64,000 nucleotides of DNA, taken from positions 736,001 through 800,000 of the forward strand of contig CH464491.1 of the NCBI GenBank assembly GCA_000002445.1, given 5' to 3'. The notes under the pieces were generated by a model, which was not told the DNA's origin, made no database searches, and saw nothing but the letters and a program-made list of their open reading frames with translations. Positions 1-64,000 of the stretch are shown one piece after another; position 1 is the stretch's first letter; the number at the start of each line of letters is the position of its first letter. Position numbers and translations under genes: made by a program. The stretch comes from Trypanosoma brucei (lineage: Eukaryota).

Positions 1-285
1 TATTCCTTCTCTTTCTCTTCTTAAATAAAAAGTACAACCCGAGGTTGTACTTTTTTTTCGATACGAAGACAAATATCCATCTGCACGCGGCGATAATAAC
101 TCTGCTCCTCTTCTCCCAAACACATTTGCACGGCTAAACAGCTTCACTGCTTTTAGCCATTATACCAGAGAATTTTTAGAGTTCACTTTCATGTAAATCT
201 CAAACTTTCCTTGCGTATGTATGCAAAAGTACAAAGCACTCTGTTGTCCCTCTTATTTAGTCTTCTTTTTCACGACCCATCACCA

Positions 286-1443
286 TCATACACGCGTTAA
301 GACGAGGCTAATAGGAGAAACCCGGGCACAACACACACGTAGCGTCTCCAAAGCCTTCACTGTCTCACCTTTCTGTAATGTAGACACTGCCCGCACGTAG
401 CACAGCACTAACATGACTGTTGCTCCAGCATCAACGACTCGACGCGACCGCATTGTTGATTTCAAATGATCATACAATGTGGTCGCATGATGCCCCCTTC
501 TCTCCGCCTCGCCCCCCACTCCGGCACCTAAAGTACCTTCAACAAGCCTTCGGCAAGCCCACTGCGAACAACGCCAGAATACATATGCCCCTCCACTGCA
601 GATGCACAATGCCTCCTTTACCGGATCCACGGTCAGTAATAACTCGTCCTCCGACCCGCGCCACTTGACAAAACGCGCAATGGTGGGGAGCGTATGCAAC
701 AGATTGATCCCCCAGTTCATCATAAGCTGCATCACAAGCAGGACGTTGACGTCGGTCCGCTGGAGCACCCTCACAACTTCAGTCGCACCACCATTGTTTA
801 GGCCCGTGGAGGTCAGTAGCGGTGGTGTCGTTGTTAGTGCGATGATAGTGGCAGCACAGGAGAGCAGCTGAGAGCTTAAGACATAACTGGCCATTCCCCG
901 AGTGAGGAAAAGTGGGATACAGAGTCCCGACATGGTGCTTGCCGTCAGCATCATCAAAATGGAAAGTGAATCCCACGCCACCCAACCAATTGGTGCGAAG
1001 GAGCATCCAACGGCAAAACTTGAGGTTAGAAAACACGCAACCCGACAAGCGGGGAACATCACTTCTCTCGGTAGCAAAAGAAGCAGAGCCGCAGGTGCCA
1101 CTGTAAGAGATACAGGAATGGCAATGGGGACCTTTGGAAAGGAGAAAAACAACGCTGCACCGAGTGCCCCGGCGAGCATACCCACAGAAGCAATGGAATA
1201 CACCTGCGTCAAGTGGCGGCGCACAACGGCGTAACGTACGCTGTCACCCACTGGCTCGGTCCATGATTTAACTTTCTCAACCGCACACTCTAACGAAGCC
1301 GCTATACTTTTCGGAAAAATGGATCGGAGGAACCCGAAATGGTAAGCGAGCGCAACACCATACCCACCCACAACGACCCACGAAGCGAGTTGTGCTCCCC
1401 TTAACAACCTCTCGGATGAAATATTGTCCTTGAACGACGTCAT
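286..1443 (-). CDS. hypothetical multi-pass membrane protein (385 aa)
   Basis: Uninterrupted minus-strand ORF with a verified ATG start (cat at 1441-1443). Translation has several long hydrophobic stretches typical of TM helices. No family recognised. Confidence 0.5.
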   Translation of the reverse strand: MTSFKDNISSERLLRGAQLASWVVVGGYGVALAYHFGFLRSIFPKSIAASLECAVEKVKSWTEPVGDSVRYAVVRRHLTQVYSIASVGMLAGALGAALFFSFPKVPIAIPVSLTVAPAALLLLLPREVMFPACRVACFLTSSFAVGCSFAPIGWVAWDSLSILMMLTASTMSGLCIPLFLTRGMASYVLSSQLLSCAATIIALTTTPPLLTSTGLNNGGATEVVRVLQRTDVNVLLVMQLMMNWGINLLHTLPTIARFVKWRGSEDELLLTVDPVKEALCICSGGAYVFWRCSQWACRRLVEGTLGAGVGGEAERRGHHATTLYDHLKSTMRSRRVVDAGATVMLVLCYVRAVSTLQKGETVKALETLRVCCARVSPISLVLTRV

Positions 1444-2417
1444 CTGCGATACGATTCAAAAAAAAAAAGGGAACGAGTTGCAACAGCAATGTTCCAGTAT
1501 TCAGGAGTGTACACAGATACCCCAAAGTTTCCTTCTTTCCCTTGAAGCTTCCTTATATTATTCGCCTACGAGTAGACAAAAGAAGAAATTACAAAAGCAG
1601 TGATGCGGTGTAAGGTAAGGAACGACACGAAGCAAAAAAAAAAAAACGTTCAAGGTTAACATAAACAGCCCCGTTGAAACACCAATATTTCCTTGCACAC
1701 GCGGTTCACCCCTCCGCACTCCACGATTTCGTTTTCACCTGAACATTTATACGCTGATACAAACACAAGAACGCGGTACTCTTTTAGCAACGAACAAATA
1801 AAAATTGAAAAGTAAAGTGCACAAAAGGCTCCACCCGAACCAGTAGCGTATGCCACTTCCTGAAGGTGCTACAGCTTTCCAATGATTCGCAAAGTAACAA
1901 TGAAGAAGAGGGAGCAAACAGAAGAAAAAGGTGCTCACAAGTTGTCTCCTCAAGACATTCGTTTACAAGTAACAATGTTTGGAGCGCTCTCCCACAAGCG
2001 CAAATAGGCGAAGCGGCAGCAAAAATGGAACTCCATGTTTCAAAATAATTAAGAAATACAAACATAAGAACCTTCACGAACAGTCGTCCACTGACACATA
2101 CATATACATTCACATCGACAAAAGTGAAACATACAGCCATTTATAGTAAATTTCAACACAAAAGAAAATGTTATAGCCCCTAAACCGAGTCAAGTATACC
2201 CTCCCCCGGCGTGACAATTTTTTTCTGGTTGGAGGGAGGGTTATGACCGTGAGTGAACTCAGCACCAGATTGGAGGCACCGTTGTTGCTTTGCGCAACCG
2301 AGCTTCTTAGAATAGTACGGAGGAAGGGAAATAACAAAAAAAAACACTCTTTCGAAACGTACACGCAAATAAAGGAAAAAAAACGAGCAAACGAATAATA
2401 TATACGTGTATAATTCT

Positions 2418-2438
2418 AATATATATATATATATATAT
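2418..2438. repeat. (TA)10 microsatellite, intergenic
   Basis: Direct reading: atatatatatatatatatatat. Confidence 0.9.
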
Positions 2439-2467
2439 TCATTTTTTATGCGCAACAAGCTGCAACT

Positions 2468-5400
2468 TCAGCTTAATCGTGGAACAGCCCGCTGAGCTCT
2501 ACGCTTAGTGGTTCGCTCACTAACGACTGTTCGTGTTCCCGGGGAAAGGTTACCACTACGCTGACTAAAGAGGACTTTTGGAGATGCTAGGGAGAATCGA
2601 CCACGTAGGGTCGTTGCTAGGGACCCCAACCCCAGAGCAGAGGGAGACTGCAGATCCTTATCTTCCATTACTGAGCGACTAGATCTGGACGCACTCCATG
2701 GGCCGCTCCTTCTTATAGAAGACCTTGGGGTTATTATGAGGTGAGACTGATTCTGCTTTTGCATCACGATGTTAGCCTTCCGTACCGTCCTTTCAAAAGC
2801 GGTACTCAGCATGTACTCGTCAGTGCTTCGAAGAATAGGGCCGGCAACTTCGAAATTGTCTTTGTCCTTGGGGGTTTCCTGTTCCTCCGCACAACCACGA
2901 CCACTAACAACAGAGCCGTCATACACCTCTTTATTATGATGCTTTTTGACTACATTGTCAGTGTAAGTTAAGTCGTTTCGTTCAACGGCTTGCCGCAAAC
3001 CTTTATTACACGCCCTTTCCCCAATTTCATACATCTCGCTCAACATGGGTCTCGCACACGTCGCTACGTGCATCAACATATTCCCGATTAGAAGGTTAAG
3101 GGACCACATGGAAGGATGCTCATTACTTGGCGGTAGTGGGAAGCCACTAGGGTTAACGGTGTTGTGCCGCATCAACTGCACGGCTGCTGGGGGTAAGAGT
3201 CCAGCAGCCGTTATCATTTTTTGCGCCTCCCTCGGAAGCACATCGCTTCCGCGTCCACTTCTGCTTGACGAAGGACATGACCTCACCTCATCTGGCGAGC
3301 TTTCCTCAACCATATACCGTGAAAAGAATACTATATCCGCCAGAGGAACCAATTTCACTTCTGGTATTGCGCACGCGTAGTCCTTCAGCATTCCCTGTTT
3401 CTCCAAGGCGGTCATAATATGCAGTGTCCGTCTCGCGTAACCGTAACGCAACATATCGAATGCAGGTACGGAAGAAGGTGAAGCACCTTCTTCCAATATC
3501 TGGGCTAGAGACCGTGCCGGTGCCGTGTTATTGGGGTGAACAACATAATGCAGATTAATATGAAGTTTCAGAGATTCTTGTGCACCGTGCAAGAGTTCCC
3601 TGGGCGACTTGTGGGGCAACGTCACCGCACCAAGTCTGACATAATGAAATCCTTTACTTGTGTCAGCAGTGAAATCGCTCGAGAGGAGATACCCACCGTG
3701 AGCATCGCCCGTCGGATCAATCTGGAACAACATCGCTTCATAAAACCATTTCCAAACGTTGCTGTCACAATCCGTCAACAAACTGGCCTCATCAGCCGCG
3801 TTGATTTCACTAACCGTGCCGATTGGTACTGGAATGTCCACGAACCGCATCGTGGAGGTAGTGGGATAGCCATCTCTGACACTACCATTTTCTGGAGACG
3901 TGGACTCCCGCTTTCCCAATCCCATTGCTTTTCCATCTTTCACGAGACTCAGAAAGCATTGAAGAACGGAGCTCAACTCCTTCACATGCATATGCACATC
4001 GGCGTCATCAGAACCATGTTCCAGGAGGAACAGAGGAAGAACTCTGGCAATATCGATATGGCTTTCAAGTATGACAGTACTTGGCCAGCGACCCCGTACA
4101 ATCTGTATGCACGTATATCGCAACGCTAGGTAAGACCATCGTCGATACGTGGTTGAGTCAATTGAGTAACCACCTTCCTGATCTGTACCGTCACAAACTA
4201 ACTTTATAAGTTTTATGAAGGAGCGGCAGACCTCCTCCACATGCCGGGGCAGCCGACCCGGTTGAAATTGACCAGAGTGAGAGAATTCCAGGCGGCAGCC
4301 AATGATGTCAGGATTCATCACTGGAGGAGAGCTACAACCAGACTGCCTTGAAATGGTTTCCCCATTACCTCTCTGGTTAACGTTCATCTGAAGTATTATA
4401 TCATGACTGCTGATACCACTGCGGTAATTTACCCAACCGTCGTAATCACGGAGGAGGTCTGTCGCCACTTTTACATGCCTACTCAACATCTCCATATCAT
4501 CGACCACACACTTGTATACAACCAACGCCGCTATGCGACTCCTTCTCCGCTTCTTCTCCAATTCAACCTTAAGACAACTTCCCTCCTGGCGACTATGTAT
4601 ACTTCCCAGAAGCCTTGTGATGAGGTTCTGCTCCTGCTTCAAAGTTTTCATCGCGGCTTCGGTGAGACACCACACGTCCCGTGTATCAGAACAGCTTGGT
4701 GCACAAGAAACCGCCTTTGAAGGTGAGACGTTGCGCGCCGAGTCGATATCCCCGGCTTGCTGCTCTGTGGATCCACAAGACTGTAAAGTGCTGCACATGT
4801 GCATGGCGTGATGTAACAACTGTAGTGCGTGTTCGGATTGATCGTAGAACTCCTGATACAAATACCTCTCCTCCAAAGTTAGAAATGAATTTGAGCACGC
4901 TGTGACAGCAGAAATTGTAAGCCGTTTCCGGTATGTTCGGGCCGCGGAAGCCATGCGGCGCCTCTCGAACTCGATCACATCATCACGATCTTGCTCCAAT
5001 GTGTAAACCGCCTCTGCAAAGGTCATGCGTGCCACAGCCTTCCGTATTTCTCTTTCGCCTGGCACACCAAACTCTGACAGTACATACTCTAATTGATCAC
5101 GCACTTCTCGCAGACAACTCAGAGAGTGTGAGGTTATCCAGCGAGTGTACCACCGCATCACCGATATGTCCCACGAAACATCAGCGAAACACGTATCACT
5201 CCCAGCAACCTCCATGAACAACCTCAATTTTTCATCCTTTCTCCAGCGATCCTCCGAAATGGCTAAAGAATCTGCCCCATCCTCTCTTGAAGTTAGGGAG
5301 GACTCTTCACAAAACGGAGCAATGAATCCTTGCTCATCTTCAATGTCCCGAAACTTACTTTCCAGGGCGTACACCTCGTCCTGTAGCACTGCCACTGCCT

Positions 5401-5713
5401 TCTCTACGTCATATGGTATAGGAGTTTGGTACATAGATGGGGCACTCTCACAGACAATAAATGGGAAGGTGGGTAACTTCAGCACATTGAGTGACTTGGC
5501 GTCCAGTGTGCGATCCAAAGGATCAGTATATGACACAGCTGCTTCCGATGAGGCATCAGGGTTTTCGTGAGTGTTGCGCAACTCCTGTCGTAGAAGTTTC
5601 AGTACTCGCAGCTCCTCCAACACTTTGGGTGGTACCAGAGAGATAGTTGTTTCCCTCTCTGCAAGAGACTCTGACGTGATGCTTCCTTTTTTGGAGGAAA
5701 AGGATGTTGACAT
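2468..5713 (-). CDS. large hypothetical protein (1081 aa)
   Basis: 3.2-kb open frame on the same strand as its neighbours. ATG verified at 5711-5713. No recognisable domain by eye. Confidence 0.5.
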   Translation of the reverse strand: MSTSFSSKKGSITSESLAERETTISLVPPKVLEELRVLKLLRQELRNTHENPDASSEAAVSYTDPLDRTLDAKSLNVLKLPTFPFIVCESAPSMYQTPIPYDVEKAVAVLQDEVYALESKFRDIEDEQGFIAPFCEESSLTSREDGADSLAISEDRWRKDEKLRLFMEVAGSDTCFADVSWDISVMRWYTRWITSHSLSCLREVRDQLEYVLSEFGVPGEREIRKAVARMTFAEAVYTLEQDRDDVIEFERRRMASAARTYRKRLTISAVTACSNSFLTLEERYLYQEFYDQSEHALQLLHHAMHMCSTLQSCGSTEQQAGDIDSARNVSPSKAVSCAPSCSDTRDVWCLTEAAMKTLKQEQNLITRLLGSIHSRQEGSCLKVELEKKRRRSRIAALVVYKCVVDDMEMLSRHVKVATDLLRDYDGWVNYRSGISSHDIILQMNVNQRGNGETISRQSGCSSPPVMNPDIIGCRLEFSHSGQFQPGRLPRHVEEVCRSFIKLIKLVCDGTDQEGGYSIDSTTYRRWSYLALRYTCIQIVRGRWPSTVILESHIDIARVLPLFLLEHGSDDADVHMHVKELSSVLQCFLSLVKDGKAMGLGKRESTSPENGSVRDGYPTTSTMRFVDIPVPIGTVSEINAADEASLLTDCDSNVWKWFYEAMLFQIDPTGDAHGGYLLSSDFTADTSKGFHYVRLGAVTLPHKSPRELLHGAQESLKLHINLHYVVHPNNTAPARSLAQILEEGASPSSVPAFDMLRYGYARRTLHIMTALEKQGMLKDYACAIPEVKLVPLADIVFFSRYMVEESSPDEVRSCPSSSRSGRGSDVLPREAQKMITAAGLLPPAAVQLMRHNTVNPSGFPLPPSNEHPSMWSLNLLIGNMLMHVATCARPMLSEMYEIGERACNKGLRQAVERNDLTYTDNVVKKHHNKEVYDGSVVSGRGCAEEQETPKDKDNFEVAGPILRSTDEYMLSTAFERTVRKANIVMQKQNQSHLIITPRSSIRRSGPWSASRSSRSVMEDKDLQSPSALGLGSLATTLRGRFSLASPKVLFSQRSGNLSPGTRTVVSERTTKRRAQRAVPRLS

Positions 5714-6408
5714 TTCCCCCCCTTTTCTTCTCAGTTGTATGGTTCAGATATAAGGCGTCTATCTCCCTCTATATATTTTTTCTCCTTATAGTTGTATATC
5801 CGAAACTTGCGTGCTTGCTTTCCGATACGACTCAAATGCACAGACGTGCACCCTATTGACAAACGCTGATGCGACAGTGTTAATAAATTTATTGTACCTC
5901 TTTCCACGGCCGCCGCGTTCCCGTCTACCCCTTGTGTGCACGCCGGCAGGGTAATGAAGTGAACGCCTATCCCTGTGTCCACTGCCCGTAATGAAGGCAC
6001 ACGTTAATGATACCCTCTTGGGTTCCTTACGCTTCTACTATTTGCGCTGCTTCACAATTTTATGAACCAGGTTGTAAAACAAGCTGCAGAAGGTGGTATC
6101 TTAGATATTATTCCTTGGGGTGTTGGATCAGTCACCAACAGCAGCAGAAGCTACAGGTACACAGTTAAAACGAATGCGCACAAACAACGTTAAAACTGAG
6201 GAATGAATCAAACACAGTGCGCAACGTGCCACTTCACACGTCACACGCACCGCCAACATTTGTTCCTCTTTCCCCCTCCCTGTTGTCACTCTCCTCCCAC
6301 CACTTCTTTTATTCACCTGAGGCGTTTCTTTGACGGCGGTCACATCAACCCCCGCTGCTCGTAAGACATTCCTATTTTTCCCCTCTCTTTCCTTTCATTT
6401 GTTTTCTA

Positions 6409-9189
6409 TCACTTAAATACCACTCCACTACCACCGCGTCCCGCTCCCCTGCCGGTGCCTCTTCTTCCCCGACGACTATCGCTGCCCCGTCCACCACCGA
6501 TCCTATCGATACCGTATCGGCTGGTTCCTCCGCGGCGCTGCCCCATTAAGGGGGTCCGCTGACTGTAGTTGTCATCTAGCACGCCACCACTATCTCCTGT
6601 AAGAACTGATTCCCTTCCGCGAGCGGCAAAGGGTGGGAATCCTTGTTGGGTTATGGGAAAAGGTGGTTGCGGCTGCGGTAATTGTAGAACTGCAGGTGCA
6701 GGGTGAGAAAGAACAGCGCCACCCCCTCCCTCACCAACAGGAATGGGAAGAATCCCCTCACTCGGCACTGCCGGTTTCCTAGGCGTTGGCATTGAGGTAG
6801 TTGTTTCATTCTTTTGTGTGTGGCGTTGTTTCCAGGGCTGATGCCACGGTTGCTTTGGTTGGTTTTGCATGACGCTTACCCCTTGCGTTGACTGCTGTAT
6901 TTCTTGTGTCTGCCGCGGCTGCTGTTGACTAACCGCCGCCACCGGCGCCTGTGGACTTTCCTTGGCACTTACCTTCTGTAACGATTGTGGCGCTTGAGCT
7001 GCCCGCTGCCGGGCAGCGTTCTGTGTGCTCCTCTCCAGCGAGTCAAGAAGGGAATGAACACGTGCCCGGTCTTCGGCTGAAAGTTGAGATGCACGCTGCG
7101 GTGGCGTTACGTTCTCTCTGTGGAGCAACGCATTTGACGAGCATTCCGCACTGAATTGTTGCCACAGTTGGTCCATTGCAGCGCCAATTGCTGGTGGATA
7201 CAACAACTCGGGAGCTGCCTCCGCATCTCGCTGAAAGTTTTGCCGGTATAAATCGGTGAACTTTTGCAGTTCTTCCAAAGTACACTCGACGGCAGACTGG
7301 GAATCCGCTTCAGCTTCCGCAGAAGCTAGTATATAACGTCGACCGGCGTCGTAGGCAGCCTTCCAATCTTTATTCCTTTGCCCATTAACGGCTGAGGCGG
7401 GTCCAACTGTCGCCCTGCAAGTGCGAGGGGCCGCAGTGGAACCAGTTGCCTGTAGTTCAGCGGGATCAGACCCGGCCCCCGAAGCTGCGGCATTCACAAA
7501 AGAAGACACTCGAAAATAACTGTTCCAAAAAGAGTTGCCACCAAAAAGGGGAACCTGGTGTTGACCTGAGCACCCGCTGGAAGTAACCGTTCTACCTTCC
7601 TCACTGCTTCCATGGGTTCCTTCCCCGCAGCGGCGACTTGATTGTAACTTCTGCAAAAAATCCTCGACTATTGGCTCCGCAGGAGGTGGAAGTGCGGAAC
7701 GCAGAGCAACTGGGAACGGATTTTTCGCATATGTCTCCCCCAGTTTAAACTCAGTGTACACACTCACACGCCAGCACTCCATAAGGTTAACTACTTCGTG
7801 GAGCTTAAAACACATTAATAGCACCACCGTCGAATTCGTGGCACCCACAGTGAATATAAGATCTGTAGAACATGCCTTTGCAGCATCATCTTTCAGTACA
7901 GAGGTGAGGAAAAGCTCCCTCCACGGGCATGACTCGTGATGACCGCTGTGTTCGGCCCGTTCGCTCCAACGGATGGTACATTGGGTGCGCACGCGACCAC
8001 TTTCACCTTCATTATTATCACAACTCATTGAATCAACATTTTGCACACCCTTACCGCTTTCATTTCCATTCAGTGTCGAGTACACCACTGGTGGTCTCCC
8101 ACCGCAAAATCGACAAAAGATATCGACACCAAGTGCGGCTAAGAGGGATTCTTCCACATCTTCTCCGACACCCTTGCTAGCCTCATTACCCTCACTACCA
8201 CCACTACATCTGCTAGCAGCATCAGAGGAGGGAACCTCAGTTACAGTGTAGCCAAACAAGGTAATGAGTAAACTGACATGGGGCACAAGATCGATGTTGC
8301 CATTCCTCGTTTCGGGGTTCTCGTCACTCCTGTTGTTACCACTCGAATCCGCCTCGAGACTGCGTTTCTTCTTTATCCCGAACAACGTGCACAACAGCCC
8401 CTCTGGTGTAGTGCTGCTGAGTGCACTCGCCTGATTTGTTATCAACGACCGCAACCACTTCATCACACGCTGCAGCATATTTTCCCGAATAAAGGACGGG
8501 GGAGTTCCTCTCGGAAGTAGTAGCTTATTCCCCTGGGGGAGGTTATTGGGGGATGTGTCCGAACCGGCCAAGTTGCCGAGTGCGCTGTTAGAGAGAGCAG
8601 TACTGCTGGTATCACAACTACCGCTAGCAGCAGTTGACAGCGTTTTTAGAGAGACAGCGCTGCAGCGGTGCCGAATGAGAGAAGAGTTTGTCCATGAGAG
8701 GCTTGGGGATGACAATGCGTGCCTGGCAACCTCACCAAGTCGCCACCAGCAAGACGGTGAATGAAGCTCTGACATCAGTTTTTCAATAATATTCTCACTC
8801 ACCTCACACGTAGCTGCACCGGCTGAAGCGACGCTTTGTATGTTCGCACCGACGGTTTCGCCTTCCATACATTTCGCTACTGAAGTTGAGGCACAAGACC
8901 GGGAGCGAAGGAACTGTAAAAGCCGAACCCAGTCGCTCGTTAGCATCAACCGCGACCTCGAACAGCAGGATGTGCAAATCTGAAGCGCCACCTCGCCTTC
9001 TTCATCCCCCCAACCTGCTGCTTCGTTGTTTTCACCTCTGTCAAGTGTAATAGGCTCGACACCACAAGGAGTGATGTTCATGGCTGAGAGCAGAAAAATT
9101 GTCTCTTCATCACCACCGATGAATGCCCGAGCCAACACATTACGCCGCCAGGTGCTAACTGAGGCAAATAGATTTTCAGTAATAAGCAT
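6409..9189 (-). CDS. hypothetical protein with Q-rich region and C-terminal RGG/RG-rich tail (926 aa)
   Basis: Long ORF with ATG at 9187-9189. The C-terminal ~45 aa are RGG/RG repeats (RGGTSRYG..GGGRGSDSRRGRRGTGRGAGRGG), preceded by a Gln/Pro-rich segment. This suggests an RNA-binding or arginine-methylated protein. Confidence 0.5.
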   Translation of the reverse strand: MLITENLFASVSTWRRNVLARAFIGGDEETIFLLSAMNITPCGVEPITLDRGENNEAAGWGDEEGEVALQICTSCCSRSRLMLTSDWVRLLQFLRSRSCASTSVAKCMEGETVGANIQSVASAGAATCEVSENIIEKLMSELHSPSCWWRLGEVARHALSSPSLSWTNSSLIRHRCSAVSLKTLSTAASGSCDTSSTALSNSALGNLAGSDTSPNNLPQGNKLLLPRGTPPSFIRENMLQRVMKWLRSLITNQASALSSTTPEGLLCTLFGIKKKRSLEADSSGNNRSDENPETRNGNIDLVPHVSLLITLFGYTVTEVPSSDAASRCSGGSEGNEASKGVGEDVEESLLAALGVDIFCRFCGGRPPVVYSTLNGNESGKGVQNVDSMSCDNNEGESGRVRTQCTIRWSERAEHSGHHESCPWRELFLTSVLKDDAAKACSTDLIFTVGATNSTVVLLMCFKLHEVVNLMECWRVSVYTEFKLGETYAKNPFPVALRSALPPPAEPIVEDFLQKLQSSRRCGEGTHGSSEEGRTVTSSGCSGQHQVPLFGGNSFWNSYFRVSSFVNAAASGAGSDPAELQATGSTAAPRTCRATVGPASAVNGQRNKDWKAAYDAGRRYILASAEAEADSQSAVECTLEELQKFTDLYRQNFQRDAEAAPELLYPPAIGAAMDQLWQQFSAECSSNALLHRENVTPPQRASQLSAEDRARVHSLLDSLERSTQNAARQRAAQAPQSLQKVSAKESPQAPVAAVSQQQPRQTQEIQQSTQGVSVMQNQPKQPWHQPWKQRHTQKNETTTSMPTPRKPAVPSEGILPIPVGEGGGGAVLSHPAPAVLQLPQPQPPFPITQQGFPPFAARGRESVLTGDSGGVLDDNYSQRTPLMGQRRGGTSRYGIDRIGGGRGSDSRRGRRGTGRGAGRGGSGVVFK

Positions 9190-10318
9190 CTAATTTAAAT
9201 CAAAACAAACGTAAAGTCGCTGTGTGGCAACGGCCTTGTGTCGCCCAATATTTTAGATCAACACGCATGCAAAGTTCTAAAAGCCGAAGAGCAAACAGCG
9301 AGCTCCACTAAGTCACAGAGGGGCGAAAAAAAATACACAAAAAAAGGAGAAAAAAGAGAGAGCGACATTCATAAGATAAAGGCACCAACTTTCGTTTCAC
9401 ATGTTAGGCGCACCTGCTCAAAGGGGAACTGATGGCAGGATGCACCCGAAGCCCTCATCCCTAGACACATGCACAAACAATCATGATTACAGAAAAAGAG
9501 AAGAGACACGAGCACAGAAAAATCCTCTCCTTGTTACTCTTGCTCTTTTACTCACTTTTTTTTGGGCCCTCCCCGGATAAAAAACGGTTATTCTCTTTCG
9601 TACATTCCTTCATACAAGTAAACATGGAGACACAAATATAATAGTTTATATATAAATCCCGTCCTGCTCCTCTCTCGTTACAGACTTCATTCACTGAACA
9701 TTAATAACTTTGAAAAGCGTAATCACTTGACGGATCACACTTTGGGTTTTTTTCCTCATTCCTTTTCATTTCCCTTACCCATCTGTTGAGTTCAGTGATG
9801 AACTCGACAAGGAGGCTAAACGGGAAGCACCGAAGTCAAGAAAGAAACCCCTCCAAAAAAGAAATGAAAAAAAATGTGGCACACGAAATGGGTTGCTGTG
9901 CATGCGTGGTGGCGCCCCATTGAGGTAAAGTTACGAGAGGAAAAAGCGTGTACCCTTTTTTCAACGTGTTCACACACACACACTCTTCGCTCGTCTCAGA
10001 TTAACTTCAATTCACAATTATGGTTTCCTTCACTCATCTTCCTACACCATGTATAACTACAGCCCACCTGATATATCTCAACCTCAACTGTCGAACCCCT
10101 TCACCTTTAGCATACAACCAAGCACGAAAAAACACACGCACAGCATTTCCCAAGGTATTCCACCTGATTTTCAAGCTTTCACCTCGTACCGGTTACACTT
10201 TCCCCCATTTCTTCAGAGATAGGGGCGGGGAGTGCTGACTGTCCTTGTCCGGAAAGAGTTACTAAGCAGTATCATCTTAGGGACGCAGACGCGGCACTCT
10301 CACCTGCGACCACGTCTT

Positions 10319-11704
10319 CTACGACGTGCGTTCGACTTGGGTGGCGGCACCGTTTTCGTTTTTGGAAGTTTCCTCTCCACCTGCGCCGTTTTCTCCGGTT
10401 GCAGCCGCTTCAGGCTCCTTCACATTTTCTTGACCTTCAGTGACTTGCGCTCCTTGTGGTTTTTCGACTGCGGCTTCGCCTCCCTGGGCTGCTTCTCCCT
10501 CCTTTGGGGCCTCTCCTCCCTGAGCTGCTTCTCCCTCCTTTGGGGCCTCTCCTCCCTGAGCTGCTTCTCCCTCCTTTGGGGCCTCTCCTCCCTGAGCTGC
10601 TTCTCCCTCTTTCGGAGCTTCTCCTTCTGCTGCTGCTTCTCCCTCTTTCGGAGCTTCTCCTTCTGCCGCTGCTTCTCCCTCGGCAGGCTCCTCTGCCTTC
10701 TTCGTGGGTCTCTTAACCCGCCTTATCCTTCGCACCTTTTTGACTTCCTTCTTCTCTTCAGGATTCTCGCTGTAGAACTCATCAATTTGGTCAAAAGCGA
10801 TTTCAGCAACCCTTCTCCTGTAGCTGTTGTCGTACCTGCTGGCGAGGCGGTCAACAGCATCGTCCGTTTCCTCATTGCCGAAGTGCTCCACGTTCAGCTG
10901 CCCCAGGAGTGTTTGTGCATTGGTTGTTAGTGCGGCATTGGTTACGTTCAACCGCTGGCAAATGCTGGCATCGCGTTTGTTTGCGAGCTCCATGCTTCGG
11001 ATGTTTATCTTTAGTTTGGTGATTTCTTTCTCCGTACGCTGCTTTTCCTCCCTCACCTGCATCTGAAGCTCCTTCCGTACTTTCCGCAACTCACGTACAC
11101 GTAGAACCAACTCTGTGTTATTGATTTTGGCTTCATCAGTGTACGCCAGGGTGTCTCTCAGCTCGTCTGGTACTTCCTGTGTCTGGGCGCGCGTGAAGCG
11201 GGTACCGGCCAGTGGCTCCCCGCGGATGATGCGGGGTCCATTACGGATCTCACGCGCACACCTTGCCGTACGCTGCCGGAGTGCCTCGATGCTGCGGTGC
11301 TCTCCCTCGAGTGTCTTCTGCAGCTCAACACCGTAGGCTGCAATTTCCTCTTTACTGTGAATTTTATCCGCAGCAGCCAGGTTCTCCATCTCGGCGGGCA
11401 GTTCATCAACCACGTACGCCGCGGCGCGCTGTGCAAATCCCTCCAACCGCTGTACACGGGCGGCAAGTGGGTACACGAGGTGAGCCCCGTGCTGTTCCTC
11501 AACCTCCTGCTTAACGTCGCTGCATGATTCCCGGAGTTCCGTGGTGGTTTGCATCAAACGGAGACGTTCCAGGTGCAGTTCATCCAGATGCGGTAGGTTC
11601 TCATCACCACCAGCTCGAAGCAGGGCATTGATGCGGCTCTGAAGCCTTGCGCGTCGGGCGTCAAGTTGGTTTTGGAGCTCTTCAATTGTAACAGCGGCTG
11701 CCAT
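10319..11704 (-). CDS. coiled-coil protein with C-terminal 12-aa acidic tandem repeats (EGEAAQGGEAPK-like)
   Basis: The first ATG is at 11704 (MAAAVTIEELQ). The track start at 11788 is GTG. The N-terminal ~350 aa is heptad-like and E/R/L-rich. The C-terminus contains ~6 copies of a 36-bp encoded repeat. Confidence 0.55.
   Translation of the reverse strand: MAAAVTIEELQNQLDARRARLQSRINALLRAGGDENLPHLDELHLERLRLMQTTTELRESCSDVKQEVEEQHGAHLVYPLAARVQRLEGFAQRAAAYVVDELPAEMENLAAADKIHSKEEIAAYGVELQKTLEGEHRSIEALRQRTARCAREIRNGPRIIRGEPLAGTRFTRAQTQEVPDELRDTLAYTDEAKINNTELVLRVRELRKVRKELQMQVREEKQRTEKEITKLKINIRSMELANKRDASICQRLNVTNAALTTNAQTLLGQLNVEHFGNEETDDAVDRLASRYDNSYRRRVAEIAFDQIDEFYSENPEEKKEVKKVRRIRRVKRPTKKAEEPAEGEAAAEGEAPKEGEAAAEGEAPKEGEAAQGGEAPKEGEAAQGGEAPKEGEAAQGGEAPKEGEAAQGGEAAVEKPQGAQVTEGQENVKEPEAAATGENGAGGEETSKNENGAATQVERTS
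10470..10697. repeat. 36-bp tandem repeat x ~6 (unit gctgcttctccctcctttggggcctctcctccctga, two sub-variants) inside the CDS
   Basis: Direct reading: three near-identical copies starting at about 10488, then three diverged copies of the form gctgcttctccctctttcggagcttctccttctgc. Confidence 0.85.
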
Positions 11705-12062
11705 AACGATCACTGTATGATTACAATCAATAGGACAACAAGCAATCAGGGTATCAACAATAATAAGAAGTGTATATTGCAAGCACACGCAACTGTTTGA
11801 TGCTATCGATGCGTGTCCGCTTTACTTATGATCCTTCACTTGATCTTCCTAGTTACTGGTACAAATAAGTTTATATTCGTGTATTCCTCAGTTCCTTAAC
11901 CTTCCCCTATTACGCCGTTTTGAGTTACTTGCTTGTAAGTAATGCGGTGAAACTTTAGTTTCGAATTATCTGGGGCACAACGCGTGCAAAAAGATATTGA
12001 GTGAAGATCGAAATACCAAAAAGAAAAGACGGTATATTTGGATGAGTTGAATGTACGTGCAT

Positions 12063-12073
12063 GGGGGGGGGGG
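12063..12073. repeat. G11 homopolymer, intergenic
   Basis: Direct reading: catgggggggggggagctg. Confidence 0.85.
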
Positions 12074-13362
12074 AGCTGTGTACATAAGTTAGGGAAGTGG
12101 GAAGCCGGGGAAAAAAGAAGTGTTAGCGTTTGATGATTTTAAAGATTATATAAGTAAATATTTGTATTTGCATACGCATATATTGTTGTTGAAACCGTCG
12201 AGCAACAAGCGATCCCATACGAAAAAGAAAAAGGATAGAAGCCGTCAGTCTTTGCTAGGTAGTACCATCCTTTTACCTTTTACCTCCAACCTCTCTTTCC
12301 TCGATTGCATAACCTGTCACTTGTGAACTGTTCACCCGTGTATAACATGTTTTAAAATATTTTTGCATTTTGCGTCGCGCGCAACTTCTCTCACTCCCCG
12401 CCCCAATCACCGACGACTCAACAGGGTAAGGAAGGAAAGGGTAGCTGCGAACACAAACAAAACGAAAAGGAACTAAGGAACGTTTCGCCGCCTAAATGAG
12501 TATTGTACCTAAACACGCATATATATATGTCCAACTTTGTCTGCTCTTCTCTTTAAAAATGGAAAAAAAGAACAAGAAAGTGATACACATACTCTCCTCT
12601 CGCATTCACTGCTTTCCTTCTCCCTGCGGTATCTCATAGTGCAGCACACTTCTGCAAAATCACGTTATCCTTACCTGTTTCCTTCTTTTTTTTTTTTAAA
12701 AAAAAAGAAAAAAACACTTTTCCTTCCCGCTCCCCACCACTCCAATGTTCCCATATTATTTTATACATTTACACGTTACGATTCATATTTGAGGCTGTGA
12801 AAAAAATATATCCACACGGATTACTACACGTGCACATATTTACATGTGTACAAACACACATCTGCGCGTATTTATTTTTTTATGTGTAAAGGCACAATTA
12901 CAATCACATACCAGCAATATCAGTCGCAGATATATTTACCACATTTTGTTTCAATCACGTCACAAACGGCAGCACCGATTCTCAATTGTATGAGACACAA
13001 AAGGAAACGGTTGGAGTGAACAGTAGCAATAATGGTGGCAACAACAATTAACTGTGAAAAAGGAAACTGCGGGGACGTCGGAGTGTCAAATGTTAATAAA
13101 AGAAGAGAGTATCAAACTTTAAGAAGAGTTTTAAAGATCCACTAACAGAAATATGCACAGACAGCGGACGGAAGAATAGAAGAGAAAAAAAAAGACGCGA
13201 AGTTTGCGTGCATCACAGTCTGTAAAGGAAAACAGAGCTACCGGGAAATATTTGAAGGGGTCCTCGCCTACTTGTAATAATGCATGCCAGAGCACCCGCA
13301 TCTTCAACCTCACTCTCCTTAGGTGAAAAAACACAAGTGAGAAGAAGCCCGTTCCCCTTTCA

Positions 13363-13387
13363 ACACACACACACACACACACACACA
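13363..13387. repeat. (CA)12 microsatellite, intergenic
   Basis: Direct reading: caacacacacacacacacacacacacaaac. Confidence 0.9.
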
Positions 13388-13432
13388 AACATAAAATTAC
13401 CCACTAATCTTCAAATGAGGTAAATTTCCGCT

Positions 13433-15298
13433 CTATAAGTGAGCCATACTCGGGTTCATGACCGCAGCTGCCTGAGTTGCAGCTAACGGCACCGCCTCAG
13501 CAAAAGTTGAGCGCTCCAGGGGTTTCAGCTTCTGTTGGGAGTCGTCACGATTGGGAAAACCGGGTGGTACACCCAAGATATCCATTAAGCGATCGAGGAA
13601 TACAGCAGTGCCATCTTCCTCACCACCCACGTAATAAATGTTTTTGACACGACGATCATCCATCAACATCCCACGCGGCTGAGGTTCATTCTCGTCGCCG
13701 TTTGTGTTAACAACATGACACTCGGGTGCTTCATGGTTGCTATCTGCACGAGTGCAGCGTGCATCAATATATGTGTGTCGGTCCCTCCGCTGTTTTGCCT
13801 TTTCAAGTGAGATGAACCGAAGTCCAGGATGAACCGTCAGCTCATAGTCTGCCGTGTGCGGGTTATCACCCAGTGCTATGGCCTGCGTGAGATCCACAAC
13901 GCCACACAAGCCCGCTTGCATATTTTGTTGTTGTTCTGATTCATCTGTAAGGTAGCGGACGGTGGTGGACTTACAAATTCCTAGCTTCCCAAAAGCGACG
14001 CTGTTTGGTTGTGGGATGGCTGTTACGCCTACAGCAGCAAAGTAACGCTGCATCGGTTCGAAGTAAAGAGGAAATATTTTCATCGGAACCCCGAGGGCAA
14101 GCACTTGAGTGATACTCTCTTTCGATTGCTGACAAAACAGTGCATTATACATACGATTAGCGAATGCCGCCACAGCATTTCTACCACTCGAAAACGTCTT
14201 CGGTATGGTAGCACCCAGTAAATCCATGACTTTCCGCACAACAATGCACGCCGCATCTGAGTCATCGTTAAACATTTGCTTTGCGTATTCCCTTAACTGA
14301 CGGCGCTTTACTTTTTCTATATCAGATGCCTTGGCTCCACCTACCACTGACAGTGTTTCAGCTAGTGGCGCTATCTCTGCGTCCGCAACCTCAACGTGAA
14401 TAAAACCAAACATTACAAACATTTGCTTGTGCTTTCGCACGAAACTGCACTTCCACTCCGCCTCAGCAGTAGTTGCCGCCTTCCCAACATGGTTCCTTCC
14501 CGCTCGAGACTGAACCCTCGCACCCGAGTCAGCACGACCTTTTTGCTGTAACCGGTACCGCCTGTCAATGTAATCGAACACGAGACGCCACACGTTTTGG
14601 TACCGAGACGACAGTCCCAAAAAGGCGGAATGAACCCCCTTTTTCTCACCACGAATCAAATCTTCCACAAGTTCCAGGTACGTTTTCTCCAAGCGCGCGA
14701 TCAATGCACTACACCCCTGGGCAAAGCAGGTTCCTCGCACATATTCTATGTTCGTCACGTGCTTTTCTCCTTTCGAGTCCACACGTGTCGTGGTACCCTG
14801 GTCTAACTTGACGCCGTACACCTTTGCAAGTCTCCTTGAATCCTCTGTTGCGCGATGCAAAGCCTCAGTGTATCCAGGGACAAAGGAGATACCCTGCCGA
14901 CTGCAACGATATAAAACTGCACCCGTATTTAGTGAAAGGAGCAGCTGCCCACAGTAGCGGTTTGTTGCAATACTTTTGCCATCATTTTGACCGCTAACAG
15001 AACCATTTCCAGTATTACTAGGGCTCTCGCCGTCACTCTCAACACTTTCACCGCAGCTATCACTTGAATTCACACAGTACTTGTCTCTAAGGATTTCACG
15101 CAGTGGGACGTACAGCTGCTGGACAACACGTTTGTTCGCTGTAGTGATAACGCACAAATTCCCGCCGTTAGCGAGCCATCGCTTTACTGGAATTATGCAC
15201 GGACTTTCACTAAGTGTAAGATACTCTCCACGTGCCTTATGGGGCGTCGCTACAATTGTGCCATCGAAATCTGCAAGTAACCAACAGTTTTGAAGCAT
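13433..15298 (-). CDS. HAD-superfamily hydrolase-like protein (621 aa)
   Basis: ATG verified at 15296-15298. The N-terminus carries the HAD motif I, LLADFDGTIV (DxDGT), within 15 residues of the start. The rest of the protein was not recognised. Confidence 0.45.
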   Translation of the reverse strand: MLQNCWLLADFDGTIVATPHKARGEYLTLSESPCIIPVKRWLANGGNLCVITTANKRVVQQLYVPLREILRDKYCVNSSDSCGESVESDGESPSNTGNGSVSGQNDGKSIATNRYCGQLLLSLNTGAVLYRCSRQGISFVPGYTEALHRATEDSRRLAKVYGVKLDQGTTTRVDSKGEKHVTNIEYVRGTCFAQGCSALIARLEKTYLELVEDLIRGEKKGVHSAFLGLSSRYQNVWRLVFDYIDRRYRLQQKGRADSGARVQSRAGRNHVGKAATTAEAEWKCSFVRKHKQMFVMFGFIHVEVADAEIAPLAETLSVVGGAKASDIEKVKRRQLREYAKQMFNDDSDAACIVVRKVMDLLGATIPKTFSSGRNAVAAFANRMYNALFCQQSKESITQVLALGVPMKIFPLYFEPMQRYFAAVGVTAIPQPNSVAFGKLGICKSTTVRYLTDESEQQQNMQAGLCGVVDLTQAIALGDNPHTADYELTVHPGLRFISLEKAKQRRDRHTYIDARCTRADSNHEAPECHVVNTNGDENEPQPRGMLMDDRRVKNIYYVGGEEDGTAVFLDRLMDILGVPPGFPNRDDSQQKLKPLERSTFAEAVPLAATQAAAVMNPSMAHL

Positions 15299-15898
15299 TT
15301 CTAAAAATAGTAACTGCCTCCTAATATAGAAAGTAGAGAGGTATATATGTTTCCCCGTTATCCTACCTCTCTCCCTTTTTCTGTAGTTACTTTCTCTTCC
15401 TCTCTTTTTTTTTTCGCAACGATTTTAAAAAAGTAGCGCCTCACTCCTTTTTGTGCTCAACTTATGGTGGTGTTATCTGCTGGAAGATCAAGTGGAAATG
15501 TATTGACACGAATGTCTATATTTCCGTGGTACAATCTGGCACTACTTTGCTACACGCCCTATCTATACTTTTTCTGTGAGGAACTACGCGCCAAAACTTG
15601 GAACCAAGCAAAAAAAAAAATGCTCGAAGAAAGTTCATGCAAAAGCATACACACACGTACATCTAAAAAAAAAAAAAGCAGAAAGCGGTCTTACCCAGAC
15701 GTTACACAAACTCCCAACGAGTCACACATAGGGACAAAGGGAGTATATTAAAGTATAAGAAAATTAAAGCTGTGAAGTAGGATACAGTGGTAACTTGGCT
15801 TCAATTGTTAACACGTGTTTCGTGCGGTATTTCCCCTAGCACAACCCAGACTTCAAATTACTCGTCGCATATTATCCACTTGTGTACCAAGGAGACAA

Positions 15899-15924
15899 AA
15901 AATAATAATAATAATAATAATAAT
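15899..15924. repeat. (AAT)8 microsatellite, intergenic
   Basis: Direct reading: aataataataataataataataat. Confidence 0.9.
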
Positions 15925-16039
15925 TGCATGACTATCGGCTCGGTTTCCCCACCCACATGTTTTTTTCCAAGGGTGTTCAGGTTTACACAACAACGCGATG
16001 CCGAAAACGGACACCAGTGCGAACAGTTACTCCGTTAAA

Positions 16040-18013
16040 TCATTGTTCCTTTTCTGTTGCATATCCACGCGCAATGCCATGTCGACCCTTTTCAATTTGC
16101 GTTTGCACCGGCGTCTGTCCAGTCCGCGGTTCCAAACCGACGTATGTGCGCTGATATAATCGGTCCAACGCGCTACCGCCACCATCATGCGTCATGACAG
16201 TCCCTGCCATTGTGCGTATGAGTGTTGTGCAGTCCCCCCGCAGCTCTTCCTTTCGTTTCTGTGATCCGGTGGCCTCCTCCACCTCGTTGCGGAGAAGAGG
16301 GAGAATCGAGTCGAAGGTCGTGCTAAAAACGGCGGGGTGGCCGTACAGTGGTGAATCAACATCTTCAGCACGAAGGGCAAGCAAAACCTCGACTGGGGAA
16401 ACGATAGGTTTTGGGAAACCATCTTTTTTTTCTGGAAAGTGACCTTCGCGACTGTTGGGGCATGCGATGGTCACAAAACAATCAACTGTGTCTACAAAGT
16501 TTGCGATCTTAAATTCGTTTAGATGGCCAATATAAATGATGTAGGAACGCTTGCCGTGCGCACGAAGCAGCTTGTGTAGCAACATTGTTGTCTCGTAATA
16601 CCCCGCTATGGACAACGAGGCCACAACTATCCCCACAGCAGAGGTAGCTCGAATAAGTTCAATGTTGAAAGCACGTTGTTTCGAGCGTTTATCCACCACC
16701 ATCTGCAGTTTAGCATAACCTGCATTGCGAAAACAAGTGTCACCGCTGAAAATGTCAGCAGCAATAGAATGACCATCGCCGGAGGAACAGGTGCTGAGCA
16801 CAGTCTCCAAAGTGGCATCATCAATATCACCGCGAGCTGTATCATTCAGTGGTGAGAGGAGATTGCCCCCGTCCCCAGTGAGGCCGAACGATTCATCCAT
16901 TATTATTAATGCGGGAGGAGATTCGTTGGCCTCAAACGCTACCTCACGAAGCTCTTGTGAGTAGTGGTAGAGGTTGTGTTGGTGAACATTGAGAATATGT
17001 AACGGTAGAAAGGCACTTGATGGACCGACGAACAAGAAGTACTGCAGCTCCTTTGTTCCAGCACGAGGGAACCGGACACCATTAATCACCCACGAACTAC
17101 ACTCCCCAGATGATGGGCTCCAGCTATGCGGGATGGCCGCATGAACATTAACTACCGATCCCGATGTCGAAGGTTGCTCCGGATTTGTTGTCGACTGAAC
17201 CAACTCGTAGCTGCACCACGAAACAGAAGACCCGTCAATCAATGTCACAAAATCGGGGACCGGTGTACCCGCTTGATGTCGTTCCCGCCAGCGCCGTTCG
17301 GCATCTTCCACAACATTACGCGAACGATGGCAGCCAACAACAACCAGGTTGACAGTAGCCTCGGCATCCTTCTCCCTCACTAGCGAACGAACGCGGCCAA
17401 CCAAGTATTTTTGCAGTAGCTCCACTGCTCCCAAAACCAGCCGTGCTGATAAATCTTTTTGACGCACCTGCTCTTCCTGTTGTTGAGTCACTTGTCTAGC
17501 AGTCGCAGTGAATTGAAAAGACTCCTGCACGTAGAAGACAGGGATCCTGGTAGAGCGGCTCATGCATGATTCGCCAAAGTGTATAAGACAGTCGCTGCAG
17601 TAATGCTGCGCCGTAATCTCGTCTGGACAGCACGACCCGAAGGTGTTATCTGCTACAACAAAAAAACGGATTCTGCCATCATTGTTGCTGCAGCAGCAAT
17701 CCTCTCCAACATCAGGTGATGGGGTGACACCATAAACACCTCCCACACAACGGGGATCGGATAAAAGAATGCCTTTTAGCGTTTCCACAACAGCGACGGC
17801 ATCGTCCAACAGGTCGTCCGGAAATTGCAGTGCCACCCGAAGAAATGGGCTTGCCAGTGCTTGCGTTGAAGTGGAGGAAGACAAGGAGCTTCCTGTGAGG
17901 ATAAACGACGCCACGCTATCCAGTTTGTATTGACTGCGTATTCCTTCACGGGGTTTAGGCTGCCGCCGACACATTACGGTGGCAACCGGCTTCGGCGGAG
18001 CATCGTGGTACAT
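16040..18013 (-). CDS. DPH2: diphthamide biosynthesis protein 2-like (DPH1/DPH2 family) with long insertions
   Basis: The segment FFVVADNTFGSCCPDEITAQHYCSDCLIHFGESCMS matches the conserved DPH1/DPH2 core (V.LGDT.YGSCCVD ... IHFG..CLS). The first ATG is at 18013; the track start at 18031 is GTG. Confidence 0.6.
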   Translation of the reverse strand: MYHDAPPKPVATVMCRRQPKPREGIRSQYKLDSVASFILTGSSLSSSTSTQALASPFLRVALQFPDDLLDDAVAVVETLKGILLSDPRCVGGVYGVTPSPDVGEDCCCSNNDGRIRFFVVADNTFGSCCPDEITAQHYCSDCLIHFGESCMSRSTRIPVFYVQESFQFTATARQVTQQQEEQVRQKDLSARLVLGAVELLQKYLVGRVRSLVREKDAEATVNLVVVGCHRSRNVVEDAERRWRERHQAGTPVPDFVTLIDGSSVSWCSYELVQSTTNPEQPSTSGSVVNVHAAIPHSWSPSSGECSSWVINGVRFPRAGTKELQYFLFVGPSSAFLPLHILNVHQHNLYHYSQELREVAFEANESPPALIIMDESFGLTGDGGNLLSPLNDTARGDIDDATLETVLSTCSSGDGHSIAADIFSGDTCFRNAGYAKLQMVVDKRSKQRAFNIELIRATSAVGIVVASLSIAGYYETTMLLHKLLRAHGKRSYIIYIGHLNEFKIANFVDTVDCFVTIACPNSREGHFPEKKDGFPKPIVSPVEVLLALRAEDVDSPLYGHPAVFSTTFDSILPLLRNEVEEATGSQKRKEELRGDCTTLIRTMAGTVMTHDGGGSALDRLYQRTYVGLEPRTGQTPVQTQIEKGRHGIARGYATEKEQ

Positions 18014-18606
18014 TGTCACCCCGCTTCCCACAGTCGCCTATTCCTGTCCCCTTACTAACTTTCTTCCTCCGGATTGATCCCTTTCCCCCTATATTGCGGG
18101 GTGGGGTGATGGGGCTTCAGCACTTGGCGCTGGCTGTTGTAGTAGCAGTTATTGAGTGGTGTATCAAGTTGTATGAGTTTTGAAAGGGGGGAGGAAATTA
18201 AGAAAGTTAAGGTGACGCCAGTTTGTAAAACGCTAAGCACAATTAACCAGGGTATCACAAGGGGGGAGGGGGGAAATATCCAGAAAGTTTCCGCTTCGCC
18301 GGGGAGAACACCTGAGGACACTTCTTGTTTTAATCGTTACACTTATAACTTTGGCGATACGGGGGAGGGGGTGGCGAAAGTGCGAGTGAACACGGGAAGA
18401 CGCGTCAGATTGGTAAGCGATTTAGTACGTCGTTTTCCTCCTTCCACGTTCATTCACCTATGGGACTCCTGCGCACCTGTTACAGGAGAGAAGAAGTGGG
18501 ACACGACGTGTTAAGAAGGACAGAAATCAAAGGGAAGTGTAGAGACGAAGGATCGCGTATCCGTGTCACTCTTTGTGAAGGTGTCATTTCCCCGACCACT
18601 CTTCAC

Positions 18607-20067
18607 TTACTGCACACCACTTTTCATCTTACTCCACGAAAGATGGAAAGTTGGTAGCCCCTCCCACTGCAAACCCTGTGCAAATCCATCCACTAGTTGC
18701 GGACCGCTCTCACCATACTCTTCACATCCTGTTAGCCCTTCTCCAGGGTCGGCCGTTAATGTTGTGCGGCCAAACAAATCAGATGTTGGAGGTAGTGTGT
18801 AGTATGCAATTCGCCCATCGTTCCAGTCGTGCAGTATCATGCGCGCCGTTCCCTCCTCGTCTACAACGCCACCTTGCAGCAACCGACCACGTCGTTGCCC
18901 GACAAGACGGATGAAAGACATCACATCACTAGGATCGAATGAGCCAATGCTGTAGAACAATCCCAAAGGATGTACGCCTGCCGAGAGATATTGTGAGTGC
19001 TGCTGTTGACTGGGATCGAGGGTAACCTGCGCGCAGCGTTGCAATAACCGCTGGACTGGGGTGAAGGGATCGGCCAAATCACTCACTTTCACCGCATTGC
19101 GCAGCACGACATCACCGCAGTCTTCACCAGGTGCAACCACACCTGGACAGTCCATTACACGAATATCCGAGCGCAGCTCCACCTCCGTATTACCAGTGGT
19201 AAATCCCGGCATGTTGCCCACACCAACCACATGTTTGCGCTTCAAGGCATTGATCACTGAGCTCTTTCCGACATTGGGGTATCCAATAACTCCCACCACA
19301 ATGGCCTTGCGAGCTCCGGTTTCTTCACTGGTAGCTAGTGCACGAAGGCGGCGGAACATGTTCGCCACATATGTGTGCCCACTAGCCCCTTTCGCCGTTG
19401 CGGCAAAGGGTATGCACATGATCCCCTCATGTTCCTCGAAGAAATGGACCCAGGCGTCAACAGTCTCCTTTGATGGTAGAAGATCTGCCTTATTGAGCAC
19501 CATAACCATTTTCTTTTTGTCTTCTCCGAACTGAGAGCGAATGGTGCGCTCAAGTTGGTTTAGACGGCAGCCCAGAGGGTCACGTGCATCTACCACCTGT
19601 AGAAGGACATCACTGTTTTCCACAACCTTCTGGAACTCCTTATAAAAGCGGCGTAGTGACCTATCCACGCCACGCCTCTCGACGTCGTCATCCATATCGT
19701 TTATGTTCTCTGATTCGCCTATCCACTGCTGAGGAACCTCATAGTGGTGTACCTTTTCAGCACATTGCACCGCAAGCAAAGTCATGGCCCGTCGCTCCGC
19801 TGCGACACGCGCCTCTTCATTTCCTTGCTCCTGGGGCTCCTTCTCACCGGATGCGGCAGCAATCTTGTTTGAGCCACGAAGTGCAGGAATGCTGAAAAGA
19901 CTACGATTACGATTCCGCGCCGTGCGCGTCAAATTCTGAGCTACTTTCTTTAAATCAGGTACGCCAGGGTCTTTTGTCAACTTCTTTCTTTGCTGTGGGT
20001 GGCAGTTTCGACCATGACCACCACCACCACCACCACCTTTACCATGCTTCTTAGACTGTCCACCCAT
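18607..20067 (-). CDS. nucleolar circularly permuted GTPase, GNL3/nucleostemin/Nug1-like
   Basis: The basic N-terminus MGGQSKKHGKG...KDPGVPDL resembles the GN3L/Grn1 N-domain (KDPG[VI]P). GTPase motifs are in permuted order: NKADL (G4), then GYPNVGKSS (G1), then DCPG (G3). The first ATG is at 20067 and the track start is GTG. Confidence 0.7.
   Translation of the reverse strand: MGGQSKKHGKGGGGGGGHGRNCHPQQRKKLTKDPGVPDLKKVAQNLTRTARNRNRSLFSIPALRGSNKIAAASGEKEPQEQGNEEARVAAERRAMTLLAVQCAEKVHHYEVPQQWIGESENINDMDDDVERRGVDRSLRRFYKEFQKVVENSDVLLQVVDARDPLGCRLNQLERTIRSQFGEDKKKMVMVLNKADLLPSKETVDAWVHFFEEHEGIMCIPFAATAKGASGHTYVANMFRRLRALATSEETGARKAIVVGVIGYPNVGKSSVINALKRKHVVGVGNMPGFTTGNTEVELRSDIRVMDCPGVVAPGEDCGDVVLRNAVKVSDLADPFTPVQRLLQRCAQVTLDPSQQQHSQYLSAGVHPLGLFYSIGSFDPSDVMSFIRLVGQRRGRLLQGGVVDEEGTARMILHDWNDGRIAYYTLPPTSDLFGRTTLTADPGEGLTGCEEYGESGPQLVDGFAQGLQWEGLPTFHLSWSKMKSGVQ
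20026..20046. repeat. (ACC)7 trinucleotide repeat inside the GTPase CDS, encoding poly-Gly
   Basis: accaccaccaccaccaccacc on the plus strand is GGT x7 on the coding strand, giving GGGGGGG in the N-terminal basic domain. Confidence 0.9.
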
Positions 20068-21134
20068 CTGTTTTATTATTCTATATTTTTCTTTCCCTTC
20101 TGGGTGTTCACTACTGCTGACGTATACACCCACAAGCAGAGTTGGAAGGGTTAAGTAAGAAAAAGAAAGTAACCGCGATGATGCCTCGAATAAAAAAATT
20201 GAGGGAAACGAAAGCAGTAGAGAAAAAAAAAACAGTTGAAGTCCTTAGCTATTTAGTTGAGGAGGGAGCGGCCCGTGTAAGAAGCCCTGCTAAAAGATGT
20301 TGAAGGAGGAAATGTGGAGAAATTTTTTTTTGTTTATTTAAATCGTAATGTGAATGTAAGTATGAATACTACATTCTGCAAAAAAAAAACGTGAAAAAGT
20401 AAAAAAAGTTCGCTGCCTAAAACGCCATACGCCAGGCGTCGGCACAAAGAAGTAGATGACACCACTGTCAAGAGGGAGAGAAGCGCAGTCATGAGTTTTA
20501 TCACTCACTCGCCATCCAACGCCACTGGCTACTGAAACTCCCCTCCCTCCTTTATTCAGGGCCACCATAAAACAAATAAAAGCGTAGACATGCTTATGCT
20601 ACCACATATCCCCCTGCTTCACCACCTTCTAGTCTTCTGCCACGTTAACCAACGGCCGGACCCCCCTCCCCGCCCGATGCACTAACTGCAAGCTAGGCAA
20701 CGCACAGTAAAGGGTATTAATAATAGAACTCACACAAATAATAGTGAATAACAATAATAATGATAATAATAATAATAAAATAACACAACAGAGAGTGTGT
20801 GGGCTCCAAGAGCTGGGAGTGCTGAGGGAAGTAATCCCCCGCATCCGTCGTACCTGTTGCGCCGTACCCCTCGTAAAGTTAAATGCATAAAGTAAAGCAC
20901 TTCAACTGTTTGTTCCGCTCGCCCCCTGCTCGCCCTGTCCCTTTTCTTGCATTTCCTTCTTTTGGTTCATTACCCTCCCCACAGAAACTTTTTGAACAAT
21001 TGAATGGCGCCCTTTCATCGTTCTAATACCGTTTATTCGTTAAGCTTCATTCGTACATTATGTACCCTTCGCTCCTGTTCATCCCTTCTGAGAGGTCCCC
21101 CATGTCCACCTGAAAAAATGTTTACTCTGCACAA

Positions 21135-23396
21135 CTACTTATCGGCAGTGGGCTCCTCCACATTTTCCACCATGCGCGTCATGATGGTGTTCAGGCGCGA
21201 AACGATGGAACGCGGATCTTCCAGCAAGCCGGCAGCGATAACGGCGTTGTCAAACATCTGCTCAACCAGGAGCCCGGCAGTTTCAACCTCTTCTGAATTG
21301 GGTGAAATGGAAAGGGTATACAACTTACGCACGATGGTGTGCTTTGGGTTGAAATGCATGTTATACTTGGGTGGGGCACCAGCCATCTGGCCAGTGATAC
21401 GGTAAATCTTGCGCATCTGAGCTGATTCATGGTCAGCAATAACAGCAGGACTATCGCGCAGGCGTGTGGTGGATTTGACGACGCCAACGCGTCCCACAAG
21501 ACGCTTGGAAATAAAGTCACTGAGAGCTTTCACCTGCGCCTCAGTGAGTTGTTTCTCAACCTTCACCTCCCCTTTATCGCCCTCGAGTTTAAGCTTGTTT
21601 TGGACGCTACCGTCAAGTGAAGCGTCAAACAGTTCAATGTTTTGCAGTTTATGCTTCGCATACGTGTCAAGGTGCTGCATAACAAAGTCATCAATAGGTT
21701 CTGTGCAGACGAGCACCTCGAGGTCGTGCTCCTTGTACTGTTCGTAGTAGGGAGATTCGAGCGCCATCTCCTTTGAAGGAGCGTTGATGTAATAAATGTG
21801 AGTTTGGTTTGCCACCATGCGGTCGCGGTATTCGTCAAGTGACACGTAGGGGTAGTCGATGTCTGACTTGGTTGTTTCAAACCTCAAAAGCTTCGCCAGC
21901 TCCATCTTGTGAACCTGGTCGGTACAAACTCCCTCCTTCAGGAAAGGACCGTACTCCTTTATAAAACGTTCGTACTTTTGCCTGTCTTGCTTCGCCTCCT
22001 CCTCCATCCAACGGATAACGCGCTTGGTCAGCACCGTTGAGAGCCGGCGCATCATGCTACCATCCTGGGTATGTTCACGTGATACGTTGAGCGGAATAGA
22101 CTCTGTGTCAACCGCACCCTTGATGAAGCGGAGCCACTCGGGCAGAATTCCCTTCGCCTTCGATTGGATGAGTACTCGGCGGCAGTAGAGATTGACACCA
22201 CTTTCCATACGGCCACCACCGTACTTCTCCGTGTGAGACTGAGGCACGTACAAAAGAGCACGAATAGAAAGTGGAGCGTCCACGGCGTAATGCAGGCGGA
22301 ACATCGGACTATCGTACGCACCGGAGATGAATTTGTAGAAATCAATGTGCTCCTCATTTGTGACGGAGTTCTTATCCTTCATCCACAGTGCCTCCACTGT
22401 GTTCACCTTTCCACCGTTGAGTGTAATTTCGTAGGAGACAAAGTTACTGTACCGTTTCAACACGCGCTCACACACCTGCGGTGTGCAAAAGGAGAGCTCC
22501 GTGTCCTTCACATCGAGGACAATTTTCGTGCCCTTGTCAACACCCTCGCACTCCGCAATCTTAAATGTTCCTGTACCATCTGACTCCCACACGTAACCCT
22601 TACTCCCCTTCTTCACGCTCCGGCTGTACACCTTGACATTTCGAGCCACCATGAAGGCAGCGTAGAAACCAACGCCAAACTGACCAATGATCTTTTCGGC
22701 CGCACCACTGCTGCTCTCGCCTTGACTCTGCAACTCACGAACAAATGCCTTTGAGCCCGAGCCAGCAATGGTACCAAGGTTCTCCGCTAGTTCCTCCCGA
22801 GTCATACCAATGCCAGTGTCACGTATGACGAATCGGCTCTTGCTTTGATTGCATGTGATGGAAATAATGGGAGCCTCATCACCTTCCTCGCGTGGGTACT
22901 CTTCCGGTTTGCTCAACTCCATCAGGTGGCGCTTCTCCAGAGCATCGCTTGCATTCGATACGAGTTCACGTATGAACACCTCCTTCTCCGTGTACAAACT
23001 GCAAGCAACAATGTCCAGAAGCTGACGGGTTTCTGTTTTGAAGCCCATCTCTTCCGCACTGCCAACAACTTTCTCGCTGTCCTCGTTTGCCTTTACCCCA
23101 CCGGCGCTGCCTTCATCGGCACTTTCCCCTGCATTGCCCTTTAGATCAGGTACAGGGTCAATAACAATATCTTCATCGGCATTGTCAGCTGCTTCGGGCA
23201 CCTTCTCGCCCGCCTGTGTGGAGCAGAAACGTACTGAGCCTTGCATTGGTCCAATACCGGCATTTCGGTTACCATCGGTTGAAACGGGCGGGCAAATTCC
23301 TCTTAGAGACACCGAAGCGGTAGTCGCGGTACAGCGAGCCACAACGGTAGACGTTAGAGCTTGTCGGTTTACCCTCTGACAAACACGACGCATCAT
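21135..23396 (-). CDS. TRAP1: mitochondrial HSP90 family chaperone TRAP1 (HSP75/HSP84-like)
   Basis: LLDIVACSLYTEKEVFIRELVSNASDALEK matches the HSP90/TRAP1 N-terminal ATPase signature almost exactly. The N-terminus is Arg-rich like a presequence (MMRRVCQRVNRQALTS..). Length is 753 aa and the ATG is verified. Confidence 0.85.
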   Translation of the reverse strand: MMRRVCQRVNRQALTSTVVARCTATTASVSLRGICPPVSTDGNRNAGIGPMQGSVRFCSTQAGEKVPEAADNADEDIVIDPVPDLKGNAGESADEGSAGGVKANEDSEKVVGSAEEMGFKTETRQLLDIVACSLYTEKEVFIRELVSNASDALEKRHLMELSKPEEYPREEGDEAPIISITCNQSKSRFVIRDTGIGMTREELAENLGTIAGSGSKAFVRELQSQGESSSGAAEKIIGQFGVGFYAAFMVARNVKVYSRSVKKGSKGYVWESDGTGTFKIAECEGVDKGTKIVLDVKDTELSFCTPQVCERVLKRYSNFVSYEITLNGGKVNTVEALWMKDKNSVTNEEHIDFYKFISGAYDSPMFRLHYAVDAPLSIRALLYVPQSHTEKYGGGRMESGVNLYCRRVLIQSKAKGILPEWLRFIKGAVDTESIPLNVSREHTQDGSMMRRLSTVLTKRVIRWMEEEAKQDRQKYERFIKEYGPFLKEGVCTDQVHKMELAKLLRFETTKSDIDYPYVSLDEYRDRMVANQTHIYYINAPSKEMALESPYYEQYKEHDLEVLVCTEPIDDFVMQHLDTYAKHKLQNIELFDASLDGSVQNKLKLEGDKGEVKVEKQLTEAQVKALSDFISKRLVGRVGVVKSTTRLRDSPAVIADHESAQMRKIYRITGQMAGAPPKYNMHFNPKHTIVRKLYTLSISPNSEEVETAGLLVEQMFDNAVIAAGLLEDPRSIVSRLNTIMTRMVENVEEPTADK

Positions 23397-24137
23397 CGTT
23401 CTCTTTACCGGGTTGCGAGTCTTCTTCCTTTTTATGCCTTACCTCGTTACTGTCGTATACCTTTTTTTTTTCAACTATTGGGTGAACTCTAACGATCAGA
23501 AGCAGAGTAACGCACTTTAACTGTTAATATGTGATATCACTTTCTCCCCCGCTTTTACTGTTTTCCGGGTTGATTAGCTCGTTTTATTGTTTCTTACCTG
23601 CTGGTTTTTGTTACTTTCAACTACCCGAAGTAAGTATGGGCACCTTCAGTGATCTTGATGTCATTCAAACAAGTTTAAGGAAAGAACACATAAACGAAGC
23701 AAAGAGACCGGTAAAAGTGATGCGAAGTCAGAAAATCGCTGCCCACGGCCGAGCCAAACAATTCAGAGCAAATGAGAAAAGAATTTCCATTCTTTGGCGG
23801 CATTAATACTTTTAACAGCATCAGTGAAGGGGAACCATCGAATAGAGTAAGACAGAAAAAAATTTCTGACCACGGGGTGCAAGCAGCGGCAAAACGAACC
23901 GGTAATAGTGATGGCAGCGGAGGCCCCAAATACGCACAAAGTTAACTCCCTTTTCAGAGGTAACGAAGGCGTGTAGGCAGCATTGCCCAAGGTTACTACA
24001 TGTACTTTTTCCTTCATTTTGTTTCTTATCTCTCCCCTCATCCACTCTTTTCGTATTGCCGCATATTTCCCATCTTCGGTGACTATAGCAGCACAAAGAA
24101 ACAACACCATCTAACGCTCGTCATTAGGACTCCTCTT

Positions 24138-25637
24138 TTAGCGAGATGGTGTGGCTGGCTTTATGATGGGGAAGGCCAGAGGCGGTGGCACTCTAGAAAC
24201 CGGCAGTTGCTCATCAACCATATTCGTAACGTCAGGAAGTAGTGACTGTCTAATGATTTGTGGTGGTGGTTGCTGCTGATAACTTGCTTGACTGAAGGGT
24301 AGTCCAAACTGTTGTTGTGTATGTTGCTGAGCCGAATAGGAAGGCACCGGAGGATCATGTGAAGTTGTTGCACATGATGGGTTTCCCTCCGCTGCAGGTA
24401 TTGTCGCGACCGCTGCCACATCTTCCTGCCATTTGCGTGGTGAGACGGTGTTCATAAACAAACCGGCTGGGTTGGGAAGGGGGGCATGGAGCCCGTTGGG
24501 AATTCCTTCCATGGGAAAGAGTGGTGTGGGAGGCTGTTCATGAACCCCCTCAATCTCCTTAGGGAAAGCGGTACTGTTAGCCGCTGCGTGATATTTTTGC
24601 GGCGGTACGTGAACCCGCGACGGGAATTCAGGCAGCATCTGCGGAGCTTGCATTTCGGTAACAACTGGTGATGTGAATGGTGGTGGTGGTCCGTTCGGAG
24701 ATCCGGTGGCTCCCGGCTTTGGGGGTGCCAATACGGTCGGAGCTGTTTTCCCTATGCGCAACACCCCTCCTGTTGCCAGCACAAATGCGGTCACCGTCGG
24801 AAGGTTGCTACTGCTGTTGACGGAACAGCTGCTGTCATCCCCTGCGCTTGTTGCAGAAATACCTACGGTTCCAGTTACTCGTCCGTTATCAGCCAAACTT
24901 TTGGGTGGGCTGGGAATGAGGTGCAGCAGACCTGTAGCAAGGTTCATTCCTAAAGGAGCATATATATCGTTCCCGAAATCTACCAACACCTCCTTCACCT
25001 CAATGTTCACCGAGTCGTACACAAGAAGGAGTAACTGCCCAGCCGTTTGTAACCCTCTATCTTCCCGTGAGGCGCCAGTGGGTACAAAAGAATTACGTTG
25101 TAACCGCCGGAGTGCCGCAGACTGAGCGGTACGCCAAAGCTCCACCCTTGTATACAGATCATCTTCGTCTTTTATGAGTGCAGTGACGAGTTCATCTGCC
25201 TTCTGAATTCCTATTATATAGTCGCGTCCTTCCTTAATTTCTCCACATTTAGCCACCGGACTCCCGGGGATTACGTCAACAACATGCCAGCAGCGCTCCA
25301 CGCACTTCTCTGCTTGACACCACTCGACGCTGCAGCCTAATAACCCACCACCTCCCCATGTACTGCTTGCGACACAGTGCACATCGCGGTAGTTGTGTAT
25401 GTACAAGTTGTAGACGGTTAAAGTTATAGTTTCATCCCTTCGTCCGGCTACGTAATACTTGAATTTTTCTACCGACTCACCATCTACTTCCATCTGTTTC
25501 CCATCAACGGCAGTGATGATGTCGAAGAAAGGGATTAGTCCTGCGGAGTGGGAGGGGCTGTACGGCAACACACGAACGATTTGCAAACCTTCGATGTCTT
25601 TCAACGGTCGCTTGGCGTCGCTTTTCCCCTGTCCCAT
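24138..25637 (-). CDS. GRASP: Golgi reassembly stacking protein (GRASP), N-myristoylated tandem PDZ-like domains plus a Pro/Gln-rich tail
   Basis: MGQGKSD (Gly2 myristoylation context), then ...PYSPSHSAGLIPFFDIITAVDG... and ...WGGGGLLGCSVEWC... ...WHVVDVIPGSPVAKCG... These are the characteristic GRASP55/65 motifs (PYFDFI, WGGQGLLG, WHVLDV). Confidence 0.8.
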   Translation of the reverse strand: MGQGKSDAKRPLKDIEGLQIVRVLPYSPSHSAGLIPFFDIITAVDGKQMEVDGESVEKFKYYVAGRRDETITLTVYNLYIHNYRDVHCVASSTWGGGGLLGCSVEWCQAEKCVERCWHVVDVIPGSPVAKCGEIKEGRDYIIGIQKADELVTALIKDEDDLYTRVELWRTAQSAALRRLQRNSFVPTGASREDRGLQTAGQLLLLVYDSVNIEVKEVLVDFGNDIYAPLGMNLATGLLHLIPSPPKSLADNGRVTGTVGISATSAGDDSSCSVNSSSNLPTVTAFVLATGGVLRIGKTAPTVLAPPKPGATGSPNGPPPPFTSPVVTEMQAPQMLPEFPSRVHVPPQKYHAAANSTAFPKEIEGVHEQPPTPLFPMEGIPNGLHAPLPNPAGLFMNTVSPRKWQEDVAAVATIPAAEGNPSCATTSHDPPVPSYSAQQHTQQQFGLPFSQASYQQQPPPQIIRQSLLPDVTNMVDEQLPVSRVPPPLAFPIIKPATPSR

Positions 25638-27078
25638 TTACTGCGTCTGTTGTGGTGTTGAAACACCATATAAAAGGAGGGAAAGAAACAGAACGTTAAA
25701 ACATGAATGTAAATATACATTTATATATTTATGCATAAACGCAGTCAGTGCACATATATGTAAATGGATTGAGGTCAAAGGAATTGAAGCCCACCTCGTA
25801 AGAACATCAATAGTTTAAAGAGGATAGCATCGCAGCTCTCCAAGTAAATCGAAGCAGTACAGCAATCCCTTTTTCTTTTGAGAGTTAATGACCTCAAAGG
25901 GGCTTTAACCGAATAGAGTCGAGGTAATATAGAAAACAATAGCGAGGCACGAAGGGTTGCAATCCGTTTGTCACATAGCATTTTTTAAAGAAGAAAAAAC
26001 TAATAATAATGAAACTGTGAAACTGATGACAAGTCTTTTTTTTTTGTTGCCTCCGCTATCACGGCTCCATCGATCTCCCCTCCTCTTCGCCACTTAATTC
26101 CCACCACCACCAGCGGTCTCCGCCGTTACATTCATTCATGGAATAAATTCCACCAGCACTCGTTTCTGTATCTTACTGCGAAAACAACACGCGCGAAACG
26201 CACAAAAAAGGGAGGTTGCATATATTGCGCACAGGACGCACTCCACACTCACACACAATTCATCCCATCAATTAAACCGGTGCTGGTGGCAAAACAAAGA
26301 AAATGTATTCACAAAGCTTAGCGTTGGGTTACATGCTGTTATAGTCACACTTCAAAAAACTGCAAAGCATTGTTACATGTTCCCTTTTTATGGATCCCCT
26401 TCACGAAACTTATTTAATGCCCATACACATAATACGCTACCTTCAACTTTCTTCACTGTATGGTTTAGTAATGGTACTAACTGTTTCTCAGTCTTCTTTG
26501 CTTTTTTTTTCTGTTTTCGTTACATGTCTGCCATTCCTCCGCTCGCTCTCCTTCAATTACTCGCCTGATCCCTCTTTTATGCATTTTTGTTATCGTTTTT
26601 TCTTATTATTTATTTTTTTTGTGATTCCTTTAATCGGTTTCTCTGCTGTCAGAACTTTGGCGCATATGTTTTTAATTTCTTATTTCCTTCGTTTTCTTTT
26701 TTTGGTTCTGGATTTTCTTTCCACTGAGCTCTCTCCTGAGTAGCCAGTCTAAAAAAAAAAAATACCTTCACTAGGATGAGTACGGAACATAGCGCACACC
26801 CTTCTTCATTATAAATGTAGAAAGTCACGTATAACCCAACAAAAAAAAAGGAGGAAAGGTTCATGTTTATTACCACCACCTACTGGAGGGAATAAATCGA
26901 TAGACAAACAAAAGCAGGTGTACGTGCTTATTTGCGTCCTACAACCTCAGTAAACTCCCATGATTTATCCTTCATGTGCACAATGCGTTTGTGAATGCAA
27001 GGGGAGAGAGAATAAGTAGCAATAATGAAAGAATAATGGGGTAAACAAATCTCCCTACCTCCCGGAATATTGTACTCA

Positions 27079-28716
27079 TTAGGGCTTTGATTGCATCGTC
27101 ATGAAGGGGTTCACAATGACGGGCGCTGGCGGTTCACAAACGTCCGCTGACTCTCCCATTTCAGATATTCCACTAACCTTTCCAAACGGTCGGAATTTCA
27201 TAACATCGTTTGCTGCGTAGTACTTCAGCAACCGAAAAGTCTGCTTTTCAGCTATCTTTTTATCCTTGATTAGTTGCATGATTTCTCCAGCTTGCTCCAG
27301 CTCACGAGTTATCACTGCCTTCCGTCCCTCAACAATACGTCTGAGTTCTGCTTCCATTGGTTCATGATATTCCTTGTACAAGTCGTGAAATTCATCGGAG
27401 GACTCGGCGACTTCCTTCACATAGTTCTCACGGAACTTCTGCATGGCGGCAGCGAGGTGATCCTCGTATACAGGGCACGCATCAATCCAATGGTCCACAG
27501 CTTTCACCTTTGAAGACCGCTTTGCAAAGAGCCTGTTGAGAACCAATTGCCTTACAGTTTGCGCGATATCATCTTTGAGATCATTTTGTATGACAAGTTT
27601 GATGGGTGAAGCGCCGGGGTTTGGCTTGAAACCTTCACGAACGACACGGCTTCCAGACTTGAGAGATTTTGACATCTCCATCAAACGCTTTGTCGACCAC
27701 AGCGCGAAAAGCACTTCATTCGCCTTAAGTGGGGAAACTACCTGCTCGAAATCCCGACCTTGTTGACTATGGCCACTACCAGTACTATTACTAGCGTTTT
27801 TGTTGTTGTTAACGGCAGATCCAAAACCAAAGACATTATTGCTGCTATTACTGCCATTTCCACTGACAGCATTATTGCTGTCCACCACGGGTGCCGCACC
27901 GAATCCAAAGTTGAACCCGCTAGCGGGTGCCACAGCGGTGGATGAACTGCTATTAGCTGTTGGTACTGCCGTACCAAAACCAAAAGCAATCGTCACACCA
28001 CCGCTACCGGTTACATTGGCCCCGCTGTTGCCATTACTTGATGCCTGTGCGTTGCCGAAACCAAAGTCAAATCCACCAGTGGCGACGGGGGCTTTGGAGC
28101 TTTCCCCCGACGAAGCAGTGGCACCGCTGAAACCAAACTGTGCACTTGAGGCGGGATCTCTCTTCTGTAACAAGAATGCGTTAATGTTTGCACCGTCATC
28201 TCTCACTACGCGCTTCCAGTACATATTTTGTCCTTCTATAGGCAAAATGCGCTCTGGTGCATTATCTTCCAAATCACTGAAAGGCAGGTGCTGCTTCACG
28301 ATGTAGTGCGCCGGTGCCAATGTTGGTTGACTGGCTTCTGCAATAACCACGCAGTCGACCGTTACGCCGTCGAGCCCACCTTCAACAAGGAGGTCCTCTT
28401 CACGAATTTGCATGAACCAACGTGGGCTGCTTGCCGTCCTCGCTTCCAGTACAGCACGCAGTTTCGACCAGTCATACGGCCGCTCGCCCACATCGGCTTT
28501 CGTAAAAGTTTTGTGGGCCAGTTTTGTCGACAGCACCTCGCTGATCGTAAGAGGCGGGGCACCCGAGCGGTCATACAACGGATCATTTGCATCCAACCAT
28601 TCCAGCAGTTGTGCCCGCTGGGTTTCAGCTTTCGCAACACGAGCCGCCGCAGCCGCAGCTCCTGCGGCGGTGGATGAACGGGCGGGTGAAGACTTCTTTG
28701 CCTTCCGGTTCACCAT
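27079..28716 (-). CDS. FG-repeat nucleoporin-like protein (545 aa)
   Basis: The central ~200 aa are low-complexity with GFDFGFG, FGFG, GFNFGFG and VFGFGS motifs in a Ser/Asn/Gly-rich background, which is the FG-Nup signature. Structured N- and C-terminal regions flank it, and the C-terminus is alpha/coiled-coil-like. It could be a TbNup64/75-type Nup, but I cannot assign it. Confidence 0.55.
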   Translation of the reverse strand: MVNRKAKKSSPARSSTAAGAAAAAARVAKAETQRAQLLEWLDANDPLYDRSGAPPLTISEVLSTKLAHKTFTKADVGERPYDWSKLRAVLEARTASSPRWFMQIREEDLLVEGGLDGVTVDCVVIAEASQPTLAPAHYIVKQHLPFSDLEDNAPERILPIEGQNMYWKRVVRDDGANINAFLLQKRDPASSAQFGFSGATASSGESSKAPVATGGFDFGFGNAQASSNGNSGANVTGSGGVTIAFGFGTAVPTANSSSSTAVAPASGFNFGFGAAPVVDSNNAVSGNGSNSSNNVFGFGSAVNNNKNASNSTGSGHSQQGRDFEQVVSPLKANEVLFALWSTKRLMEMSKSLKSGSRVVREGFKPNPGASPIKLVIQNDLKDDIAQTVRQLVLNRLFAKRSSKVKAVDHWIDACPVYEDHLAAAMQKFRENYVKEVAESSDEFHDLYKEYHEPMEAELRRIVEGRKAVITRELEQAGEIMQLIKDKKIAEKQTFRLLKYYAANDVMKFRPFGKVSGISEMGESADVCEPPAPVIVNPFMTMQSKP

Positions 28717-29390
28717 ATCTTTCGATGTCTAAAGGTTAAATTCTTTAACCCTTCGTTATCCTTTGCTACTTTCGCTTCACTGCCTTGTCTTCTTTTCCTT
28801 TTTTAATACAGCTTCAAAATAATAATAATAATAACAATGAAACTAACTAATTGATGGCGCTTCCCCTTTCTCTTATGCACTCAGATTTGCAGACTGAGAC
28901 ACGTGGTAGGAAAAAAGTGTAGTGAATGTGATAGAAGGGCGCAGGTGAGTTATAAGGAAGAGATTATGCGGAAGCGATTGTGAATTAACGACAGTAATAA
29001 TAACAGTAAGAGGAACGGAGGGAGTGATAGTAAACAAATTAACAAGATAAGTTATCCGAGACTCCTCTCCACCAGGAACCCTTTACAACAGGAAAGTAAA
29101 GAATTAATCACCGTCCCTTCCCCCCTCCTAGAGGGCTGCACGCTGTAACGTACAAGGCAGTGGCTATATGTTTAAAAAAAAAAACTAATAAGACATTAAC
29201 GATATCAACAGCACAACCTACACAGGTTGCCGAGAAATCACTACTTGTTCCCGGTATAATTTTACTTCGTGTATCGTATGCTTCACTAGTACTGCCATCA
29301 GCTGTCTTTCCAGTACAGTTGGTTAACTGCATTCTTCCCCATATTTATGTTAATTTCCACCTAGTAATTCCCACCACAGTCAACTTCACA

Positions 29391-31491
29391 TTACCCAGCC
29401 AATGCATGCTGACTCAAAAAGTGAAATGCATGCCACATGCGGTCAAGGGTTGAGAGTCGCTGTTGCCTTGTGGACCATACGCTCTCGAGACGGTCAAGAT
29501 CCTCCAAGTATTGTTTTAGGTGATGGTACCGTGGGTAATATTCCATAGCAATACGTCGCATGTGATGCGTCAGTAGGAGGAGCATGCCTTGATCATAATC
29601 ACTCAAATATGTACTGTGGTAGTAACGAGAAGGATTGACTAAAGAAACTTCCTCCAAGTTGGTTGAGACCGGACTCTCATCTCTCCGAAATTCAGGGAGT
29701 TTCAGCTGCACATCTTTGACGTAGTGGTCGCGATAATTGTGGTGGGGGTGCTCGCAGTTGGCCCCTGAAATCTCGCCCATTTCAGGGAATGTAACGAGAT
29801 GGTGGACGGCCCACCAACAAAGTTTCAGGTGCAAAATCACTGGTCTGCGCTTCACCCGCCTGTTCTGAAGTGACAGTTGCAGTATGCCACCAAGGAATGT
29901 GATGACGGGAATCATTGCCATCACTCTGAAGTTAAGGTCATTTTCCTCGAGTATTTCGCCTGTTACGTTTATAACGCGGTTTACCTCAAGCTGCTTGCAG
30001 GCTAGTTGAACAAGTATAAGACGCGGAAGGTTTCCGAATAGAACACTGCGGATAGGTCGTTTGATGGCCGACTCAAAGTCCCGATTAATCGTTAGGTACC
30101 CCTCATCATCAGTCATGACACCCATGCGAAGGCTCTGTAGTGTATCGCGATGTAATTGTTCAAGGTGATTGGCGTCGCTCATGTCTGGTGAGCAATCTTT
30201 ACAGTAGTCGCTTATGATATTGGCTACCGACTTCATTTCTTCCTCAAGTGCGCGGCGCCTCTCCAACACGCCTGGGCGACTGCCTAACAAACTCCTACGA
30301 ACTTCCTGCAGCGGCCACACGACGTAATTTGACACCATCCATCGGAGTGTTGCTCGTGCCGATGAGCACACCTGTAGAAGTTTACGAGCGCCACCGGCAG
30401 CAAGCCACGCTACCGAGGGAATAACAACAAAAATGAAGAAAGCAACTGGGCGCCACCTTCGCCCTCGAGGCGGCATGTGTCCCTTATCAGCTCCCTCCTC
30501 CAGCTTCGAAACATTTAGTTGTAGTGAATACGCTGTCACATAAAACAAATTAAGTACTTCATGCAGTGAAGTCGCACCACCTTCCGGAAATGATTGTGGA
30601 TCCCTCGCAGATCCACCAGATACGTCTTCGGGTGGAACCAAAACGTGCAGCGAACCTTTTAGTTGCCACACTGCCCTTGTCACTGCGGTTCGTACCCGTG
30701 ACAGCACACGTTGCCGCGCCTCTTCGTGTTGTGCGTCAGTTAACACAGGAAACCACGAATCATCATTCCCCACAGCGGCAATGGATGAATTCGCACGATC
30801 GAGTATGTTATGTAGCGTTCCAATACCGCACACAACACTACGCATCATCCGATGCAAAAAAGCTCCATGTGTATTCGCCATCAAAGCTATCTGTAGCATA
30901 TATCTCCCCCAACCTGTGTACAATATACCATAACACTGTTGCCGCAACCACTGCCAACCACTAAGTGATAAGTGAAAAGAAGCCCGTGCCGAGTGTTTCT
31001 CTGCCCAGACCCAGTACTGTGCATATGCAGAAATGCACTCATGAAGAGCAACAAGTCTTTGCATGACAATAACTGTACAGTAGCGTACCCACACACTGAG
31101 TTGCAGCCAAGCGATAAGTTCCCTTTCCGCAATAGCTTGAGGGTCCTTAACATTCTCTTCACCAAAAACCTCCACGAGCGTTGGTGACGCTCCATTTAGA
31201 AACCGCAGCCGGTCCCCCACTGGTGATGTGTTGAGCTCACGCAAAAGTAACACCAAATCTTCCAGTGAACGTAACTGTTTGGCGGGCGCCTCCAATTCAC
31301 TGAGAATTCCCGGTCGTTCAGTTAGCAGTTTCGTTACGGTGGGATTTCGACTAATGTGAAGTAATGCCTCCCGAGAGCGACTTGCCAGTGCCGTGGCAAA
31401 TGAAGAGGGGAAGTTGCGCCGTTTCCTCGCCAGTAGATCAGTTACTGTAAAACTCCATCCCAGTTGGGAGCCATCTTCGCAGAACATATCG
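29391..31491 (-). CDS. hypothetical membrane-associated protein (700 aa)
   Basis: The track ORF runs up to 31907, but its first 139 codons are translated polypyrimidine and (GT)n low complexity. A polypyrimidine tract plus AG sits immediately upstream of the ATG at 31491 (MFCEDGSQLGW). There is an internal hydrophobic segment (PVAFFIFVVIPSVAWLAAGGA). Confidence 0.45.
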
Positions 31492-31656
31492 CACGAAACG
31501 GAGGATGAACTGAAAAATAGATAGAGAGAGAGAACGAAAGAGAGAGAGAAAGAAAAAGAGAAGTAAAGGTCACTAAAAAAAAAAAAAAATAGAGCAAGTT
31601 CATAAAACAAACTCAATTGGGTTACGTGCTCATACGCCTTTCCCCCTCCCCCCCCA

Positions 31657-31678
31657 AACACACACACACACACACACA
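31657..31678. repeat. (CA)11 microsatellite preceded by a C-rich run, in the leader region of gene 29391..31491
   Basis: Direct reading: ccccctcccccccaaacacacacacacacacacacat. Confidence 0.9.
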
Positions 31679-34600
31679 TACGCACGCTGAAAGAAAAGAA
31701 GGAAGGGAGGGAAGGACGTATGAAGGCACAAACAAGCAACCCGAGAAACAGTAACAAACAGAGATGGCGCGAGGTTACCGTTGCGTAAAAAAGAAAACGC
31801 TGAAAACTGTGTAAAAATAAAAAGAAAAAGAAAAGAAAAAAAGAAGGGGGAAAACTACACATACATTGGACAATCATGTGACATGTGGAACCATATGCCA
31901 CTTCCATGACTCGGTAGCAACCCCGAAAAACAAAACAATATGCGGTTTGTTAATTGCTTATCAGTATTTTCATTTGTAAAAAAGAAAAAAATTAAAAAAT
32001 TATGATACTAATAAATATATTAATTATGATAATAATTATGATCATTATAAATAAGTAAGAAAACAAAACTGTTGTGATTCTGCGGTAAAAAAAAAAGACT
32101 ATTATTTTACCCTTTCCCACTCAATCACTCCATCGGCTGGAAAAGATATATATATATATATATTTTCTTCTGTTTATATAATGGAAAAATAATAATGGTA
32201 CCAAACAAAACAATATCAAAAACAAAAACAAAATGGAACGGGGAGGAAAGATAAAGTATTTTCAGGAGGTAAACCTCATTTACCTTCTATATACGGTCTC
32301 TCACTCTGCATTTTGTTTTATTTTTCTTTAGGTGGGCGAACAGAACAAAAAAGAAACAAAACGACCAAATAGAAGTAAAAAAAAAATTATAGCCACGCCC
32401 ACACTTCCTCACAACTTTGAAGAAGAACGTAGCCGTTTTCTTCTTTTTATCTATTTATTCTGCTCTTCTTTTTTTTAAAAAAAAACTAAAGAAAACTTAA
32501 ATGTTTCTTTCTTCGCTCCTCTTTTTTTTTAAATTATTATTAAACATTATTTGAGCTATTTTCTCCTCTTTTTTTTATCCCCTCTTTTCACTTCCTCCGA
32601 ACAAAACAACAAAACAAAAAAAGACGAGGAGCAATACTAAAAACAAAGCAGTGTATAAAAAAAAACAAATAAAATAGAAGTAAAATCAGGAGGAAATACA
32701 AATAATAAATAATCTAAAGTATTTTAGCGTACCGAAAGAAATAGAGGAAGAAAAAGAAACGAAAGGCGAGGGAATGAAGGAGGATTATGGAGGGGGAAAT
32801 AAATTAAAGAAAAAGCAGAAATAAGAACAAAATTCATTTCAAAAAAAAAAAAAAATGCGAGCGACAGCGAGTGATAGAAACGAATATACGAAAAAAAAAC
32901 AAGCAAATAAAATAAACAAGTAGTGGCAATAGCAGTAATAAGAAAGACAACTCGCAAAACTTCAAATGGCAAGAAGAACATATATATATATATAATATAC
33001 ATGTACACTTCCACTAGTCATCATCATTATCATCATTTCCTTTACTTACAGCTGCACATTTTTCCTAATTTCATTCAAATTATTTATTTACACCGTCACT
33101 ACTGCCTTACACTATTTTCTTTAATTATTATTTTATGCTCGTTTTTTTTTTCCTTCTCACTTCCCTTCCCCATATGACGGAGATACGCCACGCTTACAAA
33201 CGCATAATACATAAATCATCAAACATATGTACATATGCATAAATGTATACACATGACGTTCGAAATATATGTGTGTCTTATCTTTCGTACCTTTTTTTCC
33301 TTTTTCTTCTCCCCGTACGTTTAAATCTTCATCTTATTTTGATCCATTTGAACACTTTTTTTCAATTGTTTTGACAGTTACCGTATGTATATATATAATA
33401 ATCATTATTGTTTTTATCCTTCGCATCTCCGCTGCCTTTTCTGTTTCCTCCTTCCTTTGTTTTTTTTTCTGTGTTTTGCTTTCTTCCTCCTTTTTTTTTT
33501 GCCTTTTCCTTTCTTTTTTTTTTTCATCGTTTCACTTTACACATACCGCATACGAAACAACTCACCGTCAAATCTTTGATCTCGTTTACACAAAGTTCAT
33601 TTATTGGTTTCGACATATTTCGCTGTGCCATCAAAGCTCCCTCCTTCCACTATCTTTTAATTTTGTCCCCTTTTTTCTTTTTTTGGTTTCTTAAAGTTGT
33701 TGTTTTTGTTGTTTGTAACATCCACTTCCATTTGGTTGACCTTTCACCCAACTTCCTTCTCCCATCACGAAAATTTGATCTTCTCATATTTTTTTTAAAA
33801 ATACCCCACCTCACCAACCTGCCACTTTTTCCCAGATTTAATTTATTTATTTAATCATGTTATATATTTTTTTCTTTGATGTGTGTGTTATTTCCGTTAT
33901 ATAAAGCCTAGCAGTTATGCTTCCTTTAGTAAAAGCATAACACACGCACACACAATATATATATTTATATATAACATTATATTATATTAGCGGAGCACAT
34001 GAGCTGAATGCATGTGGGAAGTCACCGATAGGAAGATGCTTATACCAAGAAATAAATAAAAAACGAACAAATAAATAAAAAAAACAAAAAGAAAAGAAAA
34101 GAAAAGAAAACCCAAACGGCATGGGGAAAAGTGGTAATCAAGTTGCAGGTGGTGCGGCATGAAGAGAAAAATAAGTGCGAATGAAAAAGAAACACAACCA
34201 AAACCGCATTAAAGGAAAAGGTAAATATAACACAAAAACGAAAGAGGACCAAAAAAGAAGGAAAAGTTTCCTTTTTTTTTCTTTTTGTACGAAGAGACCA
34301 GAAGGAGAAAGGGAGTGCACACACACACACACTATATATATATATATATGTGATCGCGGGATTCCGTAGCGAAACCAAACGCGTGAAGAATTGATGGAAA
34401 AGGGGGAAAATACAAAACTAGGATGAAAGAGAGTAAAAACGTCAAGCAACGAAAATAACCGAGGCCTTCTCACAAAAAAGAAGAAACCTGAAAAAGAAAA
34501 AAAAGAAACAATGGAGGAAAAGGAGTTTAATGAAGGAAATAAAAAGGAGGAAGAAGCGCGAATCATACGACCCCACAAATAAAAAAAACAGAAAAAAAAC

Positions 34601-34710
34601 ACCCGTATGGGACAAAGCGATGACAGAAACAAGAATAAAAGTGACAAACATACATCACGTCACCGTGTACACTGCTGATTGTATATGAAAGGAGGCATCA
34701 CCCCTAAAAG

Positions 34711-36276
<1,566 letters not shown>

Positions 36277-36392
36277 TTATATGATCAAAGAAGTTCAACA
36301 CCAAGAATGAGAAGGAGAGGGGGGAAATTATACTTGCTAATACCAAGAAAGACATCCCGCTCGGCCAATGCACGAGTCGTTGAAAACGCTTT

Positions 36393-36432
36393 TAACCCAG
36401 TAGAATAATAAGAAAAAAAAACGAAAGATAAC
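36393..36432 (-). promoter_or_regulatory. polypyrimidine tract (minus strand) and putative SL trans-splice acceptor region upstream of ASCT
   Basis: The plus strand is purine-rich (agaataataagaaaaaaaaacgaaagataactc), so the minus strand is polyY, followed by AG dinucleotides about 190 nt upstream of the ATG. This is standard trypanosomatid trans-splicing architecture. Confidence 0.35.
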
Positions 36433-37408
36433 TCACTTAATTTTCTTACATTGGACTCCACGTATATTAACGAATATGTGGAAAGTGTTATTAATGACAC
36501 AAGCTGTCAGAAAGTTAAACCGCCACATTCCTATTTTCCTTCGTTGGGCATACGCGTGAGCTTCGCTTCCCAAAACGCTTCGATAAAAAAAGAAGAAAAA
36601 AAAAAGTAGCCCAACAGCAATTAAACACCTCGACATGATAGTTGAGGTAAGATGTGTCACAAATCCCAGTTCCCTTCATTATCCATATTCCGCAACATGA
36701 AGTGGTCTAAGCGTTAATGTCACCTTATATAAACTTGCACACACGCATATGAGTATGAAATAAGGTGAAACCGCCAACCGCTCAGAAGGGGGGGGGAAAA
36801 AAACTATATATCATGCGTTAAGGGGGTGCGAGTGAGTGAGTGAGTAAAAAAAAAAATGTGATCTAGTGTCTAAGAGATAACGGTAACATAAAGTCTCGTG
36901 CCGCCAGAACCGGCATCTAACGCAAGTAAAGCCATTTCTTTCGTCATATGTAACTTACGTATCTCATATTTCGGCCCGCTTGGATTTTCTTCCGTAGGTT
37001 CTTATTTGTTCTTTCTATTGTTGAACCAAACTTTACAGGCCCGCATTGTTCATTTAGGTGGAAATCGCCGCGACTGTCCTGGCGCTCTCGGTCGCAGCAT
37101 GGCGACCATGTGCGCAATATTCGCCGACGTTCCGTCATGCAAGTTTCAGAGTATAGGCGGTAGTGAACAAGCGAAAAAAAAAAAGAACAGTGCTGTTAGT
37201 GTGAACAGAAAACAAATAAAAATGAAAAGTAATAAAGCGACACGCTGAATAAGTCGCACACAAACATGCATTTACGCATACCATCTACTATATGTGCATA
37301 TTTGTGTGGTCATGTTGTGAAGGGTGAAAATATATCTAGCCCAGAAGTACGTAGCTCCAGAGTCACTTGGAGGTGCCTGTGTGTGTATGTATGTAGAATA
37401 CGGAATAA

Positions 37409-39298
37409 TTACTGTTGAATTATTGCAACACGGCATAGTGGGGTGCCAAACGAATCACGCTCGTGCAACACCAACCGCCTTTGTGGTGGCTCCGGCTGCC
37501 AATGGGGGCTCGCAACTGCCTGCTCGGGTTGTGGAGAAGTCATCAATGAGGGCAGCACCGCTGATGTTGTCGTGATTGTCTTTCCAGGTGTTGCATGGGG
37601 TTGCACCGCTGGGCTGGTGTCATTACGACCGCAGCGGTGAGTCTCATTGCGTGTGCAGAATGTTTCCCGCTCCACCGTTCCACATGGGGTTGAACCGTGG
37701 GCAGAAGGTGATGATGTGAGTCCACATGATGCGAGTGAACTCTGAGTGGAGTCCCACATATCCGTTAGTTTGTTCACAACAGCAGTCTCAAAACGGTCGA
37801 TGGCTTGCATGATAGAATGGGTGTTGGCTGCCGCTTGCTCCATATTATTCTCCAAGAGACGGCAAAAATTGTTCATAACCCGAGCAAGTTCCTCAAGAAG
37901 TGCAGTCGCAACCAATGATTCGGACCGCACTTCCGCGCGACGTGATGCAAGAGGCAACCGAAGTTTTTCACGTTGCTCGTTTGAGCGCGGTGCCCACCCA
38001 TTCTCAGGCACCCCGTGTATCGGCAAGGCAATGACTCCACAAGGTTCATTACTATTTAAGCAGGTCTTGTTGCTTGAGTCCACCACTGTATCCACTGAGC
38101 CGGCTACTCCAGAACAATTGTCGTCTCTGTGCCAGTCGTCTGGCCGCAGTCTCTCCACCTGTGCCTCAATCTTCAAAGCAACTGAACGCATGGACTGAAT
38201 AAACGGCTCGTTCAACGTGATGCCTCTGTGTACGCGCTGTCTGATATCACTCGCAGTTGTGCGAATGAAATCGCATACACCCTGCCGCGCATCCTCCAGA
38301 GAGTCAGCAGCACGGTTCAGCGATGACAAACTAGTAACCCTTGCTTCTGCTCTCACTACATCATCCTTGAGAGCTGCCACCTCTAGTTGTGACAGTCGTA
38401 ATTCCTGAAGAGTCCGCACGTGCTCTTGGCTCAGGCTCACTAACTTTTCGCGTAATCCCTCTAAGTTTTCTGTGGGGTCTTGAATTTGCCTCACACGATA
38501 CTTCAACATCGCAGATACTTCTCTATCACAACTCTCCACACGACGCTCGGCATTGCGGAGAGCAAGAAGTACAGTGGCATGCCTCGCCTCTATTTCCTCA
38601 ACGCACACGCATAGCACATCCTTCAGAGCCCGTTTTGTTAATTCATGTTTTCTAGCTTTCTCACGACGTCTCAACTCCAGGGCATTAGCCAGTCTCATCT
38701 GCAACGCAGAAGCCGTTAAGAGAGTGGCGTTCGACAAGTTAACGAAAGGTGCAGCCGCACCACCGCTCATCTTTTGTTCGTCGCTACTAATTGATTCCGT
38801 CTCCCCGCTGGCTCCGCTGCAATTAATTCCACGAATGCAGCCTTCCCCGTCGGCATTGCTGATTGTACCTCCAGCTGTGGCTGCACCGACGGATCTTAAG
38901 GCTTCGTGAAGCCCTTTTAACAGGTCTTCTTTTGTTATTAGTGGTGAGTCATCTTTAGTGCTAGTGGTGGATGTTTCCTCTCTGTCAGTGCGCAGTAGTT
39001 CAAGCAACCGCTCGAAGTACAAGTGGTACAACACATGGCCTTCCTCCGCTACAATTAAGCGCTGTCGCAAGACTTCCTCACGTTGCACAGAATTAGCAAG
39101 CCGACAACGTTCCACACGTAAAAGTTCCCGAAGTTCATCCGCCTCTTCCACAGCAAAGCGACCAAATATGGAGGAGGATACGCCCCTCTGAATTGGGGGA
39201 ACGCCACCGTGCGTATGATACGGCAACGTCTCAATTCCTCTAACGCCTACATCATTACATCCATCCGCCGCTGCCGTCGTCCCAACGTTGCATGTCAT
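37409..39298 (-). CDS. hypothetical coiled-coil protein
   Basis: Long ORF. The track start at 39451 is GTG and the first ATG is at 39298 (MTCNVGTT). The central region is heptad-rich and E/R/L/A-rich. Confidence 0.45.
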   Translation of the reverse strand: MTCNVGTTAAADGCNDVGVRGIETLPYHTHGGVPPIQRGVSSSIFGRFAVEEADELRELLRVERCRLANSVQREEVLRQRLIVAEEGHVLYHLYFERLLELLRTDREETSTTSTKDDSPLITKEDLLKGLHEALRSVGAATAGGTISNADGEGCIRGINCSGASGETESISSDEQKMSGGAAAPFVNLSNATLLTASALQMRLANALELRRREKARKHELTKRALKDVLCVCVEEIEARHATVLLALRNAERRVESCDREVSAMLKYRVRQIQDPTENLEGLREKLVSLSQEHVRTLQELRLSQLEVAALKDDVVRAEARVTSLSSLNRAADSLEDARQGVCDFIRTTASDIRQRVHRGITLNEPFIQSMRSVALKIEAQVERLRPDDWHRDDNCSGVAGSVDTVVDSSNKTCLNSNEPCGVIALPIHGVPENGWAPRSNEQREKLRLPLASRRAEVRSESLVATALLEELARVMNNFCRLLENNMEQAAANTHSIMQAIDRFETAVVNKLTDMWDSTQSSLASCGLTSSPSAHGSTPCGTVERETFCTRNETHRCGRNDTSPAVQPHATPGKTITTTSAVLPSLMTSPQPEQAVASPHWQPEPPQRRLVLHERDSFGTPLCRVAIIQQ

Positions 39299-40657
39299 TT
39301 CTGCGAAACCGGCAACAACTGTAGAGGAGCAACTGATGACTGCTTCAGCAGCAGGACAAAAACTAGAAGACACACACAAGTATAAATGAAAGAAACTGAG
39401 TACCGTTAAACGGAACGACGTTGCCGGTAACTCCACAATGATTTCTTCCACTCTGTCCTCTAAGGACTCCAGAACAGTCTTTGTTGTTTTGTTTTGTTTT
39501 GCTCACGCTTCGTTTGATGCAGTACACGCGTGAGGTGTTCTCACCACAACTTTGTTTGTCTATTTATTCCCGAGTCGTCCTTTTCACTTTGCCTTCCCAC
39601 GTCGCAAAACTGTTAACACTGTTGCTGTGAGTTGCCAGAGGCACTACAATGGACGACCAGCGCCCACTGAATTTGAAGGTCAAAGCCCGGTGCTGTCAGG
39701 CAACCCCTCAAACAATAATAATAATTATTAGCAATTCACAAGAGGAGACGCAGGAAAATTTTAAGAGAGGCAACGAAAACACAAACAAAAAGCAAAAGAA
39801 CACAGGAGCGCGAAAGAACTTAAAGAAACGCACAGGAGTTTTTACAGCACAAACTTTATTAGGTACACAGGTTTCTCTCCTTTTTTCCAGCGCTCGACTG
39901 TACTCTCTCAGCCCTCTGACACGCGCTAATCAGCATGAAGTCGAAGGAATAGGTGAAGTATCAACAAAATAAAAAGAAGGGTGAAAGAAAAAATAATAAT
40001 AATAATAGGGTCAAAGGTGGTGGTCGAACAGTTGGAATGTGATGTGAAGGAAATATGTGAATCAAAGAAGGAATTAAAAGGCCGGTTGCGACCCGCCACT
40101 TAATTTCCCCAACTTTCATCCACCTCCTTTCGGACATTGTCATTCGCTGTAGAAGCGGCATACACGCGAATGCTCTTTTATTAAGTGGATCTCTATAAAA
40201 GACTAATGCCGCAGCATTTCGTCTCTAACAAACAGTTACCTCATAATCAATGCATGAGCCATCACAAAAGAGGAAGGTCAGGGGGGAAGAGAAGGAAAGA
40301 AGGAAGTGGACAATATCTCACGTCACACACAAAAAGCAAAAAAAAAAGGTGTCAATATTGTTCCGATCATTGCGTCGTTACAAACCACTTTCGTCACATT
40401 CCACTCTCCTATTCATTCGCTTCTCTTCCCCTCCACAATTTCATTTGTGTATTCATTCGTTTCGTTTTAATAATGTTACTTCATCACCTTCAATGTGGAA
40501 CTTTACTGTCTCTCTGTTCCAACAGTGTTTACCTCCACATTATACGATGAACAAAAAAAACTAAAAGTTATGTGTTGTGATCTACTCGTTACCCATTTGA
40601 ATATGAGCAAACAAATACATGTAAATGTATAAAAGTGTGTGCGTGAATCTATGTTTT

Positions 40658-42715
40658 TCAGCGCCCGCCAGCGAGGGAGTGAAGGTGCAACATCTCCGCT
40701 AAGTGTGCAGTAGATTCTCGCCCCTCCACAACAACTGCGTCCCGTCTAACGAAATCCCGGAGCGGGGGTACAAGAAATTCTTCTGTGTCAGTTACGCAGT
40801 CATTCCAACGAACAACGGGAATAAGTGGCGTAAGTCCAGCCGTGATGGGACCCTCGTGAGCGAACACCACAATAAAGGAATGTTCTGCTTGTTGTTGTTG
40901 CTGCTGATGTTGCTGCTGCTGTTGTTGTTGCTCTGGAGCAGCAGTAAACCGAGGAATGTAACATGACAGGAGTACAGGCCGCACATCACGTGTGTACTTC
41001 CCAAGCCCGCGCTCAACAGTCAAGGTGTAGAGCAGTCTCTCAACTAATACACCGAGACGAAATGGACAACCGAAAGTCTCCAATGCGGTTGATGTGTTCG
41101 TCGGGTCGGCAGGTTGTGTATAATGAATCCCTTTGGTGCTTTGCATCATTCCGGGTTGCATTAGTGCACTTGTAGCCGTTGCCACCGACTCATGTAGAGC
41201 CTGAGCCTCTTTTACAGCTGCTCCAAATGCTGGAGAATTGGGGTCAGCGTCTATTATGTCGTGGGCGCGCCAGAATTGTTCACGGCGGAACTCCCTCAAC
41301 TTTTCCTTCATGGTAGTTTCATCCTTCGACGTGGTGTATATGGTGCTTGGTGGCGCGGCCGATAGCAATGCTGTGAACAGTGTGCAGATATCAAACGTAG
41401 ATACTTCAACACTGTAACCTGTTGTGCGCGCCACGCATTGAATTTGTATCGGGTTTTTAATAAAACTACCCCGCGTGCGCAGCAGTTGCTTGAGTTCGTT
41501 ACGTACTAGTTGGCATGAGTCTTTTTTCACATCGTCTGGAAGCTCCCGCCATGGTTGTTGGGCAACCTTGGCTGACACACCGCAGCGAGCCAACAGCTGG
41601 CGGAGGGTTCCCAAACCCTCTTCCACGCGATGCAGGGAAAGTAGACCAGCAACAACGGGATGGAGCCACATGGCGTTCCACAATGAAAGGTGTCGCAGTA
41701 AGAAAAGTTGATCTTCTTCTAAACTAGAGAGCTGCATAGTGTTGCTAGATGAGACCTGTTTGTGGTACCGGTTGACTGTATCATTGGTTAGGTCGTCAAG
41801 AAGCCCGTGACGGATGCCTTTGCGCAGCTTCACTTCATTGTGGATTCGACGCATGTCTGTAATATACGTGCCATAATCCACCAGACGACGCTTAAATAAG
41901 TCACATACACCCAATGCAGCATGCCACAACACAGGTTCCTTAACACGATTCAACAGTATCGCCAAGTCGTACATCTCTAGCGCACAGCTCTTCCCAGCAC
42001 ACTCCGCAGCATAATACAGTCGTTCCAAATGTGCGGGAACATCTTCTCTCAACCAGTCGAGCCGCTCCTGACTTTGCGAGGGAGTCATCTCATCATCATC
42101 ACCATACTCGTCGTCATTCTCATCATCGTCGTCGTCGTCGCTACTGCTTGCCTCATCGCTAACTTCATCTTCCTCAACATCCCCTTCAGCATGCTGACGG
42201 ACTCTTCTACGGTGCATTTGGCGTCTACGGCGGCGTCGGCGACGTGCCTTCTCTTGCTCACGCTGAGTACGAAAGAAATCATCTACTTCCTCGTGAATTT
42301 TTTCTTGTCCCCATATCACCAATCGATCGCTGTCGCATGCACGTAAATTTTCCAATAGAAACGGTCGATATGAATCAAGAACCAAAACAATGTGCCGCTG
42401 CAAGTCGAAGAAAGAGAATAACGCCACTGAAGCACCAAGTCCAATGAGAAGAAATAATTCATCTACGGGTGCTGCATCGCCAACCTGCAGCTCTGCATCC
42501 TGAGCGAGGCTCGTGCGCTGAATAATATCCCGAGCCTCGGCATACTCGGCGATAGGATGGAGGTTGAAGGGAATGAAGCACGCCTTTAGCAGGGACGTGA
42601 GGGTGAGGGAGGCGGCAGCCGCATCAGCGTGATACGCGACGAAGAGATGGATAGGTTTACGGGTGATGTGGTAAAAACGATTGATACGATCCCACGGTGA
42701 AAGTGTATCAGCCAT
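40658..42715 (-). CDS. CDC45: cell division control protein 45 (CDC45) homolog
   Basis: The N-terminal block IHLFVAYHADAAAASLTLTSLLKACFIPFNLHPIAEYAE parallels the CDC45 DHH-like N-domain ([35 protein letters not shown]). It is followed by the acidic insert, an Arg-rich stretch (RRRRRRRQMHRRR) and the CDC45-like middle region, as in eukaryotic CDC45. The first ATG is at 42715 and the track start is GTG. Confidence 0.65.
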   Translation of the reverse strand: MADTLSPWDRINRFYHITRKPIHLFVAYHADAAAASLTLTSLLKACFIPFNLHPIAEYAEARDIIQRTSLAQDAELQVGDAAPVDELFLLIGLGASVALFSFFDLQRHIVLVLDSYRPFLLENLRACDSDRLVIWGQEKIHEEVDDFFRTQREQEKARRRRRRRRQMHRRRVRQHAEGDVEEDEVSDEASSSDDDDDDENDDEYGDDDEMTPSQSQERLDWLREDVPAHLERLYYAAECAGKSCALEMYDLAILLNRVKEPVLWHAALGVCDLFKRRLVDYGTYITDMRRIHNEVKLRKGIRHGLLDDLTNDTVNRYHKQVSSSNTMQLSSLEEDQLFLLRHLSLWNAMWLHPVVAGLLSLHRVEEGLGTLRQLLARCGVSAKVAQQPWRELPDDVKKDSCQLVRNELKQLLRTRGSFIKNPIQIQCVARTTGYSVEVSTFDICTLFTALLSAAPPSTIYTTSKDETTMKEKLREFRREQFWRAHDIIDADPNSPAFGAAVKEAQALHESVATATSALMQPGMMQSTKGIHYTQPADPTNTSTALETFGCPFRLGVLVERLLYTLTVERGLGKYTRDVRPVLLSCYIPRFTAAPEQQQQQQQHQQQQQQAEHSFIVVFAHEGPITAGLTPLIPVVRWNDCVTDTEEFLVPPLRDFVRRDAVVVEGRESTAHLAEMLHLHSLAGGR
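40889..40932. repeat. (CAG/CAA)n-type trinucleotide repeat in CDC45, encoding polyQ (QQQQQQQHQQQQQQ)
   Basis: Plus strand tgttgttgttgctgctgatgttgctgctgctgttgttgttg. Confidence 0.85.
42088..42141. repeat. (GAC/GAT/GAG)n repeat in CDC45, encoding a poly-acidic tract
   Basis: Plus strand tcatcatcatc...cgtcgtcgtcgtcgc, translating on the minus strand to SSSDDDDDDENDDEYGDDDE. Confidence 0.85.
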
Positions 42716-43213
42716 CAACCGCACGTGCGTCTGGGTACTGTAAATAAGTACAGTCTAATTAACTATATATAAATATATATACCTTGAGGGTGGGGAGAAA
42801 GGGTGTATGTCACACCTTACTTCTACCCTCTTTTGAAATTGTGTATATATTTTTTGCTTCTATGCTCTCTAATGATAAGGTTTACACGACTTTCAGCTCC
42901 ACCTTACTTATACCTATTGTCAAGGGACACTGTGAAACACTCGATAACAGTAAAAGTGAATAAAATAGTCCGAGAAGACACAGTAGCAAGGAATGATGGC
43001 AGAAAAAAAAAGTTTTAGTAATCACTTATACTCCGCGTCCGCATACGCTAAATTGTGGTTGCTAAGAATGTTGGTGAAGAAGAAAGGGACTTCTCCATCC
43101 TTACACGTAAAGTCACCTTAGCACGTAATCACGAGGTCAACAAAAGCTAACCGCACCTCTTCCTCTCATGCAAATGTAACTGCCTCGATTAGACACGCTA
43201 ACCACCCCTCACT

Positions 43214-44500
43214 TCAACGGCAGTAGAGGTACCCCTGACATATTGTTTCCTGTACGAGCATAGGTGTCACCATTAGAACAACTTCGTCAAGTTTGGCCCG
43301 ACCCGAATCAAGAATCCCCCTCATAATGGGGTCGTCAAAAATGGAAGTATTGATTTCATGGGAGTCAATTCCCCTCCTTTGTTGCTCCTTCAGAACCGCG
43401 AGCACAATCTCGTGTCGTCGAAGATGCCACCGGCGCATCACCTGAAACATCGTAGCAGGTACAGTGTTCTTTAATAAGTAATCCCCATCTATACGTGCCA
43501 TACGAAAGGCTTCCTGCATAGAGGGATCTTCCATAACCAATGAATCACATGCAAGAGATCCGGATGAAAGAACGCATTGTGCCGCTTCCATCCTCCTTAT
43601 CCACAAAATGACCTCTTCCGTGTCCCAGTGTAATGGGTCCTCACGTGGCAGCTCGGAATCGCCGTGTGGTTCGCCCAACTGGCAGAATACGACCTGTGCG
43701 AGTGGCTCAGGAGGGTGCAATGTCCCGCGACGCTGGGGAACGTGCCCTTCATTTACAGTGTTGGCCGGAACGCCTCCCATTTGCTGCTGCTGCTGTTGAT
43801 CAGAGGAGTATATGTTAACCCCGGTGTCGTTTTCTTGTTCGCATCCACTCCTACGCATGAACTGCGGAAGTGGCACATTGTCTGCATCTTCATCAGCATC
43901 ATCATTGTCCTCAGCCTCTTCCCCGTCTGCCACTATTTCCGGATCTTCACTTTGGAGACCACAGGCGTTGTCGCAGTCATCTACCTCACTCAAACCTAGC
44001 TCCTTGGCTACATATTCATCGTAGCTGGAATAATTTCTCTCAAGCACCTTCCTTCGCTCCCGCAGCTCCCGCATATGAAGTTCCTCCGCGCCGAGGGGAT
44101 GTTGTGACGCCATTCCACAATCCTCAGAGCCGGAAGAGGCAGATGATCCGCTTTCATTCATTTTCTTTACGGACAGGCGACCAATCGTCGTAAAGCGAGA
44201 CCACTCGGGGCCAAAATGAGCCATTCGCACTTCCTCACTGGCTGCAGCGTTAGCGAACGCATCCACATTTATATTACTCCACGCTCCATAGAAACCATCA
44301 ACAGGATCATCAGATGCTGATTTCTCACCAAAGGGATCATCAGGTGATAAAGAACGGTGCTTCACAGCGCGTTGACTATGGCAAAGTGCGCAATCCCGTG
44401 AAGCAACGCTTTGGATATTATAAACGCCATTGCCCCTGTTGAGAGCCGTAAAATTGCGGTCACAACGGAACAGTCGCAAAGTCGCCCACATTCCCCTCAT
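43214..44500 (-). CDS. hypothetical protein with polyQ, an acidic tract and a possible C-terminal SAM-like fold
   Basis: ATG verified (cat 44498-44500). Contains QQQQQQ encoded by ttgctgctgctgctgttg at 43781-43798 and an acidic block EEAEDNDDADEDAD. The C-terminal ~70 aa (WDTEEVILWIRRM...IDGDYLL...) loosely fit a SAM-domain pattern, which is a weak call. Confidence 0.45.
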   Translation of the reverse strand: MRGMWATLRLFRCDRNFTALNRGNGVYNIQSVASRDCALCHSQRAVKHRSLSPDDPFGEKSASDDPVDGFYGAWSNINVDAFANAAASEEVRMAHFGPEWSRFTTIGRLSVKKMNESGSSASSGSEDCGMASQHPLGAEELHMRELRERRKVLERNYSSYDEYVAKELGLSEVDDCDNACGLQSEDPEIVADGEEAEDNDDADEDADNVPLPQFMRRSGCEQENDTGVNIYSSDQQQQQQMGGVPANTVNEGHVPQRRGTLHPPEPLAQVVFCQLGEPHGDSELPREDPLHWDTEEVILWIRRMEAAQCVLSSGSLACDSLVMEDPSMQEAFRMARIDGDYLLKNTVPATMFQVMRRWHLRRHEIVLAVLKEQQRRGIDSHEINTSIFDDPIMRGILDSGRAKLDEVVLMVTPMLVQETICQGYLYCR

Positions 44501-44697
44501 TAGTACCAGCTGAGTTTTTTCTTTTTTTTTTAAACCCCTTCTCTCTACTCACTGGCCCGGTGTTAGCCCTATACTCTTAATCGCCTTCACAAACACATGA
44601 ACGCGTCTCCTCTCAACGGTATATGGAGGTATTTTGTGTGGTGAGAAAAGGCTGTGCGTTGCAGACGAATTGCAAATAGTTTGAGTGGTTTGACAGC

Positions 44698-44724
44698 GCA
44701 CACACACACACACACACACACACA
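44698..44724. repeat. (CA)13 microsatellite, intergenic
   Basis: Direct reading: gcacacacacacacacacacacacacacatt. Confidence 0.9.
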
Positions 44725-45335
44725 TTAAGAAGGAGAGGGGGGAAAACAAAGAGAATAAAAGAAATAAGCAAGAAGGATACGTTAAAGAGAAACGAAAAAA
44801 AAAATGACACCCAATTTTTTACATCTATTTCCCACTAGAGTTTAGATGATGCTCAGTCTAATTCATCCACATCCCCTCGTATACAAAATAAAAACAAAGA
44901 AAGGCGTATAGTTGTCGCTCATTGGCACTACGTTGACATAATCTTTGTGACCCTACCCACAGACATTTGCACAAACTTCACTCCACTGCTCCTCTCCTCT
45001 CCCTGCTACACGAATGAAGGAGAAAAAAAGAAATAAGGAGCTGCGGACCGACGGAAGCGGTCAATGGGAGATTAAAAAAAAAAATTAACGTAGCACCAGA
45101 AACCGTCACTCGAACTTATTAACACCTGCATAAATACAAGTAACAACAACAAGGAGTTCTTTCGTATCCCGAAACAACTTGGAAGGAGACCACATAGAGC
45201 ATACCCATTTCCCTACCCTCTGGAAAAAAGGAACAGAAGATATCAGTAAAAAATTAAAATATGTAAACATACACAGCTAGGTAGAAATGTTACGGGTTAA
45301 AACATTGAGCGGCCGCATGTACCTTTACCCCTTTA

Positions 45336-45349
45336 CCCCCCCCCCCCCC
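45336..45349. repeat. C14 homopolymer (G14 on the transcribed strand), intergenic
   Basis: Direct reading: ctttacccccccccccccccaatc. Confidence 0.85.
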
Positions 45350-46053
45350 AATCAAAGCACGCGCACTCACGGATACCAAAACAGCAGTCTTTTTTTTTTT
45401 TAATTTCGTAGTATTGTTGTTTCAGAGCATTTCATAGATTATTCGGCGTCTGGTCTCTTTTGTTCAGTCCTCGGCCGGGAGGAGCTACGCGTGCCCATGA
45501 TTACCGATATTACGACCATTGCAACCGTCACAGCGGTGCTTCAAAAGAAAACTACAACAACAACAACCATAATATAGATGAAAAAAAAGCTTGAGAATTG
45601 GCAGACAAGCGAGAGTGAAGAATAATAAGGCGTAGAAGAAAGTGCATGAGCAAAACAAAAAAAAAAACGCAAACACCCAATGCCAGTTCGCATTTGGGCA
45701 GAGCAGCACAAACACGCCCCTACTCGACTCCACCTTTGACTCTGCCTTCGCTGTAAAAAAAAAAGGTGGTGAAAAAAGAAAAGGTACAAGTGCTTAAATA
45801 GCAGTCCATCGTCACGTTGGTTTAGTTAATAACTGAATAGGCGTAGCATATTTTCAGCACTCTTGCCAATTGCATACACGTGTGTTTGCTACGCATCTGG
45901 ACCCAGCTTTGCGCAGCCCCTTTCCACAAAATATAGCACGACCTATTACAATGCAACGTCATGTGTACTACATATTAGGTATTCGCATGCATATGTGCAT
46001 GTTTACGCATAAGTCGATGTGAAACTTACACTTGCGCGTACTGCCAGTTGAAG

Positions 46054-47241
46054 TTACAACTTAGTGGTCCTTCCCCCTGGCGTTCCATTTTCCTGCGATG
46101 CGTACCCATTAGGGTGAGTGCGCTGAAACTTCCAGGATGTTTCCATGATGGCCTCGAGAGTGTCGTATTTTGGTTTCCAGCCCAGCACCTCCCGTGCCTT
46201 ATCGCTGGCAGCCACAAGATACGCCGGGTCCCCCTCCCGACGGCCACACTCACGCACCGGAATCGGGTGCCCAGTAGTCTTGCGCGCCACTTCTATAACC
46301 TCACGCACGGAGTACCCCCGCGAAGTGCCAAGGTTAAACACAGAGAAGTACTTGGACTTGTCATTCGGTCCCAGTTTCTCCACGTAATCAAGAGCTAATA
46401 TGTGAGCCGACGCAAGATCACACACGTGAACGTAGTCCCGTACACACGTGCCGTCGGGTGTAGGATAGTCTGTACCAAATATGGGCATTCTCTTGTCAGT
46501 TGACGCATCCTCGTGAATTGTTAATCTTTGATCCGGTGCGATGTCGCTCATTACCCTACCCAAGATTATAGGGATTAGATGCGTGGAGCCTTGGTAGTGC
46601 TCACCGATATCTCCATCCTCGTGCGCTCCACAGGCATTGAAGTAACGGAGGCAAATGCCTTTAATCCCGTATGCTTCCGCGCAATCCCTTATCATCCTCT
46701 CCGCAATAAGTTTCGACTCGCCATATGGACTTTCTGGGCTCTTTTTGGCGTTAATATCGATGGGTTCTGCGTTTGTGGACACGGAGCCCTTTGTTGGGTT
46801 GCCAAAAATGGCGGCACTACTGGAGAAGATGATTTTGTCGCACTTGTGTAACAACATCGCTTGAAGCAACCTTAGAATACCAACCACATTGTTGTCATAA
46901 TACTTTAGTGGATCTCTCACACTCTCACCAACGGCAAGGAAAGCACACATGTGGACAACAGCATCGATAGGACCATGGCGAGTGAAAACGCCGTTAAGGA
47001 AGTCTTCGTTACGCACGTCTCCCACCTCCAGTGCGGCGTATCGATCCGCCCACGGCGGCTTCGGTCCATCACTTTGTTGCAACTTCCGCGCTACATTTTC
47101 CCTGGTTTCCACATGGTCGCTTTTCCCATGCGTCCCCACAAGCGAGTCAACGATGACAACACTGTGGTTCGTGTCGCGCAAAAGAGCCCGCACGAAGTGG
47201 CTTCCAATGTAACCTGCGCCTCCACAAACCAAAACGCGCAT
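46054..47241 (-). CDS. GALE: UDP-glucose 4-epimerase (GalE)
   Basis: N-terminal Rossmann motif MRVLVCGGAGYIGSH plus full-length similarity to the SDR-family epimerases. It matches my recollection of the T. brucei GalE sequence. Confidence 0.85.
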   Translation of the reverse strand: MRVLVCGGAGYIGSHFVRALLRDTNHSVVIVDSLVGTHGKSDHVETRENVARKLQQSDGPKPPWADRYAALEVGDVRNEDFLNGVFTRHGPIDAVVHMCAFLAVGESVRDPLKYYDNNVVGILRLLQAMLLHKCDKIIFSSSAAIFGNPTKGSVSTNAEPIDINAKKSPESPYGESKLIAERMIRDCAEAYGIKGICLRYFNACGAHEDGDIGEHYQGSTHLIPIILGRVMSDIAPDQRLTIHEDASTDKRMPIFGTDYPTPDGTCVRDYVHVCDLASAHILALDYVEKLGPNDKSKYFSVFNLGTSRGYSVREVIEVARKTTGHPIPVRECGRREGDPAYLVAASDKAREVLGWKPKYDTLEAIMETSWKFQRTHPNGYASQENGTPGGRTTKL

Positions 47242-47814
47242 GGTAAAGAGGTTCTTTCCCCGTTACTAAATCCTTCTCCCTATATATACTTCTTTATGAA
47301 GAAAGGGAGTGTAGGTACCAAACAAGTCAGTTGAACTAGTTGTTTCAATCCCTTCGCGACCACTGCGGTGGATTTACTAACTTTCGACTTCACCGAAAAT
47401 AGGGCTTTATGTATGTATATGTATATATTCCCTTTGTCTACTGCTATATCAAAGTCGAGGTATTAATAATGCTAGCAAAGTGAGCATTATAAACAGCAGG
47501 AAAACAGTAACCGAAAGTCCACTTCAACAGACATGTACATGTGCGTATGCATACTAATTCAAAAAATAAGGGACCAAGAAACAGTTCCAAACGGAACAAA
47601 GAAAAATTCTGTGAGAAAAGTGTCAACGAATCATGCTACGTACCACCAAATTGAATTGGCTCGCATGTATGCACTTGTCCGCGGTCACACACATTCACAT
47701 AGTTCCACCACTACAGAATGCAGCAGGAAAAAGGGTACTCGGCCTCATATGGCTTCTCGAGGAAGTTGGAAAAAAAACGTGGAAGTACATGCATACGCAC
47801 AAAAACTCTCGGTT

Positions 47815-50331
47815 TCACTTTTTCCCACCTACGGAAGGTATGACAAAGTAGTAACTGTTTGGGTGGCGTGCAACAGCCACTTCCCTCGCCGGTAAGGGCC
47901 CTGCAAACGCGCCAGAAGCACGAGGGTCAGCAGCATTACCACCCATGCCATCGATGTTTAGTTGTATCAGCGAACTGGGATCACCGTGACAACGCAACAC
48001 CGCGTTTTTTATATCTCTGTTTATCACACTACTATTTTTCACTCGGGTAAATACCGCATGGACACTGTTGTGCGCATTCACTAGGGTAGCTTCCGTGCAG
48101 AGAACGGGTATATGACCAACAAAACGGTCAGCAAGAATCTCCGCAACACCGCTGAAGTACGTCATACCATTCCCCGTTGACTTGCCAAAGTATGCTACTG
48201 CTGATGGGGTAATATCACTCTCATCTGTTGATCCCGAGGTAGTACGAACTCTAATCATAGTATCATTGGCAAATATATGATATTTCGTACTGCAGAAACG
48301 TAGAAGCACGGCAGAGTTTGCTACATCACCCGACGAATGCGTGTGCCATACATCGCCAAGGACGGTTGTTGGTGGCGTCCTCACAAAATTACCATCGTTT
48401 GTGACAGCGTACACCGCGTTGTGATCCTCTTCTGCGAAAGTATCAGAACATAGGAGGATCCTGAGTTGTTTCCATGGCCACTCAGAATGCGATGGTCCCC
48501 AATCAGAACGTGCTGCAGTAACACAGGGCGCAAACTCAGCAATAAATGGTTGTACATCACTGTCAGCGTCAACAACATGGATAATAGGGTTCACTTTCCG
48601 TTGAAGTGCCGAGGTGTTATCCGTCAAAAACTTGAACAACGTCATTACTGTCGAAGCGGTGGTGGTTTGGGGAAGTTTCACTCCCCTTTCCTTCAAATGC
48701 GGTAGCACACGCTGCTCGTAGTCCTCTCGCGCCCTCTGCCACAGTTCACACATCTCACGATGGCCGCTCTTCCAGCCATTCATTTGATGTTTCCTACAGC
48801 AGTACATTTCCACGCGGCATCTACCACAACGTAACAGTTTGTCACGGCGCCGTTGGCACCATGAACAAACCTCATTGTGTGTTGGTGGGGGCACAGGAGA
48901 CACATCTCGTGGTAGTGTGTAGTTGCCATCCTTGCATGATATGATGTTCCTCGAGAGGAACTGAAAGGCCGCTGCGGCAGCAGCCCAATCGTGCTCGTTA
49001 CGTGGTGAATATTCCAAAACCTCCACATGTGGGGAGGCAATTGGCGTGTCTTTCACTACAGACCCTGTTGGCGTCCGATAAACAACTTTTGGGAAAGAGT
49101 AGCTACTGCAGGATCCTTTGCATAGCGGCTCACATGGAAACGTCTCAACTGCTTGCTCCTGCATCGACAAAAAAAATAAGAAACGGTCAATATCGTCGAA
49201 GGCAATACCTTCAAGTGGCGTTAGTTGGGCGAAAACTTCACCATCTTCATGCATCATGTCGTCGTAAACGGTATCAAAAGATTTTTCATCACACAGCCGG
49301 TCTTGAAGGTAAAGCACTTCACCTCCATCTTGCATTAGGTGAAGCTCCGCTCCTATTGGTTGCGGGGCAAGTGGGCCGGGGTCTAAATTTTCCTCAGATA
49401 CCTCTTGTTTCTCCACAAAAGGCTTCTGAATGAGAAGGACGTGCCAACGGCCATCTCCTGTCACCGCAGAGGAAGTGTCAGATGATGAAATGGTTGGGAG
49501 GGTAAAGGAGGTTACGTGACCCACTCGCTTCTTCAAATTTTCTATCGCCATGCGACGTTCTACCTCTAGAGCAGGGAATGATCCGTCCGCACCGGTCCCG
49601 TCACTCGTCATTGCACCTGCTGCTGACACGATGGAGTCACTATTATCAGGTTCACGAAACGATGCTGTATACAGTAAAGGGTGTACTTGCTGAAATGACC
49701 TTAGTACCGCGTCGTTTCCCACCTGTGATGGTGCCGATACGTCTACCGCAGCAGGTTCATGTTGCACAGCCCATGCAACGACCTCACCTGCCATCCCAGG
49801 TAATCTCCTACCTGAAATGACCTCTGTTATGTGATGTCGCAAAACTGTAAAGGACTGCAGGGCAAGCGGTGCTAACACATGTTCGAGGCGTGTCTTGAAT
49901 AGAGAAAACGCACGGTCGGAAAAGAGTCCCAGTTTCTCATGAGTATCACCAACAGTCACACACCTCAAGTCAAACGACGCGGGATGAAGCGATGCAGGAA
50001 CGAAACGAAAGATATCCGCAACCAGTTCCGCACCCTTCGTTTCCCACAGTACCTCCTGGCAACTGTTTTTCATGTTGTAGAGTAACAAACGCCACTGAGA
50101 GCTCTCGGTAGAGTCAATGAAAATATCCAACTCTTCTTCATTATCTGAGGTTCCGAACAGCAGTTGGAAAACTGGTGCATACAACACATTTCGCCTCTTG
50201 TCCCTGCACCACTGCCGAGGCAATACACTCAGAAGAAACCACCGTCGGTAGCGCTCATTCAACACCTTTCCAAGTGCCTCGGCTTCAGTGCACGCTCTTC
50301 CGTCCCGCAGGAACTTCTCCACAACAGCCAT
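47815..50331 (-). CDS. hypothetical protein with a MYND-type zinc finger (838 aa)
   Basis: CSWCQRRRDKLLRCGRCRVEMYCCRKHQMNGWKSGHREMC fits the zf-MYND consensus (C-x2-C-x7-C-x2-C ... C-x3-C-x7-H-x3-C). ATG verified at 50329-50331. Confidence 0.55.
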   Translation of the reverse strand: MAVVEKFLRDGRACTEAEALGKVLNERYRRWFLLSVLPRQWCRDKRRNVLYAPVFQLLFGTSDNEEELDIFIDSTESSQWRLLLYNMKNSCQEVLWETKGAELVADIFRFVPASLHPASFDLRCVTVGDTHEKLGLFSDRAFSLFKTRLEHVLAPLALQSFTVLRHHITEVISGRRLPGMAGEVVAWAVQHEPAAVDVSAPSQVGNDAVLRSFQQVHPLLYTASFREPDNSDSIVSAAGAMTSDGTGADGSFPALEVERRMAIENLKKRVGHVTSFTLPTISSSDTSSAVTGDGRWHVLLIQKPFVEKQEVSEENLDPGPLAPQPIGAELHLMQDGGEVLYLQDRLCDEKSFDTVYDDMMHEDGEVFAQLTPLEGIAFDDIDRFLFFLSMQEQAVETFPCEPLCKGSCSSYSFPKVVYRTPTGSVVKDTPIASPHVEVLEYSPRNEHDWAAAAAAFQFLSRNIISCKDGNYTLPRDVSPVPPPTHNEVCSWCQRRRDKLLRCGRCRVEMYCCRKHQMNGWKSGHREMCELWQRAREDYEQRVLPHLKERGVKLPQTTTASTVMTLFKFLTDNTSALQRKVNPIIHVVDADSDVQPFIAEFAPCVTAARSDWGPSHSEWPWKQLRILLCSDTFAEEDHNAVYAVTNDGNFVRTPPTTVLGDVWHTHSSGDVANSAVLLRFCSTKYHIFANDTMIRVRTTSGSTDESDITPSAVAYFGKSTGNGMTYFSGVAEILADRFVGHIPVLCTEATLVNAHNSVHAVFTRVKNSSVINRDIKNAVLRCHGDPSSLIQLNIDGMGGNAADPRASGAFAGPLPAREVAVARHPNSYYFVIPSVGGKK

Positions 50332-50966
50332 TCGATATCAGATCCAAGTTTCCTCGTTCCTTCAGAATGCAAAAAGAAATAAAAAGAACGTTAAGGTATT
50401 TTCTATCAGCTTCTCGCATGTGGTGTCACACCTATGCGAAGCGCTGCCAGTAAACAACAAAAAAGTAAAAAAAGCGAAGTGGTGGAAACGAAATTGAGAA
50501 CACTATATCAATTTGCGCTGTGCACCGCCGCTCCACCTGCCGAGCCCAAAACAAAACGACATTCGTGGATAATCATGTAATTATGATGGGGGTCACAAGA
50601 AAAAATTTAGAGGTCGAATCATTAAAAAAGAACTAAAAAAAGGTAAAGTTTTGTATGTAAATAAAAAAGGAACAGTGGTATCATTAGAGCTAAAAAGACA
50701 GGGATGATATTGCCAAAACAATTTACCTCCAAGATGTTACCATTGGGAGACTAATAATGATGTGTACAAACAATACACTCCTCTTTATGCTGCTTCACAG
50801 CACAAGAGCTTTTCTACGAAACTAAGTACAGTACAGCAAAATTAAAATTATACTTGGAAAAAAAGAACACCATACAGGTACTAACTATTCAAAAGGGAAA
50901 ACCGATAACAGAACACAAATGTAGTTACCACCATAAAGAGAAAAAGGAATTGAGTAAAACACGAAG

Positions 50967-52388
50967 TCACATTACAGTACATCGAGGGCACATACCATAC
51001 AGTCTGAACCTCCTGTTCGTTGCTTTACCTGGTTCCAAAAGTGGTGCTTCTGTGTCTCCAGGATCCGCTGAAGGAGATGATTCGTGCATCCTCCGTCGCT
51101 CAGTTTTCAAGGAGTTCAGAGCCTCATCTCTTTCTTTGAGTGCCCAAATATTCTGTCGACGAATTTCTTCCAATGACTCTACAGTCTCCTTCAAAGACGT
51201 TGAGAGTGTCACATTCTCATCTTCTGCAGCTTTCAGTGCGGCAAGTAATTTCTCCTTCTCACACTCGGATGCCGTAATAATTTTCTTATCATCTTCTGCC
51301 ACCTTCCTCAGTTCTTCCCTCTCATCTTCTGCAGCTTTCAATGCGGCAACCAATTTCTCCTTCTCACACTCGGATGCCGTAATAATTTTCTTATCATCTT
51401 CTGCCACCTTCCTCAGTTCTTCCCTCTCATCTTCTGCAGCTTTCAGTGCAGCAACCAATTTCTCCTTCTCACACTCGGACGCCGTAATAATTTTCTTATC
51501 ATCTTCTGCCACCTTCCTCAGTTCTTCTCTCTCATCTTCTGCAGCTTTCAGTGCAGCAACCAATTTCTCCTTCTCACACTCAGATGCCGTAATAATTTTC
51601 TTATCATCTTCTGCCACCTTCCTCAGTTCTTCCCTCTCATCTTCTGCAGCTTTCAGTGCGGCAACCAATTTCTCCTTCTCACACTCGGATGCCGTAATAA
51701 TTTTCTTATCATCTTCTGCCACCTTCCTCAGTTCTTCTCTCTCATCTTCTGCAGCTTTCAGTGCAGCAACCAATTTCTCCTTCTCACACTCAGATGCCGT
51801 AATAATTTTCTTATCATCTTCTGCCACCTTCCTCAGTTCTTCTCTCTCATCTTCTGCAGCTTTCAATGCGGCAAGTAGACTTTCTTTTTCGTCTGTGAAT
51901 TCGTTAACCAGTCGAGCAAGTTGTTCTTCGGCCACTTTTCCTGTGACCGGGTTATAATCAGCACTACGGGGATCATTATCGCCAGCACTAGCGATATTTT
52001 TTTTGTAAACCGAATGATCCCCGGTTTCTTGCGTCAGGTTGCCTTCTCCTTCCTTACCAGTTCCCTTCTGCAGCGCATTCAGGGTCTCCAGTGTGCTGGC
52101 AAGCTCATCCCTTGTTTTTTGCAAATCACACTGCAGTTGTCCTTGGTCAAAGTTTGATTTGCGTAAAAGCTCGTCATAAGCACCCTCCAGCTCTTTGATA
52201 CGTTCGTCACGCATCTCCAACTCAAGGCGAAGTTCGGCGACCAAGCGACTGCCCCCGCGGGCACTGGTTACAGTACTACAATCCGTGGAGTCGTTTGTAG
52301 TATGTGAACCGTCCCGGCTGCTATAGAAAGAAGTAACCTCTGTAGCGGGGCGTGAGGCACTGGGTGACCTTTCATCAAAGGGAAACAT
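50967..52388 (-). CDS. coiled-coil protein with 35-aa tandem repeats (LVAALKAAEDEREELRKVAEDDKKIITASECEKEK x ~6.3)
   Basis: ATG verified. N-terminal coiled coil (LRLELEMRDERIKELEGAYDELLRK), then six near-identical 35-aa repeats and a coiled-coil C-terminus. Orientation matches all neighbours. The antisense frame is also open, but only because of the repeat. Confidence 0.6.
   Translation of the reverse strand: MFPFDERSPSASRPATEVTSFYSSRDGSHTTNDSTDCSTVTSARGGSRLVAELRLELEMRDERIKELEGAYDELLRKSNFDQGQLQCDLQKTRDELASTLETLNALQKGTGKEGEGNLTQETGDHSVYKKNIASAGDNDPRSADYNPVTGKVAEEQLARLVNEFTDEKESLLAALKAAEDEREELRKVAEDDKKIITASECEKEKLVAALKAAEDEREELRKVAEDDKKIITASECEKEKLVAALKAAEDEREELRKVAEDDKKIITASECEKEKLVAALKAAEDEREELRKVAEDDKKIITASECEKEKLVAALKAAEDEREELRKVAEDDKKIITASECEKEKLVAALKAAEDEREELRKVAEDDKKIITASECEKEKLLAALKAAEDENVTLSTSLKETVESLEEIRRQNIWALKERDEALNSLKTERRRMHESSPSADPGDTEAPLLEPGKATNRRFRLYGMCPRCTVM
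51218..51880. repeat. 105-bp tandem repeat x ~6.3, >97% identical copies
   Basis: The period was measured directly: atcttctgcc recurs at 51291 and 51396. Copies differ only at a few third-position sites (gcggcaacc/gcagcaacc, ccctctc/ctctctc, cggat/cagat). Confidence 0.9.
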
Positions 52389-52706
52389 ATTGGCTTGTAC
52401 AACTTAACGGTAATATCAACTATAAACATATAGCGATGATGTCCGCCCACGCGGACAGAGACAGGCGGTTAAATACCGGAGTGAAGAAGTAGACGATGCA
52501 ATCTTCCAGGCGTAATTGCTGCTGCACTGACTAAAAATAGAAACAGGGTCAACGCTATTTTTTTTTTTTGGGGGGGGGAGGACGGAAAATTGTGAGTGAA
52601 AATGCAGACTTGATCCAGAAATAAAACAACTTGTAAAGGGTCAGCGGAACTCCAAACCCACCTAAACATGCGCACGCACATATAGAAGGAAGGGACAAGA
52701 CGCACC

Positions 52707-53777
52707 TCACTTACTTAGGTTCCGCACAAACAAATTGCTCATCCGCCGGTTCTCCTTTGCCTCCGCTGTTAAGGGGTCAGGGATATCCAGTAATGAAAGT
52801 ATATGTGCCATGTTCGTGTTAAGTTCCCTCTCAAGTGCAGAAACCATGGCCGTTGTACGGTAAACTCGCGACTGCGTTCCGCTAATACTTGTCGCTCTGG
52901 AGCCGCCCCGACCATCACCAGAAGCGGACGAAAATTGGCTGAACACATGCGGTGCAGCGATTGAAGCGCCGCCTACACATGACTCACTCCGCTCTCTCTT
53001 GACAGCCGCTACTGCATTGGGGCGAAGTGAACCTTTTGATCCCTTCTCCCCGGGAACATCACCACACACTGCACATGTCGTTTCCTTCGTCAGCATGTTC
53101 TTCGCCAGATCCAGGCAAGAGGCACAAGCGTAGAAGCGGCAACACTCCAGCATCACTTCATCAAAGCTCTCCAGCTCACATAGCACACAAATCCCTTTCT
53201 TTGGTGTGGGCAATGTCAATCCTTCCACTGACGTGCGGTTGAGTAACCAAGGGAGCACCGGAAAGGCCTTGCCGGACACTGCGGTAACGCGCTTCAATTT
53301 GTGTGGATCCCGCACTTCCACGCGCTTGCCTGTACCAACGGGGCCGCTGGAACTCACAGTACCAGTCACAGTTGTTGCTTCATGTTCGTGCAACATCCCC
53401 TCTACGTGCTGAAGCCGTTCTTCGCGGGCTTTTTTTTCGTCTTGTGCTGCGTCCACTACGCCATCCAAGTAGTGACGCCGAGACACGTTAACGATAACCC
53501 TATCGTAAGAATGCAGTACATCATTCGATTGTAACGGCACGTAAACGTCTGCAACAGTGCTGGGTGTCTGCCCCTCCTGACTATCATTCCCTGCTGAAAT
53601 AACACGTTGAATCTCTAGTTTGTACTTGGTGAGATTTATCTGATGTTGCTTTACGATATCTTGAGTAAGAGCGGTTACAGTCACCACATCACCACTGAAC
53701 CCGAAACTGTGATACCTCCCCGAAGCAGCCGGATGCGAGCCGAGCAGTCGGTACTGAACGACCCCCTCCGTTTCCAT
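52707..53777 (-). CDS. RBBP6/Mpe1-like protein: N-terminal DWNN ubiquitin-like domain plus RING-type zinc finger
   Basis: METEGVVQYRLLGSHPAASGRYHSFGFSGDVVTVTALTQDIVKQH...RVIVNVSRR parallels the DWNN domain (VHYKF...VIVRRIP). Downstream, CVLCELESFDEVMLECCRFYACASCLDLAKNMLTKETTCAVCG is a C3HC4/U-box-like RING. I chose the start at 53777 because DWNN is N-terminal and a polyY tract (53833-53862 on the minus strand) lies between it and the upstream ATG at 53897. Confidence 0.5.
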   Translation of the reverse strand: METEGVVQYRLLGSHPAASGRYHSFGFSGDVVTVTALTQDIVKQHQINLTKYKLEIQRVISAGNDSQEGQTPSTVADVYVPLQSNDVLHSYDRVIVNVSRRHYLDGVVDAAQDEKKAREERLQHVEGMLHEHEATTVTGTVSSSGPVGTGKRVEVRDPHKLKRVTAVSGKAFPVLPWLLNRTSVEGLTLPTPKKGICVLCELESFDEVMLECCRFYACASCLDLAKNMLTKETTCAVCGDVPGEKGSKGSLRPNAVAAVKRERSESCVGGASIAAPHVFSQFSSASGDGRGGSRATSISGTQSRVYRTTAMVSALERELNTNMAHILSLLDIPDPLTAEAKENRRMSNLFVRNLSK

Positions 53778-53832
53778 GGGGAGGCAACCTTGACGTGCAG
53801 AGAGTGGCCAACCCCTTTCGTGCTCAGCGTAT

Positions 53833-53862
53833 GAAAAGAAAAGGGGGGAAAAAAAAGAAAAC
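53833..53862 (-). promoter_or_regulatory. polypyrimidine tract and putative trans-splice acceptor upstream of the DWNN gene
   Basis: Plus strand gaaaagaaaaggggggaaaaaaaagaaaacac, which is polyY on the minus strand, followed by AG about 45 nt upstream of ATG 53777. Confidence 0.4.
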
Positions 53863-54317
53863 ACATAATGAGCCGGGAGAAGCAACACACACAGCATCTG
53901 TTTGAGAGGGAAAGCAAAGAAGTTCCCTCCCACGTATATTTTATTGTTGGACACAGTACGCGGGAGAACGGAGTTTCCTTAGACGAACATACACACGAGC
54001 CTCAGCCCACTTTTTTCTCTGTTGCTTCTCTGGCGCCTCTCTACGCAGATATCTAAGCAAAACATTCTGCAAACAAAAAATACATATATATATATATATA
54101 TAACGAGGTGATAGAAAGATCGTCCCAATGGTACAAAAACAACCAAACACATTGTACATTCAATATGGTGATCCTGCTCCTAAAAGAAATGAGGAGGGGG
54201 CAAAAGGTATTTGGTTTTGCTTTGATCACACGAAAGGACTTGCTGGAGGCAGCTTTATCCACACACAACCGCACAGACTTTCCTCTTGTGTTCTCTGTCC
54301 CAAATCTCACCCACTCA

Positions 54318-55130
54318 TCAGTCACCATAAAAAGTTGCTATAACTCTATTCTTTGATAGTGTTGCGGCTCGTCGGTTTTCTTTCCGACCCGCCACATATA
54401 CCGTACATCCGTCCTCCACGTAGTAACGCTCGGCCTCTTCGCTTTTCTGCTGTTTCTCCCGCAACTTCTCTATCTCCGTATCCAAATCGCCCGTGTAACC
54501 AAGTACTGCCAGCGGAGAAACACCGTCAAATTGATTCTTCGGCTTTTTCACAGGCAGGCTTGCTCGCGTTGAAGCAATTTTGTTACCAAACTTTTGGATA
54601 TCCACTCGTGGAAGATTTCGTTTGGACTCAGGGTTAAACCAGTCAATAGAACTGAGGAAGTGACTACGATCAATGCCCTCGTAGTCCCCTTGCTCAGGTG
54701 GCTGGAAGTCGGTTTTCATCACTGACTTGGGAATGAAATCCGTTTGCAACCCCGTAAATAATTCAGTAAAGGTATTCTTGTCGCGATGCGAGGCATCATG
54801 CATGATCCAGAGACGGGCTAGTTTCTTTCCGAGAACAGAAAACATGAAGCCGTAATGTCTAATCATTGAGTCTGCTTCGCAGATACAGTACTGAAGTGAA
54901 TATAGTGCACTCATCTTGGGGAGCCCCCGCTCAGGGTCCTGTTGCGAGATCTCTTTGCAGATGCGGCGAAAGTTTTCACGCTGATGCTGCGTTGCAAGTT
55001 TGTTGTACCAATACTCAATCCGTTCACTGGAGTCGGTCACGAATATGGGGTGGTACTCCTCGCGCATTAAGTGCCAAGTAAGCGACGGGCGTTCCGCCAC
55101 GACAGCGACCTTACGGCGCCGAGAAAACAT
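54318..55130 (-). CDS. hypothetical protein (270 aa)
   Basis: Open frame in the cluster orientation. The track start at 55139 is TTG and the first ATG is at 55130 (MFSRRRK). No domain recognised. Confidence 0.4.
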   Translation of the reverse strand: MFSRRRKVAVVAERPSLTWHLMREEYHPIFVTDSSERIEYWYNKLATQHQRENFRRICKEISQQDPERGLPKMSALYSLQYCICEADSMIRHYGFMFSVLGKKLARLWIMHDASHRDKNTFTELFTGLQTDFIPKSVMKTDFQPPEQGDYEGIDRSHFLSSIDWFNPESKRNLPRVDIQKFGNKIASTRASLPVKKPKNQFDGVSPLAVLGYTGDLDTEIEKLREKQQKSEEAERYYVEDGCTVYVAGRKENRRAATLSKNRVIATFYGD

Positions 55131-55799
55131 GACCTTCAACTAGTTTTCTTATACCTGTAACTCTCCAGAGTGGGCTTTTACTCAGCTATCCAAATTCTTT
55201 TTTACCTTTTCGGCGCTTCTTTTTAGTCCTTATACCACCTACCTTTCTCTGAGTTCGAGCGCTTAATTTGTAATGCACTTCTTCGCACGCTTGTTATAAC
55301 TTGTGTTTGTTTATCCACAACGTGCGACACCCCCAAAAAAAAAACAGAATAAAAACAGTGCGGACAACATAACAGCAGCAGGAACATGGCAGGGAAAAAG
55401 TGGTGTGGTAAATTTCAAATAAACCTAGCATAGTCATTTCCTAAAAAGGAAGTTAAGGATCAACTTTGTCACGAAAAGCTGTCGGAGAGGGTCAGAGAAA
55501 AGCAGTATGAGGGTAGCAGAAGCATCCATGGAGATACAAACAGACGCGAAAACATATTAGAATTAAATGGCAAAAAGGGGTGATACGCCCGTCGACGCCG
55601 CTGCTTTCACCCACCGTCATCCCTCACCGCAGTACTCAGCTGAGTCACAGGGAAATGGGGGAAGAATAGAGGGCAAATTAAGGGGAGCAGCTCCCGCTGT
55701 TCCCCCTCCGTTACCGTGTTATCTCACCTGCTAACTGAACAGTACGCCCCGCACGCGTTTCGAAACAAACGCACGTAACCACCGCGTTCCCAGTCCGGC

Positions 55800-57785
55800 C
55801 TATTTTACTCGATCACTCCTCTTCTTCGTGGAGAAATACGCATTAACCACGTTGTGACGCACACTCTCCACTGTGGCACCGTGCGCCTCAATCCGCTGGC
55901 GAAGCCCATCCATCATCACCTCAGCCATAACTTCCGCCGTTACAGATGCATCACTACAGCATCTGTTGCACTGACCGTACCAGTCCACCCACCACTGTGG
56001 CATATTAGGTGGATAGTAGTTGTCTGGGAGAAGACTAGGCATAAAGTCCTCTTCCACTCCGCGCACAATCCACGCACGTCGGCGGTTGCGCTCTTCCTCC
56101 ATCAACAGTTCTCTCTGTGATTCGGCTCCTGGCTCCTTTATGGAGCAATAGGAGGGCTCTGCTCCACGGGGAGCCACTCGCTGCTTGTAGCGCTCCTTCA
56201 CTTCATCATAAGCGCGTGCGATCCTATCCCCCAGAAAGTGCCGCCATGAGGAATATGAGTGGGGTGGGCTTCCGGTACGGCCGCCACTGCTGCTTCTTGA
56301 CGTTGAACCTGACCTTTCTGCGTCGTTGCATAAGTCATTTGCCTCGAAGCCAGGTGACGCCCCATCCTCCCGCCCCCTCTTAACAGCGATCCCACGCTGG
56401 AAAGAGTGGACCACAACTTGACTTCCTATCGGAGTCTCGCGTGAACGACTAAGAGTACGGTTTGGAGACACTGTACCACAGCTCTGAGTACTCTCTGTGC
56501 TTGAAGGGTCCGAAGAGTCTTCTTGTTGGGACGAAGAGGAACGACTCGCTTCCTTGTGATAATTTCTGTAGTCGTCAAGGAGATAACCCACGGTATGAGC
56601 AATGCCCATCAAATCATCCTTCTGTCCCATTGGCTTACCCAGGAAACCATTCAAGCTATGCCACCAACCGCCATATGGTCGCTCATAAAGGGTAGCTTCT
56701 GTAGAGTCGCTTGCGTCAATCGTCCCACGTCCAAAGTCAACCATCTTAAACATGAAAACAGGAGGACAACAGTGTGAAGGTGCTTTGTCTTTGTGATCAT
56801 TTGCATTAACAAGTCCGCTACAATCGTTGGCGACTTGAAGTTCAGTTTCATTCCAACAGAAATTCTCTGGCTTTACGCTGCGGTGTACTAATCCCCTTTT
56901 GTGAAGAGCACTAAGTGTTCTTAGCATCTCAATTCCCACTAAGCACAGTTCACCCTCATATAAAATGAAGTCACCCGTAAAGTCAAATAGGTCGAGTCCA
57001 AGAAGTTCCAGTCCAATAGCGACATGACCTTCTACTTGTTTAACAAAGAAGAGTTTCGGGCAAGGGGGTGGGGAAAGACACGTGTTAGACAACAACGGTG
57101 ATTCTCTGCATGTGGATGACTCGCACTTGGGGTCGCTGATGTCGCCCTCAACATCTGCGGCTACAAGATCACCCTTCCAACACTCACGGCACGAATGAAG
57201 GTACTCCAGACAGGACACTTCGCGCTGCACATGTTTTGAGAGTGAGTTCATTAATTTCACTGCGATGGGAATTGGTGCCACTGTTTCCCTGGCACCACCC
57301 AAATGCCCCTGAGGGACGCAGCAGTCGTTGGAGGAATCCTGTAATTGTTCTGCAGCATGAGAAGCCGTTCCACCCTCCTCACCATCATGTTCATGGCCGT
57401 TATTGGGCATCATATGTGCCAAGAACACTTGTCCATTGTTCCCGTGACCAAGTGACCGCACAATACGGGCGGGGATAGGTAAATTCTCCAATACACCCGA
57501 TTGTACCCGCGGTGTCGACATTGACGACGATGAGGTGCCAAATGTTGAGGAGTCGGTGCATGGGATTGTTGGAGATGGAGACCGCTCCCCACCTTGATTC
57601 GCACTGCTGAGGGAGCAGTTGACTGCCAACGCATCTCCATGCATCCGTGATATTGACCCCCAGTACTCCTCGACAGCACCTCCTGTCGTCTGATGGGCCC
57701 GCCTACCACCTGAAACGCAACGCGGCCGCCTGAGAGGCATCTCCCCGCTGCAAGATTGAGTTCCGCTAATCTTTCCTGCTAGCAT
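55800..57785 (-). CDS. casein-kinase-1-like protein kinase or pseudokinase (HRS catalytic-loop variant) with long N- and C-terminal extensions
   Basis: Gly loop LGHGNNGQVF, VAIK-like IPIAVKL, and catalytic loop LVHRSVKPENFCW (CK1 has HRDIKPDNF). Also DFG in MVDFGRG, and a CK1-like segment YERPYGGWWHSLNGFLGKPMGQKDDLMGIAHTVGYLL (CK1: [32 protein letters not shown]). The Ser codon AGC was verified in the DNA at 56886-56888. Confidence 0.6.
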   Translation of the reverse strand: MLAGKISGTQSCSGEMPLRRPRCVSGGRRAHQTTGGAVEEYWGSISRMHGDALAVNCSLSSANQGGERSPSPTIPCTDSSTFGTSSSSMSTPRVQSGVLENLPIPARIVRSLGHGNNGQVFLAHMMPNNGHEHDGEEGGTASHAAEQLQDSSNDCCVPQGHLGGARETVAPIPIAVKLMNSLSKHVQREVSCLEYLHSCRECWKGDLVAADVEGDISDPKCESSTCRESPLLSNTCLSPPPCPKLFFVKQVEGHVAIGLELLGLDLFDFTGDFILYEGELCLVGIEMLRTLSALHKRGLVHRSVKPENFCWNETELQVANDCSGLVNANDHKDKAPSHCCPPVFMFKMVDFGRGTIDASDSTEATLYERPYGGWWHSLNGFLGKPMGQKDDLMGIAHTVGYLLDDYRNYHKEASRSSSSQQEDSSDPSSTESTQSCGTVSPNRTLSRSRETPIGSQVVVHSFQRGIAVKRGREDGASPGFEANDLCNDAERSGSTSRSSSGGRTGSPPHSYSSWRHFLGDRIARAYDEVKERYKQRVAPRGAEPSYCSIKEPGAESQRELLMEEERNRRRAWIVRGVEEDFMPSLLPDNYYPPNMPQWWVDWYGQCNRCCSDASVTAEVMAEVMMDGLRQRIEAHGATVESVRHNVVNAYFSTKKRSDRVK

Positions 57786-58504
57786 AGATGATGTTTAACT
57801 GGCTACCTAACACTACGTTTATGCACTTGAAAATTTTTTTTCAAAAAAGAATTTTTTAAAGGAAAAAAAAAAGCTCGATCCACTTGCGCACTCGCGTCTG
57901 CAATGGGAGATATACACTTAAGCGAACACAAACAGGTGCGTAAATTGAGAGAAAGCTTGAGCAGTAACAGGTTAGAGCATCCAGTGCCAAAAAAAAAAGA
58001 AATTGAACATTAAAGCATGTGCTTCCATCATGCTTTGTGACTGGAAATATGGGGAAAAGAAGGAGTGCCATGCGTTTCTCACGCGAACAGAAGTAGGGAG
58101 AAATTAGCCCAAAACGGTACAAATACATTCGCAGAAATGCATATCTAATTATTATGCAGTGAGTGCGCACACTTCACAGCGCTTATTGTTTCCCCTACCT
58201 GCATCCAAGTGATTGGTTGCTGCAGTATTCTCCAATGCGCAAGTAGTCCTTCCCTCGCCCCTCGCGTTGTCAGTTGATAACCACTACCTAATCGCTGCTT
58301 CTCCACTCTATAGGTTGCTAGAATCCCACTTTTTTCCATCTAATATATCTCCTTTTACATCATACATAACCAGTAAAAAAAAAACAACATACACACTTCC
58401 CCCAAACAAATGGAATGAGGCCACTGCTGCATTCCCCACCACTGGCAAGTCCCTCGCTTCACCTCACCAACGTATGTTCGACAAACATTTGTTTCTGATG
58501 CTGC

Positions 58505-60634
58505 TCACTCTTTCGTCTCTTTTTCATTTGGAGACCGTTGCCTAAAGCCAGCGGCCGCTGCCGCCGGGGCCTTTCGGTCTAGTTCTTCTGGCTTCATTCG
58601 CACCATATCGATGACAGCAGGCAACACAAAGTTGTCTAGAACATCGCACACGAGGTTCTCTGCCACTTCTGGATCGCTCAATATGTTGCTTGTTGGTGGG
58701 GGCAGTTGCTCTAAGCGCTGACACTCTGCTTCAATGGCTTCTTCCATCGCACACTCCTCAGCCACTGTGGCATAGAGGTCATGAGAGTAACACTCAACAA
58801 TATCTTCGATGGCACGAACATAAGCGGCGTACTGCACAGCCTCTTTGTCGTGTAGAATACGCTCCTGTGCACGCAACTCAGCCTCTCTGGCCTCACGCTC
58901 GGCACGGACAGCTTCTGCTTCGTGCCGCAACGCCTCCAATGCAAGAAGATCTTGCTGCCGTGTCATCTCATGGAACAGGTAGTCAAGTGTGTCGCATATG
59001 ATGTCACCCTGAGCCTCATTTCCTATACTGTCAGCTATAGCCTCACGCATCTTTTCTTCCGCTTCCGCCTGCTTCTCTTCAGCACTGCGTTCGGCGTATT
59101 TGGCATTCGACGCGGCTTGAAGCTCCTCAATAAGACCACGGCAGCGCTCCTTTCCATCGAAGAAGTCGTTCTGCACGGCACGACCCCGAAGAAGGCGTTG
59201 AAGAAGTGTGCAGCTTTCCTCCACAGCCTCATTGACGTCACCCTCCAATTCCAACGTTGGGGTATCAGGCCGCTGTGGTCGTGGAGTGGCACGGTACAGC
59301 TCAAGCACACGAATAGTCTCCGCAGGAGTATCACTTTTGTGAATTTTCGCATGAACATATTCCAGAGCCTCCACCACACGTGTGGCCTCCCGGCGCTGGT
59401 ACAACGACGGCAGTGAGTTTATAGCGTGGTTCTCTGGTGCAGCAAAAGCATTAGGGGCAATTTGCTGAATCTTAGGTATCTTATTTGCCTCTAATTCTGC
59501 GATACCGCCCTCATACTTCAGCATTGCGGGCTGAATATCATACTGCCTGTAATTTCTCAGTGGCTTCCGAGACCGGTCTCTCCGAGGTGACGCAGAAGCG
59601 GAACCACCGCCGTTGTTGGTGCATAATTGCGGTTCCACGGCACCGGTACCTCTTCTAGCATAGGTTTGGATCAGATCGGGTTTCCGCTTGAACGTTTCAA
59701 TGGGATCCACCGCGTACAAGCCGCGGCCAGCGGCAGCAGGCGCCTTTGAAGCCTGCTCAGCAAGCGCTTTACGTCCCATCCCAACGCGTTTTGACTCCAT
59801 TTGCTCAATGACCCGCTGTAAATTGGCCAAGCGCTGTTCTTTCACTTTCTCCAACCGTTGACGGTTTAACTCATCCCGCGCTCTTTCCCTCTCCTGAAGT
59901 GCTTCGTGAATTTGATCAAGACGCCGTTTCCTCAAATTTTCAAAATGTTGTTCTCGCTCTTCCCTCTCCTTGACCTCCAAGTCATACAACTTACAGAAGT
60001 TCTCCATCTTTGCTTCTTTACTCGTTTCGTCCAACAAAGACGCTTCCACTGCACGCCTGCGACGGAGCCGCTGGATGAGCTCTACCTCCTCCTTCCCCGC
60101 AGGTAGGCCTTCATTCCAGTGTAACTCCATGAGTCCAAGCACCTGAGGATTGGGGTCACCTCCTTCGGGAATGTAATAATTAGGGGTATATGGTAACGTC
60201 TGGGCTTCATTCTCCCGGAAGACCGTTTGCATGGCGGCGTCACACTTCCCATCGGTTCCAATGGTGCTAGCCAGTTTTTCTACACGTTTTGTACGTTGTG
60301 GTGGAAGCTTTACCGATTTAGCCTTCACAGGATGTGGTGGAGCCGCTCCGGCACGACGCGGAAGCGACGGCAGGTGATGAGGTGGGCCAACTAATCCCGC
60401 TGCCATCGAGGTGGGGCGGTCAAATCGAGTTTCCGCAAATGTACGAGGCAGATTCGGGGTAGTTGGTGCAGTTGCACTAAAGCGAACGGTATCTATACCC
60501 GAGTATCGCATTGGTACACCAGCGACCTCCACAGGTGGCCTAAAATACCGAACGCGGTCACGCCCTCCCACTTCCGCCGTGAAACCATTTGCACCCAACA
60601 CCGACGCTGGTTTCTGCTGCGTTCGGTAGTACAT
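58505..60634 (-). CDS. hypothetical coiled-coil protein (709 aa)
   Basis: Long ORF. The track start at 60709 is GTG and the first ATG is at 60634 (MYYRTQQK). The C-terminal half is strongly heptad-like (E/R/A/L-rich), and the N-terminal region is Pro-rich. Confidence 0.45.
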   Translation of the reverse strand: MYYRTQQKPASVLGANGFTAEVGGRDRVRYFRPPVEVAGVPMRYSGIDTVRFSATAPTTPNLPRTFAETRFDRPTSMAAGLVGPPHHLPSLPRRAGAAPPHPVKAKSVKLPPQRTKRVEKLASTIGTDGKCDAAMQTVFRENEAQTLPYTPNYYIPEGGDPNPQVLGLMELHWNEGLPAGKEEVELIQRLRRRRAVEASLLDETSKEAKMENFCKLYDLEVKEREEREQHFENLRKRRLDQIHEALQERERARDELNRQRLEKVKEQRLANLQRVIEQMESKRVGMGRKALAEQASKAPAAAGRGLYAVDPIETFKRKPDLIQTYARRGTGAVEPQLCTNNGGGSASASPRRDRSRKPLRNYRQYDIQPAMLKYEGGIAELEANKIPKIQQIAPNAFAAPENHAINSLPSLYQRREATRVVEALEYVHAKIHKSDTPAETIRVLELYRATPRPQRPDTPTLELEGDVNEAVEESCTLLQRLLRGRAVQNDFFDGKERCRGLIEELQAASNAKYAERSAEEKQAEAEEKMREAIADSIGNEAQGDIICDTLDYLFHEMTRQQDLLALEALRHEAEAVRAEREAREAELRAQERILHDKEAVQYAAYVRAIEDIVECYSHDLYATVAEECAMEEAIEAECQRLEQLPPPTSNILSDPEVAENLVCDVLDNFVLPAVIDMVRMKPEELDRKAPAAAAAGFRQRSPNEKETKE

Positions 60635-61169
60635 GTAAGAGGTAGCGACTTTATGGTACGCAGGAGTAAGTGAAAAATAAAGTACGTTGAAGGGGCAACA
60701 CGCCTGCACACGCTATATTTCTTATAGCGCAACCTCTTGTGGGCCCCACCGACGCGTTTTCTCACCCCACCGTGGATGAGAAAGTGATGAACCACAGAAA
60801 AAGAAAAAGAAGTTTCTAACAACTTTCCTACAGCGAAAAAAAAAACAGGAAAACAAAGAAAAAAAGGGCAAGGGGGAATAGTTTCGTTTGCGCAATAAAA
60901 GGTTAACCGAGTACAAAACTGCAGCACATAGCGGAATACAAAAATGAAGCAACCTCCTCTGGTGGGGCCGCACCAAGCACTAAGGGAGGGGACACAAAGG
61001 GAAACGGTAACAATTCTCAAAAGAAAATACAGGTTGAACACGAACAAGGATCAATTGTTGAGCTCAAAAATATATATAATTAAAACGCGGCGAACAAGAA
61101 TCAAACAATATCCAAAGAACCAACATCAATTGCATCGTGTCTTCTGCAATCACACTCTTGCGATAGAAA

Positions 61170-61985
61170 TCACGACTCCGCAGCATTCCAGCGGAAGATC
61201 GACGGCTTCACACGTCTATTTACCCGTGTTAGGTAAGGTCTAAACGTGTAGAAGGTGTATATCATAAACGGTAAACGAATGAATTCAAGCATTTCATTGA
61301 TAACGAAGGCAAACCCAAAGTTTATGTAAGTTCCCCATGCTTCTACGCGGCTGTAGAACCACTCCTTTTCAACATAACCACCAAGGAAGAAGTACATATA
61401 TTCGTAAGCAGCCTCTTTCTTGAAGAATCCTGTCGCAAATCCAATATACAATCCAAACAAACAACCCAAGTATGCACTGACGTAAAACAGGGTGAAGGCA
61501 ATACCTTGACGTTTAAAGAAATCAATCCCTTTCCTCCACCGCCGCGCGTCATCATACCGAAAGCGGTCCATTTCGGTATCAAAAATGCGGTCGGTTTCTT
61601 CCGCAACTTGTGTGAATCGGTCTCGTCGTGCCTTCGATTCCCTCTGTAGTTTATCCTTCACTGGATTTACTGAAGCGACGTGGTCATTCACTTCACTCAT
61701 GTAGTCTTTCGTGCTCTTAGTTATCCATGGTGCAGCTGTAGCCCGCTTGCGTGTATTGATACCACGCAGTGTGGCAGATGTTTGCTCAAACTGCACAAAA
61801 CGCACAGCCACAAAAAGGGCGCCAGAAAAGGAGCAGGAGGCGGACGAAATATTTGACAGGGTGTTGGAACCATCCGAAAGTCCCCTTCCTCCCAGTTTCA
61901 CACGCGAAAGAGGTAAGCGAAATGTTGCGCTAGAAGCGCATCGCAGTGGACACTTGCGATGCCAGAAAGCTTTAACGGGGCTCAT
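61170..61985 (-). CDS. small hypothetical membrane protein (start ambiguous: 61985 or 61700)
   Basis: The C-terminal 110 aa hold two or three hydrophobic helices (GIAFTLFYVSAYLGCLFGLYIGFATGFF; WGTYINFGFAFVINEML). The frame is open up to 62294 but has no ATG there. In-frame ATGs are at 61985 and 61700. A polyY tract lies at 62398-62432 on the minus strand. Confidence 0.4.
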   Translation of the reverse strand: MSPVKAFWHRKCPLRCASSATFRLPLSRVKLGGRGLSDGSNTLSNISSASCSFSGALFVAVRFVQFEQTSATLRGINTRKRATAAPWITKSTKDYMSEVNDHVASVNPVKDKLQRESKARRDRFTQVAEETDRIFDTEMDRFRYDDARRWRKGIDFFKRQGIAFTLFYVSAYLGCLFGLYIGFATGFFKKEAAYEYMYFFLGGYVEKEWFYSRVEAWGTYINFGFAFVINEMLEFIRLPFMIYTFYTFRPYLTRVNRRVKPSIFRWNAAES

Positions 61986-61993
61986 TCCCAAAA

Positions 61994-62013
61994 ACACACA
62001 CACACACACACAC
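61994..62013. repeat. (CA)10 microsatellite just upstream of the candidate ATG at 61985
   Basis: Direct reading: aaaacacacacacacacacacaccag. Confidence 0.9.
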
Positions 62014-62397
62014 CAGAGTTTCTCCCAGCTACAGAGGCACCAAGCACCTGCTCTCAAAGGATGGAGCCAAAAGCGCACACGCTTTTTAAAGTTACCTGAG
62101 GTTCTGTGGGCTTTTTGCTCTTCCTGCAGTGATCTCGGCTGTTCACACGGCGCTAACAATACGGACAATACCTGAATTTTCTTCCCTGTTGTTGTTGTTG
62201 TTATTTCAAACACTGGCTGCCACCGCAAACGAAAGGGCTCCAACTGACTTATTGATTCAAAAAATCTTTCTGGGGCCCGATCACCAACTTTCACGCTTCA
62301 ACTCTTCTCTTCGGCGCCGCCAGTCTGCCAATTGCGGGAGCGGCAACAACTCACAAGGAAGGTAGGTAAACAGTTACCCAGTTAATGAGCATAGAGC

Positions 62398-62432
62398 GAC
62401 AACAAAAAAAGAAAAAGAAAAAAAAGAGAGCA
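62398..62432 (-). promoter_or_regulatory. polypyrimidine tract (minus strand) upstream of the 61170 gene
   Basis: Plus strand gacaacaaaaaaagaaaaagaaaaaaaagagagc. Confidence 0.35.
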
Positions 62433-62895
62433 ATGAAGAAAGTGGTGGCGAAAGTTAATCACGGAGACCGACATTATGTTTTATATACCGAATATACAGC
62501 ACTGCAAAACACATACAAGAAGAAGAAACAAAAGGAACACACTGTACGTAGCATCCAGAGAAAAACAAAAGCAGAAGCACGGGCAGACGTATTGCGAGTG
62601 ATGGTAGGTAAAAATACATGATGCTCCCACAAAATGCAAGTTCGCGCAAATTTGCACTGGAGAGGGTGTCGCATGGTGCCCCAGCGTCCACCTCCATCAT
62701 GTGTGCCGATCCTGTAATTACACTACCCGAATTCACAAGAAAATAACAATACACACAAACCGCTATAACACATTTTCTTTTTTTTTTTGGAAAAGCAACC
62801 GAACGAACGCATATGTGAATGATATATATATATGTGTGTGTGTGTGTGGCTGTTATTCACAGGCACAACAAGACTCGAAACCCCTTCTTTTGTCT

Positions 62896-63696
62896 TTACC
62901 GTGAAGGGTAATGTTGCAACCTTTGAGGCGAGGGCATCGCATCACCAACAGTCTCCAACTCAACACCCTCCGCCGCTGCGTCATCAAAAACTGGCGGAAC
63001 TCCTCCCACTTTCCCGTTAGCCTTTCGCGTCGCTGAAGATGTGCCAAAAAAAAGGGCTGGAGAAGCGGAGTCACGCGCAGCGCGGGGAAGTTCATCCAGA
63101 AGTCCCGTATCCTCATCTACATCGTCAGCAGATATACCCGAGGCATCTTCGTAATCATCATCGCCAGAGGTTTCATTGTCATATTCAACTTCCCTCTTGC
63201 TATCATAATCAATATCAACACCACCAACATCTTCCTCATCCCTTCCGACGTCGCTAAACCCGTCACCAGATGCAGCAAAGATACTTACGAGACTAACCTC
63301 ACCACCGCCGCTTTGACTGCTGCAACCAATTAAAGTGCCGCTCATAACATCCGTGGGTTCCGATTCCATCACAGTTCCGCTACTGTTCTCATCAGAAGAG
63401 GTAAAACCGCTGTCAACCTTAATATCAACACTATCATAACGGTAATGATTCATATTATTTTTGTGCTCATCAGTACTGTGCCAAGCGGGCCACCCCGAGC
63501 CCACATCCACAAACATATCCTCAACGCTTACTAAAGGACGTGTGGCGGTATTTGTCGTCACATCACCCCACAAAGTGGCTGCCGCACGTGAATCCTCTGT
63601 TTTATGTTTTGACAAAATAACTAAACTGTCAGATATCATTCGTCGGTGCCCATAGCGGAAGGAAGAAACAGTAAGAGCAGCACAGCGGAGCACCAT
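62896..63696 (-). CDS. hypothetical acidic protein (266 aa)
   Basis: ATG verified at 63694-63696 and the stop TAA at 62896-62898. Rich in D/E/S, with acidic runs (DVDEDTGLLDE, SGDDDYEDASG). Confidence 0.4.
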   Translation of the reverse strand: MVLRCAALTVSSFRYGHRRMISDSLVILSKHKTEDSRAAATLWGDVTTNTATRPLVSVEDMFVDVGSGWPAWHSTDEHKNNMNHYRYDSVDIKVDSGFTSSDENSSGTVMESEPTDVMSGTLIGCSSQSGGGEVSLVSIFAASGDGFSDVGRDEEDVGGVDIDYDSKREVEYDNETSGDDDYEDASGISADDVDEDTGLLDELPRAARDSASPALFFGTSSATRKANGKVGGVPPVFDDAAAEGVELETVGDAMPSPQRLQHYPSR

Positions 63697-64000
63697 TAAT
63701 AAAATATATCACAAAGCGGCACCAGGCGTTACGCGGCGTTACAGTTCCTGACCTTGTGTCTTCCAGGTAGGGGCGACTAACCTCCGCGATGTTCCTTCTT
63801 TTCTTTCTTTTCTTTTTCTTTTTTTTTTTACTTACCCCCTTTTCTCTTGCTTCGTATTCGTTTAAAGATGTGGCCGTATGGAGGAAGTTAGAGTTACCGC
63901 AGTGCCGCACGGTTTCGCCTCCCCACCTCCCTCCCTTCAGACACGCACACACACTTCCGTTGCTTTCACCTCTCGTATCCGCAGTAAAGGGGAAAAAGCA

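What the first reader, a model, noticed from the sequence alone, without database searches (positions are those of the whole stretch)
51218..51880. Near-perfect 105-bp x 6.3 tandem array encoding a 35-aa coiled-coil repeat (candidate repetitive antigen or cytoskeletal protein)
Copies are >97% identical and differ only at synonymous third positions, implying recent expansion or concerted evolution. The repeat (LVAALKAAEDEREELRKVAEDDKKIITASECEKEK) is E/K-rich with a heptad-compatible pattern and contains one Cys per unit. Trypanosomatid tandem-repeat proteins are frequently cytoskeleton or flagellum associated and immunodominant. Copy number is likely collapsed or variable between assemblies. 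Both strands are open across the array; the plus-strand 367-aa Ser-rich ORF is an artefact.
Basis: seen in the sequence. Interest (0 to 1): 0.6.

Follow-up and report, generated by a model that had tools for sequence, protein, structure and literature searches.

The report
Repeat rod of trypanosome protein POMP12
The tandem array is real and is the in-frame 35-amino-acid repeat of an already annotated Trypanosoma brucei gene (Tb927.11.2750, POMP12), which sits at the same genomic position as the gene for the classic Chagas-disease antigen CRA/R27-2 and probably encodes a lipid-anchored helical rod whose length varies between strains.

Summary
There are 6.3 copies of a 105-bp unit at 51215-51874, with no indels. 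They lie in frame in a 473-aa minus-strand ORF (50967-52388).

The window is T. brucei TREU927 chromosome 11. [quoted passage not shown]

What I add:
- **Variation fits coding on the minus strand.** Among copies, 6 variable codons are synonymous and 1 is not. The open plus-strand frame fares worse (4 synonymous, 3 not).
- **Copy number varies.** TREU927 and T. b. equiperdum have 6 full copies. T. b. gambiense DAL972 has 17.3. A T. equiperdum OVI contig breaks inside the array.
- **The protein has no transmembrane segment.** It ends in a CaaX box (CPRCTVM).
- **The family is wider than reported.** Homologues in T. vivax, Leishmania, Neobodo and unnamed samples share an N-terminal motif. All ten with an intact C-terminus end in CaaX.
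- **The T. rangeli gene at the same position is "R27-2".** It carries CRA repeats.
- **Repeat content differs by lineage:** 35 aa in T. brucei, CRA-type in T. rangeli, 39 aa in Leishmania, none in T. vivax.

Best reading: a farnesyl-anchored coiled-coil spacer with a recombination-prone rod. The lipid anchor and the antigenicity are inferred, not shown. Interest is modest.

The parts
50967..52388 (-). Coding sequence of Tb927.11.2750 (POMP12), 473 aa plus stop, about 53 kDa, calculated pI 4.8
   Evidence: ORF list. The product is an exact match to XP_828358.1/EAN79246.1/Q386N5 of T. b. brucei TREU927. The TriTrypDB header in a paper supplement gives Tb927_11_v5.1:807320-808741(-), 473 aa. The neighbour Tb927.11.2740 is at 804168-806684(-), 838 aa, which gives the same offset (756353) for both window ORFs. 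Mass and pI.
51249..51878 (-). Six full 105-bp units encoding 35-aa repeats (aa 171-380)
   Evidence: Units 2-6 are identical at the protein level; unit 1 has L for V at position 2.
51216..51248 (-). Partial seventh unit (aa 381-391, LLAALKAAEDE), after which the sequence diverges
52059..52259 (-). Conserved N-terminal helix (aa 44-110) carrying the family motif L.LE.E.RDERI.ELE..YEEL.RK..F..GQL
   Evidence: AlphaFold2 helix 44-110, pLDDT 85-91. Alignments A1 and A2 show the invariant columns. hhalign of A2 against Leishmania P0034 gives 96.5% probability, and against P0016 98.2%.
52260..52388 (-). Ser/Thr-rich, predicted disordered N-terminus (aa 1-43) with conserved M-F-x-F start and S8-P9
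   Evidence: pLDDT below 50. S8 and P9 are nearly invariant in A1. POMP12 phosphopeptides are reported to respond to CK1.2 knockdown (PMC12222847).
50970..50981 (-). CaaX box C470-T-V-M473, a predicted farnesylation signal
   Evidence: Read directly from the translation. All ten homologues with an intact C-terminus end in CaaX. T. brucei farnesyltransferase prefers Met or Gln at position X (PMC3206815).
50988..50990 (-). Cys467 of the CPxC motif, a candidate second lipidation (palmitoylation) site
   Evidence: C-P-x-C-a-a-M is shared by T. brucei (CPRCTVM), T. vivax (CPSCAVM) and L. lindenbergi (CPVCNVM). The palmitoylation role is inferred by analogy with H/N-Ras.
52521..52590 (-). Polypyrimidine tracts followed by AG dinucleotides, a candidate spliced-leader acceptor region about 135-145 nt upstream of the ATG
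   Evidence: Sequence read. The function is inferred from the general architecture of trypanosome trans-splicing sites and was not mapped.
50854..51957 (+). Antisense 367-aa Ser-rich ORF. It is an artefact of the repeat and not a gene.
   Evidence: It starts at TTG, and in the window only three ORFs of 200 aa or more are on the plus strand, each overlapping a longer minus-strand ORF. Its frame has 4 synonymous and 3 non-synonymous variable codons, against 6 and 1 for the gene frame.

Best explanation
**What it is.** The array is the central, in-frame repeat of the protein-coding gene Tb927.11.2750 (POMP12) on the minus strand of T. brucei TREU927 chromosome 11. Each 105-bp unit encodes 35 residues, exactly five heptads, so adding or losing a unit lengthens or shortens an alpha-helical rod by about 5.2 nm without shifting the heptad register.

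**Architecture.**
- aa 1-43: a disordered, Ser-rich N-terminus.
- aa 44-110: a conserved helix.
- aa 111-146: a linker.
- aa 147-437: a helical rod of about 290 residues that contains the repeats.
- aa 438-473: a disordered tail ending in CPRCTVM.

**Most likely mechanism (inferred).** Cys470 is farnesylated and Cys467 is perhaps palmitoylated. With no transmembrane segment, this would be what holds the protein on the cytosolic face of the mitochondrial outer membrane, where proteomics placed it. The rod would project the conserved N-terminal head away from the membrane, making the protein a lipid-anchored spacer or tether.

**Why the array looks as it does.** Unequal recombination and gene conversion keep it homogeneous and change its copy number. 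The repeat sequence itself is probably not essential. Orthologues at the same locus carry unrelated repeats (CRA-type in T. rangeli, 39 aa in Leishmania) or none (T. vivax).

**Shown:** gene identity, reading frame, copy-number variation, family conservation of the N-terminal motif and the CaaX box, and conserved gene order.

**Inferred:** farnesylation, membrane topology, tether function and antigenicity.
For: **Identity**
- The product is an exact match to XP_828358.1.
- Coordinates and lengths match Tb927.11.2750 and its neighbour Tb927.11.2740.

**Coding frame**
- Variable codons are 6 synonymous to 1 non-synonymous, and there are no stops.
- Every ORF of 200 aa or more that does not overlap a longer one is on the minus strand.
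- The protein has been quantified in proteomic studies (PMC11867338; PMC8255026; PMC12222847).

**Helical rod**
- AlphaFold2 predicts helices at 44-110, 147-294 and 307-437.
- The strongest hydropathy period is 3.5 residues, and 35 aa is 5 heptads.

**No transmembrane segment**
- The highest 19-residue Kyte-Doolittle mean is 0.5.

**CaaX box**
- The protein ends in CTVM.
- Ten of ten homologues with an intact C-terminus end in CaaX: T. b. equiperdum CTVM, T. vivax CAVM, L. lindenbergi CNVM, and unnamed CLVM, CVIM, CSIM (twice), CVIM, CSVM and CLIA.
- T. brucei farnesyltransferase prefers X = Met or Gln, and the organism lacks PGGT-I (PMC3206815).

**Concerted evolution and instability**
- Differences between strains fall at the same unit positions that vary among copies.
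- DAL972 has 17.3 copies against 6.3 in the window.
- A T. equiperdum OVI contig starts inside the array.

**Orthology**
- T. rangeli has the orthologues of the 661-aa, 273-aa and RING genes in the same order, followed by R27-2. Its N-terminus is 47.5% identical to POMP12, and it passes Pfam CRA_rpt.
- T. vivax has the same gene order and no repeat.
- Leishmania has the MYND orthologue directly downstream, a RING fragment upstream, and a 117-bp x 2.4 repeat.
Against: - **Farnesylation has not been shown.** Threonine at a1 is not aliphatic, although the same CTVM ending occurs on a T. brucei VAMP in a published CaaX list.
- **The coiled-coil core is weak.** In the best registers only 4 strongly hydrophobic residues plus 2 Ala occupy the 10 a/d positions per unit, with E, D and S in the rest. 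The rod could be a single stable helix or a loose dimer.
- **The structure prediction is limited.** It used a single sequence and has low overall confidence (pLDDT 66.6, pTM 0.24).
- **The outer-membrane assignment rests on one fractionation proteome** that I could not read. The T. cruzi relative is described as cytoplasmic (PMC3890492).
- **The T. cruzi sequence was never in hand.** I could not check whether T. cruzi R27-2 itself ends in CaaX.
- **The DAL972 copy has a 1-nt deletion** that removes the CaaX tail from its annotated product. If real, the anchor is dispensable in that strain.
Confidence: 0.6

Rival explanations
1. Cytoskeleton- or flagellum-associated repetitive antigen. The repeats would bind microtubules or the flagellar attachment zone, as in MARP or FAZ1-type proteins.
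For: The unit is E/K-rich and helical. There is a sub-threshold Pfam match to GAS, 'growth-arrest specific micro-tubule binding', at 32.0 bits against a cut-off of 32.3. The relative in the T. cruzi clade is a strong B-cell antigen.
Against: The GAS match is below its gathering score and is of the kind long coiled coils produce. The gene is annotated from an outer-mitochondrial-membrane proteome. The conserved parts of the family are the N-terminal helix and the CaaX box, not the repeats, which are absent in T. vivax. Nothing seen here supports a cytoskeletal location.
Confidence: 0.1
2. A prenylated coiled-coil protein of another cytosol-facing membrane (ER, nuclear envelope or Golgi), or a soluble cytoplasmic one, that merely co-purified with outer-membrane fractions. 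The POMP name would then be misleading.
For: CaaX processing takes place at the ER (general knowledge). T. cruzi CRA is described as cytoplasmic (PMC3890492). The protein rose in abundance when nuclear-lamina NUP-1 domains were over-expressed (PMC8255026). It has no transmembrane segment or mitochondrial signal.
Against: The only localisation evidence available places it in the outer-membrane proteome. I could not read the primary paper.
Confidence: 0.2
3. The repeat region is a single alpha-helix (ER/K-type) spacer rather than a dimeric coiled coil.
For: Each unit has 11 acidic and 8 basic residues, with 9 i->i+3 and 5 i->i+4 opposite-charge pairs. The a/d positions are poorly hydrophobic.
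Against: The strongest hydropathy period is 3.5 residues, and L/V/I recur in heptad phase. The unit also contains an A/L-rich stretch (LVAALKAA) that is not typical of ER/K helices.
Confidence: 0.2
4. A non-coding satellite, or a gene on the plus strand.
For: Both strands are open across the array.
Against: The minus frame runs in frame from a conserved N-terminus to a conserved C-terminus. Variation is synonymous in that frame. The plus ORF starts at TTG in an otherwise all-minus gene cluster. The protein has been detected by mass spectrometry.
Confidence: 0.01

Closest known systems
[quoted passage not shown]
   Same: It is this gene. The protein sequence is identical (XP_828358.1), and the length and coordinates match after a constant offset.
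   Different: Nothing differs. In the literature I could search, I found no description of the repeat, the CaaX box or the link to CRA. POMP proteins are described there as largely uncharacterised (PMC13035230).
T. cruzi R27-2 / CRA (cytoplasmic repetitive antigen) = Ag30 = TCR27 = JL8, TcCLB.506811.160
   Same: The T. rangeli gene named R27-2 occupies the same position, after the orthologues of the 661-aa, 273-aa and RING genes. Its first 101 residues are 47.5% identical to POMP12. Both are acidic, helical tandem-repeat proteins. PMC8255026 also lists T. cruzi among the few species with an orthologue.
   Different: The repeats are unrelated in length and sequence: a 14-aa KQRAAEATKVAEAE-type unit (Pfam CRA_rpt) against the 35-aa unit. 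POMP12 does not match CRA_rpt. CRA is reported at 225 kDa, POMP12 is about 53 kDa. I did not have the T. cruzi sequence, so its C-terminus is unchecked.
Farnesylated coiled-coil proteins: B-type lamins, CENP-E/F, and T. brucei KinesinCaaX (Tb927.10.12440)
   Same: All combine a long helical region with a C-terminal CaaX ending in Met. KinesinCaaX shows that such a motif is farnesylated in T. brucei (PMC3206815).
   Different: There is no sequence homology, no motor domain and no intermediate-filament domain. Prenylation of POMP12 is untested.
Trypanosomatid tandem-repeat proteins used as serodiagnostic antigens (for example T. cruzi FRA, MAP and B13)
   Same: Near-identical in-frame tandem units, charged composition, copy-number variation, and assemblies that break at the array.
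   Different: I found no serological data for this T. brucei protein. Its predicted location is intracellular and membrane-associated.

Membership tests
Tb927.11.2750 / POMP12 (gene identity) | Identical protein sequence and matching genomic coordinates | tested here: met
   Exact look-up returns XP_828358.1/Q386N5. The offset 756353 fits both Tb927.11.2740 (838 aa) and Tb927.11.2750 (473 aa).
Mitochondrial outer-membrane proteins | A transmembrane, tail-anchor, signal-anchor or beta-barrel element | tested here: not met
   The highest 19-residue hydropathy mean is 0.5, so there is no transmembrane segment. The protein is predicted all-helical or disordered.
Mitochondrial outer-membrane proteins | Experimental enrichment in outer-membrane fractions | not testable with these tools
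   This rests on the annotation name. The primary paper could not be read.
CaaX-prenylated proteins | A C-terminal Cys-a-a-X with X suited to the organism's farnesyltransferase | tested here: met
   The protein ends in CTVM. T. brucei farnesyltransferase prefers Met or Gln at X (PMC3206815).
CaaX-prenylated proteins | Conservation of the motif in orthologues | tested here: met
   Ten of ten homologues with an intact C-terminus end in CaaX. The four homologues without CaaX are three truncated or partial sequences and one short T. conorhini model near a contig end.
CaaX-prenylated proteins | Covalent farnesyl on the Cys | not testable with these tools
   This needs metabolic labelling or mass spectrometry.
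CRA / R27-2 repetitive antigen family (Pfam PF07046 CRA_rpt) | Repeats that match the CRA_rpt model | tested here: not met
   There is no CRA_rpt hit for POMP12 at E <= 0.1. T. rangeli R27-2 scores 24.8 bits against a cut-off of 21.4.
CRA / R27-2 repetitive antigen family (Pfam PF07046 CRA_rpt) | Positional orthology and shared non-repeat domain | tested here: met
   The flanking genes are collinear and the N-terminus is 47.5% identical in T. rangeli. phmmer gives E = 4.2e-08.
CRA / R27-2 repetitive antigen family (Pfam PF07046 CRA_rpt) | Recognition by sera of infected hosts | not testable with these tools
   This is known for T. cruzi. I found no data for T. brucei.
Coiled-coil proteins | Heptad periodicity and a predicted long helix | tested here: met
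   The hydropathy period peaks at 3.5 residues and the unit is 5 heptads. Helices are predicted at 147-294 and 307-437.
Coiled-coil proteins | A hydrophobic a/d core and an oligomeric state | tested here: inconclusive
   Only 4 strong hydrophobics plus 2 Ala occupy the 10 core positions. No multimer prediction or coiled-coil predictor was available.
GAS (Pfam PF13851, growth-arrest-specific microtubule binding) | A score at or above the Pfam gathering threshold | tested here: not met
   The score is 32.0 bits against a cut-off of 32.3. It comes from five short stretches over the repeats, which is typical of coiled-coil cross-matches.

The most novel reading that the evidence does not exclude
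POMP12 would belong to a kinetoplastid-wide family of farnesyl-anchored coiled-coil proteins, present in Trypanosoma, Leishmania and free-living Neobodo. In Trypanosoma and Leishmania the gene sits at a conserved locus next to a MYND-finger gene. Only the N-terminal head and the C-terminal CPxCaaM or polybasic-CaaX tail are conserved. The rod between them would have expanded independently into unrelated tandem repeats in at least three lineages: 35 aa in T. brucei, the 14-aa CRA repeat in the T. cruzi clade, and 39 aa in Leishmania (Viannia). That would make the classic Chagas diagnostic antigen CRA the orthologue of a prenylated, mitochondrion-associated tether. It would also make the T. brucei array (6 against 17 units) a possible subspecies-typing marker and candidate antigen.
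Probability: 0.45. Interest if true: 0.5.

Novelty: new member of a known kind. Interest (0 to 1): 0.3.

Why it matters
The gene itself is known, so the array is not a discovery. Three things would still matter if confirmed.
- **A membrane anchor.** A conserved CaaX box would explain how a protein with no transmembrane segment reaches the outer-membrane proteome. It would also add a substrate to the short list of T. brucei farnesyltransferase targets, and that enzyme has been pursued as a drug target.
- **A cell-biological identity for CRA/R27-2.** The positional link would give the widely used Chagas antigen a cellular context. It would also be a clean case of one locus generating unrelated immunogenic repeats in different lineages.
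- **A typing marker.** The 6-to-17 copy difference between T. b. brucei and T. b. gambiense assemblies could be scored by PCR. It is also a warning that short-read assemblies break or mis-call this gene.

Tried and rejected
- **Word-indexed protein search.** With the whole protein it returned only the T. b. equiperdum orthologue. With the N-terminal 175 aa it returned nothing, not even the protein's own cluster. With the N-domain alignment it returned four hits. This index is insensitive here, and the full HMMER scan was what revealed the family.
- **Primary POMP paper (Niemann et al. 2013).** It could not be read by DOI or by a guessed PMC id.
- **Literature searches.** Searches for Q386N5 or XP_828358 and for R27-2 together with farnesyl found no papers. 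The search for CaaX, farnesyl and outer membrane together found nothing relevant. The published T. brucei CaaX list holds only named proteins and omits this gene.
- **PDB profile search with the N-terminal domain.** Only chance coiled-coil matches came back, at E 0.55 and 0.83.
- **Long hits to the repeat region.** P0009-P0011, P0013, P0017 and similar are unrelated repetitive proteins from metagenomes. They lack both the N-terminal motif and the CaaX box, so I rejected them as family members.
- **C-terminus in the T. cruzi clade.** The T. rangeli and T. conorhini contigs both end just after the N-terminal part. I could not check the C-terminus in that clade.
- **Fold search.** I did not run one, because pTM is 0.24 and the model is only long helices.
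Full report

Yes. Tandem Repeats Finder reports one array at 51215..51874: period 105, 6.3 copies, 96% matches, no indels, score 1229.

On the minus strand the array lies inside an ORF, 50967..52388, of 473 aa. Six full units occupy 51878->51249 (aa 171-380). A partial seventh unit (aa 381-391) then diverges.

Eight nucleotide columns vary among the six copies:
- five are third-position changes;
- two are synonymous first-position Leu changes;
- one is non-synonymous (V->L in copy 1).

Pairwise differences are 1-7 nt in 105. The claims '>97% identical' and 'only synonymous third positions' are therefore slightly overstated, but right in substance.

**2. Which strand codes?**

I counted variable codons in all six frames.

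| Frame | Synonymous | Non-synonymous | Stops |
|---|---|---|---|
| Gene frame (minus) | 6 | 1 | 0 |
| Open plus-strand frame | 4 | 3 | 0 |
| Other four frames | 0-2 | 5-7 | present |

Other evidence agrees:
- In the window only three ORFs of 200 aa or more are on the plus strand, and each overlaps a longer minus-strand ORF. This fits one polycistronic unit.
- The plus-strand ORF (50854..51957) starts at TTG.
- Upstream of the ATG there are polypyrimidine tracts followed by AG dinucleotides at about 52522-52532. This looks like a trans-splicing acceptor, but that is inference.

**3. What gene is it?**

The protein is an exact match to XP_828358.1 / EAN79246.1 / Q386N5 of T. brucei brucei TREU927, on a 5.26-Mb contig.

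A proteomics supplement reproduces TriTrypDB headers (PMC11867338):
- Tb927.11.2740, MYND zinc finger, Tb927_11_v5.1:804168-806684(-), 838 aa;

The window ORFs 47815..50331 (838 aa, MYND domain) and 50967..52388 (473 aa) fit both entries with the single offset 756353. The window is therefore Tb927_11_v5.1:756354-820353, and the gene is POMP12.

The T. b. equiperdum orthologue (99% identical) is named 'Proteasome maturation protein 12' in NCBI. This is almost certainly a wrong expansion of the abbreviation POMP (inference; the meaning of POMP is given in PMC13035230).

The protein has been quantified in several proteomic studies.

**4. Anatomy of the protein**

AlphaFold2, run on the single sequence (mean pLDDT 66.6, pTM 0.24), predicts:

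| Residues | Prediction |
|---|---|
| 1-43 | disordered |
| 44-110 | helix, pLDDT 85-91 |
| 111-146 | disordered |
| 147-294 and 307-437 | helix (the break is of low confidence) |
| 438-473 | disordered tail |

Properties of the repeat unit:
- It has 11 acidic and 8 basic residues.
- Its strongest hydropathy period is 3.5 residues, and 35 aa is 5 heptads.
- The best a/d registers hold only 4 strongly hydrophobic residues plus 2 Ala in 10 positions. A coiled coil is plausible but would be weak, and a single stable helix is not excluded.
- Each unit would add about 5.2 nm of helix.

There is no transmembrane segment; the highest 19-residue Kyte-Doolittle mean is 0.5.

The protein ends in ...YGMCPRCTVM. 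This is a CaaX box with Met at X and a second Cys three residues upstream.

Pfam gives only sub-threshold matches of the coiled-coil type. GAS scores 32.0 bits against a cut-off of 32.3.

**5. Relatives**

A full HMMER scan of 1.84 billion representative proteins gave 25 hits. They fall into two classes.

*Hits to the repeat region only.* These are long, unrelated repetitive proteins from metagenomes. I discarded them.

*Hits to residues about 5-134.* These are short proteins of 128-300 aa:
- T. vivax (273 aa);
- T. conorhini (137 aa, with the contig ending about 260 bp downstream);
- T. rangeli 'R27-2 protein, partial' (280 aa, at a contig end);
- Leishmania panamensis (partial), with L. lindenbergi (345 aa) in the same cluster;
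- Neobodo designis (a truncated transcript);
- several unnamed sequences from sequencing runs and metagenomes.

They share an M-F-x-x-F start, an S-P pair, a Ser-rich stretch and the motif L.LE.E.RDERI.ELE..YEEL.RK..F..GQL (alignments A1 and A2).

A profile built from Trypanosoma sequences alone finds two more distant members:
- the Leishmania protein at 96.5% probability, E = 1e-9;
- an unnamed homologue at 98.2%.

Every homologue with an intact C-terminus ends in a CaaX box.

| Source | C-terminus |
|---|---|
| T. b. equiperdum | CPRCTVM |
| T. vivax | CPSCAVM |
| L. lindenbergi | CPVCNVM |
| P0012 | SRSCLVM |
| P0016 | KKKKDCVIM |
| P0018 | NKKDCSIM |
| P0019 | RKKDCSIM |
| P0025 | ESKRCVIM |
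| P0033 | GKRECSVM |
| P0023 | NKRCLIA |

In each case the CaaX box is preceded by either a second Cys or a basic cluster. These are the two classic 'second signals' of Ras proteins (established knowledge).

T. brucei farnesyltransferase readily modifies CaaX with Met or Gln at X, and the organism lacks geranylgeranyltransferase-I (PMC3206815). That paper's CaaX list includes only named proteins, and this gene is not in it.

**6. Synteny and the link to CRA**

Gene order around the homologue is conserved.
- **T. rangeli.** The orthologues of the T. brucei 661-aa, 273-aa and RING-like genes lie in the same order immediately upstream of 'R27-2'. Its first 101 residues are 47.5% identical to POMP12 (tblastn). 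The contig ends in the gene.
- **T. vivax.** The order is 655 aa, 270 aa, the 273-aa homologue, MYND finger, epimerase, as in the window.
- **L. lindenbergi.** The MYND orthologue is directly downstream and a RING fragment is upstream.

The T. rangeli protein passes Pfam CRA_rpt at 24.8 bits against a cut-off of 21.4.

According to PMC11444392 and PMC3890492, Ag30, TCR27, CRA and JL8 are the same T. cruzi antigen. It is annotated 'R27-2 protein, putative' (TcCLB.506811.160), has a 14-aa repeat, is described as a 225-kDa cytoplasmic protein, and is used in commercial Chagas tests.

POMP12 is therefore the positional orthologue of the T. rangeli R27-2 gene and, by that annotation, of CRA. The repeats themselves are not detectably related, since POMP12 does not match CRA_rpt.

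Tandem repeat content differs by lineage:

| Species | Repeat |
|---|---|
| T. b. brucei TREU927 | 105 bp x 6.3 |
| T. b. gambiense DAL972 | 105 bp x 17.3 |
| L. lindenbergi | 117 bp x 2.4 |
| T. vivax | none |
| T. rangeli | CRA-type |

[quoted passage not shown] That is too narrow.

**7. Dynamics of the array**

T. b. equiperdum (CM010682.1) also has six units. Fourteen of its 21 nucleotide differences from TREU927 lie in the repeat region. Most are at the same unit positions that vary among copies (positions 3, 5, 12, 28, 29). An E->V change is shared by its two adjacent last units. This is the signature of conversion and unequal exchange.

T. b. gambiense DAL972 has 11 more units. A single-base deletion in about unit 16 truncates its annotated product to 734 aa and removes the CaaX tail. 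In the corrected frame the rest of the protein, including CPRCTVM, is intact. I cannot tell whether this is a sequencing error or a real truncation.

A T. equiperdum OVI contig begins inside the array.

**8. How it most likely works**

Shown:
- It is a translated minus-strand gene.
- It has a helical rod built from in-register five-heptad units.
- Its N-terminal head and C-terminal CaaX box are conserved.
- It has no transmembrane segment.
- Its rod is variable and lineage-specific.

Inferred:
- Cys470 is farnesylated, with Cys467 as a possible palmitoylation site.
- This anchors the protein to the cytosolic face of the mitochondrial outer membrane.
- The rod acts as a spacer that presents the conserved, phosphorylatable N-terminal head.
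- Repeat number sets the reach: about 31 nm from 6 units, about 88 nm from 17.
- The repeat sequence itself is under weak constraint.

I put about 0.6 on this overall picture. Gene identity and reading frame are near certain. Prenylation I put at about 0.6-0.7, and the tether function lower.

The main rivals are:
- a prenylated protein of another cytosol-facing membrane, or a cytoplasmic one, that co-fractionated with outer membranes;
- a single-helix spacer rather than a coiled coil;

**9. Novelty and verdict**

The array belongs to an annotated, named gene, and tandem-repeat coiled-coil proteins are common in trypanosomatids. As a finding it is ordinary.

Three points appear not to be described in the literature I could search: the conserved CaaX tail, the wider kinetoplastid family, and the positional equivalence to the CRA/R27-2 antigen with independently arisen repeats. 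That search was limited and excluded the primary POMP paper and TriTrypDB pages.

Interest is 0.3. The novelty class is a new member of a known kind.

Noticed in passing
L004 (T. b. gambiense DAL972, FN554974.1) about 3465-3475; array at 1806..3619: A single-base deletion (GAGTG-GAGAAGG instead of GAGTGTGAGAAGG) in about unit 16 of a 17.3-copy array truncates the annotated product to 734 aa. The truncated product lacks the C-terminal region and the CaaX box, but in the corrected frame the remainder is intact. It may be a sequencing error or a real truncation.
   Followed up: partly
window 50967..52388 and L001 6001..7422: NCBI names the T. b. equiperdum orthologue RHW68084.1 'Proteasome maturation protein 12'. 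[quoted passage not shown]
   Followed up: partly
P0032 (T. vivax Y486 CCC52798.1, 471 aa) compared with P0008 (273 aa): The Y486 gene model carries a 198-aa Cys/Pro-rich N-terminal extension that is absent from the other T. vivax model and from all homologues. It is probably a mis-called start codon.
   Followed up: no
window 10472..10681, inside ORF 10319..11788 (-): This is a second coding tandem repeat in the window: 36 bp x 5.8, 93% matches. It encodes 12-aa EGEAAQGGEAPK-type units near the C-terminus of a 489-aa coiled-coil-like ORF.
   Followed up: no
window about 31900..34600: A 2.7-kb AT-rich stretch (GC 0.23-0.36, against about 0.47 elsewhere) holds no ORF of 200 aa or more. It lies between the ORFs 29391..31907 and 34711..36192 and is rich in A and T runs. 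It is probably long untranslated regions.
   Followed up: partly
window 29391..31907 (-) and 47815..50331 (-): These two ORFs have exactly the same length (838 aa), which suggested a duplication. BLASTP shows no similarity (best E 0.57), so it is a coincidence.
   Followed up: yes
L006 6772..7131 (T. conorhini): A 119-aa zf-CDGSH gene is called between the RING-like gene and the POMP12/R27-2 homologue. T. brucei has only 318 nt at the corresponding place (52389..52706), so that gene is absent or located elsewhere.
   Followed up: no
Literature: PMC8255026 and PMC11867338: [quoted passage not shown] PMC11867338 calls POMP12 a 'transport protein important for protein import'. I saw no evidence for that, though I could not read the source it cites.
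   Followed up: partly
L008 2017..6294 (L. lindenbergi): A 1425-aa gene (Peptidase_C97 / PUB / Glyco_hydro_85 domains) lies between the RING-like gene and the POMP12 homologue in Leishmania. It is absent from that position in the trypanosome loci.
   Followed up: no

Follow-up and report, generated by a model that had tools for sequence, protein, structure and literature searches.

A single open reading frame on the minus strand of the window (the 64,000-nt stretch of Trypanosoma brucei DNA analysed here) encodes a 661-aa protein with a divergent eukaryotic protein kinase domain of the CK1 group, CK1-type in both fold and ancestry. Serine appears to have replaced the catalytic-base aspartate of its HRD motif since the origin of the family, and family members conserve the full set of residues predicted to bind ATP-Mg and hold it in position. 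The protein is probably a nucleotide-binding, catalytically crippled pseudokinase that would act by binding. The reading frame is complete (55800–57785, stop codon at 55800–55802), and all features described below lie on the same strand.

Ser303, encoded by AGC at 56877–56879, stands where other kinases have the HRD Asp. The sequence-only reading had recognised a serine codon AGC at the catalytic position but had placed it at 56886–56888, which reads GTA (Val300); it gave no strand. The catalytic loop HRSVKPENFC (aa 301–310, 56856–56885) aligned with HRDVKPDNFL of CK1 delta in hhalign. Serine occupied position 303 in 24/24 family representatives, down to ~19% identity; these include positional orthologues from kinetoplastid contigs of metagenomic origin. 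Among the next-best matches outside the family, 93/134 carried HRD. Every family member had the motif H[RKLG]S[VI]K[PL][ED]N[FAY]C, in which H301, S303, K305, N308 and C310 are invariant (24/24) and position 302 is R, K, G or L. The serine is present in the orthologues of T. cruzi, T. vivax, T. congolense, T. grayi, T. rangeli and T. conorhini, and likewise in distant syntenic kinetoplastid orthologues. Both AGC and AGT were used for it across five independent DNA sources, indicating that the codon has drifted synonymously while the amino acid stayed the same. Because Ser303 is invariant in place of the Asp of an active casein kinase 1, the protein should not be filed as a CK1 enzyme. It fits the sequence definition of a pseudokinase, with the HRD Asp absent and K177 and D350 present. 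The earlier proposal, made conditional on conservation of the serine, of a CK1-derived pseudokinase or scaffold, or else a kinase using a non-canonical base, is thus upheld by its invariance in 24/24 members, T. cruzi included.

Translation confirmed the kinase motifs that had been read from the sequence (Gly loop, AVK, HRSVKPENFC, DFGR and a CK1-type segment). The Gly-rich loop LGHGNNGQV (57426–57452) aligned with GSGSFGDI of CK1 delta. Its family signature is GxGNNxxV, with an invariant second Gly (G115, 21/21 aligned members) and Asn-Asn (N116, 20/21; N117, 18/21) instead of the Ser-Phe of CK1. The beta3 Ala-x-Lys motif is AVK (57255–57263); K177, equivalent to K38 of CK1 delta by hhalign, was kept in 20/22 aligned members. 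Its alphaC partner in the family alignment, Glu189 (57219–57221, in a predicted helix of residues 184–211), was kept in 22/23. K305 and N308, the catalytic-loop Lys and Asn, were found in 24/24. DFGR (56727–56738) aligned with DFGL of CK1 delta; D350 and G352 were present in 24/24 members and R353, at the DFG+1 position that is Leu in CK1, in 23/24. The regulatory-spine His, Phe and Leu (H301, F/Y351 and L193) are intact. A CK1-type activation segment and alphaF stretch, GWWHSLNGFLGKPMGQKDDL (56610–56669), aligned with CK1 delta in hhalign and with CK1 gamma-2 in HMMER and contains no APE; in it W374, G383, D390 and D391 show complete or almost complete conservation (D390 and D391, 24/24). The conserved set predicted to bind and position ATP-Mg thus consists of G115 of the Gly loop, K177 (beta3), E189 (alphaC), K305 and N308 (catalytic loop), D350 (DFG), the spine and the alphaF Asp. 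C310 (24/24) would lie on the floor of the adenine pocket, where it replaces the adenine-contacting Leu of CK1.

G115, K177, E189, N308, D350 and the spine are conserved, which suggests that nucleotide binding has been retained. With the base that would orient the substrate hydroxyl and take up its proton missing, little or no phosphotransfer would be expected; the protein would therefore serve not as an enzyme but, in the manner of STRAD-alpha, as an ATP-dependent binding module, either a scaffold or an allosteric partner. The changes particular to the family (GNN tip of the Gly loop, Arg at DFG+1, invariant Cys on the adenine-pocket floor) suggest a site that has been remodelled and maintained for ligand binding. 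Retention of K305, which contacts the gamma-phosphate, and of the metal ligands N308 and D350 would also be expected of an active phosphotransferase.

STRAD-alpha, a STE20-group pseudokinase and activator of LKB1, binds ATP without catalysing transfer and works allosterically. It has the same Asp-to-Ser change, reading HRSVK (checked in PDB entry 2wtk_B). The analogy is incomplete: STRAD-alpha belongs to the STE20 group and has lost DFG (GLR), whereas in the T. brucei family DFG is intact, as are N308 and K177. At the family level the two are analogues, not homologues. Domains of the HER3 and JAK JH2 type also lack the HRD Asp (HRN or HGN), keep the Lys and DFG, bind ATP and have weak or regulatory activity; these are tyrosine-kinase-group domains of animal receptors and JAKs, unrelated to the present family beyond the eukaryotic protein kinase fold. 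In VRK3, a pseudokinase of the CK1 group, both the Gly loop and the ATP site are degraded and nucleotide is not bound, whereas the T. brucei family retains its ATP-site residues. TTBK1 and TTBK2, also of the CK1 group, differ in being active HRD kinases. TTBK was absent among the best 60 sequence-profile matches listed, which were led by CK1 gamma, and T. brucei has a TTBK of its own, Tb927.4.1700 (PMC3894213).

The same conservation can be read in favour of catalysis. The protein may be an active phosphotransferase that uses a non-canonical mechanism with no carboxylate base, or it may have an unusual acceptor or be an ATPase; the acceptor would be hydrogen-bonded by Ser303, and its proton would pass to the gamma-phosphate or to some other group. 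We give this reading a minority share of the probability. It is favoured by strong purifying selection on the ATP-Mg residues K177, E189, K305, N308 and D350, by the intact spine, and by co-conservation of the GNN tip, the DFG+1 Arg and C310, which resembles remodelling and not decay. PKA mutants with Ala in place of the Asp still show activity, at under 1% of the normal level, and HER3, with HRN, autophosphorylates weakly. On the other side, kcat falls by two to three orders of magnitude in studied kinases once the HRD Asp is lost, and many pseudokinases that bind ATP also have these residues. A relocated catalytic acid, comparable to the displaced Lys of WNK, was not found among the invariant columns of the family, where acidic residues are invariant only at the DFG Asp and the alphaF Asp-Asp pair.

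A broader form of this view, which we consider doubtful, is that the protein is a CK1-derived enzyme or sensor whose active-site chemistry has been remodelled and is not dead. The co-conserved Ser, DFG+1 Arg, adenine-floor Cys and Asn-Asn tip would then act together, in base-independent phosphotransfer, in transfer to an unusual acceptor, or in ATP-gated recognition of phosphorylated substrates. If true, this would amount to a kinetoplastid-specific signalling mechanism overlooked by published kinome screens. It is improbable that the active site has instead been converted to an anion or phospho-substrate pocket that reads primed, phosphorylated CK1-type substrates and does not modify them. 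The Asp-to-Ser and Leu-to-Arg (DFG+1) changes together would shift local charge by ~+2, family members conserve S303 and R353 together, and the CK1-type substrate-binding segment is retained; the proposal is nevertheless purely inferential, and the complete ATP-binding set would be hard to explain if nucleotide were irrelevant. A nucleotide-binding pseudokinase remains the reading that we favour.

CK1 ancestry was evident only when the family was used as a profile. The description of the domain as clearly CK1-like, made from the sequence alone, therefore stands for the family profile but not for the single sequence. The T. brucei protein alone scored 20.8 bits against Pfam Pkinase, under the 31.7 cut-off, because of its inserts; insert-poor family members scored 38–50 bits, above the cut-off, and the family profile matched hundreds of kinases in the PDB. 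The six top matches of the PDB profile search with the family were CK1 gamma. The family aligned with the CK1 profile in hhalign with Prob 99.8% and E 1e-28 (query aa 105–405, CK1 delta 8–209). LELLGLDLF, KPENF and HSLNGFLGKPMGQKDDL corresponded column for column to CK1-specific motifs. An edge member of the family that reads HLS (P0024) aligned with the CK1 profile with 34% identity over CK1 delta 11–273 (E 7e-39). Derivation from another kinase group (AGC/RSK or CMGC/CLK) would accord with the single-protein phmmer search of the PDB, in which RSK and CLK ranked above CK1, and with Foldseek, in which CLK1 was first by E-value. It is nonetheless highly improbable: the RSK and CLK matches are confined to the generic hinge-to-catalytic-loop region, CK1 gamma ranks top once the family profile is used, and the hhalign match to CK1 runs from the Gly loop to alphaF and takes in the CK1-specific ELLGP and hxG...DDL segments, with no APE. 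P0024, moreover, aligns with CK1 end to end, and the highest target-normalised TM-scores in Foldseek (0.55–0.56) belong to CK1 entries, which makes the CK1 group the closest structural relatives.

In comparison with CK1 proper (CK1 gamma, delta and alpha; T. brucei CK1.1, CK1.2, CK1.3 and CK1.5), the fold and domain order are common. Shared sequence features are the ELLGP(S/D)L hinge, the KP(E/D)NF loop, DFG, a SIN-type segment hxG......(K/R)DDL replacing APE, and the alphaH P-x-(E/W)-(F/W)...C motif, and the best sequence and profile matches are to CK1. Unlike CK1, the family has Ser for the catalytic Asp, NN for SF at the Gly-loop tip, Arg for Leu at DFG+1 and Cys for the adenine-contacting Leu; its C-lobe helices have diverged past sequence recognition, and in Trypanosoma it carries four disordered inserts totalling ~200 aa.

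The least tenable account of Ser303, as a sequencing error, a strain-specific mutation or part of a decaying pseudogene, has for it only the prior that one odd codon may be an error, and we reject it as next to impossible in view of HRS in T. b. brucei, T. b. gambiense and two T. equiperdum assemblies and in two independent read-assembled contigs of the same 90% cluster (independent evidence that rules out the read error that had been raised as a concern), the same serine in all other Trypanosoma and syntenic distant orthologues, the AGC/AGT drift, the intact reading frame, and a surrounding motif kept in 24/24 members.

The four disordered inserts lie inside the kinase domain and are lineage-specific gains of the Trypanosoma proteins. 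Three of them (aa 126–167, 317–342 and 410–504) went unmentioned as inserts in the sequence-only reading. Insert A (aa 126–167, 57285–57410) separates beta2 from beta3; it corresponds to a 42-residue hhalign gap relative to CK1 delta, has pLDDT <50 at residues 129–168, and is missing from distant orthologues in the family alignment. Insert B (aa 201–240, 57066–57185), between alphaC and beta4, is also lineage-specific (40-residue hhalign gap; pLDDT <50 at residues 205–237). The AxK Lys and the HRS His are 124 aa apart, compared with 88 aa in CK1 delta. This region had been described as a ~100-aa Cys-rich insert; the disordered insert is in fact ~40 aa long, and most of its cysteines are specific to T. 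brucei. Among 11 orthologues, C199 was present in 4, C202 in 1, C221 in 1, C226 in 7 and C236 in 3. A metal-binding module was considered for insert B and rejected because the cysteines are not conserved. Insert C (aa 317–342, 56760–56837) lies between beta7 and beta8 (26-residue hhalign gap; pLDDT <50 at residues 322–340).

Insert D (aa 410–504, 56274–56558) is a disordered, low-complexity stretch of 95 aa with 24% Ser and 10.5% Arg (pLDDT <50 at residues 419–504), and appears as alignment gaps in distant orthologues. It accounts for the Ser/Arg-rich part of what had been taken for a 250-aa Ser/Arg-rich tail; the remainder, aa 505–661 (55803–56273), forms a conserved block of helices, the last part of the kinase C-lobe. 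In the AF2 model, 10-residue pLDDT means in this block were mostly 72–97, with a disordered dip at residues 543–549. Within it the helix PQWWVDWYGQCNRCC (55956–56000) is the counterpart of CK1 alphaH. The model as a whole was moderately confident (mean pLDDT 60, pTM 0.61) and showed a bilobal kinase fold. The N-terminal region (aa 1–97, 57495–57785) is Ser/Gly-rich by composition, poorly conserved and predicted to be disordered (pLDDT <50 at residues 1–97). It contains a basic motif, RRPR (57720–57731), that aligns with [AS]KR[PAQ]R of other Trypanosoma orthologues; this conserved KRxR-like motif may be a nuclear localisation signal, a weak hint that the protein is nuclear.

The family is so far known from Trypanosoma species (at least eight have orthologues) and from uncultured kinetoplastid-like organisms. 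Orthologues were sought by single-sequence word-index, profile word-index and exhaustive HMM searches; the profile word-index search missed the cluster of the query itself and was given little weight. Only proteins with Trypanosoma names or from metagenome and Logan sets were matched, and no orthologue was found in Leishmania or another named genus outside Trypanosoma. Some distant orthologues have long N-terminal extensions, in which Pfam revealed no additional domains.

The product of the reading frame is identical (100%) to T. brucei TREU927 XP_828361.1 / EAN79249.1, annotated as 'hypothetical protein, conserved'; databases label the gene merely as hypothetical or as a kinase-domain protein. 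We infer the gene ID Tb927.11.2780 by gene counting from GalE (Tb927.11.2730) and Nup59 (Tb927.11.2670). A literature search with XP_828361, the inferred new ID and guessed old IDs found no paper on the gene. The published T. brucei kinome RNAi list (190 kinases; PMC3894213 supplementary tables) has no Tb927.11.27xx entry, an absence that hinges on the inferred ID, and the gene is not listed among the T. brucei CK1 paralogues (PMC8044801; PMC3894213 supplement). Thus one overlooked, deeply conserved CK1-group pseudokinase family is added to the kinetoplastid kinome. In the Leishmania kinome, 40 kinases are without one or two key residues (PMC7902614); such kinases are common in trypanosomatids, and the category itself is therefore unsurprising. 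The finding, most likely an ATP-binding pseudokinase with a fixed Ser, is genuine but of a rather common sort. Only the catalytic base has been lost, and the whole ATP-Mg site is kept at ~20% identity, which makes the family a clean natural test case of what ATP-binding pseudokinases are selected for. The protein is specific to the parasite lineage and has a predicted nucleotide pocket with an invariant Cys, which would in principle be a small-molecule target, if the protein is essential.

Upstream of the gene lies a separate CFAP91 gene (58505–60709; Pfam CFAP91, E 1.4e-43), which served as a synteny anchor. The order CFAP91 then kinase is repeated on contigs L001 and L004, and on metagenomic contigs the upstream CFAP91 and two downstream genes are kept. 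Direct reading of the sequence between CFAP91 and the kinase revealed a polypyrimidine tract, CTTTTTTTTTTCCT on the coding strand (57860–57873), ~75–88 nt 5′ of the start codon, with AG dinucleotides after it. Polypyrimidine tracts direct trans-splicing in kinetoplastid mRNA processing generally, and this one is likely the trans-splicing signal of the gene.

A single ORF of 661 aa fills 55800-57785 on the minus strand. Its product matches, at 100% identity, T. brucei TREU927 XP_828361.1 / EAN79249.1, whose database label is "hypothetical protein, conserved"; the T. equiperdum counterpart is labelled "Protein kinase domain containing protein". On the coding strand, the ATG is preceded at a distance of 75-88 nt by a polypyrimidine tract with AG after it, as expected for a trans-spliced kinetoplastid gene. 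Translation of the minus strand bore out all the kinase motifs listed in the sequence-only reading: Gly loop LGHGNNGQV (aa 112-120), AVK (aa 175-177), catalytic loop HRSVKPENFC (aa 301-310), DFGR (aa 350-353), and GWWHSLNGFLGKPMGQKDDL (aa 373-392). That reading had also placed an AGC-encoded Ser, replacing the HRD Asp, at 56886-56888. The residue (Ser303) and its codon were as described, but the position was not: AGC is at 56877-56879 (minus strand), and 56886-56888 is the GTA codon of Val300.

HRS[VI]KPENFCW was present in all 10 orthologues aligned with the query (T. vivax, T. cruzi, T. cruzi marinkellei, T. conorhini, two strains of T. rangeli, T. grayi, and three read assemblies). HRS was also found in T. 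b. gambiense, two T. equiperdum assemblies, and two read-assembled contigs. When 1.84 billion cluster representatives were searched exhaustively with an HMM, only 21 proteins matched at E <= 1e-10. The matches fell into tiers: Trypanosoma orthologues, then ~12 distant metagenome or read-assembly proteins (P0017-P0028, P0098, P0121), then ordinary kinases. Every family member had H[RKLG]S[VI]K[PL][ED]N[FAY]C in common. Most also carried GxGN[NH], [ILV]D[FY]GR, GWW[HYF][ST], and (K/V/R/E)DD[LV], one or more of which were missing in a few truncated or edge members. In an alignment of 24 family sequences, the most divergent of which share 19% identity with the query, S303, H301, K305, N308, C310, D350, G352, D390, and D391 were each conserved in 24/24 sequences, R353 in 23/24, E189 in 22/23, K177 in 20/22, and G115 in 21/21. 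HRD was found in 93 of the 134 next-best non-family matches. The Ser303 codon was AGC or AGT in five independent DNAs; its third position varies, and the amino acid does not. The Ser is thus real and conserved family-wide. Sequencing error or pseudogene decay was excluded as its source, because HRS recurs in orthologues, subspecies, and independent assemblies, with AGC/AGT drift.

The single T. brucei sequence was a poor witness for kinase group. Pfam Pkinase scored 20.8 bits (cut-off 31.7) and matched only aa 255-314; phmmer of this protein against PDB ranked RSK and CLK above CK1, and Foldseek ranked CLK1 first. Family information, however, gave a consistent picture. The top six matches in a family profile search of PDB were CK1 gamma entries (E 1e-8 to 7e-8). 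The alignment contained two hallmarks of CK1, ELLGP..DLF and KPENF; its second piece paired WWhslrGfLGkPlgqKDDL with a CK1 stretch. In hhalign, the family matched a small CK1 profile (Prob 99.8%, E 1e-28; query aa 105-405, CK1 delta 8-209, the reference sequence being identical to PDB 4jjr_A), with K177 paired with K38, HRS with HRD, and DFG with DFG. The distant member P0024 (HLSVKPDNFC, SGNNGQV, IDFGR) aligned with the CK1 profile from CK1 delta 11 to 273 (34% identity, E 7e-39). Because these three comparisons agree, we assign the family to the CK1 group, by sequence nearest CK1 proper. The CK1-like protein P0024 / P0163, from JGI and Logan assemblies, retains this 34% identity with canonical CK1 across the whole domain and already has HLS, SGNN, and DFGR; in evolutionary terms it is an apparent transitional form linking CK1 to the H-x-S family. 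P0029, a 662-aa protein from the representative library, carries a tandem pair of CK1-like domains, each with HRN for HRD (HRNIKPGNFC, HRNIEPGNFC), and is a separate predicted CK1-group pseudokinase.

Alignment to CK1 delta and the AF2 confidence profile (mean pLDDT 60, pTM 0.61, confident core) agreed that the N-terminus (aa 1-97) is disordered and that the domain is interrupted by four disordered inserts: A (aa 126-167, beta2/beta3 interval), B (aa 201-240, alphaC/beta4 interval), C (aa 317-342, beta7/beta8 interval), and D (aa 410-504, after alphaF). Distant orthologues pass the Pfam Pkinase threshold (38-50 bits) because inserts A, B, and D are largely missing from them. A Cys-rich insert of ~100 aa proposed ahead of HRS reduces to insert B, of ~40 aa; the remainder is ordinary alphaC, beta4, beta5, alphaD, and alphaE. 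The cysteines of insert B are mostly T. brucei-specific, and conserved cysteines sit in the core (C192, C281, C310, C606, C610). Likewise, the supposed 250-aa Ser/Arg-rich tail consists of insert D (24% Ser) and a conserved helical block (aa 505-661), in which pLDDT averaged over 10 residues is mostly 72-97 but dips at 543-549. No sequence similarity between this block and CK1 was detected in hhalign alignments. We nevertheless place it, on alignment grounds, in the kinase C-lobe, because P0024 segment LPDWLYQFVRLCADLAWAEDPDYVKL, with which T. brucei MPQWWVDWYGQCN lines up in the family alignment, pairs with CK1 alphaH-alphaI. A basic motif, [AS]KR[PAQ]R, lies near the N-terminus (~residue 19-23) in Trypanosoma orthologues (RRPR in T. 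brucei, 57720-57731, minus strand) and in the last ~30 residues of distant P0017, P0019, P0020, P0022, and P0027. This NLS-like motif, apparently retained through a switch of protein ends, hints faintly at nuclear import.

The catalytic base was the sole loss in the family alignments. The Lys-Glu pair, Gly-loop Gly, catalytic-loop Lys and Asn, DFG Asp, and alphaF Asp are held by selection, as are spine residues H301, F/Y351, L193, V120, and A175. The pocket of the T. brucei protein would still bind ATP-Mg, and the kinase-like domain could take an active-like conformation. Phosphotransfer would be absent or very slow, and the protein would work by binding, serving as a scaffold or an allosteric partner that depends on nucleotide. 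We favor, with some reserve, such a pseudokinase acting through binding. Family-specific changes are co-conserved: NN at the tip of the loop, Arg at DFG+1, and Cys at the position that contacts adenine. Such changes point to a site that has been remodelled and is not decaying. The same co-conservation is compatible with residual or atypical catalysis, which we consider rather unlikely, and with phospho-ligand recognition at the remodelled site, a minor rival.

The T. brucei protein lacks the catalytic Asp expected of an active CK1 and therefore should not be named casein kinase; by sequence definition it is a CK1-group pseudokinase. Pseudokinases are common, and both CK1-group (VRK3) and Asp-to-Ser (STRAD-alpha) examples are already known. 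STRAD-alpha is the textbook case of HRS, and PDB 2wtk_B confirmed its HRSVK...GLR. HRS is common to STRAD-alpha and the family, whereas DFG is kept in the family; the analogy is only partial because STRAD-alpha has lost DFG. The Leishmania kinome includes 11 members without any of the three key residues and another 40 without one or two of them (PMC7902614). The advance here is modest and consists of a kinetoplastid family that had not been catalogued, is deeply conserved, and has a distinctive set of motifs and an ATP site that is otherwise intact.

CFAP91 lies directly upstream of the kinase-like gene in the window (58505-60709, minus strand) and upstream of it on metagenomic contigs L001 (7751-9715) and L004 (1-732, a fragment). 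On L001 (P0019), a homologue of window ORF 61173-62297, CFAP91, and the kinase-like gene follow in that order on one strand. L004 encodes P0023 (motif HKS), and a serine-carboxypeptidase-like fragment lies between its CFAP91 and kinase-like genes. L002 (P0011) carries homologues of the two genes that lie downstream in the window. Judged by position, the distant members are orthologues and not merely paralogues. Their sequences are from assemblies in ENA, JGI, and Logan; organism-labelled family matches were exclusively Trypanosoma. Same-strand gene arrays and synteny with the T. brucei locus indicate that the distant members come from kinetoplastids. No Leishmania, Crithidia, or Bodo saltans protein appeared in any family search, the representative library carrying no names; the family is probably absent from Leishmaniinae. 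The P0011 gene call (428 aa, start 959) looks N-terminally truncated: the L002 frame is open from 272, and the longer ORF (272-2242) aligns with the T. brucei protein over 388 residues. On two contigs that are unrelated to each other, a gene for a PH_31 (PF25406) protein (L002:2507-3997, L005:8438-9567) lies downstream of the kinase-like one. The window's three downstream ORFs had no Pfam match at E <= 0.001.

The minus strand carries every large ORF of the window, an arrangement like that of a kinetoplastid polycistron. UDP-Gal 4-epimerase (GalE; 46054-47241, minus) is Tb927.11.2730 (PMC7909634), and Nup59 is Tb927.11.2670 (PMC4765897). An FG-rich ORF six genes below GalE fits the Nup59 numbering. 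This ORF (27079-28716, minus; 545 aa, 10 FG dipeptides), which served to orient the numbering, is probably Nup59 by position. Counting by tens from GalE/Nup59, we infer that the kinase-like gene is Tb927.11.2780. The tables of the kinome RNAi study by Jones et al. 2014 (PMC3894213) contain no Tb927.11.27xx gene, a result that relies on the inferred gene ID. The CK1 group there comprises Tb927.5.790, Tb927.5.800, Tb927.3.1630, Tb927.10.2390, and TTBK Tb927.4.1700; the same CK1 paralogues are given in a CK1 review (PMC8044801). A literature search found no paper mentioning the kinase-like gene. Among the minus-strand neighbours of the kinase-like gene, ORF 47815-50331 (838 aa) has a MYND zinc finger, and ORF 50967-52388 (473 aa) has a sub-threshold match to GAS (growth-arrest-specific, microtubule-binding). 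ORF 62896-63696 (minus, 266 aa) matched PF12608, "T4bSS_IcmS, effector-recruitment", over the full profile length (E 4.3e-43, 146 bits); the profile is named for a bacterial type IVb secretion chaperone and is unexpected in a trypanosome protein.
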